From Nitrospirota bacterium (GTDB lineage Bacteria > Nitrospirota > UBA9217), in the NCBI GenBank assembly GCA_963818475.1, contig CAWFSF010000002.1:768001-832000 (forward strand): DNA of 64,000 bases. Direction: 5' to 3'. The position numbers were made by a program, and so were the translations under genes. Under the pieces are notes generated by a model. The model saw nothing but the letters and a program-made list of their open reading frames with translations, ran no database searches and was not told the DNA's origin. Positions 1 through 64,000 of the stretch are shown here, in pieces; within the stretch, counting starts at the first letter, position 1, and the number at the start of each line of letters is the position of its first letter.

Positions 1-521
1 ATGCACGCAATGCCGGACCTGGGCATGACCATGAAGACGAAATTGACCGAAGACATGTTCGGGGAGGGGGTGAACGCGAGCAAGGAGCTTCTCGTAAAGG
101 GGATGAAGGTGCCGCCGGAGGACGTGAAAGCGGTACTCGGCAAGGACACGAGCAGACGACATCTACTATATCCTCTGCAAGCGGGTCGTGAACGGCGAAC
201 CGGCATACCTCGAGGAATCGTTATGTCCGCTCGATCGCGTGCTCCCCGAGATCGAGGAGGAGGATGTCTGCTCAGACCCCTTCTATGAACTGATCCAGGA
301 AAAAGGCGGTTAAAGAAGATCTTCAAGGTCGTCCAGACGATCGAGGTCTCCGAAATGAGCGACGACGCCGCATCGCTGCTCAAGACGCCAGAAGGCACGC
401 CGGCGCTGCTGCTGCACCGGCTCCTGATCGGGGCCGACTGGCAGCCCATCGCCTATACGCGGCTTATGGGAAGCGGCAAGAAGTACAAGATCAGACGGAG
501 TTCGAACGACTGATCAAATAA
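1..521 (+). CDS. GntR/HutC-family regulator, UTRA domain (5' truncated, frameshifted)
   Basis: Joining frames gives ...KKIFKVVQTIEVSEMSDDAASLLKTPEGTPALLLHRLLIGADWQPIAYTR..., a UTRA-like C-terminus; stop near 521. Confidence 0.65.
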
Positions 522-556
522 CGAAAGTACCATATACAATACAAGGAGGGTATTGC

Positions 557-1839
557 ATGAGACATATGCACGAAGGATGTACGAATTTTTGAAAGCTGTC
601 GTCGATCGCGCACGCACAATGGGACTACGAGGTCTCCATGAGCATCATCAAGAACCGGAAGAAGATGCTGGATCCTGCTCGCTGCTGCTGCTGCCGATCG
701 TGGCGGTATCGTTGGCCGAGGCGGGCGAGCATGATCGGCAGCAAGACCGCCTACGCGCCGGCCTTCTATTCGACCAACATCTTCCTGGTCTCCATCGCCA
801 TCGGCCTGGCGGCCGGGCTCATCACCGGCTGCATCGGCGCGGGCGGCGGCTTCATCATCACCCCGGCGCTCATGGCGGCGGGCGTCAAGGGCATCCTGGC
901 CGTCGGCACCGACGTGTTCCACATCTTCGCCAAGGCCATCATGGGCACGACGGTGCACAAGAAGCTCGGCAACGTGTCCGCGAAGCTGGCCGTCGCGTTC
1001 CTGGTCGGCTCCGGCGGCGGCACCTTCATCGGCGGCTCCATCAACAAGTCGCTCTACGACAAGGACCCGCTCCTGTCCGAGGCCTTCATCAGCCTGGTCT
1101 ATGCCGTCCTGCTCGGCTTCCTCGGCTTCTACGCCATGGTCGGACTTCCTGGAAGTCGCGCAATGCAACGGACGCGGCGACGCCCACGGCGGCTCCTCGG
1201 GCATGACCGACCTTTGCGCTGAAAGCTCCAGAACATGAAGATCCCGCCCATGATCACCTTCGACGAGGACTATGTCGCCCGGCGGCAAGAAGATCTCCGG
1301 CGTGTTCGTCGCCATGGGCGGCGTGATCGTCGGCATCCTGGCCGCCATCATGGGCGTGGGCGGCGGCTTCGTCACCTTCCCCATGTTCGTGTACGTCTTC
1401 GGCGTGTCCTCGCATGACCACCGTCGGCACCGACATCCTGCAGATCATCTTCACCGCCGGCCTGGCCTCCATCGCCCAGTACGCCATCTACGGCTACGTG
1501 TTCTACACCCTGGCCATGGGCATGCTGCTCGGCTCGCTGATCGGCATCCAGGTCGGCGCGCTGACCACCAAGGTGGTGAAGGGCATCCACATCCGCGGCT
1601 TCTACGCCGTCTCCATCATCGCCGGCTTCATCAACCGCGCCTCCACGCTGCCCAAGAAGATGGTGGAGCTCGAGATGATCAACATGTCCAAGCCCACGCG
1701 TCAACGACCATCGAGATCCGTCGGCAACGTCATCTTCTGGATCGTGGTCGCCGTCTTCGGGTTCTGGATCATCAGCAAGTTCTTCGCGAACATCAAAACA
1801 CTCAGGCGAGGAGGCATAGCCATGATCGCAAAGAAATAA
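557..1839 (+). CDS. Sulfite exporter TauE/SafE family membrane protein (frameshifted)
   Basis: GLITGCIGAGGGFIITPALM, AVGTD and AAIMGVGGGF motifs across ORFs 638-1222, 1272.. and 1414-1839; RBS AAGGAGG at 543-549. Confidence 0.85.
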
Positions 1840-2552
1840 ATACAACATTTTTCAATCGGAGCACTCCTCGCATTGGCGTTTCCTCGGCATGCTGCGCTTG
1901 ATCTTCTCGCCGGTCTTCGGCGAAGGGAAAGAACGGGCTCGTAGTACGCCGACGACATGTTCAACAAGCTCTCCAAGGGGTCGTCCTACTTCATCCCCAA
2001 GGTGGCGAAGAGCAATGAACAGTTCAACGACCACAGACCATTGCCATGACCGTGAAGCTCGAGACAAGCCGCGAGCGAGAACGACCTGACGATCGAAACT
2101 TCTGGCCAGCCGCAGGCGCCGACGCCAGAACAGCCAGCCCCGAGCTGCAGATCAAGGGCGAACCTGGGCGGTGCTCATGTCCAAGGTCCTGCAGGACGCC
2201 GACGATATGTACAAGAACGACGGCGACGAAGCTCGTCGACCGCTACGGCGTCGACGAAAAGGAGGCCATGGCCTCCTGGTGGAATGTTCTGACGGTCATG
2301 GACAAGGAGCTGAAGAAGCAGGGCAAGATCGACGAGGCGAAGATCGTCTCCGACGTGATGAAGAAGGCCGTCGAGCCGGCCTACAACTACTACAAGATCG
2401 ATGCGCAGAAGGTCACCGACAAGGCCGTCATCATGACCGGGCTGCTCGTCTTCTACGTGGTCTACACGATGTGGTGGGGTTTTGCCATCTTCTACATGTT
2501 CGACGGCATCGGCCTCACCATGAAGAAAGCCAAAGTGAAAAAAGAGGTCTAG
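1822..2552 (+). CDS. Membrane protein accompanying TauE (frameshifted)
   Basis: GGAGG RBS then ATG; C-terminal TM GLLVFYVVYTMWWGFAIFYMFDGIGL. Confidence 0.6.
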
Positions 2553-2560
2553 GGGGCGAC

Positions 2561-3004
2561 ATGAAAGTATTGGTACCGGTTGACGGGTCCAAACACTCAT
2601 CAGAAGGCATCAGGGTGGCGTCGCATTACGCAACGACAAAAAATGCGCAATTGCACCTCATCACGGTCATTCCGTCGGTGGCGGACATCGACCTTGAACT
2701 TTCCGCATCAGACCGCGACCGGCTGCTCGAAAGCATGAAGAGCCGGGGCGAGGATCTTCTGGCAAAGGCGAAGGAGCAGATGAGGTCCCTGGGCGTAAGC
2801 AACGTCAGCACGGTCCTGGCGACGGCGCCCTCGCCCGCGCAGGAGATCGTATCCTATGCAGAAAAGGAAAAGATCGATCTCATCGTGATCGGGGGCAGGG
2901 GGCGAAGCGCGAACCAGCGCTTCCATCTCGGGAGCGTGGCGGAGAATGTGGTGCGCCACAGCCCAACCTGCGTGTACGTGGTCCGGGAGCCGGCCTGGAT
3001 ATAA
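2561..3004 (+). CDS. Universal stress protein
   Basis: MKVLVPVDGS...DLIVIGGRGRS...LGSVAENVVRHSPTCVYVVR. Confidence 0.9.
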   Translation: MKVLVPVDGSKHSSEGIRVASHYATTKNAQLHLITVIPSVADIDLELSASDRDRLLESMKSRGEDLLAKAKEQMRSLGVSNVSTVLATAPSPAQEIVSYAEKEKIDLIVIGGRGRSANQRFHLGSVAENVVRHSPTCVYVVREPAWI

Positions 3005-3016
3005 GGAGCTCCGCTA

Positions 3017-3057
3017 CACAGGGGTTCGGTGGAAACATCGAACCCCTGTTTCTTTTT
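3017..3057 (+). terminator. Rho-independent terminator
   Basis: ACAGGGGTTCGGTG/CATCGAACCCCTGT hairpin followed by a T tract. Confidence 0.75.
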
Positions 3058-3085
3058 ACCACCGCTTACGCTATAATGGCGCTCT

Positions 3086-4756
3086 ATGAAGATACGGGAC
3101 AAACTCTTCCTCGGTTTCGGACTCTACATCCTCCTTGCGGTCGTTCTCGGTTTTTTCGCCTATAAAGAGCTCCGCACGATCTCCACGAGGCTGGTCCTGG
3201 TCGAGACGGCGGACGACATCACCAATACCATCCTCGAAGTGCGCCGCTACGAAAAGAACTTCCTCCTGTTCAAGGACAGCGCAAGCTTCGAGGAACTGAA
3301 ACAGTATCTCGGCGATCCTTAATGACCAGCATCGCGGACATCCAGTCGGAGATCGTTCTCGAGATCGGCAACGACAACTACGGATGATGCAATCGGACAT
3401 CACCGAGTACGAGCGGCTGATCACGGCCATCGCCGGAAACTTTACGGCGCAGGAAGAGCTGGAGGTCCTGGTCCGGAAGCCGGGCCGTGAGACGGAGCGG
3501 CAGTCACTGGCGCGGAGCTGCAGTCGCTTCTGGTGCTCCGGCGGTACGAGAAGAACGTCATGCTCTACAAGAACAGGCAGGCCTACGACGTGTTCAGGCG
3601 GACCTACGATGCTTCACGGCTCAGTTCCCACCCCGAGGTCCGGCACTATCAGGACATCGTGACCAGGCTCTACAGTCTCTACGAGGCGGAAAAGCAGTCA
3701 CTGGACAGGATGCGGCTCGTCGCGCGGGAGATCCAGGCCTTTACCCAGAACCTCTCGAAGAAGGAGCGGTCTGGACATCGCGACCACGATCAAGATGTCC
3801 ATCAATCTGCAGGTCCTGGCGCTCGCGCTGGTCGTCGGTGCTCGGGACGTTCATCAACATCAAGCTGGCCACGAGCATTGCCACGCCGATCCGGAACCTG
3901 CAACGGATCACCAAAAAGATCAGCCGCGGCGATTTTTCCGAGACCATCGAGGTCAAGGGCAGGGACGAGATCGCGCTTCGCTCGAGACTCCTTCAACCAG
4001 ATGGAGGACAAGCTCAAGCCACGCCATGACCGTCGCTGGAGGAGATCATCGAGAAGCTCCGGGAGAAGCAGGACCAGCTCGTGGAGGCGGAGAAGCTGGC
4101 GCCTGGTCGGCAAGCTTGCCGCGGGCATCGCGCACGAGATCAACAATCCGCTCACGTCGGTGCTCACCTTCTCGAACCTCATGCTGGAGCAGTGCCCGCC
4201 CGGCGATCCCCGCCACGAAAAGCTGAAGCTCATGGCGCGGGAGACGAACCGGGCGCGGACCATCGTGCGGCAGCTGCTCAACTTCGGGCGCGAGACCGTG
4301 ATCAAGCCGGAGAAGATCAATATCAACCAGCCGGTCTCGGAGATCGCCGACTCGCTCGTCGCGCAGGACGCGTTCAAGGGCATCGGGCTCGAGCATGAAG
4401 CTCGGCGACGACCTTCCCGCAGGTCAATGCAGACCCCGCCCAGATCGGCCAGGTGGTCATGAACCTGCTGCTGAACGCCATCCATGCCATCACGCCGCCG
4501 GGCAGGATCGAGGTTGCCACGCGACGGACCGGAAAAAACGTCGAGATCGTGTTCACGCGACACCGGCGCGGGCATCCCCGAGGAGAACATCCACAAGATC
4601 TTCGACCCCTTCTTCACGACCAAGGACGCGACCAAAGGGACCGGGCTTGGGCTGGCGGTAAGCTATGGTATCATCAAGAAGCACGGCGGCGACATCGAGG
4701 TCGCCAGCACCGTGGGCAAAGGAACGACGTTTACGGTGAGGCTGCCGATCGGATGA
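3086..4756 (+). CDS. HAMP-domain sensor histidine kinase (frameshifted)
   Basis: [20 protein letters not shown]-box, IFDPFFTTK and GTGLGL motifs. Confidence 0.88.
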
Positions 4757-6160
4757 AGAGCGGGGATAAGTTCAAGAGCGGTTGTCGTTGACGACGAAGC
4801 CGAGCGTGTGCGAGGCGGTGAAGGCCATCCTCGAGCTCGAAGGGATCGACGTGACCACCTTCACGGACAGCGTGGCTGCTGCCGAGGACATCAAGAAGAA
4901 CGCCTACGACCTCATCATCTCGGACCTGAAGATGCCGAAGATGACCGGGCTCGAGCTGTACGACGCTGTCAAGGACGCGGCGTCGGAGAGCATCTTCATC
5001 ATCATCACCGCCTTCGGCACCATCCCGTCGGCCGTGGATGCGGTCAAAAAGGGCATCTACGACTATATTCCCAAGCCCTTCACGCCGGACGAGGTCCGGG
5101 CTGCCGCTCCGGCGGGCGCTGGAAAAACGAAGGCTCGAACAGGAGAACATCGTGCTCCGGTCGCAGGTCGAGACCCGCTATTCCTTCCAGAGCATCATCG
5201 GCAACAGCCCCGAGATCCGCGAGACCTTCCGGGTCATGCGCCATGCCGCATCGAGCGAGTGCAACGTGCTGGTCACCGGCGAGAGCGGCACGGGCAAGGA
5301 GCTGGTCGCCCGGGCCATCCATTCGAACAGCGTGCGGGTGCGCAGGAAGTTCGTGACCGTGAACTGCGGCGCCATCCCCGACGGGCTGATCGAGTCGGAG
5401 CTGTTCGGCCATGTGAAGGGCTCCTTCACCGGCGCCATCGCGGACAAGAAGGGGCTGGTGGAGGAGGCGGACAAGGGGACGCTGTTCCTGGACGAGATCG
5501 GCGAGCTGTCCGCCGCCGCTCGCAGGTCAAGCTCCTGCGCGTGCTGCAGGAAGGGGAGTTCACGCGCATCGGCGACACCCAGACGCGGAAGGTGAACGTG
5601 CGCGTCGTGGCGGCCACGAACAAGGACCTGAAGAAGGCGATCGCCGACAAAACTGTTCCGGGAGGACCTCTACTACCGCTTGAACGTGATCCCCATCGAG
5701 CTGCCGCCGCTCCGGAGACGGCAGGAGGACATCCCGCTGCTCGTGAACCACTTCATCGAAAAGCACAAGACCAAGGCGGCGGAAAAGAACATCACCGGCA
5801 TCGCCAAAGACGCCATGCAGGCGCTCCTGAGCTACCACTTCCCGGGCAACGTGCGCGAGCTCGAGAACTCCATCGAGTACGCCATCGCCTTTACCGCCGG
5901 GCCGGAGATCGAGAAGGACGACCTGCCCAAGTATCATCCTGGAGGACCAGAAGCTGGACCAGGAGGCGCAGAAGATACCGATCATGCCGCTCAAGGACGC
6001 CAAGGGCCAGTTCGAAAAGAGCCTCATCATCGCCGCGCTCGTCGAGTCAGGCGGAAATATCTCCGAGGCCGCGCGGCTCCTGAACGTCCATCGCCAGAAC
6101 CTGCAGCAGAAGATCCGGCTGCTCGGCATCGACCTTGCGTCGATCTCGCCGGTGCGGTAA
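4753..6160 (+). CDS. Sigma54-dependent NtrC-family response regulator (frameshifted)
   Basis: Receiver DLKMP, Walker [34 protein letters not shown], Fis-type HTH. Confidence 0.9.
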
Positions 6161-6194
6161 CTTCCTCAGCAACAAAAAAGTACTGAGCGTAAAG

Positions 6195-6587
6195 ATGAAA
6201 ACGATAACTGAGCTGTGCGACAAGGTGCGTGAAACATCGTACGCGATACACGTCTATCATGGACAGGGCCACCTGGAAAAAGTGTATGAAAATGCGCTTG
6301 CACATAGACTGCGGAAATACGGTGTCGAAGTAAAGCAACAACATCCTCTGACGGTTTACGATGAAGACGGGGCCGTTCTTGGCGAATATTTTGCCGACCT
6401 CCTGGTTGGAGAACAACTGATAGTCGAGCTGAAAGCATGCCGAGCGCTTGCGACCGAACATACAGCGCAGCTCCTGGGTTATCTAAAGTCAGCGCGCATC
6501 GAGCATGGGTTGCTGATCAACTTTGGAAGTTATAAGTTTGAAATCAAGAAATACGCACTGAGTCGGAACAGGCGAGAAGACCTGTAG
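6195..6587 (+). CDS. GxxExxY protein (PD-(D/E)XK nuclease-like)
   Basis: GQGHLEKVYENAL, ADLLV, IVELKA, QLLGYLK, GLLINFG. Confidence 0.92.
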   Translation: MKTITELCDKVRETSYAIHVYHGQGHLEKVYENALAHRLRKYGVEVKQQHPLTVYDEDGAVLGEYFADLLVGEQLIVELKACRALATEHTAQLLGYLKSARIEHGLLINFGSYKFEIKKYALSRNRREDL

Positions 6588-6810
6588 CCGCAAAGGAACG
6601 CAGAGAACACAAAGAAAGGCAGGGTCTGGACAAAACTCTTTTGCGCTCTTTGTGTTCTTTCGCGGCAAAAAAGATTCGGAAGTTCAAGAAGTACGCACTG
6701 CGTCGGAACAGGCGAGAAGACCTGTGGCCGCAAAGGAACGCAGAGAACACAAAGAAGGACAGGATCTGGACCTAAATTCTTTGCGCTCTTTGCGTTCCTT
6801 CGCGGCAAAA
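6544..6810. repeat. Tandem ~140-bp duplication of the GxxExxY 3' end plus a 9-mer periodic hairpin
   Basis: 6544-6670 matches 6684-6810; each has GCCGCAAAGGAACGCAGAGAACACAAAG ... CTTTG(C/T)GTTC(C/T)TTCGCGGC. Confidence 0.88.
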
Positions 6811-6944
6811 TGATTTGGACACGGAAGCTTTTTTCACCAGCCACCCCCGGTACATCCCTACCAACACAACCATCTTGCAATAATTCTTTCCTTGAGGTAC
6901 TTTGTTCAGGCGACCATTTCCTGACTGCGAGGTTCCCTGCTCCG

Positions 6945-7766
6945 ATGACCAGACTGAAAACACCCCTGGAGGTCTATAAGCTGCTGCCGAAGTCCAATTG
7001 CGGGCAATGCGGGATCGCGACCTGCATGGCCTTTGCCGCGGCGGTCATCAAGCAGGAGAAGCGGCTTGCCGACTGCCCGCACCTGGATGCGGATGTTCTC
7101 AGCCGGTATGACGGGAATATCGAGCTTCAGGTGAACATCGAGAAGATCCAGGAAAAAACATTCAGGGACCTGCAGGAGCAGATCAAGGCGATCGATATTG
7201 CTGCGCGTGCTGAACGCCTGGGAGCGCGGAGCACGGGCAGCACCATCGTGGTCACCTGCCTAGGCAGGGACTTCGAGGTCGATGCGCAGGGCCGGGTCCT
7301 GTCATCCTGCCACAGCCATGCCTGGTTCTCCATTCCGCTCCTTACCTATGTTCTGTACGGCAAGGGGGCGCCTATTTCCGGAAGATGGGTGCCGTTGCGG
7401 GAGCTGGAGAACGGAAGCAGGTGGGAGCGGTTGTTCGAGCGGCGCTGCGAGGCCCCGCTGAAGCGGATCGCCGATGCCCATGCCGAGCTCTTCGAAGACC
7501 TCATCAGCATGTTCAGCGGCGTCTCTGCCCCTGATCGGTTCTCTTCGGACATCTCGGTGGTCCTCTTCCCGCTTCCGAAGGTGCCGATCCTGATCTGCTA
7601 CTGGAAGCCCGAGGAAGGCATGGGATCGAAACTGCATGTTTTCTTCGATGATTCGGCGGAGCAGAACCTGACCATGGATTCGCTTTTCACGCTCGGGACC
7701 GGGCTTGTCCGCATGCTTGAAAAGATCATGCAGAAGCATACGAACGGCAAAAACGAACTGTCCTAG
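6945..7766 (+). CDS. Fe-S domain / DUF3786 protein
   Basis: LPKSNCGQCGIATCMAFA...CP N-terminus; PLPKVPILICYW DUF3786-like C-terminus. Confidence 0.8.
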   Translation: MTRLKTPLEVYKLLPKSNCGQCGIATCMAFAAAVIKQEKRLADCPHLDADVLSRYDGNIELQVNIEKIQEKTFRDLQEQIKAIDIAARAERLGARSTGSTIVVTCLGRDFEVDAQGRVLSSCHSHAWFSIPLLTYVLYGKGAPISGRWVPLRELENGSRWERLFERRCEAPLKRIADAHAELFEDLISMFSGVSAPDRFSSDISVVLFPLPKVPILICYWKPEEGMGSKLHVFFDDSAEQNLTMDSLFTLGTGLVRMLEKIMQKHTNGKNELS

Positions 7767-7964
7767 AAAAGCGACCCTACAACCCGAAACACAAAGTAAT
7801 TTGACACGGATAACGTCGGATAGAGCTATGATTTTCACGGAGAGGTCAAGGTCATATCAGGTTTTATCATAATAAATCCGTAGTGATCAGTGTCAAAAGT
7901 CTTAGCACTCAGATTCGCCTCATTCAATGGTATCAAGCCGGGGTTTCCTGCGGAACTGGTGATT

Positions 7965-9305
7965 ATGCAGAGTGGATCATACATCGAAAAAGCTGCGGAG
8001 CGCATGAGGCTCCTGATGCGCGCACTGCAGAGCCGGAACTACCGTCTGTTCTTCGGCGGCCAGACCCTGTCGCTCATCGGCACCTGGATGCAGCAGGTGG
8101 CCATGAGCTGGCTGGTGTACCGCCTGACGGGTTCCGCGCTGCTTCTGGGCGTGGTGGGGTTCGCGGGCCAGGTGCCGTCATTTCTGCTCTCCCCTGTGGC
8201 AGGCGTGCTTGCCGACCGGTGGAACAAGCATCGCGTGCTGCTCTGGACGCAGTCGCTTTCAATGCTCCAGGCCGCGGTCATGACCGCGCTGGTGTTTGCC
8301 GACCTGGTGCAGGTGTGGCACATCGTCGCGCTCAGCCTTTTCCTCGGCACGGTGAACGCCTTCGACATTCCGGCGCGCCAGTCCTTCCTCATTGAAATGA
8401 TCGAGAAGCGGGAGGACCTGGGGAACGCCATCGCCCTGAACTCCTCAATGGTGAACGGCACGCGTCTCATCGGCCCGTCCCTTGCGGGCATCGTGATCGC
8501 CGCATTCGGCGAGGGCATCTGTTTTCTGCTGAACGCCGCAAGCTTTCTGGCGGTCATCGCGGCACTGGCGGCAATGCGCGTGAAGAAGAAGGCGGCGCCG
8601 GCCGTGAGAATGTCGGTGCTGCACGAGCTGCGCGAAGGCTTCGCCTATGCGTACCACTTCCCGCCGATCCGGACTATCCTTCTCCTGATGGCGCTGGTGA
8701 GTTTGATGGGCGTGCCCTACACCGTGCTGCTGCCCGTGTTCGCCCGGGACGTCCTGCACGGCGGTGCCAACACCTTCGGCTTTCTCATGGCAGCAGCAGG
8801 CCTGGGCGCGTTCGTCTGCGCCATCCTGCTTGCGTCGCGAAAGAGCGTGGTGGGCCTCAGCAGGGTCATTCCCCTTGCCGCAGGCTCGTTCGGCATCGCG
8901 GTCGCCGCTTTTTCGTTCTCGCGTTCGCTCTGGCTTTCGCTCCTGCTGCTGTTCATTGCCGGCCTCGGCATGATGGCCCAGATCGCTTCGAGCAACACCA
9001 TTTTGCAGACGATCGTGGATGACGACAAGCGCGGCCGCGTCATGAGCCTCTTTACCATGTCGTTCATGGGCGTGGCGCCCTTTGGCAGCCTGCTGGCCGG
9101 CGCGCTGGCAGGCAGGATCGGCGTCACTGCCACGATGTTCCTGGGCGGCACGATCTGCCTGGCGGGATCGCTCGTCTTTGCGCGCAGACTCCGCAGCCTG
9201 CGGGAGCACATCCTTCCCGTCTATCGGAAGAAGGGGATCATACCCGAGGTCGCCGCCGGCATCCAGACCGCAACAGAACTGGGGGTCCCGCCGGAGGAGC
9301 AGTAA
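7965..9305 (+). CDS. MFS transporter
   Basis: RNYRLFFGGQTLSLIGTWMQ; about 12 TM segments. Confidence 0.9.
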   Translation: MQSGSYIEKAAERMRLLMRALQSRNYRLFFGGQTLSLIGTWMQQVAMSWLVYRLTGSALLLGVVGFAGQVPSFLLSPVAGVLADRWNKHRVLLWTQSLSMLQAAVMTALVFADLVQVWHIVALSLFLGTVNAFDIPARQSFLIEMIEKREDLGNAIALNSSMVNGTRLIGPSLAGIVIAAFGEGICFLLNAASFLAVIAALAAMRVKKKAAPAVRMSVLHELREGFAYAYHFPPIRTILLLMALVSLMGVPYTVLLPVFARDVLHGGANTFGFLMAAAGLGAFVCAILLASRKSVVGLSRVIPLAAGSFGIAVAAFSFSRSLWLSLLLLFIAGLGMMAQIASSNTILQTIVDDDKRGRVMSLFTMSFMGVAPFGSLLAGALAGRIGVTATMFLGGTICLAGSLVFARRLRSLREHILPVYRKKGIIPEVAAGIQTATELGVPPEEQ

Positions 9306-9427
9306 GGTTGGACACAGGAGACGCAGTATGTGCACACTGTGTTTGGTTCGCTGGTCGGCGGGTTTTGGTTCACGGGAGGGAGGTAAAGATCAAATAACTT
9401 TGATGGACTCGCAATAAAGTCTGATTT

Positions 9428-9525
9428 AACCGTGGAGACGCTGAGCCAGAAGTAGGCGCTCCCAAGCGACGCAGAGAAAAGCTTTCAAGGTGCCTTTCTC
9501 CGCGCCTCCGCGTCTCGGCGGTGAA
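9428..9525. repeat. 9-mer periodic inverted repeat
   Basis: ACCGTGGAGACGCTGAG...GACGCAGAG / CTCCGCGCCTCCGCGTCTCGGCGGT. Confidence 0.65.
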
Positions 9526-9626
9526 TTATTAGTTTTTACGGCTTCATCAACGTTGGACGGTCCCGGTCAACTGGGATAAAACGCAACTTCAGCGATGAGG
9601 GCCACAGAACCCGCATGCATCTGATA

Positions 9627-10076
9627 TCACTGGTAGCCGATCCCGGCGATATACTCTTCCAGCTCCTCGATCGTCGATGCCTGCTCAGAGATAATGGCAT
9701 TGACCGCATCTCCGATGCTGATAACACCCATGATCGTGTCGTTATTCAAGACCGGCAGATGACGCACACGGTTCCTGGTCATCAGCACCATGCAGTCCTG
9801 CAGGGTCTGGTCCGGTTTTACCGCAATAGGCGGTCCGCTCATGATGTCCCGCACGGTGGTCGTCTTTGACGATCTCCCTTTCAGGACCACCTTTCGCGCA
9901 TAATCACGCTCAGAGAACACGCCGAGAAGAGCTCCGGACTCGACCACCAGGAGCGCGCCCACGTTCTTCTCCTCCATAAGCTGCAGGGCATGATAGGCTG
10001 AGGCGTCGGGTCCAATGCCGTGGAAACCGTACCCTTTCACTTTCAATACCTGGCCAACCGTCATTGTCGTAGTCAT
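9627..10076 (-). CDS. CBS-domain protein
   Basis: GVFSERDYARKV, RHLPV, GVISIGD; AAGGAGG RBS. Confidence 0.9.
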   Translation of the reverse strand: MTTTMTVGQVLKVKGYGFHGIGPDASAYHALQLMEEKNVGALLVVESGALLGVFSERDYARKVVLKGRSSKTTTVRDIMSGPPIAVKPDQTLQDCMVLMTRNRVRHLPVLNNDTIMGVISIGDAVNAIISEQASTIEELEEYIAGIGYQ

Positions 10077-10110
10077 GCGCTGTACCTCCTTGGTCTGATT
10101 GACTTGGATG

Positions 10111-10226
10111 AAAAAAAAGCCGGGCATACCAAAGAAATCATCCTTTGGCAGCCCGGCCATCTTTCAGGGTCAAAGATCCGAAGCTTTCCGCGCCCTTCTC
10201 GCGAAGGGGTAGGCTTTATCAGGATC
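10111..10226 (-). promoter_or_regulatory. c-di-GMP-I (GEMM-I)-type riboswitch with overlapping terminator
   Basis: Minus strand GATAAAGCCTACCCCTTC-GCGA-GAAGGGCGCGGAAAGCTTCGGATCT...GATGGCCGGGCTGCC, then a terminator hairpin and T8; TTGACA-N17-TATAGA promoter upstream. Confidence 0.8.
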
Positions 10227-10447
10227 GTATGCTCATACCTGCATTATCTATAACACCCGGGCAGCAACCTGTCAAAGTCTAATTCCGCACAGCAGTTCTT
10301 CTCAAATTACTTTTTGCGTCACTATTCGTAACGGGGATCAAGGCCGCAGGCCGAGAGTGCGGCGTATTCCGCGAAATCATAATTATTTACATCTCCGCCC
10401 TATACCAGTATAATGACCAAATAATAAATCAGGAGAGGAGTACCACG

Positions 10448-10588
10448 TTGGCGAAACCGAATTTCGATTTTCAAAAGCGTCAGAAGGAACTGGCAAAGAA
10501 AAAGAAGAACGAGGAAAAAAAGCAGCGCAAGCTGGAGAAAAAATCGGAAAGCGGGGAACAAACCGAGCCGCAGCCGGAACCGCGTTAA
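10448..10588 (+). CDS. Small Lys-rich protein (46 aa)
   Basis: GGAGAGGAG RBS, TTG start, MAKPNFDFQKRQKELAKKKKNEEKKQRK. Confidence 0.7.
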   Translation: MAKPNFDFQKRQKELAKKKKNEEKKQRKLEKKSESGEQTEPQPEPR

Positions 10589-11097
10589 CCGCTTTCCGGG
10601 TTGTCAAGGCCCGCTTCCTGGGAGATGCTGTTCAGATAGCGAAATAATTCCCGCGATGCCTTGGGCGAGGGCGCATTCCTGCTCCGCTCGTCCCGGGCTT
10701 TCCGGACCAGGGCGAGCAGCTTGCGGCGGTCCGCATGGGGCCTTTCCGCCAGGACCGTTTCGAGCACCTGGTCATTTCCGGCAACCAGTTCGTCCCGCCA
10801 CGCCTCTATCTGCTTGAACGCCAGCGTCCGCTTGTGATTGCCCTCCTCGATGGTGTGAAGGAGTTCCCGTATAGCCGCAGTGTCATATTTCCGCATTAAT
10901 GTACCGATATACTGCATCTGCCGCAGGAGCGGCACATGTTTGGTGGTCTTCTTTGCCAGTTGAACTGCAGTGAGCAGGTTTTCCGGCAGATCGATGCTCA
11001 ACAGCTGCTCGTTCGACAGCTTCACCAGCTGCTCGCCCAGGTCCTGAAGCGACAGCGCTGCTTTTTTCTTCTCAGTTCTGCTTAACGGTTCTTCCAT
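10585..11097 (-). CDS. yjgA: Ribosome biogenesis factor YjgA/DarP
   Basis: SRTEKKK...LQDLGEQLVKL...RQMQYIGTLMR...WRDEL...SRELFRYL. Confidence 0.88.
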   Translation of the reverse strand: MEEPLSRTEKKKAALSLQDLGEQLVKLSNEQLLSIDLPENLLTAVQLAKKTTKHVPLLRQMQYIGTLMRKYDTAAIRELLHTIEEGNHKRTLAFKQIEAWRDELVAGNDQVLETVLAERPHADRRKLLALVRKARDERSRNAPSPKASRELFRYLNSISQEAGLDNPESG

Positions 11098-11172
11098 AGC
11101 GTTTCATTCCTGCCACAAGCCTGCGGGCATAGTTTGTCGTGCGCTGCTCCGTGCCCCGCGCACCCGGACGGT

Positions 11173-11682
11173 TTAGGACTCGCCCTTCTGTCCCACAAAA
11201 AAATCCTGCTTGTCCCTGAACAGAACATTAAAGGTCGTGAAGGAACCATAGATGCGCGTGATGTATTGCTGCAGCTCCACCTTCTCCGTGTCGGAAAGGA
11301 CCTTATGGGCGTTGATCTGCGCCTCCATGACCCGCAGCCGGTCGCGGGCCATCACGATCTTGTGGAAAAAGGTCTCGATCGGTATGCTCTTTGAGGCCAG
11401 ACCCGCATCGCCCGGTTTCAGGACCATCTCTCCGTTCTTCCAGCGGGGGGCCAGCTCTATCCTCGGCAGCTCCTCGCGGTTCACCTCGAAGGCGGCAAGC
11501 TTCATCATCTCGTAGGCCGTGGTCTCCGCTTCGGAAAGCATCTGGAGCTCGTCCTCGATCACCTGCGACTGTTTATCGCGCCGCGGGAAATAGACCGTGC
11601 AGTCGCCGCCGGACGCCTCCAGGACACGCCCGATCCCCTGTTCGTCGTGGCGCACCAGATCACCTTTTACAAAGTCGGTCAT
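11173..11682 (-). CDS. Conserved hypothetical protein
   Basis: RBS GGAGG; [24 protein letters not shown]...[11 protein letters not shown]. Confidence 0.75.
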
Positions 11683-11741
11683 AATGGTCCTCCTGGGAAG
11701 TGCGGTATCAATCAAAGCGAAGAATAAAATTCAAAAAAATA

Positions 11742-11852
11742 TTGCCACGAAGGCACGAAGACACAAAGAACATCTTTCTAGAAAAATTGAGGTAATAAAA
11801 CCCCAAAGAAGCGCCCAGGCTTTTCTTCGCGACTTCGTGTCTTCGTGGCAAA
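11742..11852. repeat. 9-mer periodic inverted repeat
   Basis: TTGCCACGAAGGCACGAAGACACAAAG / CTTCGCGACTTCGTGTCTTCGTGGCAA. Confidence 0.8.
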
Positions 11853-11864
11853 TTTGTTCCGCTA

Positions 11865-12197
11865 TTAAAAATCCGGGAACATCCGCAGGGAGATCTCTCT
11901 GCCATCCGCAGATTTCGCCTGCGCCTGGAGAATGCCGCCTTCGATGTAGGCGAGCTTGAAATTGGTGAACCCGCGGGAAACGAAGTTCTGCGCGTCGGCA
12001 GGACAGCCGCCCTCGCACCCGGCAATGCCTTTTACCAGCTTCGGCACCAGTCCGCGAAAATCAAGCCCTGTTGTTGCCGCGCCCTGAGCAGAAAGAAAGG
12101 TCTCGATCTTGACCACGGTGGATTCAACATCCAGCCGAAAGGGATCGGGGATCGGGATGGATAAGGACTTGCCGGCAACTTTTACATCGAGCTCCAT
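11865..12197 (-). CDS. Hypothetical protein (CEGGCP motif)
   Basis: 110-aa ORF with GGAGG RBS. Confidence 0.65.
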   Translation of the reverse strand: MELDVKVAGKSLSIPIPDPFRLDVESTVVKIETFLSAQGAATTGLDFRGLVPKLVKGIAGCEGGCPADAQNFVSRGFTNFKLAYIEGGILQAQAKSADGREISLRMFPDF

Positions 12198-12472
12198 TCA
12201 GCAACCTCCAAAGGTATGTCACATCACATCATCACGAATTGAAGAAATCGCAACAAACCTATTTTCACCACAGCGGTACAGCGAAAACAGTAGCGTTCTC
12301 AGATCGATTATCTTCGTGTCTCTGTGCAGGTTTTGACTTTTTACGATTCATCTTTATTGATAATACAGAAAAACGCAGCATATTGCAACTGATGTCCGTG
12401 TCGGGTCGATTTACAGCAGACTGGGCCGTTAGTAACTAAAGAATAAAATTCTTCTCAAAATGGCAAGAAAGT

Positions 12473-12566
12473 TTACCACGAAGAACACGAAGCGCGCGAA
12501 GTAAAAAATCAATATTTTTGTTTTGTCTTTTTCACTTTTTCGTGATCTTCGTGCCCTTCGTGGTGA
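12473..12566. repeat. 9-mer periodic inverted repeat
   Basis: ACCACGAAGAACACGAAGCGCGCGAAG / TTCGTGATCTTCGTGCCCTTCGTGGT. Confidence 0.8.
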
Positions 12567-12595
12567 AAAGTCTTTTTGGCTCCGGCATGTCCGGA

Positions 12596-13741
12596 TCAGG
12601 AAGTGTGGAGTATGCCATCAATTGCCGCGAACAGCTTGTTGATGTCACGCTCGTTGTTATAAAAATGGGGTGACACCCGGATGCCGCCTCCCCGGACGTT
12701 CACCATGATAGCTTTCTCGCGCAGCGCATCCTTCATCATCGCGGGATCGAATGTTCCTGAGAACGTGATGATCCCGCCCCGCGCCCGCCTGTCCTTTGGC
12801 GTCAGGACCGCAAAGCCTCTTGCTTCAGCCTCGTGAATGATCAGGTCACCAAGGCCAAGGACCTGTTCTTCTATCGCGCTGATCCCGATCTCGAAAAGAA
12901 GCTCGATCGCCGCTCCAAGGCCGATGATGCCCATGAGGTTCTGGGAGCCTTCCTCGAACCGCAGGGCGTCGGTCTTGAGCTTGAGGGCCGTGTGCTCGAA
13001 GGCGAACTCGTTCTGCACGCTTTTCCATCCGATAAGCGGAGGAGCAAGCTGCTCTGCCAGTTCTTTTCTGCAATAGAAGATGCCGATGCCTTCAGGCCCG
13101 AGCAGCCATTTGTGCGCGTCAGCTGAAAGAAAGTCGATGGTGTATTCCTGAACATCCATGGGCAGCACGCCAAGGCTCTGGATCGCGTCAACACAGAGGA
13201 GCACCTTATGTGCCTTACAGAGTTCTCCGAGCTGCTTGAGGTCGATCCGGAACCCGTTTACGAACTGGACCGATGACAGGGCGAGCAGCCGCGTTTTCTG
13301 ATCCATGAGCTTCTCGATGTCCTCGGTAAGGATCCTGTTGCCGCGGGACGGGATCATCCGGACCTCGACGCCACGCGCCTTAAGGTTCAGCCAGGGGTAG
13401 AGGTTGGAGGGGAATTCTTTTTCATAGACAAGGACGTTGTCGCCCGGCTTCCAGTCAAGACCGTCCGCAACGAGCGAAAGCCCGTGGGACGTGCTTTTCA
13501 CGAAGGCGATCTCTTCAGCCTCGGCATTGATCAGCCGTGCACAGGCGCGCCTGACCTCGACCACCTGCTGCGCCCATTTCGGGTAATGGAATGCCCCGCC
13601 ACCAGTAGCTTCTCTCAGGAACAGCTCGACAGCCGACTGCACCCTGAGCGACAGAGGCGCAACACCTGCGTGATCAAGATAGAGATGTTTTTCCGTGACG
13701 GGAAATTCCCGGCGATAGGGTTCGAGGCGTTCGTTGTTCAT
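12596..13741 (-). CDS. Class V aminotransferase (cysteine desulfurase/lyase-like)
   Basis: YLDHAG, VDAIQS, ADAHKWLLGP, IRVSPHFYN. Confidence 0.88.
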   Translation of the reverse strand: MNNERLEPYRREFPVTEKHLYLDHAGVAPLSLRVQSAVELFLREATGGGAFHYPKWAQQVVEVRRACARLINAEAEEIAFVKSTSHGLSLVADGLDWKPGDNVLVYEKEFPSNLYPWLNLKARGVEVRMIPSRGNRILTEDIEKLMDQKTRLLALSSVQFVNGFRIDLKQLGELCKAHKVLLCVDAIQSLGVLPMDVQEYTIDFLSADAHKWLLGPEGIGIFYCRKELAEQLAPPLIGWKSVQNEFAFEHTALKLKTDALRFEEGSQNLMGIIGLGAAIELLFEIGISAIEEQVLGLGDLIIHEAEARGFAVLTPKDRRARGGIITFSGTFDPAMMKDALREKAIMVNVRGGGIRVSPHFYNNERDINKLFAAIDGILHTS

Positions 13742-13782
13742 GGGTTTCCAATGCTGATGTTTCGTAAAAAGTTCCCCGTGCG

Positions 13783-13925
13783 GTCATTGCGAGGAGCGGA
13801 GCGACGCGGCAATCCCGGGAAGTTACGAACGGCGAGATTGCTACGCTCGCAAGATCGGCTTAACAGACCTATTCCGAATACAACACTATTCGTCACTCCC
13901 GAAAGGTGCTATCGGGGGTCCAGAG
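13783..13925. repeat. GTCA-type palindromic repeats next to GIY-YIG
   Basis: GTCATTGCGAGGAGCGGAGCGACGCGGCAATC...GAGATTGCTACGCTCGCAA and GTCACTCCCGAAAGGTGCTATCGGGGGTCCAG. Confidence 0.65.
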
Positions 13926-14247
13926 GTTTCGTTCCATCCTTCTTTCGAGCGGCAAGGGTTCTTTTTTTCCTGCTTTTCACCAGCCGTTCCTTCTCTTCCC
14001 GCGTCAGTTTCTTTATCGCACATTCCCGCTTCAGCGCTTCGCCGCGGTCCGCACAAGGCTCCTGATAGACCCTCACGACCGGCAGCCGGCTGCGGGTGCA
14101 GCGCGAAGCGGTGCCGTTGTTATGCTGATCCAGTCTGCGTTCGAGGTCCGTGGTGATGCCGGTATAAAAGGTGTTGTCCCTGCACCTGAGGATGTAGAGG
14201 AACCATCGGGTCTCCGTCTTTTTTGTTACGCGCTCCCTGCCTGCCAT
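13909..14247 (-). CDS. GIY-YIG nuclease family protein (UPF0213)
   Basis: WFLYILRCRDNTFYTGITTDLERRLDQHN...ALKRECAIKKL. Confidence 0.88.
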   Translation of the reverse strand: MAGRERVTKKTETRWFLYILRCRDNTFYTGITTDLERRLDQHNNGTASRCTRSRLPVVRVYQEPCADRGEALKRECAIKKLTREEKERLVKSRKKRTLAARKKDGTKPLDPR

Positions 14248-14267
14248 GACGGAAATACTATCCAACT

Positions 14268-14591
14268 GTGCAGGTAATAGCAAGCAATTTCGCTTCTAAA
14301 GAATTAGACGGCCTATATAGTGTTACTACCAGCAACCTGAATAAAGCGGTCAACAGAAACAAAGAGCAATTCCCTGAAGATTTTATGGTTCAATTGAGTC
14401 TTGAGGAGTTCAACAACTTGAAATTCCATTTTGGAACATCAAGTTGGGGCGGGACGCTGAAACCACCGCGCGCTATCACGGAACAGATGATCGCAATGCT
14501 TTCTAGCTTGCTGAACAGCAAACGAGCAATTCAGGTCAACATCGAAATTATGAGAGCTTTCGTGAAGCTGCGGGAGATGATGATCTCATAA
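14268..14591 (+). pseudogene. ORF6N-domain protein, apparently truncated
   Basis: LYSVTTSNLNKAVNRNKEQFPEDFMVQLS...AITEQMIAMLSSLLNSKRAIQVNIEIMRAFVKLR; lacks the usual N- and C-termini. Confidence 0.7.
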
Positions 14592-14670
14592 GAATCTTCC
14601 GCGCAAGTTGAGAGGCGGGGTACCTGCGGATACCTATACGAATCCCTCATTTTGCTGCAGGGATCTTCAG

Positions 14671-15243
14671 TTAATCACGGCCCAGATAGTTTATGAGCAG
14701 GGGAAAGAACCGGAGAAAATGGGCGTTCAAAACATGATAATGTATCTCCAATTCCTCAACGGCCGAGCACAGGTTATTTTCTCTTCTCAGTCTTGCTGAT
14801 ATTCTTTTGAACGCTTTATCTATGCCTTCTATGGATCCATAGGAGCTCAGCCAGTCTTCTTTTATCATCCTTTCAATACACAGCGCAGCTGCGGGAGGAA
14901 TGCCGCTCTTTTGGTTCTGCAGGTTTTTATAAACAATTTCAATAAAATCATCCAGACCGGTTTTGGTGTACCGGTTCCAGTTCCTGGATAAAAAATGGTC
15001 ATATAGGACGTCAATGATGATACCTGAAAACCTGCATCGGGCTTCGCTGATTAATTTCTTGCTGGATGAAACGACAGGGTGTGTGTCGGTAAAATGATCT
15101 ATTCTGCGGTGACGAATGATCCCGTCGACGATCTCCTGCGGAAATTTGCCCTCTGCATTTCCTTTGACGAAATCCCCCATAAAATTCCCGAGCATCGAAA
15201 GAGGGGTATTGTCGGACAAGAACATATGGGCGAGGTAATTCAT
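14671..15243 (-). CDS. acpH: ACP phosphodiesterase
   Basis: MNYLAHMFLS...GNFMGDFVKG...HRRIDHFTD...DVLYDHFL. Confidence 0.88.
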   Translation of the reverse strand: MNYLAHMFLSDNTPLSMLGNFMGDFVKGNAEGKFPQEIVDGIIRHRRIDHFTDTHPVVSSSKKLISEARCRFSGIIIDVLYDHFLSRNWNRYTKTGLDDFIEIVYKNLQNQKSGIPPAAALCIERMIKEDWLSSYGSIEGIDKAFKRISARLRRENNLCSAVEELEIHYHVLNAHFLRFFPLLINYLGRD

Positions 15244-15346
15244 ATTCTTGATGCCTCGGTCATTTCACCTTTAGGTGGGATGTATGACAGGGGCGACGAG
15301 GGAACGCCCCTGCGATGCACCTCCGCGCCGATCGCGGAAAAGGGAG

Positions 15347-16000
15347 TCACGCTGCTGCCCGGCGCTGGAAGTTCTGGAGGATCTGCATCACGTCCGCATC
15401 GGTCACCTGCCGAAAATTCTCGTAGTAGCTGCCGACAGACATGAAATCCCCGGGCATGTCCAGGCAAACAAAGACGCCGATCATCCGTTGCAGTTCCGCT
15501 GCGGTCTCGCGCGGGGCAACCGGTACGGCGACGATGAGCTTCCCGACCTGTTCGCGCTTCACCGTTTCCACGGCCGCCTTCATCGTAGCGCCGGTGGCAA
15601 CGCCGTCATCGACGAGAATAACGGTCTTGCCCCGAAGGTCCACGAGCCTTTGTCCGCTTCGGTACAGCTGCCGCATGCGGGCAATCTCCTCCTGTAGTCG
15701 CGCTGCCTCGCCGCGCAGATACTCCTTGGTGACGCCGTCCGATGCAACAAGGTCTTCGTTATAGACAATGCTGCCCGTTTCAGAAATCGCGCCGACGGCG
15801 AGCTCGGTCTGCCAGGGGTGTCCTATTTTCCGAACAATGAGGACGTCCAGGGGGGCCCTTAGGCGATTTGCGATCTCGACAGCGGTGACGACCCCGCCCC
15901 GGGGAAGCGCGAGTACGAGAATGTTCTCCTGCCCGATATATTCCTTTAAACTCTCCGCAAGCTGTGTTCCGGCATCTTTTCTGTCTTTGAACATGGTCAA
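15347..16000 (-). CDS. Phosphoribosyltransferase
   Basis: FKDRKDAG, LALPRGGV, VILVDDGVATGATM. Confidence 0.9.
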   Translation of the reverse strand: MTMFKDRKDAGTQLAESLKEYIGQENILVLALPRGGVVTAVEIANRLRAPLDVLIVRKIGHPWQTELAVGAISETGSIVYNEDLVASDGVTKEYLRGEAARLQEEIARMRQLYRSGQRLVDLRGKTVILVDDGVATGATMKAAVETVKREQVGKLIVAVPVAPRETAAELQRMIGVFVCLDMPGDFMSVGSYYENFRQVTDADVMQILQNFQRRAAA

Positions 16001-16122
16001 TTCTCCTGATACCTAATATAATATTATCAAAGAAGGTTCTGAAGCGTGGCCTTTATATATGCGAATCACCGCAAATTACGGGTCATAAGTATTAGTGATT
16101 TTCGCAAGTAACGTCATTACTA

Positions 16123-17058
16123 TTGTTCAAAAAAATGATTGATTCGAACTTCATACCAGCCTATCTCAAACTCCCTTCCCGCATATTGACGCACAAGGCG
16201 GAACGTGCGGAAGAAATGCTGAAGAGCTGTAAACTCTGCCCGCGTGAGTGCAAGGTCGACAGGACCACGCGCAAGCGGGGATTCTGCAGAACAGGGGACA
16301 AGCCCTTTGTTTCGAGCTGGGGGCCCCACTTCGGAGAGGAGCGTCCGCTCGTCGGCCGGCACGGCTCGGGCGCCATCTTCTTCGGGTACTGCAATCTCGG
16401 CTGCCTTTTCTGCCAGAATTATGAAATCAGCCACCTGGGCGAAGGAAGAGAGATGTCCGTTGAGCAGCTCGCCGGGATAATGCTCGAACTCCAGCAGGAC
16501 CGCTGCCACAACATCAACCTCGTCACGCCGACCCACCAGATGCCCATGATCCTTCGCGCCCTATCCATAGCCGCAGGGCAAGGCCTTGCTGTTCCGATCG
16601 TGTACAACTGCGGGGGGTACGAGTCGCTCGAAGCCATCAAGCTCCTGGATGGGGCCATAGATATCTACATGCCGGACTTCAAGTATGCTGATCCTGAAAT
16701 GTCCTTAAAATATTCAAAGGCCAAAGATTATCCTGCTGTGGCAAAGGCAGTTATTAAAGAGATGCATCGCCAGGTAGGAGATCTGGTGATGGATGAGACG
16801 GGCCTGGCGCTGCGAGGTCTTCTGCTGCGGCATCTCGTCCTGCCCAAAGGGATCGCCGGGACCGGGGAGGTCGTACGGTTCATCGCTGAAGAACTATCAA
16901 AGAACACGTACGTGAACATCATGGACCAGCACCGTCCGTGCTACAAGGCATTCGGCAATCCGCCTCTCGACCGGAGGATCACGGAAAGAGAATTCGCCGA
17001 GGCCGTTAAGCTCGCCCGGGAAGCAGGCCTGAGCCGGCTCGACAGCGTGACCGTGTGA
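16123..17058 (+). CDS. Radical SAM protein, PflX-like
   Basis: CKLCPRECKVDR, HFGEE, CNLGCLFCQN, DIYMPDFKY. Confidence 0.88.
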   Translation: MFKKMIDSNFIPAYLKLPSRILTHKAERAEEMLKSCKLCPRECKVDRTTRKRGFCRTGDKPFVSSWGPHFGEERPLVGRHGSGAIFFGYCNLGCLFCQNYEISHLGEGREMSVEQLAGIMLELQQDRCHNINLVTPTHQMPMILRALSIAAGQGLAVPIVYNCGGYESLEAIKLLDGAIDIYMPDFKYADPEMSLKYSKAKDYPAVAKAVIKEMHRQVGDLVMDETGLALRGLLLRHLVLPKGIAGTGEVVRFIAEELSKNTYVNIMDQHRPCYKAFGNPPLDRRITEREFAEAVKLAREAGLSRLDSVTV

Positions 17059-17305
17059 GCGCCTATCCCCCGGAACTGTGTGAAGGAGCGGGGACGCCTT
17101 ATCATCGCGGTCATTTCCCTGCTCTCCTTTTGTCCCGCTTCTGTTTATTTTATTCACGATCGCCGTGATGCTTGCGGCGCTCGTCACGTGGACAAAAACA
17201 TCGTGCTGCACTATCGTTGCCGTGCTTCCGGGAATTCCGGCATTCCTTGTCCGGGAGCGGATCACGCGGAAAAGGTCATCGCAGCCGCGAGGAGACAGTC
17301 CTGTC

Positions 17306-18148
17306 ATGAATGACCGAGATTGCGTCGAGTTCCTCCAGTGGTCGCTCCCGCTGCTCCGCATGCGATGGCAGGGGTTCCGGAAGGTCCGCGGACAGGTCTG
17401 CAAGCGCATCGACCGCCGCCTGCGCGAACTGGGGCTTCCGGACGTTGCGTCGTACCGGATGTTCCTGGAAACGAACGACGCCGAATGGGCAACGCTCGGT
17501 TCCCTCTGCAACATTACGATCTCGCGTTTCTACCGGGACCGTGAAGTATTCCAGTTTATCGAACAGGAAGTGCTCGGGACCTTGTCCGAAGACGCGCTGG
17601 CGCGGGGGGAGAACGAGCTTCGGTGCTGGAGCATCGGCTGCGCCTCCGGCGAAGAGCCTTACACGCTGGCGCTTTTGTGGGACCTGGTCATGACACGCCG
17701 GTTCCCTGCCCTTTCGTTCACGATCCTGGCGACCGATTTCGACCCCGTGATGATCAGGCGGGCTGAGGAAGGGTGTTACAAGTCCGGCAGCTTCACGGGC
17801 CTGCCCGCGGGATGGCACAAGCTCGCATTTTTCCGCAAGGAGGAGCTTTCGTGCATCAGGGAGGAAGAGCGAAGCAGAGTGAATTTTCTCGTCCAGGACA
17901 TAAGGAATGCCGCGCCAGAAGACCGGCACCATCTCATTCTCTGCAGGAACCTGGCCTTCACCTACTTTGATCCTTCATTACAGCAGGAGGTTCTTGAGCG
18001 TATCAATGACAGGTTGCTGCCCGGCGGCGCGCTCGTTATCGGCGTCCATGAATCATTGCCTGACGCAGGCCGCGCCCTTGAGCCCTGGCCCGGAGGCCGG
18101 GGAATTTTCCGGAAAGCGTCGTCGAAACAGCATACCAGGGTATCATGA
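17306..18148 (+). CDS. CheR-family methyltransferase
   Basis: ITISRFYRD, WSIGCASGEEPYT, LILCRN. Confidence 0.88.
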   Translation: MNDRDCVEFLQWSLPLLRMRWQGFRKVRGQVCKRIDRRLRELGLPDVASYRMFLETNDAEWATLGSLCNITISRFYRDREVFQFIEQEVLGTLSEDALARGENELRCWSIGCASGEEPYTLALLWDLVMTRRFPALSFTILATDFDPVMIRRAEEGCYKSGSFTGLPAGWHKLAFFRKEELSCIREEERSRVNFLVQDIRNAAPEDRHHLILCRNLAFTYFDPSLQQEVLERINDRLLPGGALVIGVHESLPDAGRALEPWPGGRGIFRKASSKQHTRVS

Positions 18149-18892
18149 CGATTCCGGAGAAGATTGTGAACCTGAAGATTTCTCCGGGGCGAAGTCGGCG
18201 CTCATTTTTCTGAGCCGCTCCTCGACAACCGGATAGAGAATAAGCTCTTCCTCCTCGAACTCCCCGAAGGTCGGATGGATCGCCGCGAGCCTCGTGCGCA
18301 GGGCCTGGATACGTTCTTTCGTGCTGAAGCTCACCATGCATGCGGGATGGACATCGACTCCGTACCGTGCGAGATGTTCGAGGGCCTTGAGCTGCAGGCC
18401 GAATGCAGCGGGCTGCGCGCCCGTGAGTCGGGAGAACTCCTCCTCGCAGGTCCCCTTGAGGCTCACGCGCACGTGGAGATGGGAAAATTGCGCAAGGTCC
18501 CGGGCGTAGGTTTCGTCATGCCCGATGAGGATGCCGTTCGTCTCCAGGATGAAGAGGTACTCTTCCGGGATCAGTTCGAGAACTTTGAGAAGATGCTCGC
18601 GGCAGAGGGTGGGCTCGTTCCCGCTGATCCTGAGCCTCGTGAGCTTCTTTGCCTTCGCAATCCCGATGAGCCGGTGCGCAACGTCCCGGGGCGCGTAGAA
18701 GGAGCCGACTATCTCCGGACGGGTGGTCACGTTCCATGACCAGCAGAAGACGCACCGGAGGTTGCAGCCCACGCAGTCCGCAGTCGCTATGCCTCCGTAG
18801 AACTTTGCCGGCCTGAAGCGGTAGTATTTCCTCCGGTCTCCGCTGCAGACGATCGATTGGGTTGCTTCCGCTGTCTTCAGGGGATCGTACAT
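18143..18892 (-). CDS. Radical SAM protein
   Basis: FYGGIATADCVGCNLRCVFCW, RISGNEP, ETNG. Confidence 0.88.
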   Translation of the reverse strand: MYDPLKTAEATQSIVCSGDRRKYYRFRPAKFYGGIATADCVGCNLRCVFCWSWNVTTRPEIVGSFYAPRDVAHRLIGIAKAKKLTRLRISGNEPTLCREHLLKVLELIPEEYLFILETNGILIGHDETYARDLAQFSHLHVRVSLKGTCEEEFSRLTGAQPAAFGLQLKALEHLARYGVDVHPACMVSFSTKERIQALRTRLAAIHPTFGEFEEEELILYPVVEERLRKMSADFAPEKSSGSQSSPESS

Positions 18893-19090
18893 TGCACCCC
18901 CATTTCTTTGGAGATAGTCGGTGCATAATCTGCACCTTGCCATAGAGCATCTTCCAGAATACGGCTATGACTATGATTTTATCACGGGAAAAAGAAGAGA
19001 GACCGAAGGATTGTCCTCCCAATAACTTTCGAGAGACCGGAAAAATGCCTGTGCTATGATAGAAGAGGAGAACGGACCGTCCAGCTGAAG

Positions 19091-19657
19091 ATGGCGGTGA
19101 ACGTCAAAGAGGACACCATGCAGGAATGGAACGCGCTCATCAGCGTAAAGGAGCACGGCTTCAGGCAGGCCCTCGATGTGTTCGGCGAGTTCGGCGAGGT
19201 AAAGCGCACCGAATTCTATAATATTATACTGCTTCGGGCCAGGGACGTCGCGCACATGCTCGAAACACTGCGCGAGCGCTCGCAGAAGTCACCGGAGTTC
19301 CTTGCTTTTCTCGCCAGGCTCATTCCCATAACCAGGACATTCATCTTCAATTCGCCGGAAGAGTTCGAAGACCGTGCACGGAGCGCGGTCCTCGGCTGGA
19401 CGCCGCAGCTTTCAGGCAAATCGTTTTTCGTGCGCATCCACCGGCGCGGCTTCAAAGGCAGGCTCTCGACCATGGACGAGGAACGGGCACTCGACACCCT
19501 GCTGTTGGAAGAACTGGAAAAAACAGGCAACCCCGGAAGGATCGCGTTCGAGGACCCTGACATGGTCATCGCCATAGAGACGGTGGGCCAGTGGGCCGGG
19601 CTTTCCCTCTTCACCAGGGAAGAGGGAAAGCGATATCCGTTTGTTCGCGTCGAATAA
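19091..19657 (+). CDS. THUMP-domain protein
   Basis: SFFVRIHRRG...IAFEDPDMVIAIE. Confidence 0.75.
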   Translation: MAVNVKEDTMQEWNALISVKEHGFRQALDVFGEFGEVKRTEFYNIILLRARDVAHMLETLRERSQKSPEFLAFLARLIPITRTFIFNSPEEFEDRARSAVLGWTPQLSGKSFFVRIHRRGFKGRLSTMDEERALDTLLLEELEKTGNPGRIAFEDPDMVIAIETVGQWAGLSLFTREEGKRYPFVRVE

Positions 19658-20043
19658 TCGGAACCCGTGCCTTACTGTTCGGCCGGTTCCAAACGTCCTT
19701 CGTCCCTTTCTCTTTGCCTGACCGGTGAAGCAGCGTAGGGTCAGCTTTTTGGGCCATTCGCGGGAGAGGCATCGTCTCGCAGAGTGACAGCGGGAAGTCT
19801 TAAACTCTGGAGTTCCTGTGGCATGATTTGCAGAATGCTGCATGAAATAGTGATTCTCTGATATGTTCATTTCGCATTCACTTCTTCCTGTAGTCTGCGA
19901 TCGATGCCGGTGATCAGATTGCGCACCTTACAAACTGTATCAGCGAATAGGTCGGCACTTGACGACGTGAATCATGGGTTGTGGTAAACTTTCCGTGTCT
20001 CACGAGAAATCTTATAATAACTTGTTCGCAAAGGAGACTCAAT

Positions 20044-20760
20044 ATGAACAAGGTTAGACGATTGTCAACAGCGACAGAGCAATTCGGACAAACAGCTGTG
20101 AAGATGTATAAGGGCCCTCTTGGCATTATTGCGCTCTTCATTGTCTTGATTCATGGCTTCGCTAGTATGGTGCTTGGATTCGCAGAGAACATCGGAGAGG
20201 AGAATCGCTCCATTCTAGTCTGGTTTCTGGTGCTGTTTCCCGTGTTTGTCTTCACGGTCTTCGCATGGCTTGTGAGTACTCGTCACCAGAAACTGTATCC
20301 CCCAGGAGCTTTTCGGAATGAGGAGCTTTTCCGCGATCTGGCCTTGCCTTGGGGTGAGTCTGCTTTTGATATGCGGAACTCTTTAGCAAGCCCTCCTGAG
20401 AAAGCCACCTTGATTCCGAGCTATCTGGTGAACAGTGCGACGGGCAATTTGTATTGGCTGGGTCACGATCTCATGTGGACCGCGGACACGCTGCTGCGAC
20501 AAGGCCCGGCGGAACAAGTCATTATCGGACTGGACCAAGCCTTACACCACCTAGTCCACGTGGGACTGGGGGAAACGCCATTCGAACTCGATCTACAGGC
20601 CTTGCGTGCACAAATCCAGTCCTCGAAAGAGCTTTCGGCTTCGCTCCGAGACGAGTATGCAAACAAGATTGGCGCAATCATCGACAGAATAGGAGCGACA
20701 CTGGAAGCGGCGCAGAGCGATTTCCAAGTGCCCCCGCATTGGAATCGCGTTCGAAGCTAG
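20044..20760 (+). CDS. Hypothetical membrane protein
   Basis: AGGAG RBS; two N-terminal TM segments. Confidence 0.7.
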   Translation: MNKVRRLSTATEQFGQTAVKMYKGPLGIIALFIVLIHGFASMVLGFAENIGEENRSILVWFLVLFPVFVFTVFAWLVSTRHQKLYPPGAFRNEELFRDLALPWGESAFDMRNSLASPPEKATLIPSYLVNSATGNLYWLGHDLMWTADTLLRQGPAEQVIIGLDQALHHLVHVGLGETPFELDLQALRAQIQSSKELSASLRDEYANKIGAIIDRIGATLEAAQSDFQVPPHWNRVRS

Positions 20761-20823
20761 TTGCCATTTGCTGGATAGGGCGAAGGAGGCTAGCGTCGTA
20801 CGGGGACGGCCTCTGCAATCCCC

Positions 20824-21353
20824 TCATCCTCTCTCCTTCAGTTGCGTGAGCAAAGCAGGGTCCCTTTTCTCGGACATCGGGCGGGTGTTCCTGAACATCT
20901 GTGCAAGGTTCAGCCAACGAGGGTCGGCCATGATCTCCTCCAAGAAAGCGGGGCCTTAGTTGGGGTTATATGTGGGAGGTATATGTTAAGTAAAGAAAGA
21001 GTGGGAGAGAAGGAGGGGAGGGAGGGGGGGAGAGGTGACCTCCAGGATAAGCGTGATCTCCGTTGCCTGCTCCTTGCCCTCGGCTAGCGCGAGATGCACG
21101 GCCAGGCTGTGCGGCTGGCTATGGACCGAAATGATCGTTACGGGGTCAAGTACAGCATGCCATTGCCGAGTTTTTATTTCTCGACCTCCCGGGCAACCTC
21201 CTGGACAGTGCCGATGTGTAAGCCCATTGCCGACAGGATTGCCATTCTCGATTCTTTCGAGATGAGGTGTCTCGTCCCGAAGATGTCGTAATACTCGGGT
21301 ATGATGCCGACAAGTTCGGAGAGCTCGGCTATTATCTTATCGTAGTGTTCCAT
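20824..21353 (-). pseudogene. 4-alpha-glucanotransferase (MalQ)-like remnant with a large internal deletion
   Basis: N-terminal LSELVGIIPEYYDIFG...AILSAMGL and C-terminal LEEIMADPRW joined across a low-complexity tract. Confidence 0.55.
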
Positions 21354-21599
21354 ATAAAGAAAATAGTACCACGTCCTATCAAAATATGCTGACCAGGCGC
21401 GTTGCAAAAAAAGCGCTGCCGCTTCCCCCGGCGCATCCCCTGGGCCTGGGCGGCCTACGGCTGCTTCTCCGTGCTTGCCCGATCCTCGCGATCATGCTTG
21501 CCTTGGCAGGGTACCAATACGTGCTGCTCTGCGGCGCAGCGGCTCCAGGCCATCAAATATTAGCCAAAAATGGTATAATCACCGTCAAAGGAGAAACTT

Positions 21600-22013
21600 A
21601 TGAAAACAACAGCGGGTTTGTGGATTGACCACAAAAAAGCAGTGATCGTGGTGGTTACAGCCAAAGGAGAGGAAATAAAACTGATAATATCAAAGGTTGA
21701 AAAACAGCCCGGACGTTCTGGTGGTGTACGTACTACGGCTCCCTATGAACAGCAAGTTCTGGCAGATGACAGTCTGGAGAGAGTGTTTAGGGGACATCTT
21801 AACGTTTACTATGATGCAGTAATTGCGTGTATTCGTGGCGCAGAGGCTATCCTGATATTTGGTCCAGGTGAGGCAAAGGGCGAATTGAAAAAACGTATCC
21901 AGAGAAGTAAGCTCAGCGGACGCATCGTAGGAATTGAAACTGTTGACAAGATGTCTCATCGTCAAATTTCAGCTAGAGTTCGACAGCACTTTTCAAATAG
22001 AGTTCGGCAATAG
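21600..22013 (+). CDS. Host-attachment/eRF1-domain-like protein
   Basis: GLWIDHKKAVIV...ILIFGPGEAKGEL...ETVDKMS. Confidence 0.7.
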   Translation: MKTTAGLWIDHKKAVIVVVTAKGEEIKLIISKVEKQPGRSGGVRTTAPYEQQVLADDSLERVFRGHLNVYYDAVIACIRGAEAILIFGPGEAKGELKKRIQRSKLSGRIVGIETVDKMSHRQISARVRQHFSNRVRQ

Positions 22014-22023
22014 GATCGAGATA

Positions 22024-22090
22024 GAAGAACCGACGAGGAACTGCAGTGGACGCGAATAGGCCGTGCCGCTGAACGTTCCAGTCGTTGATC
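22024..22090 (+). mobile_element. attC-like site (degenerate)
   Basis: GAAC...CTGCAGTGGACGCG-loop-CGTGCCGCTGAAC...GTT right after a stop codon. Confidence 0.5.
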
Positions 22091-22362
22091 GTCAATGATT
22101 TAAAATCCTCGAAATCGCTCGGCAGTAAGTGTTTATCATAAATCCAAACAGAATCTATCAGAAGTGAAAAATACCGGCTGAAGTATGTAGCGCATTATCC
22201 TTCCTGGACTCGGTATAGATGCATTTCTTTGAAACATATCGCGTTACATTCTGCACTAGTTGGAATTCCTTTAAAATACTCATTGCTGACGATGATATAC
22301 GCTTAAATAAGACGTATAGCTTATCGCCTCTCGCGGTTCTGAAGGTCATCGGAGGAATACTA

Positions 22363-23043
22363 ATGAAACTTATTCTGTCATCTATCGTTGCTTTATCTTT
22401 TTTATGCCTAACCATGGAACTACAAGCACAAGAAAATCATTTATTTTATAATTGTATTAAAGATGCATATAGGGACTCAAATTTAAACTATAATTTAAAA
22501 AGTAGAACGCACATTGTATAGTAAGAGGCCAAAACCACAAGATTCACTTGATCAGAGCGGCCTGAATGCGGAAATTCCCACTCCAAAAAACAAAGAAGAA
22601 GAACTAATCCAAAGACAAACCATTGAAGCTTTGTACCGCCAATTTTTTAGAAACGTTAAAGCAGGAAAACAATATTATCCTATCAGTGAGATAAAAAAAC
22701 TGTATGGTATGACACCGGAAGCACGTATAGGTGTTTCTTCGGGAGGATACTACCGATTATTTGTTGCATACTGGACATTAAAGGCTAAGTTAAGGGAATA
22801 TCAAGAAACAAATATTGAAAAGAATGGATACGCTAATATTTACTATGTTGACAATTTACTCTTTTTTGTAGAGTCAACCTTGGCTGGAGCTTTTTTCCCA
22901 ACTCTGGTCCTGCGCAGATTCCTGAGTCTTTACGCCGTCAAGGAATTCAACAGATGTTAAATGCCTTTGCCCCGAATATGACAATAAAGGAACTCTATGA
23001 AGGGGCAGATGCTCAAAAGGCTAGATGGCCGGTTCTAAAATAA
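22363..23043 (+). CDS. Secreted hypothetical protein, putative cassette gene (frameshifted)
   Basis: GGAGG RBS, signal peptide MKLILSSIVALSFLCL; AT-rich. Confidence 0.55.
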
Positions 23044-23224
23044 TAAGCAGATAACCAATTACTACACTGAATGCAGTGAGTGCATCATTGAGTCTGTAGA
23101 ATAAATCATTTTGGACGAAATAAGCCTTAAGAACATCAAATACTTATGAACCACAAAAATGTGAATCTTGGGCTTTTTCTGCAGACTCGTTGGGCAACAC
23201 TCACGCTCACGAAAGGATAACCGT

Positions 23225-23422
23225 ATGTCTTTGCCGCAAGACTTCTGGGAACAACTACCAGAGAGGACGGATGAGGAATTGTATGGCATGCTTGCTCACC
23301 CAGACGACTACCGGCCAGAAGCTCTCGAAGCGGCGAAAGAGGAGCTTCGTAAACGCAATCTCGCGCCGGTGCGGACGGCCCAGCTTGAAGCCGTTGCTCA
23401 GTCACAAAAGACAGTGAGGTAG
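23225..23422 (+). CDS. Small hypothetical protein, putative cassette gene
   Basis: AAGGA RBS; RTDEELYGML..DDYRPEALEAAKEELRKRNL; attC directly after the stop. Confidence 0.6.
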   Translation: MSLPQDFWEQLPERTDEELYGMLAHPDDYRPEALEAAKEELRKRNLAPVRTAQLEAVAQSQKTVR

Positions 23423-23424
23423 GG

Positions 23425-23547
23425 GCACAACAAAGTTGGTTTAGCGAACCGCTGCCTATCTTTTTCGTTCGACGCCGGGCAGTAATTTGAGAGTGTATGC
23501 GCTCCACCGTCCCTTTTGGCGGCGGTCGCTCACCCCTATCGTTCTTG
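23425..23547 (+). mobile_element. attC site (long)
   Basis: GCACAAC...GGTTTAGCGAACCGCTGCC...GGCGGCGGTCGCTCACC...GTT. Confidence 0.6.
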
Positions 23548-23913
23548 CCGTCGCTTCGCGTCGACAAGAACCCCCGGGTGATCGGCTGAACCGTTCTTTC
23601 TGGAAAACAGCGCGGAGGAGCAACCGGTTCGATACCGCCTTTGCTCCTGCCGGGCAAGCCGATCACCCGGGGGTTAGTGTTTCATACCGGTGATTCTGGC
23701 TAAAAATGAGGAGGCATGCCAATGGAATTTCGTCACGGTCCCTTTTGGAAGGACTTTTTTTTTATGCTGGCGATTGGCGTGGCTGTCACTATAATCAGAT
23801 CAATATATTAGAGTGCGAGAAAGAAATCGGAGAATGAAAAAGAACACAATTACGTAGGTAAATCAGGAATAGGTCTGACGCTGAGAAATATATTGGAAGA
23901 CTAATTAGCACGC

Positions 23914-24480
23914 ATGAATATGAGAAGAAACCCAAAAGGACAGGAAGGTTTAACCGAGAAGCAAAAAGCACTTTATGATACTATCAAATCCATCGACAAC
24001 GACCATCCTGGTGAATTGATCAGTAATAAGCAAATTACAGAAAAATATCAACGCAGTCACGGTCCACTTAACCTCCTACCGACGGATTTTTGCTATAACT
24101 TAGTAAATGTAGGTCCCGATTTTGTAGCAAAATTTTTGATGAGCGTTGAAAAAGGAATGTTTAGATTTGTTGATTTTCAGTGGCAAGCAAAAGATGATCA
24201 TGTGGATATAACATGGACGCCCAAGGGCAAAGATGTGCCTGAAGAACTGAAGGGGAAATTTTTTTCGGTAGGCATGTACCACAAAGGTGAATATAGCTGG
24301 AACTTTTCGGATCTTACCAGTCAATTCCAACACTCCCCCCGTTACGCAGACTCTATAAAAGTCGATAAAGAAATTAAGGCACAGACAAAACCCTCATCTT
24401 GTGAACAGTGCGGTCATACTGATTTTACATTCGATGGCTTTGAATATTCTTGCGTCAAATGTGGATGGAAAACTATATAG
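23914..24480 (+). CDS. Hypothetical cassette protein with C-terminal Zn ribbon
   Basis: LPTDFCYNLVN; CEQCG...CVKCG. Confidence 0.7.
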   Translation: MNMRRNPKGQEGLTEKQKALYDTIKSIDNDHPGELISNKQITEKYQRSHGPLNLLPTDFCYNLVNVGPDFVAKFLMSVEKGMFRFVDFQWQAKDDHVDITWTPKGKDVPEELKGKFFSVGMYHKGEYSWNFSDLTSQFQHSPRYADSIKVDKEIKAQTKPSSCEQCGHTDFTFDGFEYSCVKCGWKTI

Positions 24481-24507
24481 TTAATAGGTATGTCCAAAAA
24501 GATTATG

Positions 24508-24570
24508 TTCTAACGAAAACGTTCGAGAGGGTCGGTCAAGAAACGCCCGCCCCTCAACTCATTGTTATCT
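24508..24570 (+). mobile_element. attC site
   Basis: TTCTAAC GAAAAC GTTCGAGAGGGTCGG...CCGCCCCTCAAC TCATT GTTAT. Confidence 0.75.
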
Positions 24571-24628
24571 TTGAAAGGAATGGGGCTTGCGTCTTCACTA
24601 TTCAGCTTGTGATGATGCAGCAAAGCAA

Positions 24629-25919
24629 GTGAAACGAAGCGACTACTTAAAAACAATTGAAGGTCAGGTCGGCCTTAGGCGAAAGCGCAGGATGCACAGA
24701 TTGCACTTCATGCTTGATGGTCAGGAACCGCAAAGCAAGAAAGCTATTTCTGAAGCAGAGAAAGAAGCTTTTCAAAATGCCATCCTGAATAAAATGGTAG
24801 AGCGGAAACGCAGGCACTTCAAGGCTCCAGTAGCAATTGAATTCGACTTTTTTCCAACCAAAAATAATCCACCTGCTTTACATACAATGCCAAAAAATTA
24901 TCTCGACCTGCTTGAGGGACCCCGCGCAGGTGTCGCTTCTAAACGCAAACGAATTGTTTTTGAAAATGATAGGCAGGTCAGTTACTTGGCGGCAAAGTAC
25001 CACTTACCCATAGACCAGTCTGGACCAAGCATCTGGTTAAAGGTGGCACCTTACCGGAATTTTGTTGCTGACATTGCATTACTAGACAAGATTCAGCGAG
25101 AGGAGCTGAAATCAGCGTCGGGTGGGCATGTTAATCAAAGACCATCATGGGGTGATCTGCTTGAGAATGACGACGATGCCAGGCAGAACTATGATCCTGT
25201 TGAACAATTGCGGGAGCATGAAAATAATAAACAATTCTGGGTCTCACGTTTCGGCCAGGATGTTTATGAAGCATGGCGTGAGATGCATATGCGGGACGTT
25301 CAGGATCAACTTTTAAAAACACTTGCATTGACTCCTGGCAAATTTATCAGCTTATTGTCACCTCTTTTTTCCGAACAACCGCCGGAACTTGAGAGGATGC
25401 ATGGGATAGACTGAACTCGATCAAGTGAACCTTTTGCTATTGATTTGAAGCATTCAAATCTTGCAGAAGGTGAATCGTCACAGTACAAGGCTTTCGTAAA
25501 ACGCACAATGGCTTCCTATAGAGAAAAACACAGCGGCCTGTTTCCGCTAATAGCTCAAGTTGGCATAACAATACTTTTCAGCCACCCGCAACGGGCGGCA
25601 TCGATCTCGACAATCTCGCTCGAAGAATTGTACCCTTTGTAAACGAAGAGTTAAAGCCGCCAGCAGTCTCCTAATGACCGTTAATTCTGACCGATGTACA
25701 GATTCCAATCTGAGGCAGTGGTATCAGGAAAAGCAGAGCGCGATTAAGAAAATGCCCAAGCACTCGATCACCCATTACCAAGTTGTTCAACTGCCACGTC
25801 TCACCACTGATAGTCAGAATGGTTTTGTTCGACTCATTTTAGAGCCAGGTGAACACGTCGAGAGCCTCTGGAGCAAAGTAGAGAACTTGGCAGATAAGTG
25901 GCTGGACAATTTCACTTGA
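24629..25919 (+). CDS. Hypothetical cassette protein with two RusA-like motifs (frameshifted)
   Basis: PVAIEFDF...PKNYLDLL...ENDRQV, and in another frame GGIDLDNLARRIVP. Confidence 0.6.
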
Positions 25920-26014
25920 TAATTCACTTGATAGTAGACAAAATAATTCAGTTTTTTCAATGTTGATAACTTGGAGTGGAAGGATTGGCAGAACCAAGTA
26001 GAACCCGACAATAA

Positions 26015-26074
26015 TTCTAACCATTCGGCTTGAGAGGGTCGCGAAAACCGCGTCCCTCAGCTGTGCCGTTCTTC
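26015..26074 (+). mobile_element. attC site
   Basis: TTCTAAC CATTCGGCTTGAGAGGGTCGCG AAAAC CGCGTCCCTCAGCTG TGCC GTT. Confidence 0.72.
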
Positions 26075-26122
26075 ATGTTTCAAGCCGGAACTCTTATTCC
26101 GCCATTCTATCGCGTAGGGGAC

Positions 26123-26198
26123 CTTGGGGACGTTGTTACTTAGCTTGCATAACTGAGTTCTATACACTGAAAGCAATGTAAGTAACAACGTCCCCAAG
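26123..26198. repeat. Perfect 20-bp inverted repeat
   Basis: CTTGGGGACGTTGTTACTTA / TAAGTAACAACGTCCCCAAG. Confidence 0.85.
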
Positions 26199-26310
26199 TC
26201 TCCGAAAATATTTGGTCAACAAAATTCAGCGACAAATAGACCGAATAATAAGAACAGGTGAATGGTTGTCAAAAATAAATCAACCACCTGATTAGCACTA
26301 GTGGGTTTGC

Positions 26311-26369
26311 TAATAACCAGCGGCTCAAGACCGACGCGCAGAAACGCGCGTCTTAGCCGCGCGTTCATG
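26311..26369 (+). mobile_element. attC site
   Basis: TAATAAC CAGCGGCTCAAGACCGACGCGC AGAAAC GCGCGTCTTAGCCGC GC GTT with the extrahelical base. Confidence 0.72.
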
Positions 26370-26645
26370 TGCAATTTACAACCTGTAGTTGTTGGTTGTT
26401 TCGCTTAATGGAAATTACAACCTTGTGCTGTTTGGATCGACGAGGCTAGCGAGAAAGCGGTGAATACCGTTTGAAGTGTACAGTCGAAAGTCCATCCTGT
26501 TCCTTTTGTATAGAGGTTGGTAAAATTCTTGTGGAGTACAAACTGAACTTAGCAAAGAGGGGACCGCTGCTAAGCGGCTCACACGTGCGCTAGACACTGA
26601 TCTCCGGAGCATGGCAACGGTCGTAAATTGTGGGAGGAAAGAGCA

Positions 26646-27077
26646 ATGAATACAAAAGAGACGCTCGATTACGGATGGCGTTGGTTCGAGTACCACGCGG
26701 GGCAGAGAATGGCTGCGTTTCGATTCTTCCTTATTCTGTTAGCAGCTCTTGTGCTGGGTGTTACAACTGCGTTCAAAGATGGAGAATTCCATCTAATGTC
26801 GACGCTCGCAGCGTTTGGATCTTTCATATCCTTCGCCTTTCTGATGCTAGAAATTCGAAACGAAAACTTGGTCAATATAGGGCGGAAAGCCTTGATCCAT
26901 ATCGAGGCTTCTGACGAATCTCTTAAATCAACTCCGATACTCCAGCTATTCCACATTGACCAAAAGCGGAAATTTTTTATAAGCCACAAGTGCTGGTTTA
27001 GGGTGATCTATTTGGTGTGCATAGTGCTTTTCTTATTAATTGCTGTAGACCCGGCAATCGTTATCTCGCCGCGGTGA
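26646..27077 (+). CDS. Hypothetical membrane protein, putative cassette gene
   Basis: WRWFEYHAGQRMAAFRFF; three TM segments; GGAGG RBS. Confidence 0.7.
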   Translation: MNTKETLDYGWRWFEYHAGQRMAAFRFFLILLAALVLGVTTAFKDGEFHLMSTLAAFGSFISFAFLMLEIRNENLVNIGRKALIHIEASDESLKSTPILQLFHIDQKRKFFISHKCWFRVIYLVCIVLFLLIAVDPAIVISPR

Positions 27078-27155
27078 AGCCAGCGAACTGTACCGTGCGG
27101 CTGACATGTTTAGAGCCCATCACCCGTATCAACTATGCGGAGAAGATGTGGATTC

Positions 27156-27439
27156 AAGTGAACACGCCGAAGAGGGAAAATCTTGCCTGGCGAGGCGAAA
27201 GGTCCTTTTCCCGTGACCCGTCTTAGTGCGTGTGTTTTGCAAAGATCTCTTCGAGCCCGATGTACTGGTCGAATGTCTCTCTCATTTCGGCCGCCAGATC
27301 AGCCGAAGACAACAGGCCTACTACTTTTCCGCTCTCCGTCACCGGCAGCCTGTGGATATGAGCCTTGTTCATCACTCTCAGGGCGGTCTCAACATCTGCA
27401 TCGGAATTGATCGTTACAGGGTTCGGTCATGACGTCGCG
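27156..27439 (-). pseudogene. Diverged duplicate of the 3' half and downstream hairpin of CBS gene 28999-29425
   Basis: Near-identical to 28932-29218. Confidence 0.85.
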
Positions 27440-27650
27440 AAAATATAAATCCTTCATACTGTCGATGGTTGAGGGCATCAAGACAGACTCTAAGTGCAGT
27501 GAACCGTAAACAATCTAACTTTGCGGCCAAGCGGACGCCATGTTACAGTCTTCCGGATGTACCCGGCATCACCACACAATATAGAAAGATCGGTGTGAGA
27601 TGCAGGCTCGGCTGCTTTGCATGAAGAGCTGGTGAGAAAGGAGCAAAATT

Positions 27651-28400
27651 ATGAAAAGACAATCGGCAGTCGATCAAAAAGGCGGCGCTCGTTATATGAA
27701 GAGCCTATTGACATTTCTGATCGTTATGATCTTTCTTGTTCTTACCGGGTGCGCTACGATGACGGGCGCCGATTTTGTGAAGCCCATCGCGCTTAATGAT
27801 AAAACAAATGCGCTGGATCTCCAGAAGGAGTCCGTAGCCCTCTTAACGCTAAAGACTTCGAATCAGTACAAGCCGGGATACCAGCCGGATGTGTGGGGAA
27901 TTTACGTTCTCACTAACGATGGAAAAGAGAAAAAAGAAATTTACAGATTCGGCCCCAAAGTTTATAGCTTAACACCATATGACAAAGTTAAGAAGGAGTT
28001 CAATGAATATCTGGTCAGCATTAGTCTTCCTGCCGGAAAATATAAGCTGAGACATATAAACGGCACGGGCGGAGTTGTTCCTGTCCGCGGGAACTTTGTC
28101 ATTCCTGTGTACTCCGATTTCGATCTAGCGCCGAACAAAGTAATTTACCTGGGCAGGATCGAGGCAACGCTTAGAGAGAGAAAGAGCGACGACGAGTTGA
28201 GAGCGGGTCTTGCAATGCCGCTCATTGATCAGGCGGCGTCGGGTTTTTACTCAGGGACGTTCGATATCAACATCTACGATAATTATGAAAAGGACGTTTC
28301 CCTGTTTAAGAAGGAGTATCCTATACTCAATAGCTTTACCATTGAGAAGCTTGTCCTCTCTCCCTGGAAGAAACCGACGGAAGAAGAGTTGAAGAATTAG
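27651..28400 (+). CDS. Lipoprotein
   Basis: Lipobox LVLTGC; AAGGAG RBS. Confidence 0.75.
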   Translation: MKRQSAVDQKGGARYMKSLLTFLIVMIFLVLTGCATMTGADFVKPIALNDKTNALDLQKESVALLTLKTSNQYKPGYQPDVWGIYVLTNDGKEKKEIYRFGPKVYSLTPYDKVKKEFNEYLVSISLPAGKYKLRHINGTGGVVPVRGNFVIPVYSDFDLAPNKVIYLGRIEATLRERKSDDELRAGLAMPLIDQAASGFYSGTFDINIYDNYEKDVSLFKKEYPILNSFTIEKLVLSPWKKPTEEELKN

Positions 28401-28998
28401 GGGAGCCAGCTTTTTCCCGTCCCACCAATCTGCTTTGAGAAGGGATTTACTCGGGACTATGAGCTGTGGTTTTTTTGGGATAGGTAAAAATGCGAAGAGA
28501 GAATATTTTCACCCATTTAAAGGGCACCGTCAAGCGAAAAAAGCTATTACCCCAAAGTTCCCTTAAAAGCCAACCTCTTCGCTCTCTAAAAACGCTTTTC
28601 TGAACCACAAGTTGAGTGCGTAAATCAATGTTTATTTTTCGGCCCATAATGTCTCTTGCCTTTTTTGAATTTGTGATAACGTTTCTGTAAACCAGAGAGT
28701 TTGTCTGTGACGCTCCTCGCCCGCGGCACCCCGCGCCTCAAGCCTGAAGTCTGCGAAGGATCTCTTCCAGCACTGCGACCTTGTCGTTCCGGTCCTTCAA
28801 ATCCCTGGCAACTACGACGAGCGAGGCGGTGTTGGCGTCCTCGACCACGAGAACCTTCCCCTCCCTTAATTCCCAAGTATGTGACATGGCTGCCACCTCC
28901 TTCGCACGCAACCAATCCGCCCCCAACCTTTAAGTGAACACGACGAAGAGGGAAAATCGTGCCTGGCGAGGCGAAAGGTCCTTTTCCCGTGACCTGTC

Positions 28999-29425
28999 TT
29001 AGTGCGTGTGTTTTGCAAAGATCTCTTCGAGCCCGATGTACTGGTCGAATGTCTCTCTCATTTCGGCCGCCAAATCAGCCGAAGACAACAGGCCTACCAG
29101 TTTTCCGCTCTCCGTCACTGGCAGCCTGTGGATATGCGCCTTGTTCATCACTCTCAGGGCGGATCTCAACGTCTGCATCGGAATTGATCGTTATAGGGTC
29201 TGCGGTCATGACGTCGCGGACGCTGATCGTTCTTGGATCTTTCGTGTCTGCGGCAACCGTCATGGCAATGTCCCTATCGGTCAGGATCCCTTTCAGTTTC
29301 CAACCCTCCTCAACAACGAGAACCGATCCGACATGATGCTCTTTCATCTTCACCGCTGCGTCGAACATGGTAGAAGAGGGGAGGATCGTGATAAGGTCCT
29401 TCTGCATGAGTTGTCTCGCTAGCAT
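28999..29425 (-). CDS. CBS-domain protein (one frameshift near 29163)
   Basis: MKEHHVGSVLVV...GILTDRDI...HRLPV. Confidence 0.85.
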
Positions 29426-29474
29426 GGCGCCCTCCTTTCTTCGGGCTGTGGCCTCGCCAGGAATCCTTAAAACG

Positions 29475-29580
29475 AAAAGCCGGACTTGCCGATACATGTT
29501 CCTTCGGCAGCCCGGCTGTCTTCTTCTCAAGACCCGTCGCTTTCCGCGCCCTTCTCGCGAAGGGTTCGGCTTTATCGGGA
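29475..29580 (-). promoter_or_regulatory. c-di-GMP-I (GEMM-I)-type riboswitch with overlapping terminator
   Basis: Minus strand GATAAAGCCGAACCCTTC-GCGA-GAAGGGCGCGGAAAGCGACGGGTCT...GACAGCCGGGCTGCCG...TCGGCAAGTCCGGCTTTT; TTGACA-N17-CATACT upstream. Confidence 0.82.
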
Positions 29581-29677
29581 ATGGATCATACTTCAAGTAT
29601 GATACCGGTGAACGGTTCTGTCAACGGGGTAATTAGTTGCACTTTCTGACAGACGAATACCGGTGAAGAGAATCGAG

Positions 29678-30694
29678 CTAAGGCGCAAACCTCCCGGGAA
29701 TTATTGTGCCGCACGCCGGGCACGTGCCGTTCTTGATCTTATTCTGCCTGACGTCGAATATATACCGCTCGATCAAAAGCTCGCCGCATCCATGGCACCA
29801 GGTATTCTCCCATCGATGGCCGGGCACGTTGCCGAGGTACACGTACCAGAGCCCCGCTTCTTTTCCCAAGGTCCTTGCTTTCTCCAGCGTGCGGATCGGC
29901 GTCGGCCGGATATCAAGCAGTTCATGATGAGGATGGAACCTCGTCACATGCCACGGCGTAGCAGGGCCGAGGCTGTTCTTGATCCATGCCGCGATGTCCC
30001 GGAGCTCCTTTTCATCATCGTTGTATGCCGGGATGATGTTCGTAACGACCTCCACATGCATCCCGAGCTTCTGCGCCTTTTCCGCGGCTTCAAGTATGCC
30101 CTTGAACTTCTGAATATTCCCGATCCTCAGGTACGTCCTGTCGGAAAACCCTTTGATGTCCACCCGGTAGACGTCGAGGTACGGGGCAATCATGTCGAGC
30201 GCCTCTTTCGTGATATACCCGTTCGTTACATAATTGGTACGGAGCCCTCGTGCTTGGGCGATTTTTGCCGAGTCGAGGGTATATTCGAACGAGAGCGCGG
30301 GCTCGTTGAATGTCCACGATATGCCGAGGCAGGCTGAATTTTTGGCCTGATCAACCGCGTTTTCCGGCGAGATGTATTCGGTGTCCATGGGCCCTTCTTT
30401 CCAGTGGGCAATGTCCCAGTTCTGGCAGCCCGGACACCGGAAGTTGCATCCCACGCTTCCGAGGGAAAGCCACCGCGAACCCGGATAGTAGTGGAAGACC
30501 GGCTTTTTTTCAATGGGGTTGATCGAGATCGACGAGACTTCGCCGTAGATCAGGCTGTACAGCACGCCGCTTTCATTTATCCGTGTTCGGCACCAGCCCG
30601 TCTTGCCTTCCGGGATGATGCATTCGCGCTGGCAGGTGTGGCACCTGATCGCATTATCGCGGAGTACGGTATATATATATGCTTCTTTTTTCAT
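29678..30694 (-). CDS. amrS: AmmeMemoRadiSam system radical SAM enzyme
   Basis: CHTCQRECII..G.CRTR, PIEKKPVFHYYPG, GCNFRCPGCQNW, YVYLGNV, CxxC motifs. Confidence 0.88.
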   Translation of the reverse strand: MKKEAYIYTVLRDNAIRCHTCQRECIIPEGKTGWCRTRINESGVLYSLIYGEVSSISINPIEKKPVFHYYPGSRWLSLGSVGCNFRCPGCQNWDIAHWKEGPMDTEYISPENAVDQAKNSACLGISWTFNEPALSFEYTLDSAKIAQARGLRTNYVTNGYITKEALDMIAPYLDVYRVDIKGFSDRTYLRIGNIQKFKGILEAAEKAQKLGMHVEVVTNIIPAYNDDEKELRDIAAWIKNSLGPATPWHVTRFHPHHELLDIRPTPIRTLEKARTLGKEAGLWYVYLGNVPGHRWENTWCHGCGELLIERYIFDVRQNKIKNGTCPACGTIIPGRFAP

Positions 30695-30793
30695 GTTCGT
30701 TGTAATGCGAATTGACCGCGAATATGAAATGAGGGTTTAAGAAGAACCAACCGGCCGGCATGTCCGGTATTTCCCTCAATATTTTGCTGATGA

Positions 30794-31096
30794 TCACTCC
30801 TTGTGCTGTCCAAGATAATCCAGTACAACGACAACGGCGTGTGCGCGCCTGTTAATCACGCCGAGAACATTGTCGAACTTCTCGATGGGATCGGTAAGAG
30901 AGGGGTCGATGAATTCCTCGGCTGCTTCTTCGACGGTCTTCAGGACTCGGAGCCCCTCGGGCGTCTTGCGCAGCGCATCCTTCCACGCATCCTTGGCCAG
31001 GAGCAATGACCCCAGCAGCATTTTCCTGATCTGCTCCGCCTTGATTTCGAGGAACATGAACCGGTCATCCTGCATCGTATCGTGATAATTCCTCAC
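30794..31096 (-). CDS. Hypothetical protein
   Basis: 100-aa ORF with AGGAG RBS. Confidence 0.6.
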   Translation of the reverse strand: MRNYHDTMQDDRFMFLEIKAEQIRKMLLGSLLLAKDAWKDALRKTPEGLRVLKTVEEAAEEFIDPSLTDPIEKFDNVLGVINRRAHAVVVVLDYLGQHKE

Positions 31097-31502
31097 CTGC
31101 GCTGTCTCCTGTCTTTGCGGGGTTTAGTGAAGCAGGTGGACATTTCTAATTTTACATTCGTAAGTGAGATGGTCAATGATTTCGTATGGCACAAGCTGCA
31201 CTCTGCCATGAGCCTCCGCTCTCCAGCACAGCATCGGAGCAGATACGTTTAAAGTCCGTCGAATTGAAGCAGTCTATGAATAGATTGTACCACTGGAAGG
31301 AAGGGGGCGAAGCACTGAAGCATTACACCAATGTAATTGCGACTAAAAGTCTTATTCAAGCTCATCCTGATTTAATTGCTTTGAATTGCGGCCTTCTTTG
31401 ACAACGCACATATCCGTTGTTATAGTTGTTATATGAACAATGCGTGATAACCATCAACTGGGGATGTTTTTTTTAGACGTTCAACATGAGGAGGCAGCTA
31501 TC

Positions 31503-33377
31503 ATGGATCAATACCAGGAATTTTCCATCGCGCCCGATGCGCAATCAATGCTGAAAAAGGCCCATGACGACGGCGTGGTGACCGCCTGGGACCGGGCCAG
31601 ATTGCAACAACCGCAGTGCCAGTTCTGTAAATCAGGGTTGTCATGCCGTGTATGCGCCATGGGTCCCTGCCGGATCGATCCCCACGGTAAAGGCGCGCAT
31701 TACGGCGTATGCGGAGCTGACGCCGATATCATTGCGGCGAGAAACCTGTCACGGATGGTTGCGGCCGGTTCCGCGTCCCATTCGGATCACGCCCGCGAGC
31801 TTGTCGAGGTGCTGTATAGCGTGGGCAAAGGCAAGGCAGCGGGATATGAGATAAAAGACCCGGAAAAGCTGAAGAGGGTAGCTACTGAATACGGCATTGC
31901 GATCAACGGTCTCAGCGACAAGGAGCTCGCGGTCAAGCTGGCGGAATCAATGATGGAAGATTTCGGGATGAAAAAAGGACGGGTGACCTTTGTCAGCAGG
32001 GCGCCGAAACAGCGAATCGAGCTCTGGGAAAAATTGAACGTCGTTCCGCGCGGGATAGACAGGGAGACCACTGAAACGATGCACCGCACACACATGGGCG
32101 TGGACAACGATTACGTCTCCCTGCTGCTTCACGCGGTGAGGAACAGTCTCTCCGACGGCTACGGGGGGTCGATGATCGGCACTGAATTGTCCGACATCCT
32201 CTTCGGGACGCCGAAACCCGGTCTTTCCACGGTCAACCTGGGGGTATTGAAAGAGGACCACGTCAACATCCTGGTTCATGGCCACAACCCCGTCGTGTCC
32301 GAGATGATCGGGCTGGCGGTCGAAGACGGCGAAATGATCAAACTTGCGCAGTCGAAAGGCGCAAAGGGCATCAACCTCGCCGGTTTGTGCTGTACCGGCA
32401 GCGAACTCATGATGCGCAAAAAGATACCGATGGCCGGCAATCATCTCATGACCGAACTGACGATCGTCACCGGCGCCGTTGAAGCTGTCATCGTGGATTA
32501 CCAGTGCGTCATGCCTGCCCTCGGGCAGGTGGCGCAGTGTTATCACACAAAGCTGTATTCCACATCTAACAAGGCAAAATTTCCTTTTATGGAACACGTT
32601 GAATTCAACCCTGAGAACGCAAAGGAACAGGCCTTCAAAGTGGTACGGGCATCGATAGAAAACTATGTCCGCAGAAACAAGGACAGGGTATCCATCCCCG
32701 TCTCTCCGGTCAAGACTATGAGCGGATTTTCCGTGGAGTCTATTGTGGGGGCGCTGGGCGGTAGCCTCACGCCTCTGATCGACGCGATCAAGGCCGGGAA
32801 AATAAAAGGTGCCGTAGGTGTGGTCGGATGCAACAACCCGAAAATAAGACAGGATTACGGTCACGTAGGGCTGATCAAACGCCTCATAGCGAACGACATC
32901 CTTGTTCTCACCACGGGATGCGCGAATGTGGCTGCGGGAAAGGCCGGTTTGCAGCTGCCGCAGGCAGCTAAATGGGCCGGTCCCGGCCTGAAAGAGATCT
33001 GCGGCCTTCTCAATATACCTCCCTCACTTCATGTCGGCTCCTGTGTAGATAATTCAAGGATTGTCGTTATCGCCTGCGCATTGGCCAACGCACTCGGCGT
33101 TGACATCGATAAACTGCCCCTCGCCGGTGCGGCCCCGGAGTGGTATTCTGAAAAGGCCGTTGCCATTGCCTTCTATGTTATGGCCAGCGGGATTTATACC
33201 GTTCTCGGGGTAATGCCGCCTATCGGTGGAAGCACGAATGTAACGAAGCTCGCAACGTCCGGGCTGAAGGATGTCTTCGGCGCCAGCTTTGCTGTAGAAG
33301 CCAACCCCGACAGAGCAGCTGATCTTATCATTGCCCACATTACCGAGAAGAGAAAGGGATTGGGTTTGAGTGCTTAG
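31503..33377 (+). CDS. cooS: Anaerobic Ni-Fe carbon monoxide dehydrogenase catalytic subunit
   Basis: CQFCKSGLSCRVCAMGPC, HSDH, HGHNP, GLCCTG, DYQC, VGCNN, TGCA, GSCVDNSR, EWYSEKA. Confidence 0.95.
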   Translation: MDQYQEFSIAPDAQSMLKKAHDDGVVTAWDRARLQQPQCQFCKSGLSCRVCAMGPCRIDPHGKGAHYGVCGADADIIAARNLSRMVAAGSASHSDHARELVEVLYSVGKGKAAGYEIKDPEKLKRVATEYGIAINGLSDKELAVKLAESMMEDFGMKKGRVTFVSRAPKQRIELWEKLNVVPRGIDRETTETMHRTHMGVDNDYVSLLLHAVRNSLSDGYGGSMIGTELSDILFGTPKPGLSTVNLGVLKEDHVNILVHGHNPVVSEMIGLAVEDGEMIKLAQSKGAKGINLAGLCCTGSELMMRKKIPMAGNHLMTELTIVTGAVEAVIVDYQCVMPALGQVAQCYHTKLYSTSNKAKFPFMEHVEFNPENAKEQAFKVVRASIENYVRRNKDRVSIPVSPVKTMSGFSVESIVGALGGSLTPLIDAIKAGKIKGAVGVVGCNNPKIRQDYGHVGLIKRLIANDILVLTTGCANVAAGKAGLQLPQAAKWAGPGLKEICGLLNIPPSLHVGSCVDNSRIVVIACALANALGVDIDKLPLAGAAPEWYSEKAVAIAFYVMASGIYTVLGVMPPIGGSTNVTKLATSGLKDVFGASFAVEANPDRAADLIIAHITEKRKGLGLSA

Positions 33378-33631
33378 AATAAGTTTTAGACGGCAATGGC
33401 CCCGACGACTCCGCACTTCGCTGGTACGATCTCTTGTGGCTGGAATTAAATATCCTCTGGGACGTGGAAAAGATATGTACGAAGGGAGTATTTTAATTAA
33501 ACAACTCTGACCCTTTGTCGCTCCGGAGCGTACCGGCCAAGGGGTACTAAAGTGCTAATAAGGTGGTTGTTTTTCGTTTCCCTACATCTTTTTAATATCA
33601 CCGCTTGACAAGGTGTGGTATATAATAATTA

Positions 33632-33930
33632 GGCGTTGCCGGACCGACACTGAGAAGTGTCAAACGTATCATTAACTTCCGTTGAGGGTCTTAAGCGCCA
33701 ACCGGGCGTGATCCGGAATCGGCAAACAGCAGTCCGTAAGGGCTGTTAACCCGCCGGTTTGCAGATCACCAAAGGCTGGAAAGCGGAAAGCCCCTGAGGC
33801 TGAAGGAGAATTCGGCGAAGGAAACGAATTGCTTCAGGATTGGCGAGAGCTGATCCCAGAGTGATCGTGGATCTTCCCGAATATCCCGAGGTTCAACGGA
33901 ATGATTAAGATGCGGGTCTAAAGCAACGCC
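33632..33930 (+). ncRNA. Putative ~300-nt structured RNA of unknown family
   Basis: ORF-free; 5'/3' ends pair (GGCGTTGC/GCAACGCC); many nested helices and GNRA loops; TATAAT at 33621-33626 and a terminator downstream. Confidence 0.7.
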
Positions 33931-33958
33931 GTAATTTATCGTCAAATATGAAAGTATG

Positions 33959-33996
33959 AAAGCCGGCAGGGGTTAGATGTTCCTGCCGGCTTTTTT
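33959..33996 (+). terminator. Rho-independent terminator
   Basis: AAAGCCGGCAGG...CCTGCCGGCTTTTTT. Confidence 0.85.
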
Positions 33997-34650
33997 CGTT
34001 CCCTCATCAGAGAAACCCTTCTCGACCACATCATGAGCCTGGCAAGTTCAGGAAGACAATCGTAACTGCGGAACGGTTGCAATCACCTCCCCCTCATGAG
34101 GTTTCAACAACTGGCAATTTGATTCATAAGAATGCAATAACTTCTATTTCTCAAAGTTGAAGCACGGATCGATCCCGGGGAAGTGCTAATATAAGAGCAG
34201 ATACCATGACAACAGTCAAATTCGTAACCGAATTGGCCACTAATTGCATGTGGCACTACAAAGGGGGATTGCTCACGACTAGAAGAAAATAGGTGAACTG
34301 GTCCCTCCAGTCGATCGGCAAGGGGAATACCGTAATGTCGTTCCCTTGGGTGCAAAGTTCGTGAAAGGACCCATTCGGCAGCGGTATATCGAGAAATTCG
34401 CAACCAATAATGTGGCCAACTTGGAGGCCATCGAGCAGTTCAACTTCGTCGCAGGGATATCGATAAAGATGTCGGCCGGATTCGTCCAGGGGGCAACTGA
34501 TAGTGAAAGCGTTACGCAACGGGTGCAACAACGTCACCCGGGTGCCTCAACATTGTTCAGGCATGCAACTTTCCCATAAATGAAGAATCATAAAAAAAAG
34601 ACGGACGCGGGAAACAAACGATACAGAGGCAAGGGAGGGAGGATCTTTAA

Positions 34651-35358
34651 ATGAAAATAAAAATTTTAACAAGTATCTTAACTGTGTGCATTTCCAGTGG
34701 CTGTATGGTAACGCACAGCGAAGTACAACACTTTCGGACAGACTACGACCCGCCTAATTATTTTCGCCTATCTATAGAGAGCACAGGCTTTCTTTCAAGA
34801 GCCAAGTACTCATCAGGCTTCTATGATGAAAAAGCTTTGGATATCTTTCTCAACGAGTTTGGCAGTAAGGATTACGCGAAATCCGGCCAAGTGAGCTCTA
34901 TATCCCAATCTGATGAAAAAACAATGTTCGACAAGAGCACCGCAGAAACTACCAGCAAAGACGGCCATGTGCAACTAAAACCGCTGAGTTCGAATGGTGT
35001 TTATGCCTACATTTTCAGCACAAATGCTGATGATATCGCGAGGACTATCGGTGCGTTCGCTGAAAATCAAGTTGTCGCCGACTATATCAGCGCCCTGATA
35101 AATAAGGAAAAGTTAACAGCGCTCGATGACAAGGAGAAAACGCTGAATCAGAAGGCGGGTGCCATAGCGTCCATTCGTATGGAGTTAGAAGGTCTGATAA
35201 GCCAAGTCCCAGACCAACCCGGCAATGACGCGCAACCTGATTTAAGTAGCTATATCTATCTACTTACCGCCATCGCACGAGGCGTCGATTTACAAGCTAG
35301 TTTCAAAAATCTGGACGAAGCCAAAGCCTTCTTTGACGCATTGCCATCGAAACCATAG
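34651..35358 (+). CDS. Lipoprotein of unknown function
   Basis: Lipobox ISSGC; GGAGG RBS. Confidence 0.75.
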   Translation: MKIKILTSILTVCISSGCMVTHSEVQHFRTDYDPPNYFRLSIESTGFLSRAKYSSGFYDEKALDIFLNEFGSKDYAKSGQVSSISQSDEKTMFDKSTAETTSKDGHVQLKPLSSNGVYAYIFSTNADDIARTIGAFAENQVVADYISALINKEKLTALDDKEKTLNQKAGAIASIRMELEGLISQVPDQPGNDAQPDLSSYIYLLTAIARGVDLQASFKNLDEAKAFFDALPSKP

Positions 35359-35369
35359 GAGACTCGAAA

Positions 35370-36556
35370 ATGCTGAGACATCTTATCTTCGCGTTATCAG
35401 GCATCTTGGTTTTATTAGCAGGATGCGGTTCTATTATAACAAATGTTTCCGTTTTGAAACCATCATATCTAGATGGTATCAAAATGGAGCAAATGAAGTA
35501 CGCTGAATTGCGTGCTGCCTACGAACAGGATCAAACTTTTATTGAAAATCGATACAAAGCCGATATCGAAAAGCTTGACGAAACCTATAGACGATTGGCG
35601 AATGAGTACGGCAAGAAGGCTGCAACCTTGAAAACTGATGATCCAAGCCGTACTACTTTGACAATCGCTTCTCAAAGGTGGTTAGACGAGGCTGGGTCAG
35701 AAGGAGAATTTAATAAAATTCTACAAAACCGCATTCAAAAAATTATCGAGTGGAATGAAAAAACACGCATTGAGGTATCGAGAGAAGCCAATTACATTAG
35801 TGTCCTAAGAGGTGATGCGCCGATACCAAGCAAAGTAGTCACTATTTTGAACAACCAACGATTCGAGAGAGAATCCCTGGGCAGCCTTATTGAAGGTCAA
35901 AGAAAGAATTTAAACAAGGCGTTGCGAGCAGATGAAAATTTAAACGTTAAGGAAAAAAAACAGAGCAGTCAGAGAGATTGATAAACGCTTCTCTAGTATG
36001 GAACAGACGACGCTTCTGACTTTAGGAGGGTGGAAGGCAATACATGAGGATCCGGTTGCTTACTCTGTTGCATCAGCAAAAGAAGAAATGTGGGCGATAC
36101 GCTATAACGACGTCAAAGGATTCGGATTGTTTGGAAATACCGATTTCATAATAGTGCTGGATAAACGAGGCAATTTTCGAATGAAGGGAATCTCGTTCGA
36201 TCCCAGCAAAGTAGCCGAGATGGCGTCAAAAGTCACTACGCAAGCATTGATAGCAGCAGTATCGATCTCAGGCGTACCGGTCCCCAAGGGTTGCTGCGAA
36301 TTCAAACTCCGGAGAGAAACAAGCGATGGCGAATAGTAATGACGCTCTTTTAGCGAAACAGAATGCTTTGAACACTATCGAGAATCAATATGTAAACTAC
36401 CGACGCGCTCTGATTGACATCGCAAAATCGATCGTTGAGAAAAAAGACGATCTGAATGACAAAGCAAAGTATGCAGCCGCCACCACTGCTATCAAACAAA
36501 CATTTAATGCCCATAAAACTCGACTGACGTTATCACAGGAGAGCAATAATCAGTAA
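35370..36556 (+). CDS. Lipoprotein of unknown function (frameshifted; three ORF pieces)
   Basis: Lipobox LLAGC; contiguous ORFs 35370-35981, 35998-36336 and 36326-36556. Confidence 0.6.
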
Positions 36557-36593
36557 GCAGTAAAAACATATTATTTTATGAGGAGAAAACACC

Positions 36594-36786
36594 ATGTCTT
36601 TTACAAATGGAGATATTGTTAAAATGAAAGGAGCAGGCGCGGGCGGCAAGGTAGGAAGGATATGTTCGGTCGAGCCGGAGGATACTGGGTCTATTTTCGA
36701 GGATTGGTTGTCGTTATGTTCCCTTGGCCTCCCTGGAACATGCTGCTGGTCAGGCGCCACAATGTCCGAATAATTGTCCTCCTTAG
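36594..36786 (+). CDS. Small Cys-containing SH3/KOW-like protein
   Basis: GAGGAG RBS; MSFTNGDIVKMKG...VGRICSVEP; in-frame stop at 36773, or 36786 if frameshifted. Confidence 0.5.
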
Positions 36787-37103
36787 GATAAGTAACGGAA
36801 TAGTCGAAAGAAGGAAAAATGGCAGCCCGCTTTCCGATGTTATTCCAGAGGATGCGGCAGAGAGTAAAGATAAAGAGGCTTGAACATGACACGATCGAGT
36901 CTTTCAGTGAAATTAGTATCAAAAGGAAAAAGCAACGAGATATAGGGACAAATTTAAGTCATACTTGGAGGGCTTAGATATTTCTTAATCAAGCTATGCT
37001 GTTCCGACATGTGGACTGAGCTTGACAGGCTCAAGCTATCTATCCCTAACGGACACAGTTTATCAGTATTGTGCCTCATGCAGTTTTTTAATAGGAGCTC
37101 CAA

Positions 37104-39590
37104 ATGAGAAATAGATCGAATATAGTGATATTCCTCGTAACGGTAAGCTTGACTATACTCCTTGTTGTACCCTATGCACCAGCTGCTAAACAGCCATCTG
37201 CCCCGATCACTGAACAAGCGGCCTGTTCTCAGGCGGAGGCATATCTAAAAGACGGCGCCCTCGATCTCGCTGAAAATAAATACACGGAAGTCCTTAACAA
37301 AAAAACTAAATCTGAATGTGCCTTGGCCGGTTTGCGTAGCGTTGCTGAGAAAAAGTGTGATGTAGCGATGCAGCTGGCATCCGCTGGCGACCTTGAAGGC
37401 GCAAAAAATCTATTTTCAAAAATGCTCAACTTATATCCGGATATGTACTGCGCTGCCGCCGGACTCGAATGGATCCTGAATAGGGAGATTGAAGGCCTGA
37501 TCAAGATTGGGAACTATGATGAGGCCTGGAAAAGGATTAGTTCTGCTAGAGCGGTAAATCCGAAGAATGTTGAGTTGAAGAACTTGTCCAAAGGTTTGCC
37601 GATTATGTCCCGCCGTTTCTATATTCTGCTGAAAGAGGCTTTGAAATGGTTAGCGATAGTATTCATATTGACGTTGGTGGTTTGGCTAGTTCCCTGGTGG
37701 TTAGGCATTTTATTTAAGATGAAAATCGATGTTGGCGAATTTACGCTGGGGTCTGCTCTGTTGAAAAAGGATGCAAACGCAAGTCCAGACCCGAATAAGG
37801 CTCTTCCGGCAATATTTGAAGAAAAGTTGTCTGGACTCTGCAAAGCGTGCAGGCTTAATAATCCTGACATGATCGATGGGCCCCTTCAGATACCTCAGCT
37901 ACCAGGCGATTTTTCATCTATGCCAAAAGAAGCAAGTGACTTATGGAATTTTATTACGAAGTTTATCCCAGACAATGCGTTGACTATAAAAGGAAGCTTG
38001 GAGTACGAAGAAATAGAAGGGGCTGGTCTTTATGTCAAGCTCATCCACAGCAAAGGAAACTCGTTATGGGCGTCCTTCACCGTTTGGCAAAGTGACGTTG
38101 ATCCAGAGTTCAAGGTTGGAGCTGGGGACCCTGGTTTAAATGATTACATGCGGCTGGTTAAACCTGCTGCCGCAAGGGCGTATTGGACGATATATAAAAA
38201 GCATAGAATAACGTTTCGCGATGTGCGTGGCGCCTTCAAGTATATAGAGCCGGGTGATTTGATCCACATCCGTAAGTTGCTTGAAAGAATGAAGCTTATT
38301 ACTTTACATAACGTATTCGGAACGGAAGAGGTAGAGAGCCATATTTACACTCAAATTGCATTGCGCCAAAAGTCGACAAATATTGACTTAATGAAGAAAA
38401 CACTAATTAGAGCTCTGACCCACGATTACAAGAATTACCTTGCCAGGTTTACTTTGGCAACGATTGAAGTCAGCGAGGCTGACAAGTGCATCCGTCAAGA
38501 AATGGATCAGCTAAAGATTCCAGATGCAAAAAAAGAATACGAGAATGCCGTATGGAATTTTGAACACGTTAAAAGGCAGACGGGCAAAGACCAGCAGAAC
38601 AAGGCTCATTTCTTAGCAAATTATTGGTTGGGAGTCATTGAACTCTATAAGTATGGTGTCACAAAAGAAACACAAGGAAACCTTGCTCGTGCGGAGGAAT
38701 TGTTAAGACAAGCCGTTAATGGTGCAAAGGAAGCACATAGGAAGAATAAATGCGCAATAACTGATGAGTTGTTAATTATGCTAGAAATTCCTTATCTGGG
38801 CGCCCAAGCATTGAATTTGGTTGCCAGAGTGCATACTAATCCTAAAAAATACAAACCTAAAATGAATATAATTTTGGACAAGATAGAAAATATTGAAAAT
38901 CACCACTACGCCTCATCTCGCATTCTATACAACCTAGCGTGTTTTAAGAGCAGATCGGTCCAGTATCAAATATATGCAGGAGACCCTTCGGACCGGGAGC
39001 TGGTGGAAAATGCAGTGTCCCACTTGAAGAAAGTCCTCAAAGTAGACCCTTACCGTTATAAAAATATGATCATGACGGATCCTGCGCTTAGGACATTGCG
39101 AGACAATAAAGAGAAAGGGAAAGAGTTGCTAGATATGTTGAAAGATATAGCTCCCGAACCATCTGCCCCTGTTAAGCCTAAGTCATCTTCTATCGCTGAT
39201 CTTGTAGGAGGCGAAGCGCGGCGATCCTGCAGAAGGCCAACATACAGTTGTCAGAAGACTTGTTGAGAGAAACAAGAAAACATGCGTCCAGAGAGCATTT
39301 GGCCAAGCAATGCTATTTGAACGAGAAACAACTATTACAGTGGGCAAGAGTTGTAGAGTTAACGCGTATCAAAGGGATTGATATTGGTGTCGCTGCTCTA
39401 TTTTATGCGGTCGGGATAGAATCAATTGATGAGCTTAAGCGCTTCAGAGAAGAAAGAACGAGAGTTGCTGTGTGAACTCAAGAATGCGAAAGAAACGCGA
39501 CAAATAGTTGTAACGTTGCCTGAAAGTGACAAGCTTGCACGGTGGATAGAGGAGGCAGTGCACATGACGTCGTTGGTTGAGCTGTCATGA
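37104..39590 (+). CDS. Membrane-anchored TPR protein with C-terminal DUF4332-like domain (frameshifted)
   Basis: Signal peptide, TPRs, TM segment, YNLAC; C-terminal LLQWARVVELTRIKGI..AALFYAVGIESIDEL. Confidence 0.65.
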
Positions 39591-41443
39591 ATATCATTGG
39601 GATCAAGGGGGTATCGCATAAAACTCTTGCCGCTTGATAAACTCGGTACTCGGGAGACGTCGCCCGGAGTGATTGACTTCGGGCTCTTCCTGCCCTGGGT
39701 CTCGGCGCAGGAGTTCCTCCAGGAGATCCAACCGCTCCTGTTCGAGCTCTCCCACTCGCCTGATCCCGATTACCATGATTACTGGTCAGGAAAAGTCACC
39801 ATCGACCCGGGCGGAAGACCTCATCCGAAGTCCGCCTGGGGCGATCCGGGCAGATATGTCTACCGGTATGTGCTCCAGAATCCGAATAGTCCCGAACTTA
39901 TCGATTGGATCATAGACCCCTTTGCCAGGGAGTTCGGGGTGGGCAAGCTGTCTGCCTTTACGCTGGGGTACGATAAGTTTGAGAAGTACAAATGGAGTGA
40001 TCAGGAACAGGTATGGAAGACGCCTGCACTCGAAGATCTTGTCTTGTATGAACTCATGATCAACGAGTTCGGCGGGGACATCGACGGCACGATCGCCCGT
40101 CTCGATTATCTCGCTGACCTGGGGATCAACTGCATCGAGATCATGCCGGTGTCGAACGTTTCCAATACCGTGGATTGGGGATTCCTGCCCATCGGGTACT
40201 TCGGCGTTGATGAGCGTTTCGGTAAACGGAAAGATCTCCAGAAACTAGTCGATGCGGCCCACCAGCGTGGCATTGCAGTGATCCTCGATGCAGTATATGG
40301 CCACACGAGTGAAAATTTCCCCTTTTGTTACGTCTATCAGAAGCTGGCATATCATGAGAACCCTTTCATGGGCCCTTTTGCCAAAGACTACTTCGGTGTG
40401 AGTACAGATTTCAACCGGGCGTTCACGCGCGACTTTTTCTTTACCGTGAATCATCATTGGCTCGATTGCTATCATGTGGACGGGTTCCGCTACGACTGTG
40501 TACCCAATTACTGGGACGGCCCGCTGGGGAACGGCTATGCCGCTCTGATCTACCATACCTATCAGACCGTAAAGGCAAATCGGACGAGTCAATCCATTGG
40601 CAGCGCTTCTTCGAGAGCGGCATCATAAATCTCATCCAGTGCGCCGAGCAGCTCGAAGGCCGGGACATTTTGGATAAAAGCTACAGCACCTGCACCTGGC
40701 AGAACGAGACGCTGGATGCCGCTCAAGGAGTGGCACAGGGGAACCATGACGAGATTGTGAATCTCGGTTTAAGGCTCGGTCTCTTGGGCTACCCCGGGGC
40801 CATCACGTGCAACGTGGATACGATCAAAAAAACCGCGCTCCAGTACATTGAAAACCACGATCACTCCCGATTCGTCTGCAATTTCAGCATCACCGGCAGT
40901 GACAATGAACTTCTCTGCGAGGGAAACCGGGCACTGTGGTATAAGGTCCAGCCTTATCTGATAGGCATGCTGACTGCCCGGGCATTCCCATGCTCTGGCA
41001 AGGACAGGAGTTTGGCGAAAACTATTACATTCCGGAACAGGGAATGGGCCGGGTCGCGCTCTCAGGCCGGAGCGCTGGGACTACTTCTACGATGCGATCG
41101 GCAAACAGACGATTGGCCTCGTTCGCGAACTCATCAAACTGCGCCGAGGTCTTCCGCAGCTTCGCACCGGAGACCACTTCTTTTACAACCACGATGATCG
41201 CTACCAGTCAAAGAAGGTACTGCTCTTTTCCCGTTCCTCCGGCAGGAACTTCACCCTGGTTGCGCTGAACTTTGGCGACAGGATCAGCGGATCTCTTTAC
41301 CTTTCCCGCAAGCGGGGTATTATGAGGAAGAACTTCACGGTAAGGAAGATGACCGTCTCAACCTGAAAGAAATCGTGACCGGTGCAGACACGTGGCTTCT
41401 CATCCCGAGCAACTACGGACGGGATTGGTCGCTTGCGTCATGA
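39587..41443 (+). CDS. GH13 alpha-amylase family (branching enzyme/trehalohydrolase-like), frameshifted
   Basis: LDYLADLGINCIEIMPV, WG, ILDAVYGH, HVDGFRYD, ENHD, PMLWQGQE. Confidence 0.85.
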
Positions 41444-41590
41444 GTTCGGAGCGGATCGCCGTCTACCACGAATCAAGGTTGAATCTGATATAATCAAACA
41501 TAAGTACGACAGGAGCGGTCGGGAAGCGGGATGGAACCATGATCTGCAGAAGCAGAGCGGCATTTTGATGCATTTTGAGGAGATCCTGTC

Positions 41591-42444
41591 ATGAGTTCTG
41601 CACAATTTTGTCCGATATCCATACTTGACAGGCTGCTGTTGGCCACGGACCGGTCCGCATTCAGCGAAGGAGCGGTGAGAGAAGCAATAGACTTTGCGCA
41701 AAGAGGTGTTCAAGCTGGCTCTACGTAATGGCTGTTATGGAATCAAACCCTGAATACGAGACCATCGGGGCCAGTGTTTTTGAAAAAGAGGAAAAAGAGG
41801 CATTGGCATACCTTGAAGCCGTAAAAACACGGGCTGTACACGAAGGGGTATCCTGTTCTACCATTTTACGCGAGGGGGTGACACCACATCAACTGATCAC
41901 CGATGAGGCTGTCGAGAAAAAGGTCGACATGATCGTCATCGGCAGGCGCGGCCGCAGCGGCTTGATGAAGGTGTTGATGGGCAGTGTGGCTGCAAAAGTC
42001 ATCGGTCATGCGCCCTGCAAGGTCCTCGTCGTTCCCCGGGCCGCACGGATCGAATGCAGGAATATATTGGTTGCCACGGACGGCTCAGCGCACAGTATCG
42101 CCGCGGCCGCGGAAGCGATCGGGATCGCAAAACGCTGCGGAGGCAATATTATCGCTCTGTCCACCATGTACGTTCAAGAAGGTTTCGAAGAAGCAAAGGG
42201 CAAATGTCGGCGCCGTCGGTTGGGATCGGCCCGGAAGGAGGGCATTCCCGTGGAGGCATCGACCCCGGCAGGCAGGTCTCACGAGGTGGTCGTCGAAACC
42301 GCGGGCGGCAGGGGCGTTGATTTGATCGTCATGGGGGCCTACGGGAAAACAGGACTCAAGAAAATTCTCATGGGAAGCTCAACGGAAAAGGTCATCGGCC
42401 ATGCGAATTGCGCCGTTCTGGTTGTCAGGGCGCCGTGTCCTTGA
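41591..42444 (+). CDS. Tandem universal stress protein (frameshifted)
   Basis: Two Usp domains (MGSVAAKVIGHAPC; MGSSTEKVIGHANC). Confidence 0.85.
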
Positions 42445-42618
42445 TAAGTAAAAAGTGGAGAAGACCGTTTTTGCGAGCGTACGGCATCGATCTGGTTGAT
42501 TCGTAGCTGTCTGATAAATCGGATTCCGTTTCGCTCCACTCTTCGCAAGGACAGCTGTGGGACTTCTTATGAGACCATCATGAATAGTGAAAAGTAAAAC
42601 CTTTTCACTTTTTACGTT

Positions 42619-43155
42619 TCACCCTTCAATTAAGGAACGGACATGGCCGGCGATATCCCGCAGGAGCGTGTCCCGGTTCCTCTCCGTGACCTCGAACAGA
42701 AGAATGCCCGGACGGCGTTTCACTTCATCGATAAAGCCGCCGGCCTTCAGGGCAATGGTCGCAATGACTGGAGCAGGCGCATCGAGCAGCGAGGTGACAA
42801 GGTCGCGGAATTTTGCGGAGAGGCACTCCATCTTGCCGATCTCATCGATGATGACAAGCCGTGACGAGAGGTCAGGCAGCGGCAGCGCTCCGAGAAACCG
42901 CTCAAATCCAACTAGATCAACGCCGTATTTGCCGACCCGGTGCTCCTTGATCTCCACATGCGCAAGTATGCCCGTTCTTTTGAGGTCGAGGCTCGTGAGC
43001 CGGAAGCCTGTTCTCGCGGCCTGCGACCGCATCTCATCGGTGGTGAATCCTGCGGGTTCGTATTCCCGAAGCTCATCCGCAAGCTTCTTTATGATCGTGG
43101 TCTTACCGCTTCCCGGCAGGCCCGTAATAAGAATGTTCTTCGCTATGCTTGCCAT
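42619..43155 (-). CDS. NTPase (THEP1/NTPase_1 family)
   Basis: ITGLPGSGKTT, VGKYGV, IIDEIGKME. Confidence 0.9.
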   Translation of the reverse strand: MASIAKNILITGLPGSGKTTIIKKLADELREYEPAGFTTDEMRSQAARTGFRLTSLDLKRTGILAHVEIKEHRVGKYGVDLVGFERFLGALPLPDLSSRLVIIDEIGKMECLSAKFRDLVTSLLDAPAPVIATIALKAGGFIDEVKRRPGILLFEVTERNRDTLLRDIAGHVRSLIEG

Positions 43156-43232
43156 GGTTATTTTTTGTACATCCCATCAGAATAAAGATGCCCATTAACT
43201 TGTTATCTCCCCCCATACACACCTGCGCACTT

Positions 43233-43400
43233 TGTCACCTTTCTTGCTTGCCCAAGAAAGGTGACCCAAAGAAGGGCACCCGGCGGAAATTCTTAACGCC
43301 ATGCTCGGTCGTCCTCGGTACATTTCGGAAACTCGCCCTTCGGGCTCAGACAGTCCGAAATGCTTCACCCTCGGACTCGGTCGCCTGGCTAAATTTTCGC
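43233..43400. repeat. Multi-hairpin intergenic repeat element
   Basis: GTCACCTTTCTTGCTTGCCCAAGAAAGGTGAC-CCAAAGAAGGGCACCC and TTCGGAAACTCGCCCTTCGGGCTCAGACAGTCCGAA. Confidence 0.6.
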
Positions 43401-43510
43401 ATGGGAACATGCAAGAATCTCCAATTCTAATCTTTACCCCAAACCCCGCATGCCCCGGAGCGGACCTACGAAGTTAAGGATCTCGAACATCATAGATGAT
43501 CGCGACGTTT

Positions 43511-44215
43511 CTATACGTCCTTACGTTTCACGCTTCCAGGCGTACTGTTCATTCACCGATCGATGAAGCTTAAAGGGCCTGATGCTGTCGCTCAAACGTT
43601 CTCCGAGAACCTCTATCTTTTTCAGATCAGCTTCACCCATGCCCTGTTCCGCGCAGTAATGCAGGTAACCGACGTCATGAAAGTCAACGCCCATGATCTC
43701 ACAGGCGACCCGGTCCGCTGCGAGTGCGTCAATGCTCGCTATGCCTGTTCCAGATGGACCAGATAGCCGCTATCAGGACCATCTCCTTCCATGCCTTCAA
43801 AGCCGTCGATGATTGCCAAACCCGGCCAGACGCGTCCGGCAAGTTCGGCAATAATAAGTGGTCAGCCTGACTCCCTGGTGTACGGCTTTCTTGTCATTTC
43901 CTGATGCTCCCCACGGCCATGTTTTTGACGGACAAGGTCACCACGACGGTATCATGCGTCTTCATTTTGGCGGCCAATGATAAAATTATCTTTGTCCCGT
44001 AACAGGCTGGAGAGCCTCACGGCAATCGTTTTCTTATCCCGGTCGATGAGCGAATACGTGCTCTGGGCCCTTGTTCAAGTCGATGAGCTCTATGTTATCT
44101 CCTGAAGAAGGCGCTCATACCGAAGTTCATAAATGCATTCCGGGTATCAGTCGCACGCTGCATCACGCAATTACGATCTTGTACCGGTAAATGCTTGTAA
44201 AGAGATCAAGGATGC
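43511..44215 (-). pseudogene. Indel-rich tandem copy of the DUF362 gene 3' part
   Basis: Near-identical to 44222-44936 but with many single-base deletions. Confidence 0.8.
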
Positions 44216-44231
44216 ATTATACTATACGTCC

Positions 44232-45110
44232 TTACGTTTCACGCTTCCAGGCGTACTGTTCATTCACCGATCGATGAAGCTTAAAGGGCCTGATGCTGTC
44301 GCTCAAACGTTCTCCGAGAACCTCTATCTTTTTCAGATCAGCTTCACCCATGCCCTGTTCCGCGCAGTAATGCAGGTAACCGACGTCATGAAAGTCAACG
44401 CCCATGATCTCACAGGCGACCCGGTCCGCTGCGAGTGCGTCAATGCTCGCTATGCCTGTTCCCAGATGGACCGGATCGCCGCTTATCGGACCATCTCCTT
44501 CCATGCCTTCAAAGCCGTCGATGATTGCCAAACCCGGCCAGACGCGTCCGGCAAGTTCGGCAATAATGAAGTTGGTCAGCCTGACTCCCTGGTGTACGGC
44601 TTTCTTGTCATTTCCTACGATGCTCCCCACGGCCATGTTTTTGACGGACAAGGTCACCACGACGGTATCATGCGTCTTCATTTTGGCGGCCGAAATGATA
44701 AAATTATCTTTGTCCCGTAACAGGCTGGAGAGCCTCACGGCAATCGTTTTCTTATCCCGGTCGATGAGCGAATACGTCTCATACGGGCCCTTGTTCAAGT
44801 CGATGAGCTCTATGTTATATTCCTGAAGAAGGCGCTCATACCCGAAGTTCATAAATGCCTTCCGGGTATCGTAGCACGCTGCCTCCGCAATTACGATCTT
44901 GTCCCGGTAAATGCTTGTAAAGAAATCAAGGATGCCCCGTATCTGCTCGACATGGCTCGATGCGAGCTGTTTTGTTGAAGAAACGAAGTTGGGTTTTATT
45001 ACGGGTCGCCGGGAAGCCAGTCCTCTGGTAATGTCATCGGCGATAAGGTCGAGGGACCTCCTCGCAATTTCTCTCCTATCGCCGCCTTTTATGAGTGATA
45101 CCCGTGCCAT
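44232..45110 (-). CDS. DUF362 protein
   Basis: IKPNFV, KMKTH, TLSVKN, IIDGFEGMEGDGP, DALAAD. Confidence 0.88.
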   Translation of the reverse strand: MARVSLIKGGDRREIARRSLDLIADDITRGLASRRPVIKPNFVSSTKQLASSHVEQIRGILDFFTSIYRDKIVIAEAACYDTRKAFMNFGYERLLQEYNIELIDLNKGPYETYSLIDRDKKTIAVRLSSLLRDKDNFIISAAKMKTHDTVVVTLSVKNMAVGSIVGNDKKAVHQGVRLTNFIIAELAGRVWPGLAIIDGFEGMEGDGPISGDPVHLGTGIASIDALAADRVACEIMGVDFHDVGYLHYCAEQGMGEADLKKIEVLGERLSDSIRPFKLHRSVNEQYAWKRET

Positions 45111-45270
45111 GTGATTTTATTGTAATGGGTCTTCTCCTTTTTGGATGGGTAAGTAAACCTACCGCCCCTGCATCCCGTGAGCATCGCTGCGAACTGCGGT
45201 GCAGAAAAAAGAAAGATCTCGCTCCTCCTGAAAAATGTGCCGTATTGTCATTCACCGCTTGAAGCATGCA

Positions 45271-46272
45271 TCATCCCTTCAACAATAAGGCTGTCAACCT
45301 TTCAGCATACTGCCTGCCTGCCGCGTCATCCGTCACGATCTCGATGTCCTCGGGACGTGATACGCCCAGTCCGAGTTCAACGGCCCTCGCAATCTGTTCC
45401 TGCCCAAAGATCTTCTTCTCCATTATGGCCTTGTTGCTGCCCAGCTCTTTTAAGATCGACAGCCCGACGGCGTCGATCGCGATCCGGTCGGTCCCGGCGA
45501 GTATGACGTTCCCCTGTTTCACGGGGCCGTGCGAAGGGCCTTTGTCCACAAAGGCATCGATGCCATCCAGCAGGATCAGGGAGGGCCGGTAGGCCGTGTT
45601 GATCTCGGCGATCATCTTGCGCATGTTGAAAAAAGAGGTATGGAGCTCAGTCAGGTTCTTCTTGTTGGTGACGCCCACGGAGAGCTTGAGCGACAGGGTG
45701 AAAACCCCGCCATAACCGTGCGTCTTGAGGCAGCAGGTCGTCACGATGCACGGTGAGTCGACCACGGGTTTGGCGACGAGAAAGCCGTTCCGCCAGTTAC
45801 TCCCTTCGGGCTGGAACCGCACCCATGCATTTTGCGTCAGGTCCTCGAAATTGATGATGCGGACATCGTGTTCTTTGCAAAGCTCGTAGACACCTTTCTC
45901 CCGCATTACGTCGGCCGTATCGGGGGGCCCGCTCCGCTCGCCGAGGGTGATGCTTTTTGCGCCCATTGCCTTGAGCTTCAGTATGAGGTGGACGAGTGTG
46001 TCGTTATGGGTCGAACCGGGGAACGGGTCCGCGGTATTGAAGTTCGGCTTGAGCAGAACGTCCTTTCCGTTCACCGGATCAGTGTTCAGCAGGTCAACGG
46101 CCCTGCTGATGGCTGCAGCCCTGTCTCGGGTCCTCACCAGCGATACGGTTGCTTTGCTGCGTTTCGGGCCGTTCTTCACCTCTTTGCTCACTTCAGTGCC
46201 TCCCCTGGCCTTTCCTGCAGCAGCGGAGATCGCCCCGCCTGCCATGGTCATCAAAAACTCTCGCCTGTTCAT
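45271..46272 (-). CDS. DUF362 protein with Tat signal
   Basis: MNRREFL; LLKPNFN, LKTH, TLSLK, DRIAID. Confidence 0.88.
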   Translation of the reverse strand: MNRREFLMTMAGGAISAAAGKARGGTEVSKEVKNGPKRSKATVSLVRTRDRAAAISRAVDLLNTDPVNGKDVLLKPNFNTADPFPGSTHNDTLVHLILKLKAMGAKSITLGERSGPPDTADVMREKGVYELCKEHDVRIINFEDLTQNAWVRFQPEGSNWRNGFLVAKPVVDSPCIVTTCCLKTHGYGGVFTLSLKLSVGVTNKKNLTELHTSFFNMRKMIAEINTAYRPSLILLDGIDAFVDKGPSHGPVKQGNVILAGTDRIAIDAVGLSILKELGSNKAIMEKKIFGQEQIARAVELGLGVSRPEDIEIVTDDAAGRQYAERLTALLLKG

Positions 46273-46275
46273 GGC

Positions 46276-46848
46276 TCACCTCTGTATGCCCCCGTCCGGG
46301 CATTTTTCCAGCGCCGTGTTTTTTATGACTCCGCACCGGCTCCTGCATGCGAAGCAGAATTCCGGCTCCTTCACGTCCGTGTCCCTGAGACTGTTCGAGA
46401 AATGCATGACGCACCGGGGGTCCGGGCAGTGTCCGAGACCGCAGGCGTGGCCCACTTCGTGAATTGCTTCTTTCGCTGCCCTTAGGAGAAAGAGTTCCCG
46501 GTCCGGTTCGAGACCATAATACTCCTGCCGCAGCCGCGGGAGCTCGATGATCGCGGTCCGGGCGAGCATATCCGCCTCGCCGAACACGAAGTTGAGCTCC
46601 GGAACGTAGAGGTCTTGATCGATCACGCCGAGAACGATGTCGCACCCTCCGGGTTTCAAGGCCTCCAGTGCTTTCAAGATCCTCGTTGAATGATACTGCC
46701 CTTTTCGTGCGTTATAGGTCTTGTCCGGAATCGGCACCGCATCGCCGATACCGGTCTCGCTTCCGTAGATTTCCCGCAGCGCGCTGGCGATGGAGTCGAG
46801 GGTGTTTTGATCCGCTTCGCCGATGGGGATAATAACGATCTTTATCAT
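46276..46848 (-). CDS. Archaemetzincin (peptidase M54)
   Basis: LNFVFGEA, HEVGHACGLGHC...CVMHFS...FC..C. Confidence 0.92.
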   Translation of the reverse strand: MIKIVIIPIGEADQNTLDSIASALREIYGSETGIGDAVPIPDKTYNARKGQYHSTRILKALEALKPGGCDIVLGVIDQDLYVPELNFVFGEADMLARTAIIELPRLRQEYYGLEPDRELFLLRAAKEAIHEVGHACGLGHCPDPRCVMHFSNSLRDTDVKEPEFCFACRSRCGVIKNTALEKCPDGGIQR

Positions 46849-47588
46849 GGCATCTCCTGCTCAAAAACGCCGTAGGTTCCGCGCAGGGGAATGTAGAGCA
46901 CCTGGCAAATGACCGTCCGAGCCATGCCCTGTTCTGTTCTGACGAGCATCACGAGGTTCTGTATTCCCTGTTCGACCACAGGACCGATGATCCGGCCGCC
47001 GACCGCGAGTTCGTCGATCAGCGGGGGTGGCATTGCCGCGCACGCAGCGGTTATGCAGATGCGGTCATAGGGCGCCCGGTCAGGATATCCGAAACCTCCG
47101 TCGCCCTGTACGAGTATGATGTCTGTGTAGCCCGCCTTTTCGATATTGTTCTTCGCGAACTGGTACGTGAGGGGATCGATCTCCACGGACACGACGAGAC
47201 CACGCTCCCCCACGATCTCCCGCGCAAGCGCGGTGCCGTAGCCCGAGCCCAGGCCGATCTCAAGGAACCGGTGGCCTTCGTCCAGGCCCAGAGGCTCATA
47301 GAAGAGCGGGTAGCTGTGCGGGCATGAGATGGTCGCCCGTTCCCCCGGGAGCCGGAGCGGCACCTCCCGGTAGGCGTAGTCCCGGAACAGGCGCGGGATG
47401 AACTGCTCTCGCTGGACCGTGAGCATCGCCTGTCTGATGCGGCCGGAGTGGAGAAATCCGCGCTGCATCAGCCACCGGACCTTCTCTTCCCGTTCTTCCC
47501 TGAACTCCTCCACCGTCTTCGTCGGCTCCTTCGGCGGAGGCACGACCCAGCCCTGTATCGTCCAGGGACTTCGCTCCTTTTCGTTCAT
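46845..47588 (-). CDS. pcm: Protein-L-isoaspartate O-methyltransferase
   Basis: TISCPH, LEIGLGSGY, GDGGFG, APYDRI. Confidence 0.85.
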   Translation of the reverse strand: MNEKERSPWTIQGWVVPPPKEPTKTVEEFREEREEKVRWLMQRGFLHSGRIRQAMLTVQREQFIPRLFRDYAYREVPLRLPGERATISCPHSYPLFYEPLGLDEGHRFLEIGLGSGYGTALAREIVGERGLVVSVEIDPLTYQFAKNNIEKAGYTDIILVQGDGGFGYPDRAPYDRICITAACAAMPPPLIDELAVGGRIIGPVVEQGIQNLVMLVRTEQGMARTVICQVLYIPLRGTYGVFEQEMP

Positions 47589-47740
47589 TGCCCCCCTCCG
47601 CCGGTCCTGCGGCGCCGCTTTTTTCCGACAAGCATGAGTGAGAGCGGCTGTTCCTGTTCAGGAAGATGGAGAACTGTTCGTACTTGTTCGTCATGGAACG
47701 AACCGATGACCACGGCACAGAGTCCAGTTGCATGGCCTGT
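47585..47740 (-). pseudogene. C-terminal remnant of a SagB/ThcOx-type nitroreductase
   Basis: ATGLCAVVIGSFHDEQVRTVLHLPEQEQPLSLMLVGK; no intact start. Confidence 0.5.
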
Positions 47741-47873
47741 CGGACATAGGAGTATTGTAGCACGATCCCCGCGGTCTGCGCCGATGATCGCTTCTGCTGA
47801 CGCCCGATCGGTGTTATCATAAGCTTAGCAAAAAGCGGCATACTATTTTTCAGGATCCGGATGCGGCGGGCAA

Positions 47874-48061
47874 ATGGAACATCGGAACTTCATACTGGCC
47901 TATCTCAAGCTTCCTTCCGGCATATTGACGGAAAAGGCCGAAATTGCGGAAAAAATGCTCAAGAGCTGCAAACTCTGCCCCCGTGAGTGCAGGGTCGACA
48001 GGACCGCAGGCAAGCGGAGATTCTGCAGAACAGGGGACAAGCCCTTTGTTTCGAGCTGGGG
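47874..48061 (+). pseudogene. 5' remnant duplicate of the PflX-like radical SAM gene
   Basis: 47885-48061 matches 16146-16322. Confidence 0.85.
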
Positions 48062-48229
48062 AACTGCTGGGTCGTCCCGATCCGCTTCATTCGATTGTTT
48101 TCGTCTTTCGGTGAGCGCAATTTGGTGACCTGCATCACAGTAAAAATTACCTGGCCGGGCTATTATATCGTACCGGAACTTTTGTCCGCTGACGGCATCG
48201 GTCCCGTGAAGGCGAAATGCGAGGGAGCA

Positions 48230-50026
48230 ATGATTAATTCGAAAGGCCTGTTAAAACTGATTGCCCTCCTGGGCATCGTCGCGGTGATCGGCTGCTGCAT
48301 CTACGCATGGCAACACTATCAAGCCGGCGAGAAGGACCGGATCAGCTACACCGCTTTCATTGACAAGGTAAATTCCGGGCAGGTCGCGAACGTCAGGATG
48401 GAAGGCGACGAGATCACGGCCGACGGGAGGTCCGGGGCGAAGTACCGCCTCTTCAGGCCTCTGGACGCTGAGCTGTCGAAGCTGCTCCTCGCGAAGCATA
48501 TCGATCTTTCCGCAAAGCCCCGGTCCACGCGCATGGGATGGTTCGAGCTGGCCATGGTGCTTGTGGTGATGACGTCCCTTTTCTTCGTCATGAAGAAGGT
48601 GGCCGTGTTCGGCCGAAGCAAGGCGAAGCCCGTGGACGGGTCGCTTTCAAAAACGTATTTCCGGGATGTGGCCGGGGCAGTAGAGGCAAAAGCCGACCTT
48701 CTGGAAACCGTCGACTTTTTAAAGGACCCGATGAAGTTCACGAAGCTCGGGGGCAAAATGCCGACCGGCGTGCTTCTCGTCGGCCCTCCGGGTACGGGGA
48801 AAACCCTGCTGGCGCGGGCCGTAGCAGGCGAGGCGGGCGTCCCGTTCTTTGCGATGTCCGGATCGGAATTCGTCGAAATGTATGTCGGCGTCGGCGCTTC
48901 CCGGGTGCGAGATCTTTTTAAGGAAGGAAAAAAAGCTTCTCCCTGCATCATCTTTATCGACGAGCTCGACGCGGTGGGACGCCGGCGCGACGGGGGCGGC
49001 AGCGGCGCAAATGACGAGCGTGACCAGACCCTGAACCAGCTGCTCGTGGAAATGGACGGGTTCACCATAAACCCGGGAGTCGTCGTGATCGCCGCCACAA
49101 ACCGGCCCGAGGTGCTGGACCGGGCGCTTCTCCGTCCCGGCCGCTTCGATCGCCAGGTGGTTGTCGGCGCCCCTGATATCAGGGGACGCGAGGAGATCCT
49201 CACGGTCCATACCCGCACGGTCCCCCTGGGCGCGGACGTCGATCTGCGGATACTTGCCCGGGGAACACCCGGCCTCTCGGGAGCCGATCTTGCCAGCGTG
49301 GTGAATGAGGCAGCGATCCTCGCGGCCCGATCGAACAAACCCGTCGTTGAAATGGCTGACTTTGAAGCCGCGAAGGACAAAGTGGTGATGGGCGCCGAGA
49401 GGAAATCAATGGTGCTCTCGGAAGCATCGAAATTGCGAACGGCCTGGCATGAAGCCGGCCACGTGATGGTGGCGAAGCTGGTCCCCGGGTGCGATCCGGT
49501 CCATAAGGTGTCGATCATCCCGAGGGGACGGGCGCTCGGGGTCACCGTGCAGATCCCGGAAGAAGACATCCTGTGCTACACGAGAGAGATGCTGGTCGGC
49601 CACCTCAAGGTGCTCATGGGGGGCCGGGCCGCCGAGGAACTGGTGTTCCGTACGACGACGACCGGGGCGGGCAACGACCTCGCGCGGGCGACGGAGATGG
49701 CGCGGAAGATGGTCTGCCAGTGGGGCATGTCGGACGCATTCGGGCCGGTCGCGTTCGGCAATCACGACAGCGCCGGTTCCAATGAGGACGGGGGGCAGGC
49801 GATGAAGAATTTCAGCGATGCGACGGCGCTCGAGATCGACTCCGAGATCCGGTCGATCGTGACCGCGGCGTACGCTGACGTCCGGACGCTCCTGCAGACG
49901 CACATCGAGATGCTGAAGGCCCTTGTTGCGGAACTGGTCGCGAATGAAACCCTGACCAGCGCTGAAATAGATTCGATCCTGGAACGGACGCCGGCAGGGG
50001 CCGTAAAGGCAAGTCACCGCAGTTGA
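48230..50026 (+). CDS. ftsH: ATP-dependent zinc metalloprotease FtsH
   Basis: Two TM segments, [26 protein letters not shown]. Confidence 0.93.
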
Positions 50027-50105
50027 TCCGGCTGATCGAACATGGCCCGGCCACATGCGGTCCTGTTGCATTATTTCGGCCTGTCATGGTATAGTACGCC
50101 GGTCT

Positions 50106-51962
50106 ATGAAGAACCTGCACGAAATGCCCCTGCTCGCATTGTTCTCTTCATCCAATTATTCCTTTAATCTCCATGCAGTCCCCCCGCTCATCACGGCCTT
50201 TTCCGTATTACTTCTCGGTTTGATCGTTGTTGTCCGGGAAAAGGGGTCCCGCGTCAGCCTGCTCTATCTCAGCTACACCCTGGCTGCCTGTGCATGGCTC
50301 TTCTCCGCTTCCATGGCTTTATTTATGTCGTCGGAAGAGAGCGCATTCGAATGGATGAGGTTCGCCAACGCGGGAGTCACGGTGATTCCCGCCGCGCTGT
50401 ACCACTTTACCGTCGTGGTGCTGGGGCTGGAAAAGGGGCACCGAACGCGCATCTGGTTCGCGTGGGCGGTTTCAACGCTCTTTCTGGCGATCTCGCTGCT
50501 GACGAACGTCCTGTTCGACGGGTTCCATCACTACTCCTGGGGCATCTTCCTGAAATTCCGGCGGCCTGCTTTTCTGTTCATATTCTATTTCTTCGTCATG
50601 ACGGCCGACACGCTGAGACTCTATTGGCTCGAGTACCGGAAGGCAGACCGGAATACGACGAAGCACCGCCGTGCACGGGAGTTTCTTATCGCCTTCAGCA
50701 TCGGCTATCTCGGCACGCTCGACTTCCTCCCCGCCGTCGGGGTTCCCTATTACCCCCTCAGCTCTGTCCCGATGATCTGTATGCTTATCCTCGTTTCACG
50801 CGCGATCTGGCGGTATCGTCTCGTGGACATCACTCCGGCGTTCGCCGCGCGCGAGATCATCGATACCATGAACGATGCGCTGATCGTGGTGGATCCCGAG
50901 AGGGTAGTCAGACTGGTCAATCAGGCAACGTGCAGCCTCCTCGGCTGTCGTGAACAGGACCTCATCGGCAGGCGGCCCGTAGAAGGCATGGCAGCGTGCC
51001 GGCAATTCGCGGAACAGTTCGAGACGTTCATCGAGAAGGGCGCGGTCGGGAACATTGAAGCCGAGTGCTGCCCGCACAACGGCGTTTTTCGAACGTTCAG
51101 CATGTCTGCTTCCATCATGCGGAACCCGAGTGGAGAACCGGTGGCAACCGTCTGCCTGGTGAACGACATCACCGACCGCAAGCGTGCCGAAAAGGAGCGG
51201 GAGCATCTGATCGAACAGCTTCAGGAGGCGAACGAGAAACTTCAGTCGATCGATAAAATGAAGACGAATTTCGTTTCCACGGTCTCCCACGAGCTTCGTA
51301 CGCCGCTCACCACCATTAAGGCCTTCGTCGAACTGCTGCTGATGAAGCAGGGCATGCCGGAAGAGAAAAAAGTGAAGCTGATGAGCACGATCAATGCCGA
51401 GACCGACCGGCTTGCACGCCTCGTCACGGAGCTGCTGGATCTGGCCAGGATCGAGTCCGGTGCCATGAACTGGACGGTGGAAGAAGTGTGCCTCGAAGAA
51501 GTCATCAGGAACGTCATGAGGAGCATGGAGGTTTTGTTCGAGAACAAAGGTCTTCGGGTGAGCACTGCGTTCAGCTCACCCCTCTCCCGTCTCTCCGGTG
51601 ACCGCGACCGTCTCATTCAGGTCGTGACCAACCTCCTTTCGAATGCGGTCAAGTTCACCCGGACGGGAGATGCGATCCATGTTGCAGTACGGCAGGAGGC
51701 TTCCCCGGCGCAGATCGTGGTCGAGATCTCCGATACCGGCATTGGCATACCAGAAGAGGATCTCGGGCTGATTTTCGAGACGTTTCAACGGTCGGAAGAC
51801 AAGCGAATTGCCGCGATCGAAGGCAGCGGTCTCGGCCTTGCCATAACACGCCTGCTCGTCGAACACCATGGCGGCAGGATATGGGCCACGAGTACGTACG
51901 GGAAGGGGAGTACGTTCACGTTTACCCTGCCCCTTCCGACTCCTCCTGCTCAAAGATGCTGA
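50106..51962 (+). CDS. 7TM-PAS sensor histidine kinase
   Basis: Multi-TM N-terminus, PAS, SHELRTPL, NLLSNAVKF, GSGLGL. Confidence 0.9.
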   Translation: MKNLHEMPLLALFSSSNYSFNLHAVPPLITAFSVLLLGLIVVVREKGSRVSLLYLSYTLAACAWLFSASMALFMSSEESAFEWMRFANAGVTVIPAALYHFTVVVLGLEKGHRTRIWFAWAVSTLFLAISLLTNVLFDGFHHYSWGIFLKFRRPAFLFIFYFFVMTADTLRLYWLEYRKADRNTTKHRRAREFLIAFSIGYLGTLDFLPAVGVPYYPLSSVPMICMLILVSRAIWRYRLVDITPAFAAREIIDTMNDALIVVDPERVVRLVNQATCSLLGCREQDLIGRRPVEGMAACRQFAEQFETFIEKGAVGNIEAECCPHNGVFRTFSMSASIMRNPSGEPVATVCLVNDITDRKRAEKEREHLIEQLQEANEKLQSIDKMKTNFVSTVSHELRTPLTTIKAFVELLLMKQGMPEEKKVKLMSTINAETDRLARLVTELLDLARIESGAMNWTVEEVCLEEVIRNVMRSMEVLFENKGLRVSTAFSSPLSRLSGDRDRLIQVVTNLLSNAVKFTRTGDAIHVAVRQEASPAQIVVEISDTGIGIPEEDLGLIFETFQRSEDKRIAAIEGSGLGLAITRLLVEHHGGRIWATSTYGKGSTFTFTLPLPTPPAQRC

Positions 51963-52031
51963 TCGAACAGGGTCCGGCCGTACGCTGTCCTGTTGCATTA
52001 TTTCGGCCGGTCATGGTATAGTGGGCGGCCT

Positions 52032-55000
52032 ATGAAGAACCTGCGCGATATGCTCCTGCCTGTTGTAAGCGAGATCCGGGCGGGAAAAAGAACGATAGAA
52101 GTGAGCGAACTCTGGGGGGCCTCAAAGGCCCTTTTTTTGTTCGGCCTGCAGCAAGAGACCCGGAGCCCCCTCATCGTGGTGACGGCAACGGGTGATGAAG
52201 CGGAGACGCTCGTTTCGGACCTGGAGTTCTTCGGCAGGACGATCTTCGCAAAAGAAGGGCAGCCCTTGCCCGAACTCCGCAGCTTCCCGTCCTGGGGACT
52301 TATTGCCCTTTGAAGCCGACTCGCCTGACAGCCGCACCGTGGGCGAGCGCATGCATTTTCTCTACAGCCTCATCTCCGGCCTGCCGGGCATCTATGTGGT
52401 GCCGGCCCAGTCGCTCCTGCAGAAGCTTCCGCCCTGGGAGCTCTTTGTCGATTCCGTCAGAACGATCAAAGCAGCAGCCCGGCTCGACCCCGAAAACCTT
52501 ATTGCTTCGCTCGTGGCAACTGGCTACGAATCGTCCTCGCTCGTCACGCGCGTAGGCGAGTTCAGCAGGCGCGGCGGCATCGTCGATCTCTTTTCTCCGC
52601 TCCATGAGCAGCCTGTGCGCCTGGAGTTCTTCGGCGACACCATCGAGTCCATGAGAAGCTTCGATCCCGAGACGCAGCGCTCAACGGGAGACCAGTCCGA
52701 GGTGGTGGTGCTGCCGGTGCGTGAGCTGATCGTCACGGACCAGGGCAGAGAGCGCTTTCAAAGCCGCGTCGACGATGAAGCTCTGCATGACCAGCTGAGC
52801 GAAGGCACGCTCATGCCCGGCGTCGAAAGCCTGGCCCCGTTCTTCTACGACATGGAAAGCCTGTTCCGCTATCTGCCGACCGAAAGTCTTGTAGCGCTGA
52901 TCGAGCCCGACGATATCAACAAAGCGATCGATGAGCAGGGGCAGAAGATAGAAACCGGACGCGAAGAAGAGATCGAGGAAGGCAGGGTCCTGCCGGAAAC
53001 TGGCAGAACTCTACCTTGACCAGGAAGGTGTTCGTACCGGGCTTTCAAACTTCCCCGTGCTCGACCATCCGTCTGCTCGGCACCGGGGTCGGACACCGTC
53101 TCGATACGAAGTCCGCATCGTGGCTCGGCGTGCGGCTCACCAAACCGATCAGCCTGGGAGAGCAGGAACGGGAGCGGGAGTCCCTTGAAGGGACCATGGC
53201 CGGACTGGTGGAGAAGCTGAAGCGGTTGCGAACGGAAAGCCGCGTGGCTGTTGTCTGCGGCACTGATGAGGCTGCCGCGCGGCTCAAGAAGCTGTTCTGC
53301 TGAATACGGCCTGAGCGTGGTGGTCAGCGATCATGTGACGGGCCAGGAGACCGGGCCCTGGCCGATCCTGGTGATGGTCAACCGGCTGTCCGAAGGGTTC
53401 CTGTGGCAGGAGCTGGGCCTCGCCTTCATCACGGAAGAGGAGATCTTCGGCAGGAAGGTCCATCGCCCTGCTGCGCCGCGGTCGAAGGTCGCGCCCTTCC
53501 TTTCATCCTTCAAGGAGCTGAAGCCCGGCGATTTCGTGGTGCATACGGATTACGGCGTGGGCGAATACCAGGGCCTGACGCACATCAGCCTGGACGGGTT
53601 CGAGACGGATTTCCTGACGCTGCGCTACGAGCCTGACGTGAAGCTGTACGTCCCGCTCTACAGCCTCGACAAGGTGCAGAAGTACATCGGCGTCGAGGGC
53701 TCGGCGCCGAAGCTCGACCGGCTGGGCGCGCCTGCCTGGGCAAAGACCAAGGCGAAGGTGAAGAAGGACATCCTTGCCATGGCGCAGGAGCTGGTGGCGA
53801 TCTACGCCGCGCGCGAGGCCCAGACCCGCGCTGCCTTCACCCCGCCGGACAATCTCTACCGCGAGTTCGAGTCCGCCTTCCCCTATCGAGGAGACGCCGG
53901 ACCAGCAGAAGGCCATCGATGACGTGCTTTCCGACATGCAGCGGCCGCGGCCCATGGACCGCGTGGTCTGCGGCGATGTGGGCTACGGCAAGACCGAGGT
54001 CGCGCTCCGGGCCGCGTTCAAGGCCGTGGAGGACGGCATGCAGGCTGCCGTGCTCGTGCCGACGACGCTTCTGGCGGAGCAGCATTTCCGCACCTTCTCG
54101 GAGCGGCTCGCGCCCTTCTCGATCCGCGTGGAGATGCTTTCCCGCTTCCGCACGCAAAGCGGAGCAGCAGGAGACGCTCAAGGGCCTGAAGAGCGGGACG
54201 GTGGACTTCGTGATCGGAACGCACCGTCTGCTCCAGAAGGACATGGTGTTCAAGAACCTGGGCCTTCTGGTGGTGGACGAGGAGCACAAGTTCGGCGTGA
54301 AGCACAAGGAGCGCATCAAGGAGTTCAAAAAGCTCGTGGACGTGCTGACGCTCACGGCCACGCCGATCCCGCGCACGCTCCATATGTCGCTCGCCGGCAT
54401 CCGCGACCTCTCGATCATCCAGACGCCGCCGCTCGACCGCCAGGCCATCCAGGTGGTCGCTGGCGCGCTTCGGCAAGCGCGTGATCCGCGAGGCGATCCT
54501 GCGCGAGCTCGAGCGGGGCGGCCAGGTCTTCTTCGTGCATAACCGCGTGCAGGGCATCGAGCGCATGGCCGATTTCGTCCAGAACCTCGTGCCCGAGGCA
54601 AAGGTCGGCATTGCCCACGGCCAGCTGAAAGAGGACGAGATCGAGGACGTGATGACGAAGTTCATCGCAGGCACGAGCTGAACGTGCTCGTGACCACGAC
54701 GATCATCGAGTCAGGCATCGATATCCCCACGGCGAACACGATCATCATCAACCGCGCCGACCGCTTCGGTCTGGCGGACCTCTACCAGATCAAGGGCCGC
54801 GTCGGCAGGAGCAGGGAGAAGGCCTACGCGATCCTGCTTGCGCCGGCAGACGAGGCGCTCACGGAAACGGCGCGCAAGCGGCTCCGGGCCATCCAGGAGC
54901 TGTCCGAGCTCGGCGCCGGCTTCCGCATCGCGGCCCAGGACCTGGAGACCCGGGGCGCCGGCAATCTGCTCGGCAAGCAGCAGTCGGGCCATATCGCGGC

Positions 55001-55514
55001 CGTGGGCATCGATCTCTACACCCAGATGATGGAGGAGGCCATGGCCGAGCTGCGCGGCGAGGAGACTCGCTGTGGAGCCGGACACGCAGATCACCATGCG
55101 CGCCTCGGCCTTCATCCCCGAGGACTACATCAACGATCCGAGCCTGCGTCTGGCGGCGTACAAGGAGGTGTCGAGCGTGGCCGATGAAGCAGCAGCTCCG
55201 CGACCTTGCCGACGAACTGCGCGACCGCTACGGCCTGCTGCCCGAGCCCGCGGCCAACCTGTTCGAGATCATGAGCGTCAAGATCATCGCCAAGAAGGCG
55301 CAGGTCGCGCGGATCGACGCGGGCAAGGACCATGGTGCAGATCACCTTCGCCGAAGGCGCGAAGATCTCGCCCGAACGGGTCATGCTGCTGCTCAAGAAG
55401 AACAAGGGGAAGATCAAGCTGGTCCCCGAGTATACGCTGCAGCTCGTCCTGGGCGACGAATCGCTCAAAACCGCGTCAAATGCGGTGAAAAAGTGCTTGC
55501 AGGAACTGCTGTAA
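52032..55514 (+). CDS. mfd: Transcription-repair coupling factor (frameshifted)
   Basis: [11 protein letters not shown], CarD-like [48 protein letters not shown]. Confidence 0.93.
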
Positions 55515-55599
55515 AGTGTTATATACAAGAGCGTCCCGCACGCGGTGACGCGCATTCATTGCAGCAAAATAACGCATAAAACCTATCGGAGGAATCTTC

Positions 55600-56307
55600 A
55601 TGAAACTGTTTTTCCAGACAGCCGCAACGGTAGTTGTGCTTGCGCTCGGCCTTGTCGGCTGCAACAAGGGCACTGACAGCGCCGTGCTTGCCAAGGTGAA
55701 CCGGACCACGATCACGATCGCCGATTTCAAGAAACAGGTCAAGGACCTGGATCCGCAGGTCCAGCCGATCGTGACCACCGATGCCAAGGCCCGCAAGGAG
55801 TTCCTCGACCAGATCGTCGGATACGAGGTGGCCATTCAGGAGGCAAAGCGGCTCGGGCTCGACAAGGACGCGGACTTTAAAAAGCACGTGGCCGAGTACC
55901 GCGAAGAGATGGAGCGCAAGGTCCAGGAGGCGATGAAGTTCGAGCTGCTGTCCAACCTGGTCAAAAAAGAGCTGGCGAACAAGATCACGGCCCCCACCGA
56001 CCAGGAGGTCAAGGACTACTACACCAAGAACATCACCCGCATGCGTACGGCCGACGGCAAGAAGGTCAGCCTCGAGCAGGCCGCGCCCGTCATCAAGGAG
56101 CGGATGGCCAACGAGCGGCAGCGCGAAGCCTTTGTCGGGTATGTGAAGGGCCTCAAGGAAAAGGCCAAGATCACGATAGACGAAAAGGCCCTCGCTTCGC
56201 TCGGCACCGATACCGCCGAGCTGCTGCCACAGGAAGGCCAGAAGCCGTCTTCCGCGACGGAGGCGCCTGCAAAGGACGCGGCCAAAAAGGAAGCGTCCGG
56301 GAAATAA
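55600..56307 (+). CDS. SurA N-terminal/PrsA-like lipoprotein
   Basis: Lipobox LVGC; VLAKVN...EAKRLGLD. Confidence 0.8.
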   Translation: MKLFFQTAATVVVLALGLVGCNKGTDSAVLAKVNRTTITIADFKKQVKDLDPQVQPIVTTDAKARKEFLDQIVGYEVAIQEAKRLGLDKDADFKKHVAEYREEMERKVQEAMKFELLSNLVKKELANKITAPTDQEVKDYYTKNITRMRTADGKKVSLEQAAPVIKERMANERQREAFVGYVKGLKEKAKITIDEKALASLGTDTAELLPQEGQKPSSATEAPAKDAAKKEASGK

Positions 56308-56317
56308 CGCAGGAAAC

Positions 56318-57314
56318 ATGGCTAACCATCGGTTCGTGACATATATGGCCCCGGCGCTTTTTCTGGGGCTTATCTTTTTTTCGTGCACGAAAAAAGAGGA
56401 GGCCGTTGCTCCGGCCCCGGAGCAGGCACCTGCGGTCTCGCCTGACGTCAGGGTCGTGGCGACCGTGAACGGCGACCCCATCTACGCTGGCCGAGTTCCA
56501 GGAACGGCTGGTCCGCGCAGGCTTCAAGTCCGGCAAAGAGGTGGAGCCGGAGGTCAAGGAAGAGCTGCTGAACCGCCTGGTGGAGCGCAAGATGCTGCTG
56601 CGCGAAGCCCAGCGGCGGCGGATCAAGATCGGGCTGCCCGACATCAATAAACGGATCGAGTCGTTCCGGGCAGAGCAGGGCCAGGAGGTCAAAGAGGTCC
56701 TGGCGGGCCAGGGCATCGATTTCGAAAAGTGGAAGAACGACATCTGGGAAGACCTGATGATCGAGCGCTTGCTGGCGCGCGAGGTGAACAGGCAGGCCGC
56801 TGTTTCCGGCGCCGAGGTCCGCAAGTACTATCAGGACAATCTGCAGCAATTTGAACGGCCCGAACAGGTCCGGGTGCGCCAGATCGTGGTCTCGAGCGAG
56901 ACGGAAGCACAGCAGGCGCTGGAACAGCTCCAGGCGAATCCGGATTTTGCGGCGGTCGCGCGCGAGCGGTCAACGGCGCCCGAGGCCGAACTCGGCGGCG
57001 ATCTGGGATATTTTTCCCGCGGTGACATGCCCGCGGAGTTCAATATTGTTTTTACCCTTCCGAAGGGCGGCGTGAGCGGCGTCGTGAAGAGCCCCTACGG
57101 ATTTCATATTTTCAAGCTCGAGAACAAACGGCCTGCCGGAGTGATGGGCCTCGAAGAGGCATCTCCGGCGATCCGGGAAAAGCTGCTGCAGGAAAAGCAG
57201 GACCGCAGGTACCAGCAATGGCTAAAGGAGCTTCGGTCCCGGACGAAGTTCGAGGTCAATTATCAGGCGCTGATCCAGGAGCAGCCTCCTGGGGGCGATC
57301 TGTCAGGGAAGTAG
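56318..57314 (+). CDS. Parvulin-type PPIase (frameshifted)
   Basis: VRVRQIVV, GGDLGYF, KSPYGFHIFK. Confidence 0.85.
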
Positions 57315-57339
57315 CAGGACAAAGCGAGTGGAGCGAACA

Positions 57340-58276
57340 ATGAAAAAACATTTTTTGATCATAGCGGCAGTGTGCGCCATGCTATTCGGTCCGGCAGAAC
57401 AGCGTTCAACGATCGCGTCCGTTGTCGTCGACCGCGTGGTGGCGGTGGTGAATGACGAGATCATTACGCTGAGCGATCTGCAGCGCGAGGACCTGAAAAA
57501 GAGCAGCGCCGCACGGGACGAGCGGCTGATCCTCGAGGACCTGATCGACCGGAAGCTCCAGCTGGCAGCTGCCAAGCGGTCCGGCATCGACGTGACGGAC
57601 GCTGAGCTTGCCGAGGCGCTGGCCGAGATCATGAAGCGCAACACCATGGACCGCAAACAGTTCGACGCAGAACTGGCAAAGGAGGGGCTCACCTATGACC
57701 AGTACCGGTCCGAGCTCCGGGAGCAGATCACGCTCTCGCGCATCTTCAACAAATACGTACGGTCGGGGCTGGGCCTGGACGAAGCCGAACTGCGCGCCTA
57801 TTACGAGCGCAACCAGAAGGCCTACGCGCTGCCCGAGGAGATCCGCGTGCGCCAGATCTTCATAAAGCAGCCGGACAACGCGACAGCCTCCCAGGCGGCT
57901 GCTGCCCGTGAGCGCGCCAGGATAGCTTCCGAACGCGCCCGCAGGGGAGAGGATTTCGTCGGTCTGGTGCGGGAACTGTCCGCGAGCGAGAACGCGGCCG
58001 AAGGCGGCGACCTCGGTTTCATGCGCCGGGACCATGCCCTTCCCGGAGATCGAGCAGGCCACCCGGTCGCTCAAGCCCGGCGAGATCGCCGGTCCGCTCC
58101 AGTTCGCCGGCGGCTACCATATCATCCGGCTCGAGGAGGTCAGGACCCCGGTCATGCCCTTTGACCGGGTGAAGGACGAGATCCAGTCCACCCTGTACCA
58201 GCAGAAGCTCGATAACACCTACCGTACCTGGCTCCAGACCCTGCGGGGCGATTCGCACATCGAGAACAGGCTGTAA
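57340..58276 (+). CDS. surA: SurA-like PPIase (frameshifted)
   Basis: VDRVVAVVNDEIITLS, GGDLGF, GYHIIRL. Confidence 0.8.
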
Positions 58277-58385
58277 ATGAGAAGTCAGAAGTAAGAAGAT
58301 GAGAAGTAAGAAGACCAGATGTATTCAGAAGCAAGTGCTTAGAAGTCGCAAGGTGTTAGTCTAACTTCTTACCTCTTACCTCTGT
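58277..58385. repeat. 7-mer periodic inverted repeat
   Basis: AGAAGTC-AGAAGTA...AGAAGTA / TTCTTAC-CTCTTAC-CTCT. Confidence 0.6.
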
Positions 58386-58402
58386 CCTTATCCCCCCCAC
58401 TT

Positions 58403-59567
58403 ATGAAAACCGTACGCCTGAAAAAGAAAGAAGAGCGCCGCATCCTGCGCGGCCACCCCTGGGTGTTCAGCAACGAACTGCAGGGCATCCCCGCCGGGAC
58501 CATGCCGGGCGAGATCGTGGACGTGCTTGATTTTTCGGGCGCGTTCATCGGCCGCGGGTACATCAACCCCCATTCGCTCATTTGCGTGCGGCTTTTGACC
58601 CGGAAGCAGGAAGAGATCGATCAAGATTTTTTCCGCGGCCGCATCGCGCGGGCACGCTCCCTGCGCACCCTGCTCGGGTTCGGCGATTCCTTCCGCGCGG
58701 TCTTCGGCGAAGGCGACGGCTTGCCCGGATTGATCGTGGACAAATACGCGGACACGCTCGTGCTGCAGTCCACGACCGCGGGCATCGAAGCACAGCTCGA
58801 CCCGATCCTCGCCGCACTGATCGACGAATATGCACCGAAAGCGATCGTGCTCAGGAATGATACGGCCTCGCGCGAACTTGAAGGGCTGACGCAGGAAACG
58901 CGCGTTGTCCGCGGAGAGGTCACCGGCCCGGTGGCCATCGAAGAGTCGGGCATCACGTATACGGTCGATGTTCTCGAAGGCCAGAAGACGGGCTTCTTTT
59001 TTGACCAGCGCGAGAACCGGCAGGCGCTCAAAGGCCTGGTGCAGGGCACGGCGCACCCTTGACTGCTTCTGTTATGTCGGGGCCTGGTCCTTAAGCGCCG
59101 CGCGCTACGGCGCAGCAGAGGTGATCGGCGTCGACTCGTCCCAGAAGGCCGTGGACCTGGCTTCGCGAAATGCGGCCCTGAACGGCCTGTCGGCGCGGTT
59201 CGTGAAGGCCGACGCCTTCGAGGAGCTGCGGCGGCTCGACAAGGAGCGCGAACGCTTCGGCTGCATCATCCTCGACCCGCCGGCATTCGTGAAGAGCCGG
59301 GCCAAGGTGCGGGAGGCGCTCAAGGGGTATAAAGAGATCAACCTCCGGGGCATGAAGCTGCTGGAGCCCGGCGGGGTGCTGGTCACCTGTTCCTGCTCGC
59401 ATCACATCGACGAGGACCTGTTCCGCGAGATGCTGATCGACGCGGCCCAGTCGGCCGGCAGGCAGGCGCGGCTCCTCGAGATGCGCTCCCAGGCGCGGGA
59501 CCATCCGATGCTGCTCGCGGCGCGCGAGACGCAGTACCTGAAGTGCGCGGTGCTGGTGATCGAATAA
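58403..59567 (+). CDS. rlmI: 23S rRNA m5C1962 methyltransferase (frameshifted)
   Basis: GHPWVFSNE, GQKTGFFFDQRENR, ILDPPAF, TCSCS, YLK. Confidence 0.88.
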
Positions 59568-59698
59568 TAAAGCTGAAGGCGGGAAGGTTAGAGGTAAGTG
59601 GAAAATAACCTTCAGCCTTCAACCTTCAACACCTGAACTACCTACTGAATTTTATCTTGACTAAGCAGCATGCCCTGTGTTAAAAAGTATCCGTTCCC

Positions 59699-59773
59699 GG
59701 GCGATTAGCTCAGCGGGAGAGCACTGCCTTCACACGGCAGGGGTCGCAGGTTCAAACCCTGCATCGCCCACCA
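59699..59773 (+). tRNA. tRNA-Val(CAC)
   Basis: GGGCGAT acceptor stem, CTGCC-TTCACAC-GGCAG anticodon arm, GGTTCAAA T loop, encoded CCA. Confidence 0.96.
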
Positions 59774-59781
59774 TGATAATC

Positions 59782-59815
59782 AAAGGGTTACAGCATTTTG
59801 CTGTAGCCCTTTTTC
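59782..59815 (+). terminator. Terminator hairpin after the tRNA
   Basis: AAGGGTTACAGCA/TGCTGTAGCCCTTTTT. Confidence 0.7.
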
Positions 59816-59980
59816 ATTGGCTGTGTCCTTTTTGTGCCCCCCAGCGCCACTCTCTACAGAAGCACGACTAAAGGCAGGATATCTGTTGCAGCAGCTGCAA
59901 AACAGCGAACGGTTGTCATGAGGTATTCGAAAAGAAAAGCAGGCAACGCCGAAAAACTTCTTTACTCCTTAAAAAAGCAT

Positions 59981-60200
59981 TTGGACACGGATTAACACGG
60001 ATAAAAGCCGGATAACGGCGGATTATTTCTTTTCTAAGAGGTTCACCCAATAGGTGAATGCTTTAGAATTTATCCGCGTCGCTTAGAAGCGCCTACTTCT
60101 GGTAATCAGATGTTTCCGATTCTTCCGTGTCCAAATGCCGTTTTTAGGTTAATCCTGAATGCCTGATTTTATCTGCGTGAATCTGCGTAAATCTGCGGCC
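59981..60200. repeat. 9-mer periodic repeats/inverted repeat
   Basis: TTGGACACGGATTAACACGGAT.../...TCCGTGTCCAA; ATCTGCGTGA-ATCTGCGTAA-ATCTGCGG. Confidence 0.7.
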
Positions 60201-60357
60201 AACTGCAGACAGTCTGCCTCACTTCCTCCTCTTGCCAGACCTGCGGCGCATTGAAGCGCTGATTCGGGCTGGACATTTGCAACGAACTGGAGTAACGTTT
60301 GTAATTATTCAATCATTTACGCTATGTGGTACGGCCGCATTTCAAGGAGGTATATTC

Positions 60358-60669
60358 ATGGTAAAATACATTTTGTGTGCTGCAGTGCTTGTGGTGTGCT
60401 CCCTGGCGGTGTATGCTCCCAACACGTTTGCCGATGAGCAGAAGTACGAACTGAAGTCCGCGGCAGCAACGGTCAGGGACGTTCTGGCGGAAAACATGGG
60501 CAAGCGGGTGATCGTGCGCATGGAAACCGGCGACGATCTGGAAGGCACCGTGAGCAGGGTCGGGGACAGCCTGGTGCATATCTCGAAGCTCTCAGGCAGG
60601 GATTTCTACGATGCCGTGGTCCGGATGGATAAGATCAGCGCCGTCCTGTTCAAAGTGCGGGGCAACTGA
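60358..60669 (+). CDS. Secreted hypothetical protein (Sm-like fold possible)
   Basis: AAGGAGG RBS, signal peptide, GKRVIVRMETGDDLEGTV. Confidence 0.75.
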   Translation: MVKYILCAAVLVVCSLAVYAPNTFADEQKYELKSAAATVRDVLAENMGKRVIVRMETGDDLEGTVSRVGDSLVHISKLSGRDFYDAVVRMDKISAVLFKVRGN

Positions 60670-60831
60670 CTCTCCTCGTTCCGGAAGGTAGTGGTAATGA
60701 GCAAGACTTTATGGTTCAATTAAGCCTTGAGGAATTCAACAACTTGAAATTCCATTTTGGAACATCAAGTCGGGGTGGGACATGACCCGATGGATCTGAA
60801 AACGACCATTAAAAAGGAAGGAGAATCGATC

Positions 60832-61503
60832 ATGAAACGCAAAATAGGTGCTCTGCTGTCATTCTTTATCTGCCTTGTTTTATTGTCTTTGGTCCAGGCT
60901 GCGTCTGCCGGCAATGCAAGTGCGGAGCAGAAAGAAAAGGCGGCGATTTACATCTTGTCCACGACCGACACGAGCAGTGTTACAGACGGGGAGCTCGCAC
61001 GGGTCTACCGGGAGGCTGATGCCAGTTTAATATATCAGATCAGGGACGGGCTCGCATCACGGGGAATGAAAGTAAACATCATAGGGTCCGAGCAGGACAT
61101 CGCAGCGGACCCCACACGGTTTATTCTGCTCGTCAAGGTGGAAAAAATAGAACTGGGCGGGAAAAGGCCGTTCGGCCGTACCGCAAAGGTGAAGGTCAGC
61201 TATACCGTGCAGAACAAAGACCGGATCGATCTCATCGGGAGATCTCATGAAGAGACGTCCGTTCAGCGATGGGAGAATTGCGTAAAAAAGATCAGCGAAC
61301 AGCTCGTGGACGATGTTTCCAATGATGTTGCAAAGAAGTCCGTCTCCACCAGGCCGGAAGTTAAGCAGGATAAAGAAAAAGAGGCGCCGGCAGGATCGTC
61401 GGCTGAGGCAAGACTTCAGGAACTCAAGAAACTGAAGGCCAAGGGTCTGATAACGGAGAAGGAATACGAAATAAAGCGGAAAGAAATTTTAAAGGAGTTG
61501 TAA
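60832..61503 (+). CDS. Secreted protein with C-terminal SHOCT domain
   Basis: RLQELKKLKAKGLITEKEYEIKRKEIL. Confidence 0.8.
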   Translation: MKRKIGALLSFFICLVLLSLVQAASAGNASAEQKEKAAIYILSTTDTSSVTDGELARVYREADASLIYQIRDGLASRGMKVNIIGSEQDIAADPTRFILLVKVEKIELGGKRPFGRTAKVKVSYTVQNKDRIDLIGRSHEETSVQRWENCVKKISEQLVDDVSNDVAKKSVSTRPEVKQDKEKEAPAGSSAEARLQELKKLKAKGLITEKEYEIKRKEILKEL

Positions 61504-61544
61504 TTGGCTGGCTGGATGAAGGCGAAAGGGTTGAACAGGAAGGC

Positions 61545-62087
61545 ATGTTGATACTTGATCCGAAAGGCAAGCGCGGCTATCGCTCCGTTGTATTCGATGT
61601 AGAGACCACAGGGTTGTCAACAAGGCTGGGGGACCGGGTCATCGAGATCGGCGCTGTTGCCATCGAGGGGAACAAGGTCGTTGATGAGTTCCACAGCCTG
61701 ATACAGGTCAACCAGCCGATCAATCCTTTTGCCCAGGCGGTGCATGGCATTACGGAAGAGATGCTGAAAGGTCAGCCGACCGCCGATCTCGTCATGCCGA
61801 AATTCCACAAGTTCATCCGGAAAAGCCTTCTGGTGGCGCATAATGCGAGTTTCGATGTTCGATTCATGAGCCACGAATTTTCCCTGCTGAAATTCGATCT
61901 GAACAACGTCTGTTTCTGCACCTTGAAGCTCGGAAGAAGCATGTTCCCCGCGCTGGCAAAACATGATCTGGTAACGCTCTATCAGCAGTTTTATAAGAAG
62001 CCGCCCAGGGAGATGCATCGTGCGCTGCAGGACGCGCGAACCACTGCCAAGATCTGGGTGAAGATGGAGCGTAAGCTGCTTGTCTGA
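61545..62087 (+). CDS. DEDDh 3'-5' exonuclease (DnaQ-like)
   Basis: FDVETTG, VAHNASFD, HRALQDA. Confidence 0.9.
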   Translation: MLILDPKGKRGYRSVVFDVETTGLSTRLGDRVIEIGAVAIEGNKVVDEFHSLIQVNQPINPFAQAVHGITEEMLKGQPTADLVMPKFHKFIRKSLLVAHNASFDVRFMSHEFSLLKFDLNNVCFCTLKLGRSMFPALAKHDLVTLYQQFYKKPPREMHRALQDARTTAKIWVKMERKLLV

Positions 62088-62301
62088 ATGAAGTGAAGCA
62101 TTCGGTGGAGAAGGTAAAGGGGACCAGTCAGAAGGTATTAGTTCCCCGGGTAGTGAGCGGTCTGGCGGGAACAGAGAACTGGCCGTCGATGTTTTTGACA
62201 AGCAGTAAACGGTGGATGTCAAAATAAAAGAAACCCTAAGAAGTCCTCGACCATGAAAATCGAACGTGACATATTCGATTTTCATGGTATACTTACCGCC
62301 G

Positions 62302-63486
62302 ATGATAAAACGTGAAAAACTGATGCAGGAGGTTCGGTCCGCCATAAGGAGGAGCCGTGCGGTTGCGCTCATCGGACCGCGGCAGTGCGGGAAGACCACG
62401 CTGGCGCGGAAGCTTGTGTCTCCCGATTCCCCCAATTACCTCGATCTTGAAGACCCGTCAAGCATTGCCCGCCTTGATCAACCCATGATCGCGCTCGGCA
62501 GTCTGAAAGGGCTCGTGGTCATCGATGAAGTTCAACGGAGGCCCGATCTATTCCCGGTGCTTCGGGTGTTGGCGGATCGGAAACCCCTGCCTGCCCGTTT
62601 CTTGATCCTGGGCAGCGCGTCGCCTGAACTGCTCAGGCAGTCATCTGAATCCCTGGCCGGACGGATCGAAACAATCCCCATGAGCGGTTTCAGTATGGCC
62701 GAGGTCGGGAAGCCCGCGCAGCCTCGACATTGGCTGCGGGGCGGTTTCCCTCCCTCCTTTCTTTCGCGGGCCGAATCGGACAGCCTGGCATGGAGAAAGA
62801 ACTTCATTCAGACCTTCCTGGAGCGGGATCTGCCCCAGTGGGGCTTCGGGGCGCCATCGGCAGCGATGCTGCGATTCTGGACCATGCTTGCTCACTACCA
62901 TGGCCAGATCTGGAACGCAGCGGAGCCCGCACGATCCCTCGGAGTGAGCGAGCCCACGGTGCGGCGATATCTCGACATTCTCTCCGGGGTATTTATGGTG
63001 CGCCAGCTTCTCCCGTGGCATGCCAACCTGAAAAAGAGGCAGGTCAAGGCGCCCAAGATCTACTTCCGAGACACGGGTTTGCTGCACCACCTGCTGGGCA
63101 TCCGATCGGAAAAAGAGTTGCTGGGCCACCCGAAAAGCGGCGCATCCTGGGAAGGATATGTGATCGAAGAAACGATCAAGGCGATTGAACCTGACGAGGC
63201 CTACTATTGGGCAACCCACGGCGGGGCTGAGATAGACCTGCTCCTGGTGAAGGATGGCCGCCTCCTGGGAGTGGAATGCAAGCGCATGGACGCACCGCGA
63301 ATGACGCCATCAATGCGAACTGCGTTGGAAGAGTTGAAGCTTGAACAGATCGCAGTGGTGTATCCGGGAACGAAGCGGTATTCACTGGGAGACAACGTGG
63401 CCGCTGTTCCTCTTGAAGCCGTGGCAGATGGAATGAAGGGGCTGTTCCCGAAAAAGAGCAACCCTAACAATGCCAGGGTGCGGTAA
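62302..63486 (+). CDS. AAA_14 / DUF4143 ATP-binding protein
   Basis: GPRQCGKTT, IDEVQ, ESLAGR, GGFP, PKIYFRDTG, EIDL. Confidence 0.9.
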   Translation: MIKREKLMQEVRSAIRRSRAVALIGPRQCGKTTLARKLVSPDSPNYLDLEDPSSIARLDQPMIALGSLKGLVVIDEVQRRPDLFPVLRVLADRKPLPARFLILGSASPELLRQSSESLAGRIETIPMSGFSMAEVGKPAQPRHWLRGGFPPSFLSRAESDSLAWRKNFIQTFLERDLPQWGFGAPSAAMLRFWTMLAHYHGQIWNAAEPARSLGVSEPTVRRYLDILSGVFMVRQLLPWHANLKKRQVKAPKIYFRDTGLLHHLLGIRSEKELLGHPKSGASWEGYVIEETIKAIEPDEAYYWATHGGAEIDLLLVKDGRLLGVECKRMDAPRMTPSMRTALEELKLEQIAVVYPGTKRYSLGDNVAAVPLEAVADGMKGLFPKKSNPNNARVR

Positions 63487-63608
63487 ATACCAAAATAAAA
63501 GACCTGACACTCGGGTCCTGACACTCGGGTCCGTGCCGAGAGCAGGCGATTGAAAACGAGGAATGTCAAGCCGCAAGACTGACCCCCGGAGGGTTCCCAG
63601 GAGTGAAC

Positions 63609-64000
63609 ATGCTTACGGCAAGAACGAAACTCTCACCCGTGTTTTTGCTGTTCGGCGCGGCACTTTTACTCGTAGTATTGACCACGCTTGCGCTGGGCGC
63701 CCTGTGGGGAAATACACCGTTCGTCAATGAGCCCCTCCATTCAGCGCTCGAGGCCCTGGGCGCGATGGCCGCGGTCGTCATGGCGATATTTCTTCTGCAG
63801 GGCAAATCAGAACAGGATATCGAGAAATATTCTCCCCTCGCCATCGGCTTTCTCTCCATGGGCATCCTGGACGGCTTTCACGCCGTCTCCGGACGCGGAC
63901 ACAGCTTTATCCTGTTTCACAGCGTCGCAAGTCTCGCCGGCGGTCTCGGCTCCGCGCTCATCTGGTCACCCCACTATGTGAACCGCTCAATAAAAACAGA
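63609..64000 (+). CDS. Membrane sensor (MASE3-like) protein, 3' truncated
   Basis: PLHSALEALGA...IGFLSMGILDGFHA. Confidence 0.7.
   Translation, partial: MLTARTKLSPVFLLFGAALLLVVLTTLALGALWGNTPFVNEPLHSALEALGAMAAVVMAIFLLQGKSEQDIEKYSPLAIGFLSMGILDGFHAVSGRGHSFILFHSVASLAGGLGSALIWSPHYVNRSIKT

Follow-up and report, generated by a model that had tools for sequence, protein, structure and literature searches.

Few large, highly structured classes of bacterial RNA are known, and the discoveries of RNase P, tmRNA, 6S RNA, OLE, ROOL/GOLLD and the IscB omega RNA each opened new biochemistry. OLE, raiA, ROOL, GOLLD and HEARO are large 'ornate' bacterial non-coding RNAs (ncRNAs) whose function is unknown or partly known. 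ROOL, GOLLD and OLE are reported to form defined multimers, and ROOL and GOLLD are common in phage, plasmid or viral collections. Among smaller RNAs, Ms1 comprises about 300 nt, Y RNAs possess a conserved end helix which is their protein-binding site, and families of sRNAs with several paralogues exist as well.

In a stretch of 64,000 nucleotides (the window) from a Nitrospirota bacterium, we identified an RNA gene of ~300 nt on the + strand at 33631-33930, which begins at A33631 (inferred) and extends through the end of a closing helix. Like the ornate RNAs OLE, raiA, ROOL, GOLLD and HEARO, its product is several hundred nucleotides long, has a multi-domain covarying fold, is encoded by a stand-alone gene, occurs in narrow taxa and appears abundant in RNA pools. 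It differs from them in that it matches no Rfam model, is smaller than OLE, ROOL and GOLLD, is not phage- or plasmid-borne, has no adjoining partner gene such as IscB or OapA and exists as one to five diverged paralogues per genome. With the RNA-polymerase-binding decoys 6S and Ms1 it shares apparent abundance, stability and paired 5' and 3' ends, and paralogues of these decoys exist in some bacteria. However, its branched two-domain fold is unlike their long irregular duplex with a central bubble, and no match to their Rfam clan was obtained.

Resemblance to Y RNA/YrlA lies in an end helix conserved in sequence, not just in pairing, and in several paralogues per genome, but the tRNA-like module is missing. 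A Ro60/TROVE gene (PF05731) was found neither in the organism's own 91%-complete genome nor in the flanks of 98 loci, and assignment to Y RNA/YrlA was rejected for want of this gene. Like CsrB/CsrC/RsmXYZ, the RNA is abundant, to judge from RNA libraries, and multi-paralogue, each copy having its own promoter and terminator, but long-range covarying helices take the place of a string of GGA hairpins. A CsrB/CsrC-type sponge was dismissed, as GGA motifs are not enriched (9 compared to 7.25 +/- 2.2 in shuffles, 27% of which were as high, with similar results for the other three paralogues), a search of the 91%-complete genome for a CsrA gene (PF02599) was negative, and in a paralogue the corresponding weak hit covered the terminator only. 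The two best-known protein-decoy models therefore lack their protein.

The original prediction that the RNA may represent an undescribed family was borne out by comparison with Rfam 15. None of 4227 models matched the window RNA at the gathering score, nor did any match the three paralogues of the same genome or six other members; the Rfam matches of the window, one tRNA and two c-di-GMP-I-GGC aptamers, are all located elsewhere in it. At E values up to 10, the region 33400-34200 gave 10 weak matches, none of them meaningful and eight located wholly on or around the terminator hairpin. The best match on the body, to CsrC (16.7 bits, cut-off 61, E 0.011), spans body and terminator; SMCR2_1 (15.4 bits, cut-off 50) matches the body on the other strand, and YrlB (18.1 bits, cut-off 97) lies on the terminator. 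RNase P (278 bits), tmRNA (190), SRP (73) and 6S (88; 87.6 bits) RNAs, all above their cut-offs, are encoded elsewhere in the genome. As the RNA matches none of these four models, the earlier view that it is none of these molecules was right, and a divergent copy of one of them was discarded. A full-text literature search, covering listings and the beginnings of abstracts, revealed no paper on such an RNA. Papers mentioning 'UBA9217' carried ecological or metabolic titles among the matches listed. We consider it very probable that the family is new, described neither in Rfam nor in the searched literature.

The RNA had been regarded as an orphan located between cooS and a lipoprotein cluster. 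This does not apply, as its own genome contains four members (the window copy and three paralogues), and a CM built from the window RNA detected about 97 relatives, distributed over 59 of the 64 genomes and all 19 genera of the window's class (Nitrospirota metagenome-assembled genomes; family-, order- and class-level searches comprised the same 64 genomes). Its position next to cooS and the lipoprotein genes is correct but incidental. A "core" subtype occupies one syntenic place per genome and shows a mean column identity of 64% across the 19 genera. In 51 of 57 core loci, a chorismate-binding-enzyme gene is located upstream in opposite orientation (at a distance of <=250 nt in 49); core genes end in P1 and U6. 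The window copy represents a dispersed paralogous subtype, type B, whose 20 members reside in unrelated genomic contexts. Members of the family, 245-330 nt in length, share the closing helix GGCG(U/C)UGC...GCA(A/G)CGCC, the P2 hairpin, the P3/P4 stalk, a domain II with a CUUCA...GAAG stem and their own TGnTAnnnT promoter. The window copy shows all of these features, including the closing helix GGCGUUGCC...GGCAACGCC, and scores 339.1 bits against the family model.

Among 123 genomes of the phylum outside the class, only one weak partial match was obtained, in genome G047, with a score of 17.2 bits over model positions 187-259; it falls within a 192-aa ORF, matches no Rfam model and was judged spurious. 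Searches of a viral contig collection (0 matches) and of plasmid and phage collections were negative. One sequence-pattern scan was discarded as too unspecific (at least 120 random matches). In a second scan, 5 of 15 rows were Nitrospirota or Nitrospirae metagenome-assembled genomes. A third gave 38 Nitrospirota-labelled rows out of 44 and a CM match in four of ten tested loci, the remainder being five non-Nitrospirota rows and the Nitrospiraceae-labelled locus L277. As far as genomes were searched, the family thus appears confined to one uncultured class of Nitrospirota.

Table 1. Features of the window copy (positions in the window; MFE, minimum free energy fold)
Feature	Position	Strand	Description and evidence
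Type-B conserved gene unit	33546..34020	+	RNA with its promoter region and terminator; approximate limits of the similarity shared with other type-B loci
Direct repeat TTTTTCGTTTCCCTACATC	33572..33589	+	Matches post-terminator tail 33991-34008 (TTTTTTCGTTCCCTCATC); read from sequence
TTGACA box	33605..33610	+	8 nt upstream of -10; present in most type-B upstream regions (alignment)
Extended -10 element TGGTATATA	33616..33624	+	TGn + TATAnT, directly before first paired base; read in sequence
RNA proper	33631..33930	+	CM match 33625-33936 at 339.1 bits; RNA-library contigs fall inside 33631-33930
P1 (closing helix)	33632..33639 GGCGUUGC with 33923-33930 GCAACGCC	+	Invariant sequence across family; MFE and consensus
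Helix	33641-45/33915-19	+	MFE only
P2 hairpin GACACU-GAGA-AGUGUC	33646..33661 (33646-51/33656-61)	+	MFE
P3	33665..33670 with 33909-33914	+	5/5 modelled pairs change on both sides; MIp ranks 5, 9, 27
P4	33677..33685 UUCCGUUGA with 33893-33901 UCAACGGAA	+	MFE and consensus; leads to junction of domains I and II
Domain I	33686..33795	+	33686-89/33790-93, 33698-703/33774-79, 33708-13/33764-69, 33717-23/33753-59, GUAA-capped hairpin 33728-33/33742-47 (33728-35/33740-47 in the helix shared by MFE and consensus)
Domain II	33800..33891	+	33805-07/33884-86, 33810-15/33877-82, 33824-27/33865-68, 33830-35/33859-63, GAGA-loop hairpin 33840-44/33849-53
Intrinsic terminator	33958..33996	+	15-bp stem 33958-72/33980-94, 7-nt loop, then U6; fold, conserved in type-B loci

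The + strand was assigned because of the promoter, the terminator and the many G-U pairs in the covariation table. On this strand the RNA reached a minimum free energy of -135.3 kcal/mol compared to -93.96 +/- 4.83 for shuffled sequences (z -8.56), none of 100 shuffles being as good; the - strand gave a z of -5.31. The + strand contains no ORF of at least 40 aa in this region; on the - strand, ORFs of 59 aa (33766..33945) and 46 aa (33942..34082) are present. In a set of 20 close homologues, strand and frame of the longest open frame vary, and the lengths (289-306 nt) do not differ by multiples of three. The gene is non-coding. With its own conserved promoter and terminator, the strong fold, compensatory changes and presence in RNA libraries, the locus encodes a large, stand-alone and highly structured ncRNA as originally proposed, and it is practically certain that the family is a real one.

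Covariation was analysed in two alignments. The CM alignment (99 rows), whose pair counts are inflated by its being fitted to the model's own structure, had 87.1% of cells paired compared to 37.6-43.2% with partners slid, and double changes occurred in 68 of the 75 pairs of the model (844 cells); on no measure were these values reached by any of 500 shuffles. As an independent check, the core-subtype structure, obtained from averaged pair probabilities, was tested on 45 core genes aligned with plain MAFFT; here, 89.6% were paired compared to 30.7-42.6% when slid, with changes on both sides in 49 of 80 pairs; RNAalifold found few helices in this alignment. The 12 top APC-corrected mutual-information column pairs were all model pairs. 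A search for pseudoknots by mutual information yielded no convincing non-nested helix, and the top covarying pairs outside the model had a low Watson-Crick content.

In domain I, every pair of the model helices changes on both sides (MIp ranks 2, 6, 7, 10 and 12), and its inner part is absent from subtypes of 245-262 nt; domain II is kept in all subtypes (MIp ranks 1, 3, 4, 8 and 11). A counterpart of P2, CACC...GGUG, is kept in core sequences with three of five pairs changed on both sides. In P1, no pair was changed on both sides, neither in 97 sequences nor in the 45 core sequences, the successive pairs being GC (97 of the 97), GC (96), CG (96), GC (97), UA (96), GC (96) and CG (88). This lack of covariation fits sequence-specific recognition of the helix.

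The helices of the original prediction are all complementary, fully so in seven of seven tested arm pairs. P1, the 33646-61 hairpin, P3, P4 and the GUAA and GAGA hairpins agreed with both the MFE and the covariation consensus, while the helix 33641-45/33915-19 appears in the MFE only. Five inner helices were not conserved, namely the 33702-16 hairpin, GCAAAC/GTTTGC, GATCAC/GTGATC (33764-69/33861-66), CTGAAG/CTTCAG and AATTCG/CGAATT; here covariation supports the alternative partners 33698-703/33774-79, 33708-13/33764-69, 33717-23/33753-59, 33810-15/33877-82 and 33824-27/33865-68.

The extended -10 element, previously noted as a TATAAT just before the first paired base, is conserved among type-B genes, 17 of 20 of which carry a TGnTAnnnT motif that ends 6-9 nt ahead of GGCG in 16. 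The TTGACA box is too near to this element to be its -35 and is therefore possibly a regulator site. The strong terminator, also noted previously, was confirmed by its fold (-24.6 kcal/mol, z -5.52). A simple promoter/terminator scan listed neither element; both were read from the sequence and the terminator was then folded. The motif pair TTTTTCGTTTCCCTACATC/TTTTTTCGTTCCCTCATC also brackets other type-B genes. In a blastn comparison of 32800-34800 with 19 type-B loci, matches started at 33503-33631 and ended at 33930-34124, most of them extending from 33543-33546 to 34013-34031.

Contigs from the RNA libraries X2, X8 and X12, which belong to three studies, and from X1 contain the sequence of the RNA; these contigs are assembled and stem from relatives 88-100% alike, and occurrence in an RNA library is not in itself proof of transcription. 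Summed word depths were 4.8 (X2), ~1,500 (X8), ~2,500 (X12) and ~1,000,000 (X1), depth being a poor measure of expression. In libraries of freshwater and sediment RNA, it seems to be very abundant. None of the four runs covered the flanks 33400-33615 and 33940-34200, which is not evidence of ends since the flanks of the relatives may differ. One contig joins 33918 (followed by AAAGCAACGCC) back to 33631. Such a joint was present in two runs of different studies, where ...GCAACGCC leads via 1-3 letters to A33631/GGCG ('goes back 288'); the joint contigs had depths of 600.9 in X8 and of 10.8 in X1, compared to thousands for other X1 contigs, and contigs cannot give the share of joined molecules. 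A search for a head-to-tail arrangement in DNA, using one genome each of 185,579 species, gave 116 pattern matches at 113 loci, none with RNA-like flanks. The joint hints at RNA-level chemistry which a passive scaffold leaves unexplained.

These observations are best explained by a stable, abundant, trans-acting structured RNA, of which the window copy is one of four paralogues. From conservation and spacing, we infer that transcription starts at about A33631 from the extended -10 promoter; it would stop at the hairpin 33958-33996, as suggested by the fold and its conservation. The 3' tail may then be trimmed back to the closing helix, leaving the mature end ...GCAACGCC (33930), because RNA-library contigs join exactly at this position. 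Start site, trimming and abundance are deduced from assembled contigs of relatives rather than from raw reads of the organism. Covariation shows that the molecule folds into a P1-P4 stalk which bears a variable domain I and a conserved domain II, an invariant helix of 8-9 bp holding the two ends together. Tentatively, and with somewhat less than even confidence, we assign it a trans-acting role in protein binding or as RNP scaffold, in which the invariant P1 and the conserved purine-rich internal loops could be recognition sites. No gene for an obvious RNA-binding protein was found among the conserved neighbours of the loci.

The head-to-tail joint, together with the lack of a corresponding DNA arrangement, speaks for a ribozyme whose conserved multi-domain core catalyses, for instance, its own end-processing and circularisation, the functional form being a circle or made through one. 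Such a function would suit the complex two-domain fold, whose junctions and loops contain conserved nucleotides, and the invariant P1 that brings both ends together, and a gene for the ligase RtcB is present in the genome. Yet reverse-transcriptase template switching on an abundant RNA with adjacent ends gives the same joint, whose share of molecules is not readable from contigs and whose depth in X1 is low; moreover, no known Rfam ribozyme family was matched, core genes end like ordinary terminated transcripts, and the RtcB gene is not linked to any paralogue. We regard a self-processing RNA as unlikely. The same low probability is given to the more specific proposal that P1 is the recognition or active site for a 3'-to-5' ligation, self-catalysed or of RtcB type, which would generate a closed, exonuclease-proof and hyper-abundant circular ncRNA of near-housekeeping function in this Nitrospirota class. 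More doubtful is a self-assembling architectural RNA, several copies of which would form a defined multimer. High apparent abundance, an ornate conserved fold, several paralogues per genome and the lack of a neighbouring partner gene are consistent with it, but ~300 nt is much smaller than ROOL, GOLLD or OLE, searches of phage, plasmid and viral collections did not detect the RNA, and no conserved self-complementary loop emerged, the top non-model pairs being low in Watson-Crick content.

Equally improbable is a base-pairing or Hfq-dependent sRNA acting on mRNAs via an exposed conserved loop: the stem and U6 at the end of core genes resemble a typical Hfq-binding module, the genome encodes Hfq and three extra Hfq-like frames, and multi-paralogue sRNA families have precedent, but covarying helices take up nearly all of the 300 nt, the type-B form apparently stops at P1 and lacks a U tail, and seed-pairing sRNAs are not typically of this size or so strongly conserved in structure. 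Hardly credible is a selfish MITE-like repeat or a cis-regulatory leader instead of a trans-acting gene. A mobile element might be suggested by the perfect terminal inverted repeats of 8-9 bp (GGCGTTGCC/GGCAACGCC), the presence of several copies in a genome, the varied contexts of type B and the direct repeat bracketing the type-B unit; however, one syntenic core copy per genome is maintained across 19 genera, compensatory changes occur throughout the interior, promoter and terminator lie outside the repeats, and no transposase was found. A MITE-like repeat was rejected because a genome contains just 1-5 diverged copies, the core copy is syntenic at 51 of 57 loci, and 68 of 75 pairs show compensatory changes. 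The RNA terminates ahead of any downstream gene by its dedicated terminator, and across the 57 core loci and the 20 loci of type B the downstream genes vary in family, identity and strand; it is therefore not a leader, and a riboswitch was rejected likewise.

For the favoured trans-acting RNA, a basic function would come from the syntenic core gene that nearly all genomes possess, and dispersed paralogues with their own promoter type, such as the window copy, may supply condition-specific variants. The family bears the hallmarks of a functional RNA, being near-universal in one class of uncultured, environmentally widespread Nitrospirota, with strong covariation, an invariant end helix and diversification into paralogues. 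It adds to Rfam and to genome annotation a family that is now invisible, provides a well-populated alignment for structure determination and raises the testable question of the circularisation of a bacterial ncRNA.

The stretch 33616–33996 is flanked on its 5′ side by a Prismane/CO-dehydrogenase gene (31440–33377; Pfam PF03063, E 2.6e-177) and on its 3′ side by several short ORFs that match no Pfam family; two of these have signal or lipobox-like N-termini. No ORF of at least 40 amino acids was found on its + strand, and the longest open frames are inconsistent in strand and frame across family members, which makes a protein-coding reading unlikely. The promoter and terminator put forward in the original prediction could both be located, as an extended −10 element and a stable hairpin with a U run (see table), neither of which was listed by a simple promoter and terminator scan. 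By eye, 33532–33544 resembles the 5′ arm of this terminator, as if the terminator tail had been duplicated upstream of the promoter. The approximately 650 nt 3′ of the terminator (34000–34650) carry no + strand gene and a single ORF, of 99 aa without Pfam match on the − strand (34104–34403).

Scanning the whole window with cmscan against Rfam 15 at gathering thresholds assigned no family to the RNA; hits were limited to one tRNA and a pair of c-di-GMP-I-GGC aptamers, all outside the RNA gene. These aptamers (29502–29579 and 10143–10223, both − strand) scored 67.4 and 59.7 bits at a cut-off of 59, the former just upstream of a radical-SAM gene (29678–30694, − strand). At E values up to 10, the RNA region gave ten weak matches. 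Eight of them coincided with the terminator hairpin or its surroundings; CsrC (16.7 bits, cut-off 61) covered the RNA body and terminator, and SMCR2_1 (15.4 bits, cut-off 50) the opposite strand of the body. RNase P RNA, tmRNA, SRP RNA and 6S RNA, whose signatures had been judged absent from the stretch, are all encoded elsewhere in the genome above their cut-offs, which rules out that the RNA is a diverged version of any of them. Likewise, no Rfam match covered the RNA in the three paralogues of this genome or in six members from other genomes.

Folding of the 311-nt core yielded a minimum free energy of −135.3 kcal/mol vs −93.96 ± 4.83 in a set of 100 dinucleotide shuffles (z −8.56). Folding is weaker for the opposite strand (z −5.31), and the many G-U pairs identify + as the coding strand. 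A stalk carries two domains, and the conserved internal loops are purine-rich. All complementary arm pairs listed in the original prediction are present at the coordinates given there; in the consensus fold, five of its inner helices give way to different pairings. Covariation was analysed with covariance model R1 (313 positions, 75 pairs), built from 11 copies. When the 99 rows were aligned to the model, 87.1% of cells were paired vs 37.6–43.2% with 3′ partners slid by 1–3 columns, two-sided compensatory changes occurred in 68 of the 75 pairs (844 cells), and none of 500 shuffles equalled any observed measure. As this alignment was fitted to the model structure, the test was repeated without structural fitting on 45 core genes aligned with plain MAFFT, whose pair probabilities were averaged to obtain the structure. 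Here, 89.6% were paired vs 30.7–42.6% after sliding, and 49 of 80 pairs had changed on both sides. The top twelve pairs by APC-corrected mutual information in the 99-row alignment were model pairs, and no convincing pseudoknot was found there by this measure. Among 97 sequences P1 is invariant without compensatory change, while nearly all other helices covary. Subtypes of 245–262 nt lack the inner part of domain I; the stalk and domain II are retained throughout the family.

Features of the RNA gene (window coordinates) and its paralogues in the same genome (G000)
Feature	Position	Strand	Remark
Extended −10 element TGGTATATA	33616–24	+	read from sequence; ends seven bases before A33631
P1	33632–39/33923–30	+	stalk; pairs RNA 5′ and 3′ ends
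P1b	33641–45/33915–19	+	stalk; MFE only
P2 hairpin	33646–61	+	stalk
P3	33665–69/33910–14	+	stalk
P4	33679–85/33893–99	+	stalk
Domain I	33686–33793	+	holds GUAA-capped hairpin
Domain II	33800–33891	+	holds GAGA-capped hairpin
Terminator hairpin	33958–72/33980–94	+	15 bp, then U run; fold −24.6 kcal/mol
Second type-B copy	G000:C5:209524–209830	−	308 bits; own terminator
Divergent copy	G000:C6:1357935–1358247	+	56 bits; own terminator
Syntenic core-type copy	G000:C5:451114–451434	+	34 bits; own terminator

The RNA had been described as an orphan, a label contradicted by its relatives. Using blastn, a second copy with 85% identity was found in the same genome, and copies were present in 9 of the 36 genomes sampled from the window's taxonomic family and in none of the 24 sampled elsewhere in the phylum. 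R1 matched 97 places in 59 of the family's 64 genomes, in all 19 of 19 genera; the order and class contain the same 64 genomes. In a phylum sample of 150 genomes, matches occurred in 25 of the 27 belonging to this family vs 1 of the 123 that represent 21 other families, this one being rejected as a 70-nt partial hit inside an ORF. A pattern scan of named genome records gave 44 rows, 38 labelled Nitrospirota or Nitrospirae MAGs, and R1 matched none of five non-Nitrospirota rows tested. Members were not found in viral contigs, phage records or plasmid records. Each genome carries 1–5 members, the window's genome four. Four copies lie within about 8 kb in G006:C90 (4680–12890), adjoining the syntenic core position; in tandem or in clusters, two to four diverged members lie together there and at G010:C12:189057–197706 and 350584–351300, G016:C3:47626–49247, G071:C145:10104–13509 and G007:C67:84591–87832. 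About 2.5 kb from a 262-nt member in G010, a sub-threshold c-di-GMP-II riboswitch-like match was observed (L200:455–537; 36.1 bits, cut-off 53.5).

Clustering separated a core group (n = 51, or 57 with close outliers; about 300–335 nt), type B, to which the window's copy belongs (n = 20; 289–306 nt), type C (n = 5; 245 nt) and some smaller clusters. The core group keeps its synteny: 51 of 57 loci have a gene for a chorismate-binding enzyme (PF00425 and PF04715) upstream and in the opposite orientation, within 250 nt in 49, with an AAA_23 gene beyond it at 25. Downstream, a small methyltransferase gene (21 loci), a GlgC-like gene (8) or others on either strand are found. A TGnTAnnnT element 43–94 nt upstream of P1 in 56 of 57 core genes implies a leader, of about 36–65 nt, with TCTTT[GC] 23–30 nt before P1 in 52 of 57. 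This (G)ATCTTTGAAA-like motif, seen at core-type loci such as L046:1950–2007, L224 and L218 and absent from type B, may serve in processing or regulation. U5–7 directly follows P1 in core genes. In type B, the −10 element ends 6–9 nt before GGCG in 16 of 20 and a separate terminator stands about 30 nt past P1. What type-B loci have in common is confined to roughly 475 bp (33546–34020 in the window), and their neighbours are unrelated, so the setting between cooS and a lipoprotein cluster, part of the original description, is incidental. On either side of this type-B unit stands a copy of the direct repeat TTTTTCGTT(T)CCCTnCATC (33572–33589 and 33991–34008); at the type-B locus L019, similarity to the window extends to 34124 and resumes at 34147–34196. 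A leader or riboswitch is unlikely given the RNA's own terminator and variable downstream genes, and a MITE given the internal covariation and a core copy that is syntenic yet diverged.

A small fraction of the words of the stretch occurs in each of twenty public sequencing runs, four of which were compared through assembled contigs (likeness at least 88%). Contigs of X2, X8 and X12, recorded as RNA in three studies, fall within 33631–33930, as do those of X1, labelled metatranscriptomic but marked "probably DNA". An RNA library alone is no proof of transcription, and missing flank cover was given no evidential weight. Summed word depths were about 4.8 (X2), 1,500 (X8), 2,500 (X12) and 1,000,000 (X1), contig depth being a poor measure. 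One contig each of X8 (depth 600.9) and X1 (depth 10.8), from different studies, contains a head-to-tail joint from 33917/33918 to A33631, reading ...AAAGCAACGC(C), one to three letters, then A33631. Across 185,579 species, each represented by one genome, no such DNA arrangement was found (116 pattern matches at 113 loci, without RNA-like flanks), which places the origin of the joint in RNA or cDNA. It could reflect a circular or concatemeric RNA, and it could equally stem from reverse-transcriptase template switching on an abundant RNA with side-by-side ends.

A trans-acting protein-binding or RNP-scaffold role is the likeliest reading, which we hold tentatively; the paralogues dispersed over the genome would then be variants for particular conditions. 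A ribozyme or self-joining RNA ranks second and appears improbable; a self-assembling RNA is more doubtful still, and we give an Hfq-type regulator just as little credence. Hfq and RtcB genes are present in the genome and linked to no paralogue. A canonical Hfq gene and a cluster with three Hfq-like frames in a row, one with an in-frame TGA, were noted at G000:C6:1477240–1477997 and C6:811252–811437. The RtcB match (G000:C6:1410921–1412217, − strand) falls into two adjacent pieces (profile positions 1–353 and 352–426), which suggests a frameshift or sequencing error in the gene. A CsrA sponge is unlikely, as the RNA is not enriched in GGA and no CsrA gene was found in this genome, and so is a Y RNA, since no Ro60 gene was found there.

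No paper describing the RNA was found in full-text searches of the main text of openly available articles; the few papers naming the lineage bear ecological titles. A description elsewhere seems rather unlikely, and we rate the RNA as a new class. The original call of a structured ncRNA of a new family was in essence correct, except for the label "orphan" and the drawing of the inner helices. Gene, family, distribution and structure are established, and the mechanisms are proposals. With the unlikely readings set aside, the picture is of a stable and apparently abundant RNA, inherited vertically within its class, with a sequence-constrained closing helix.
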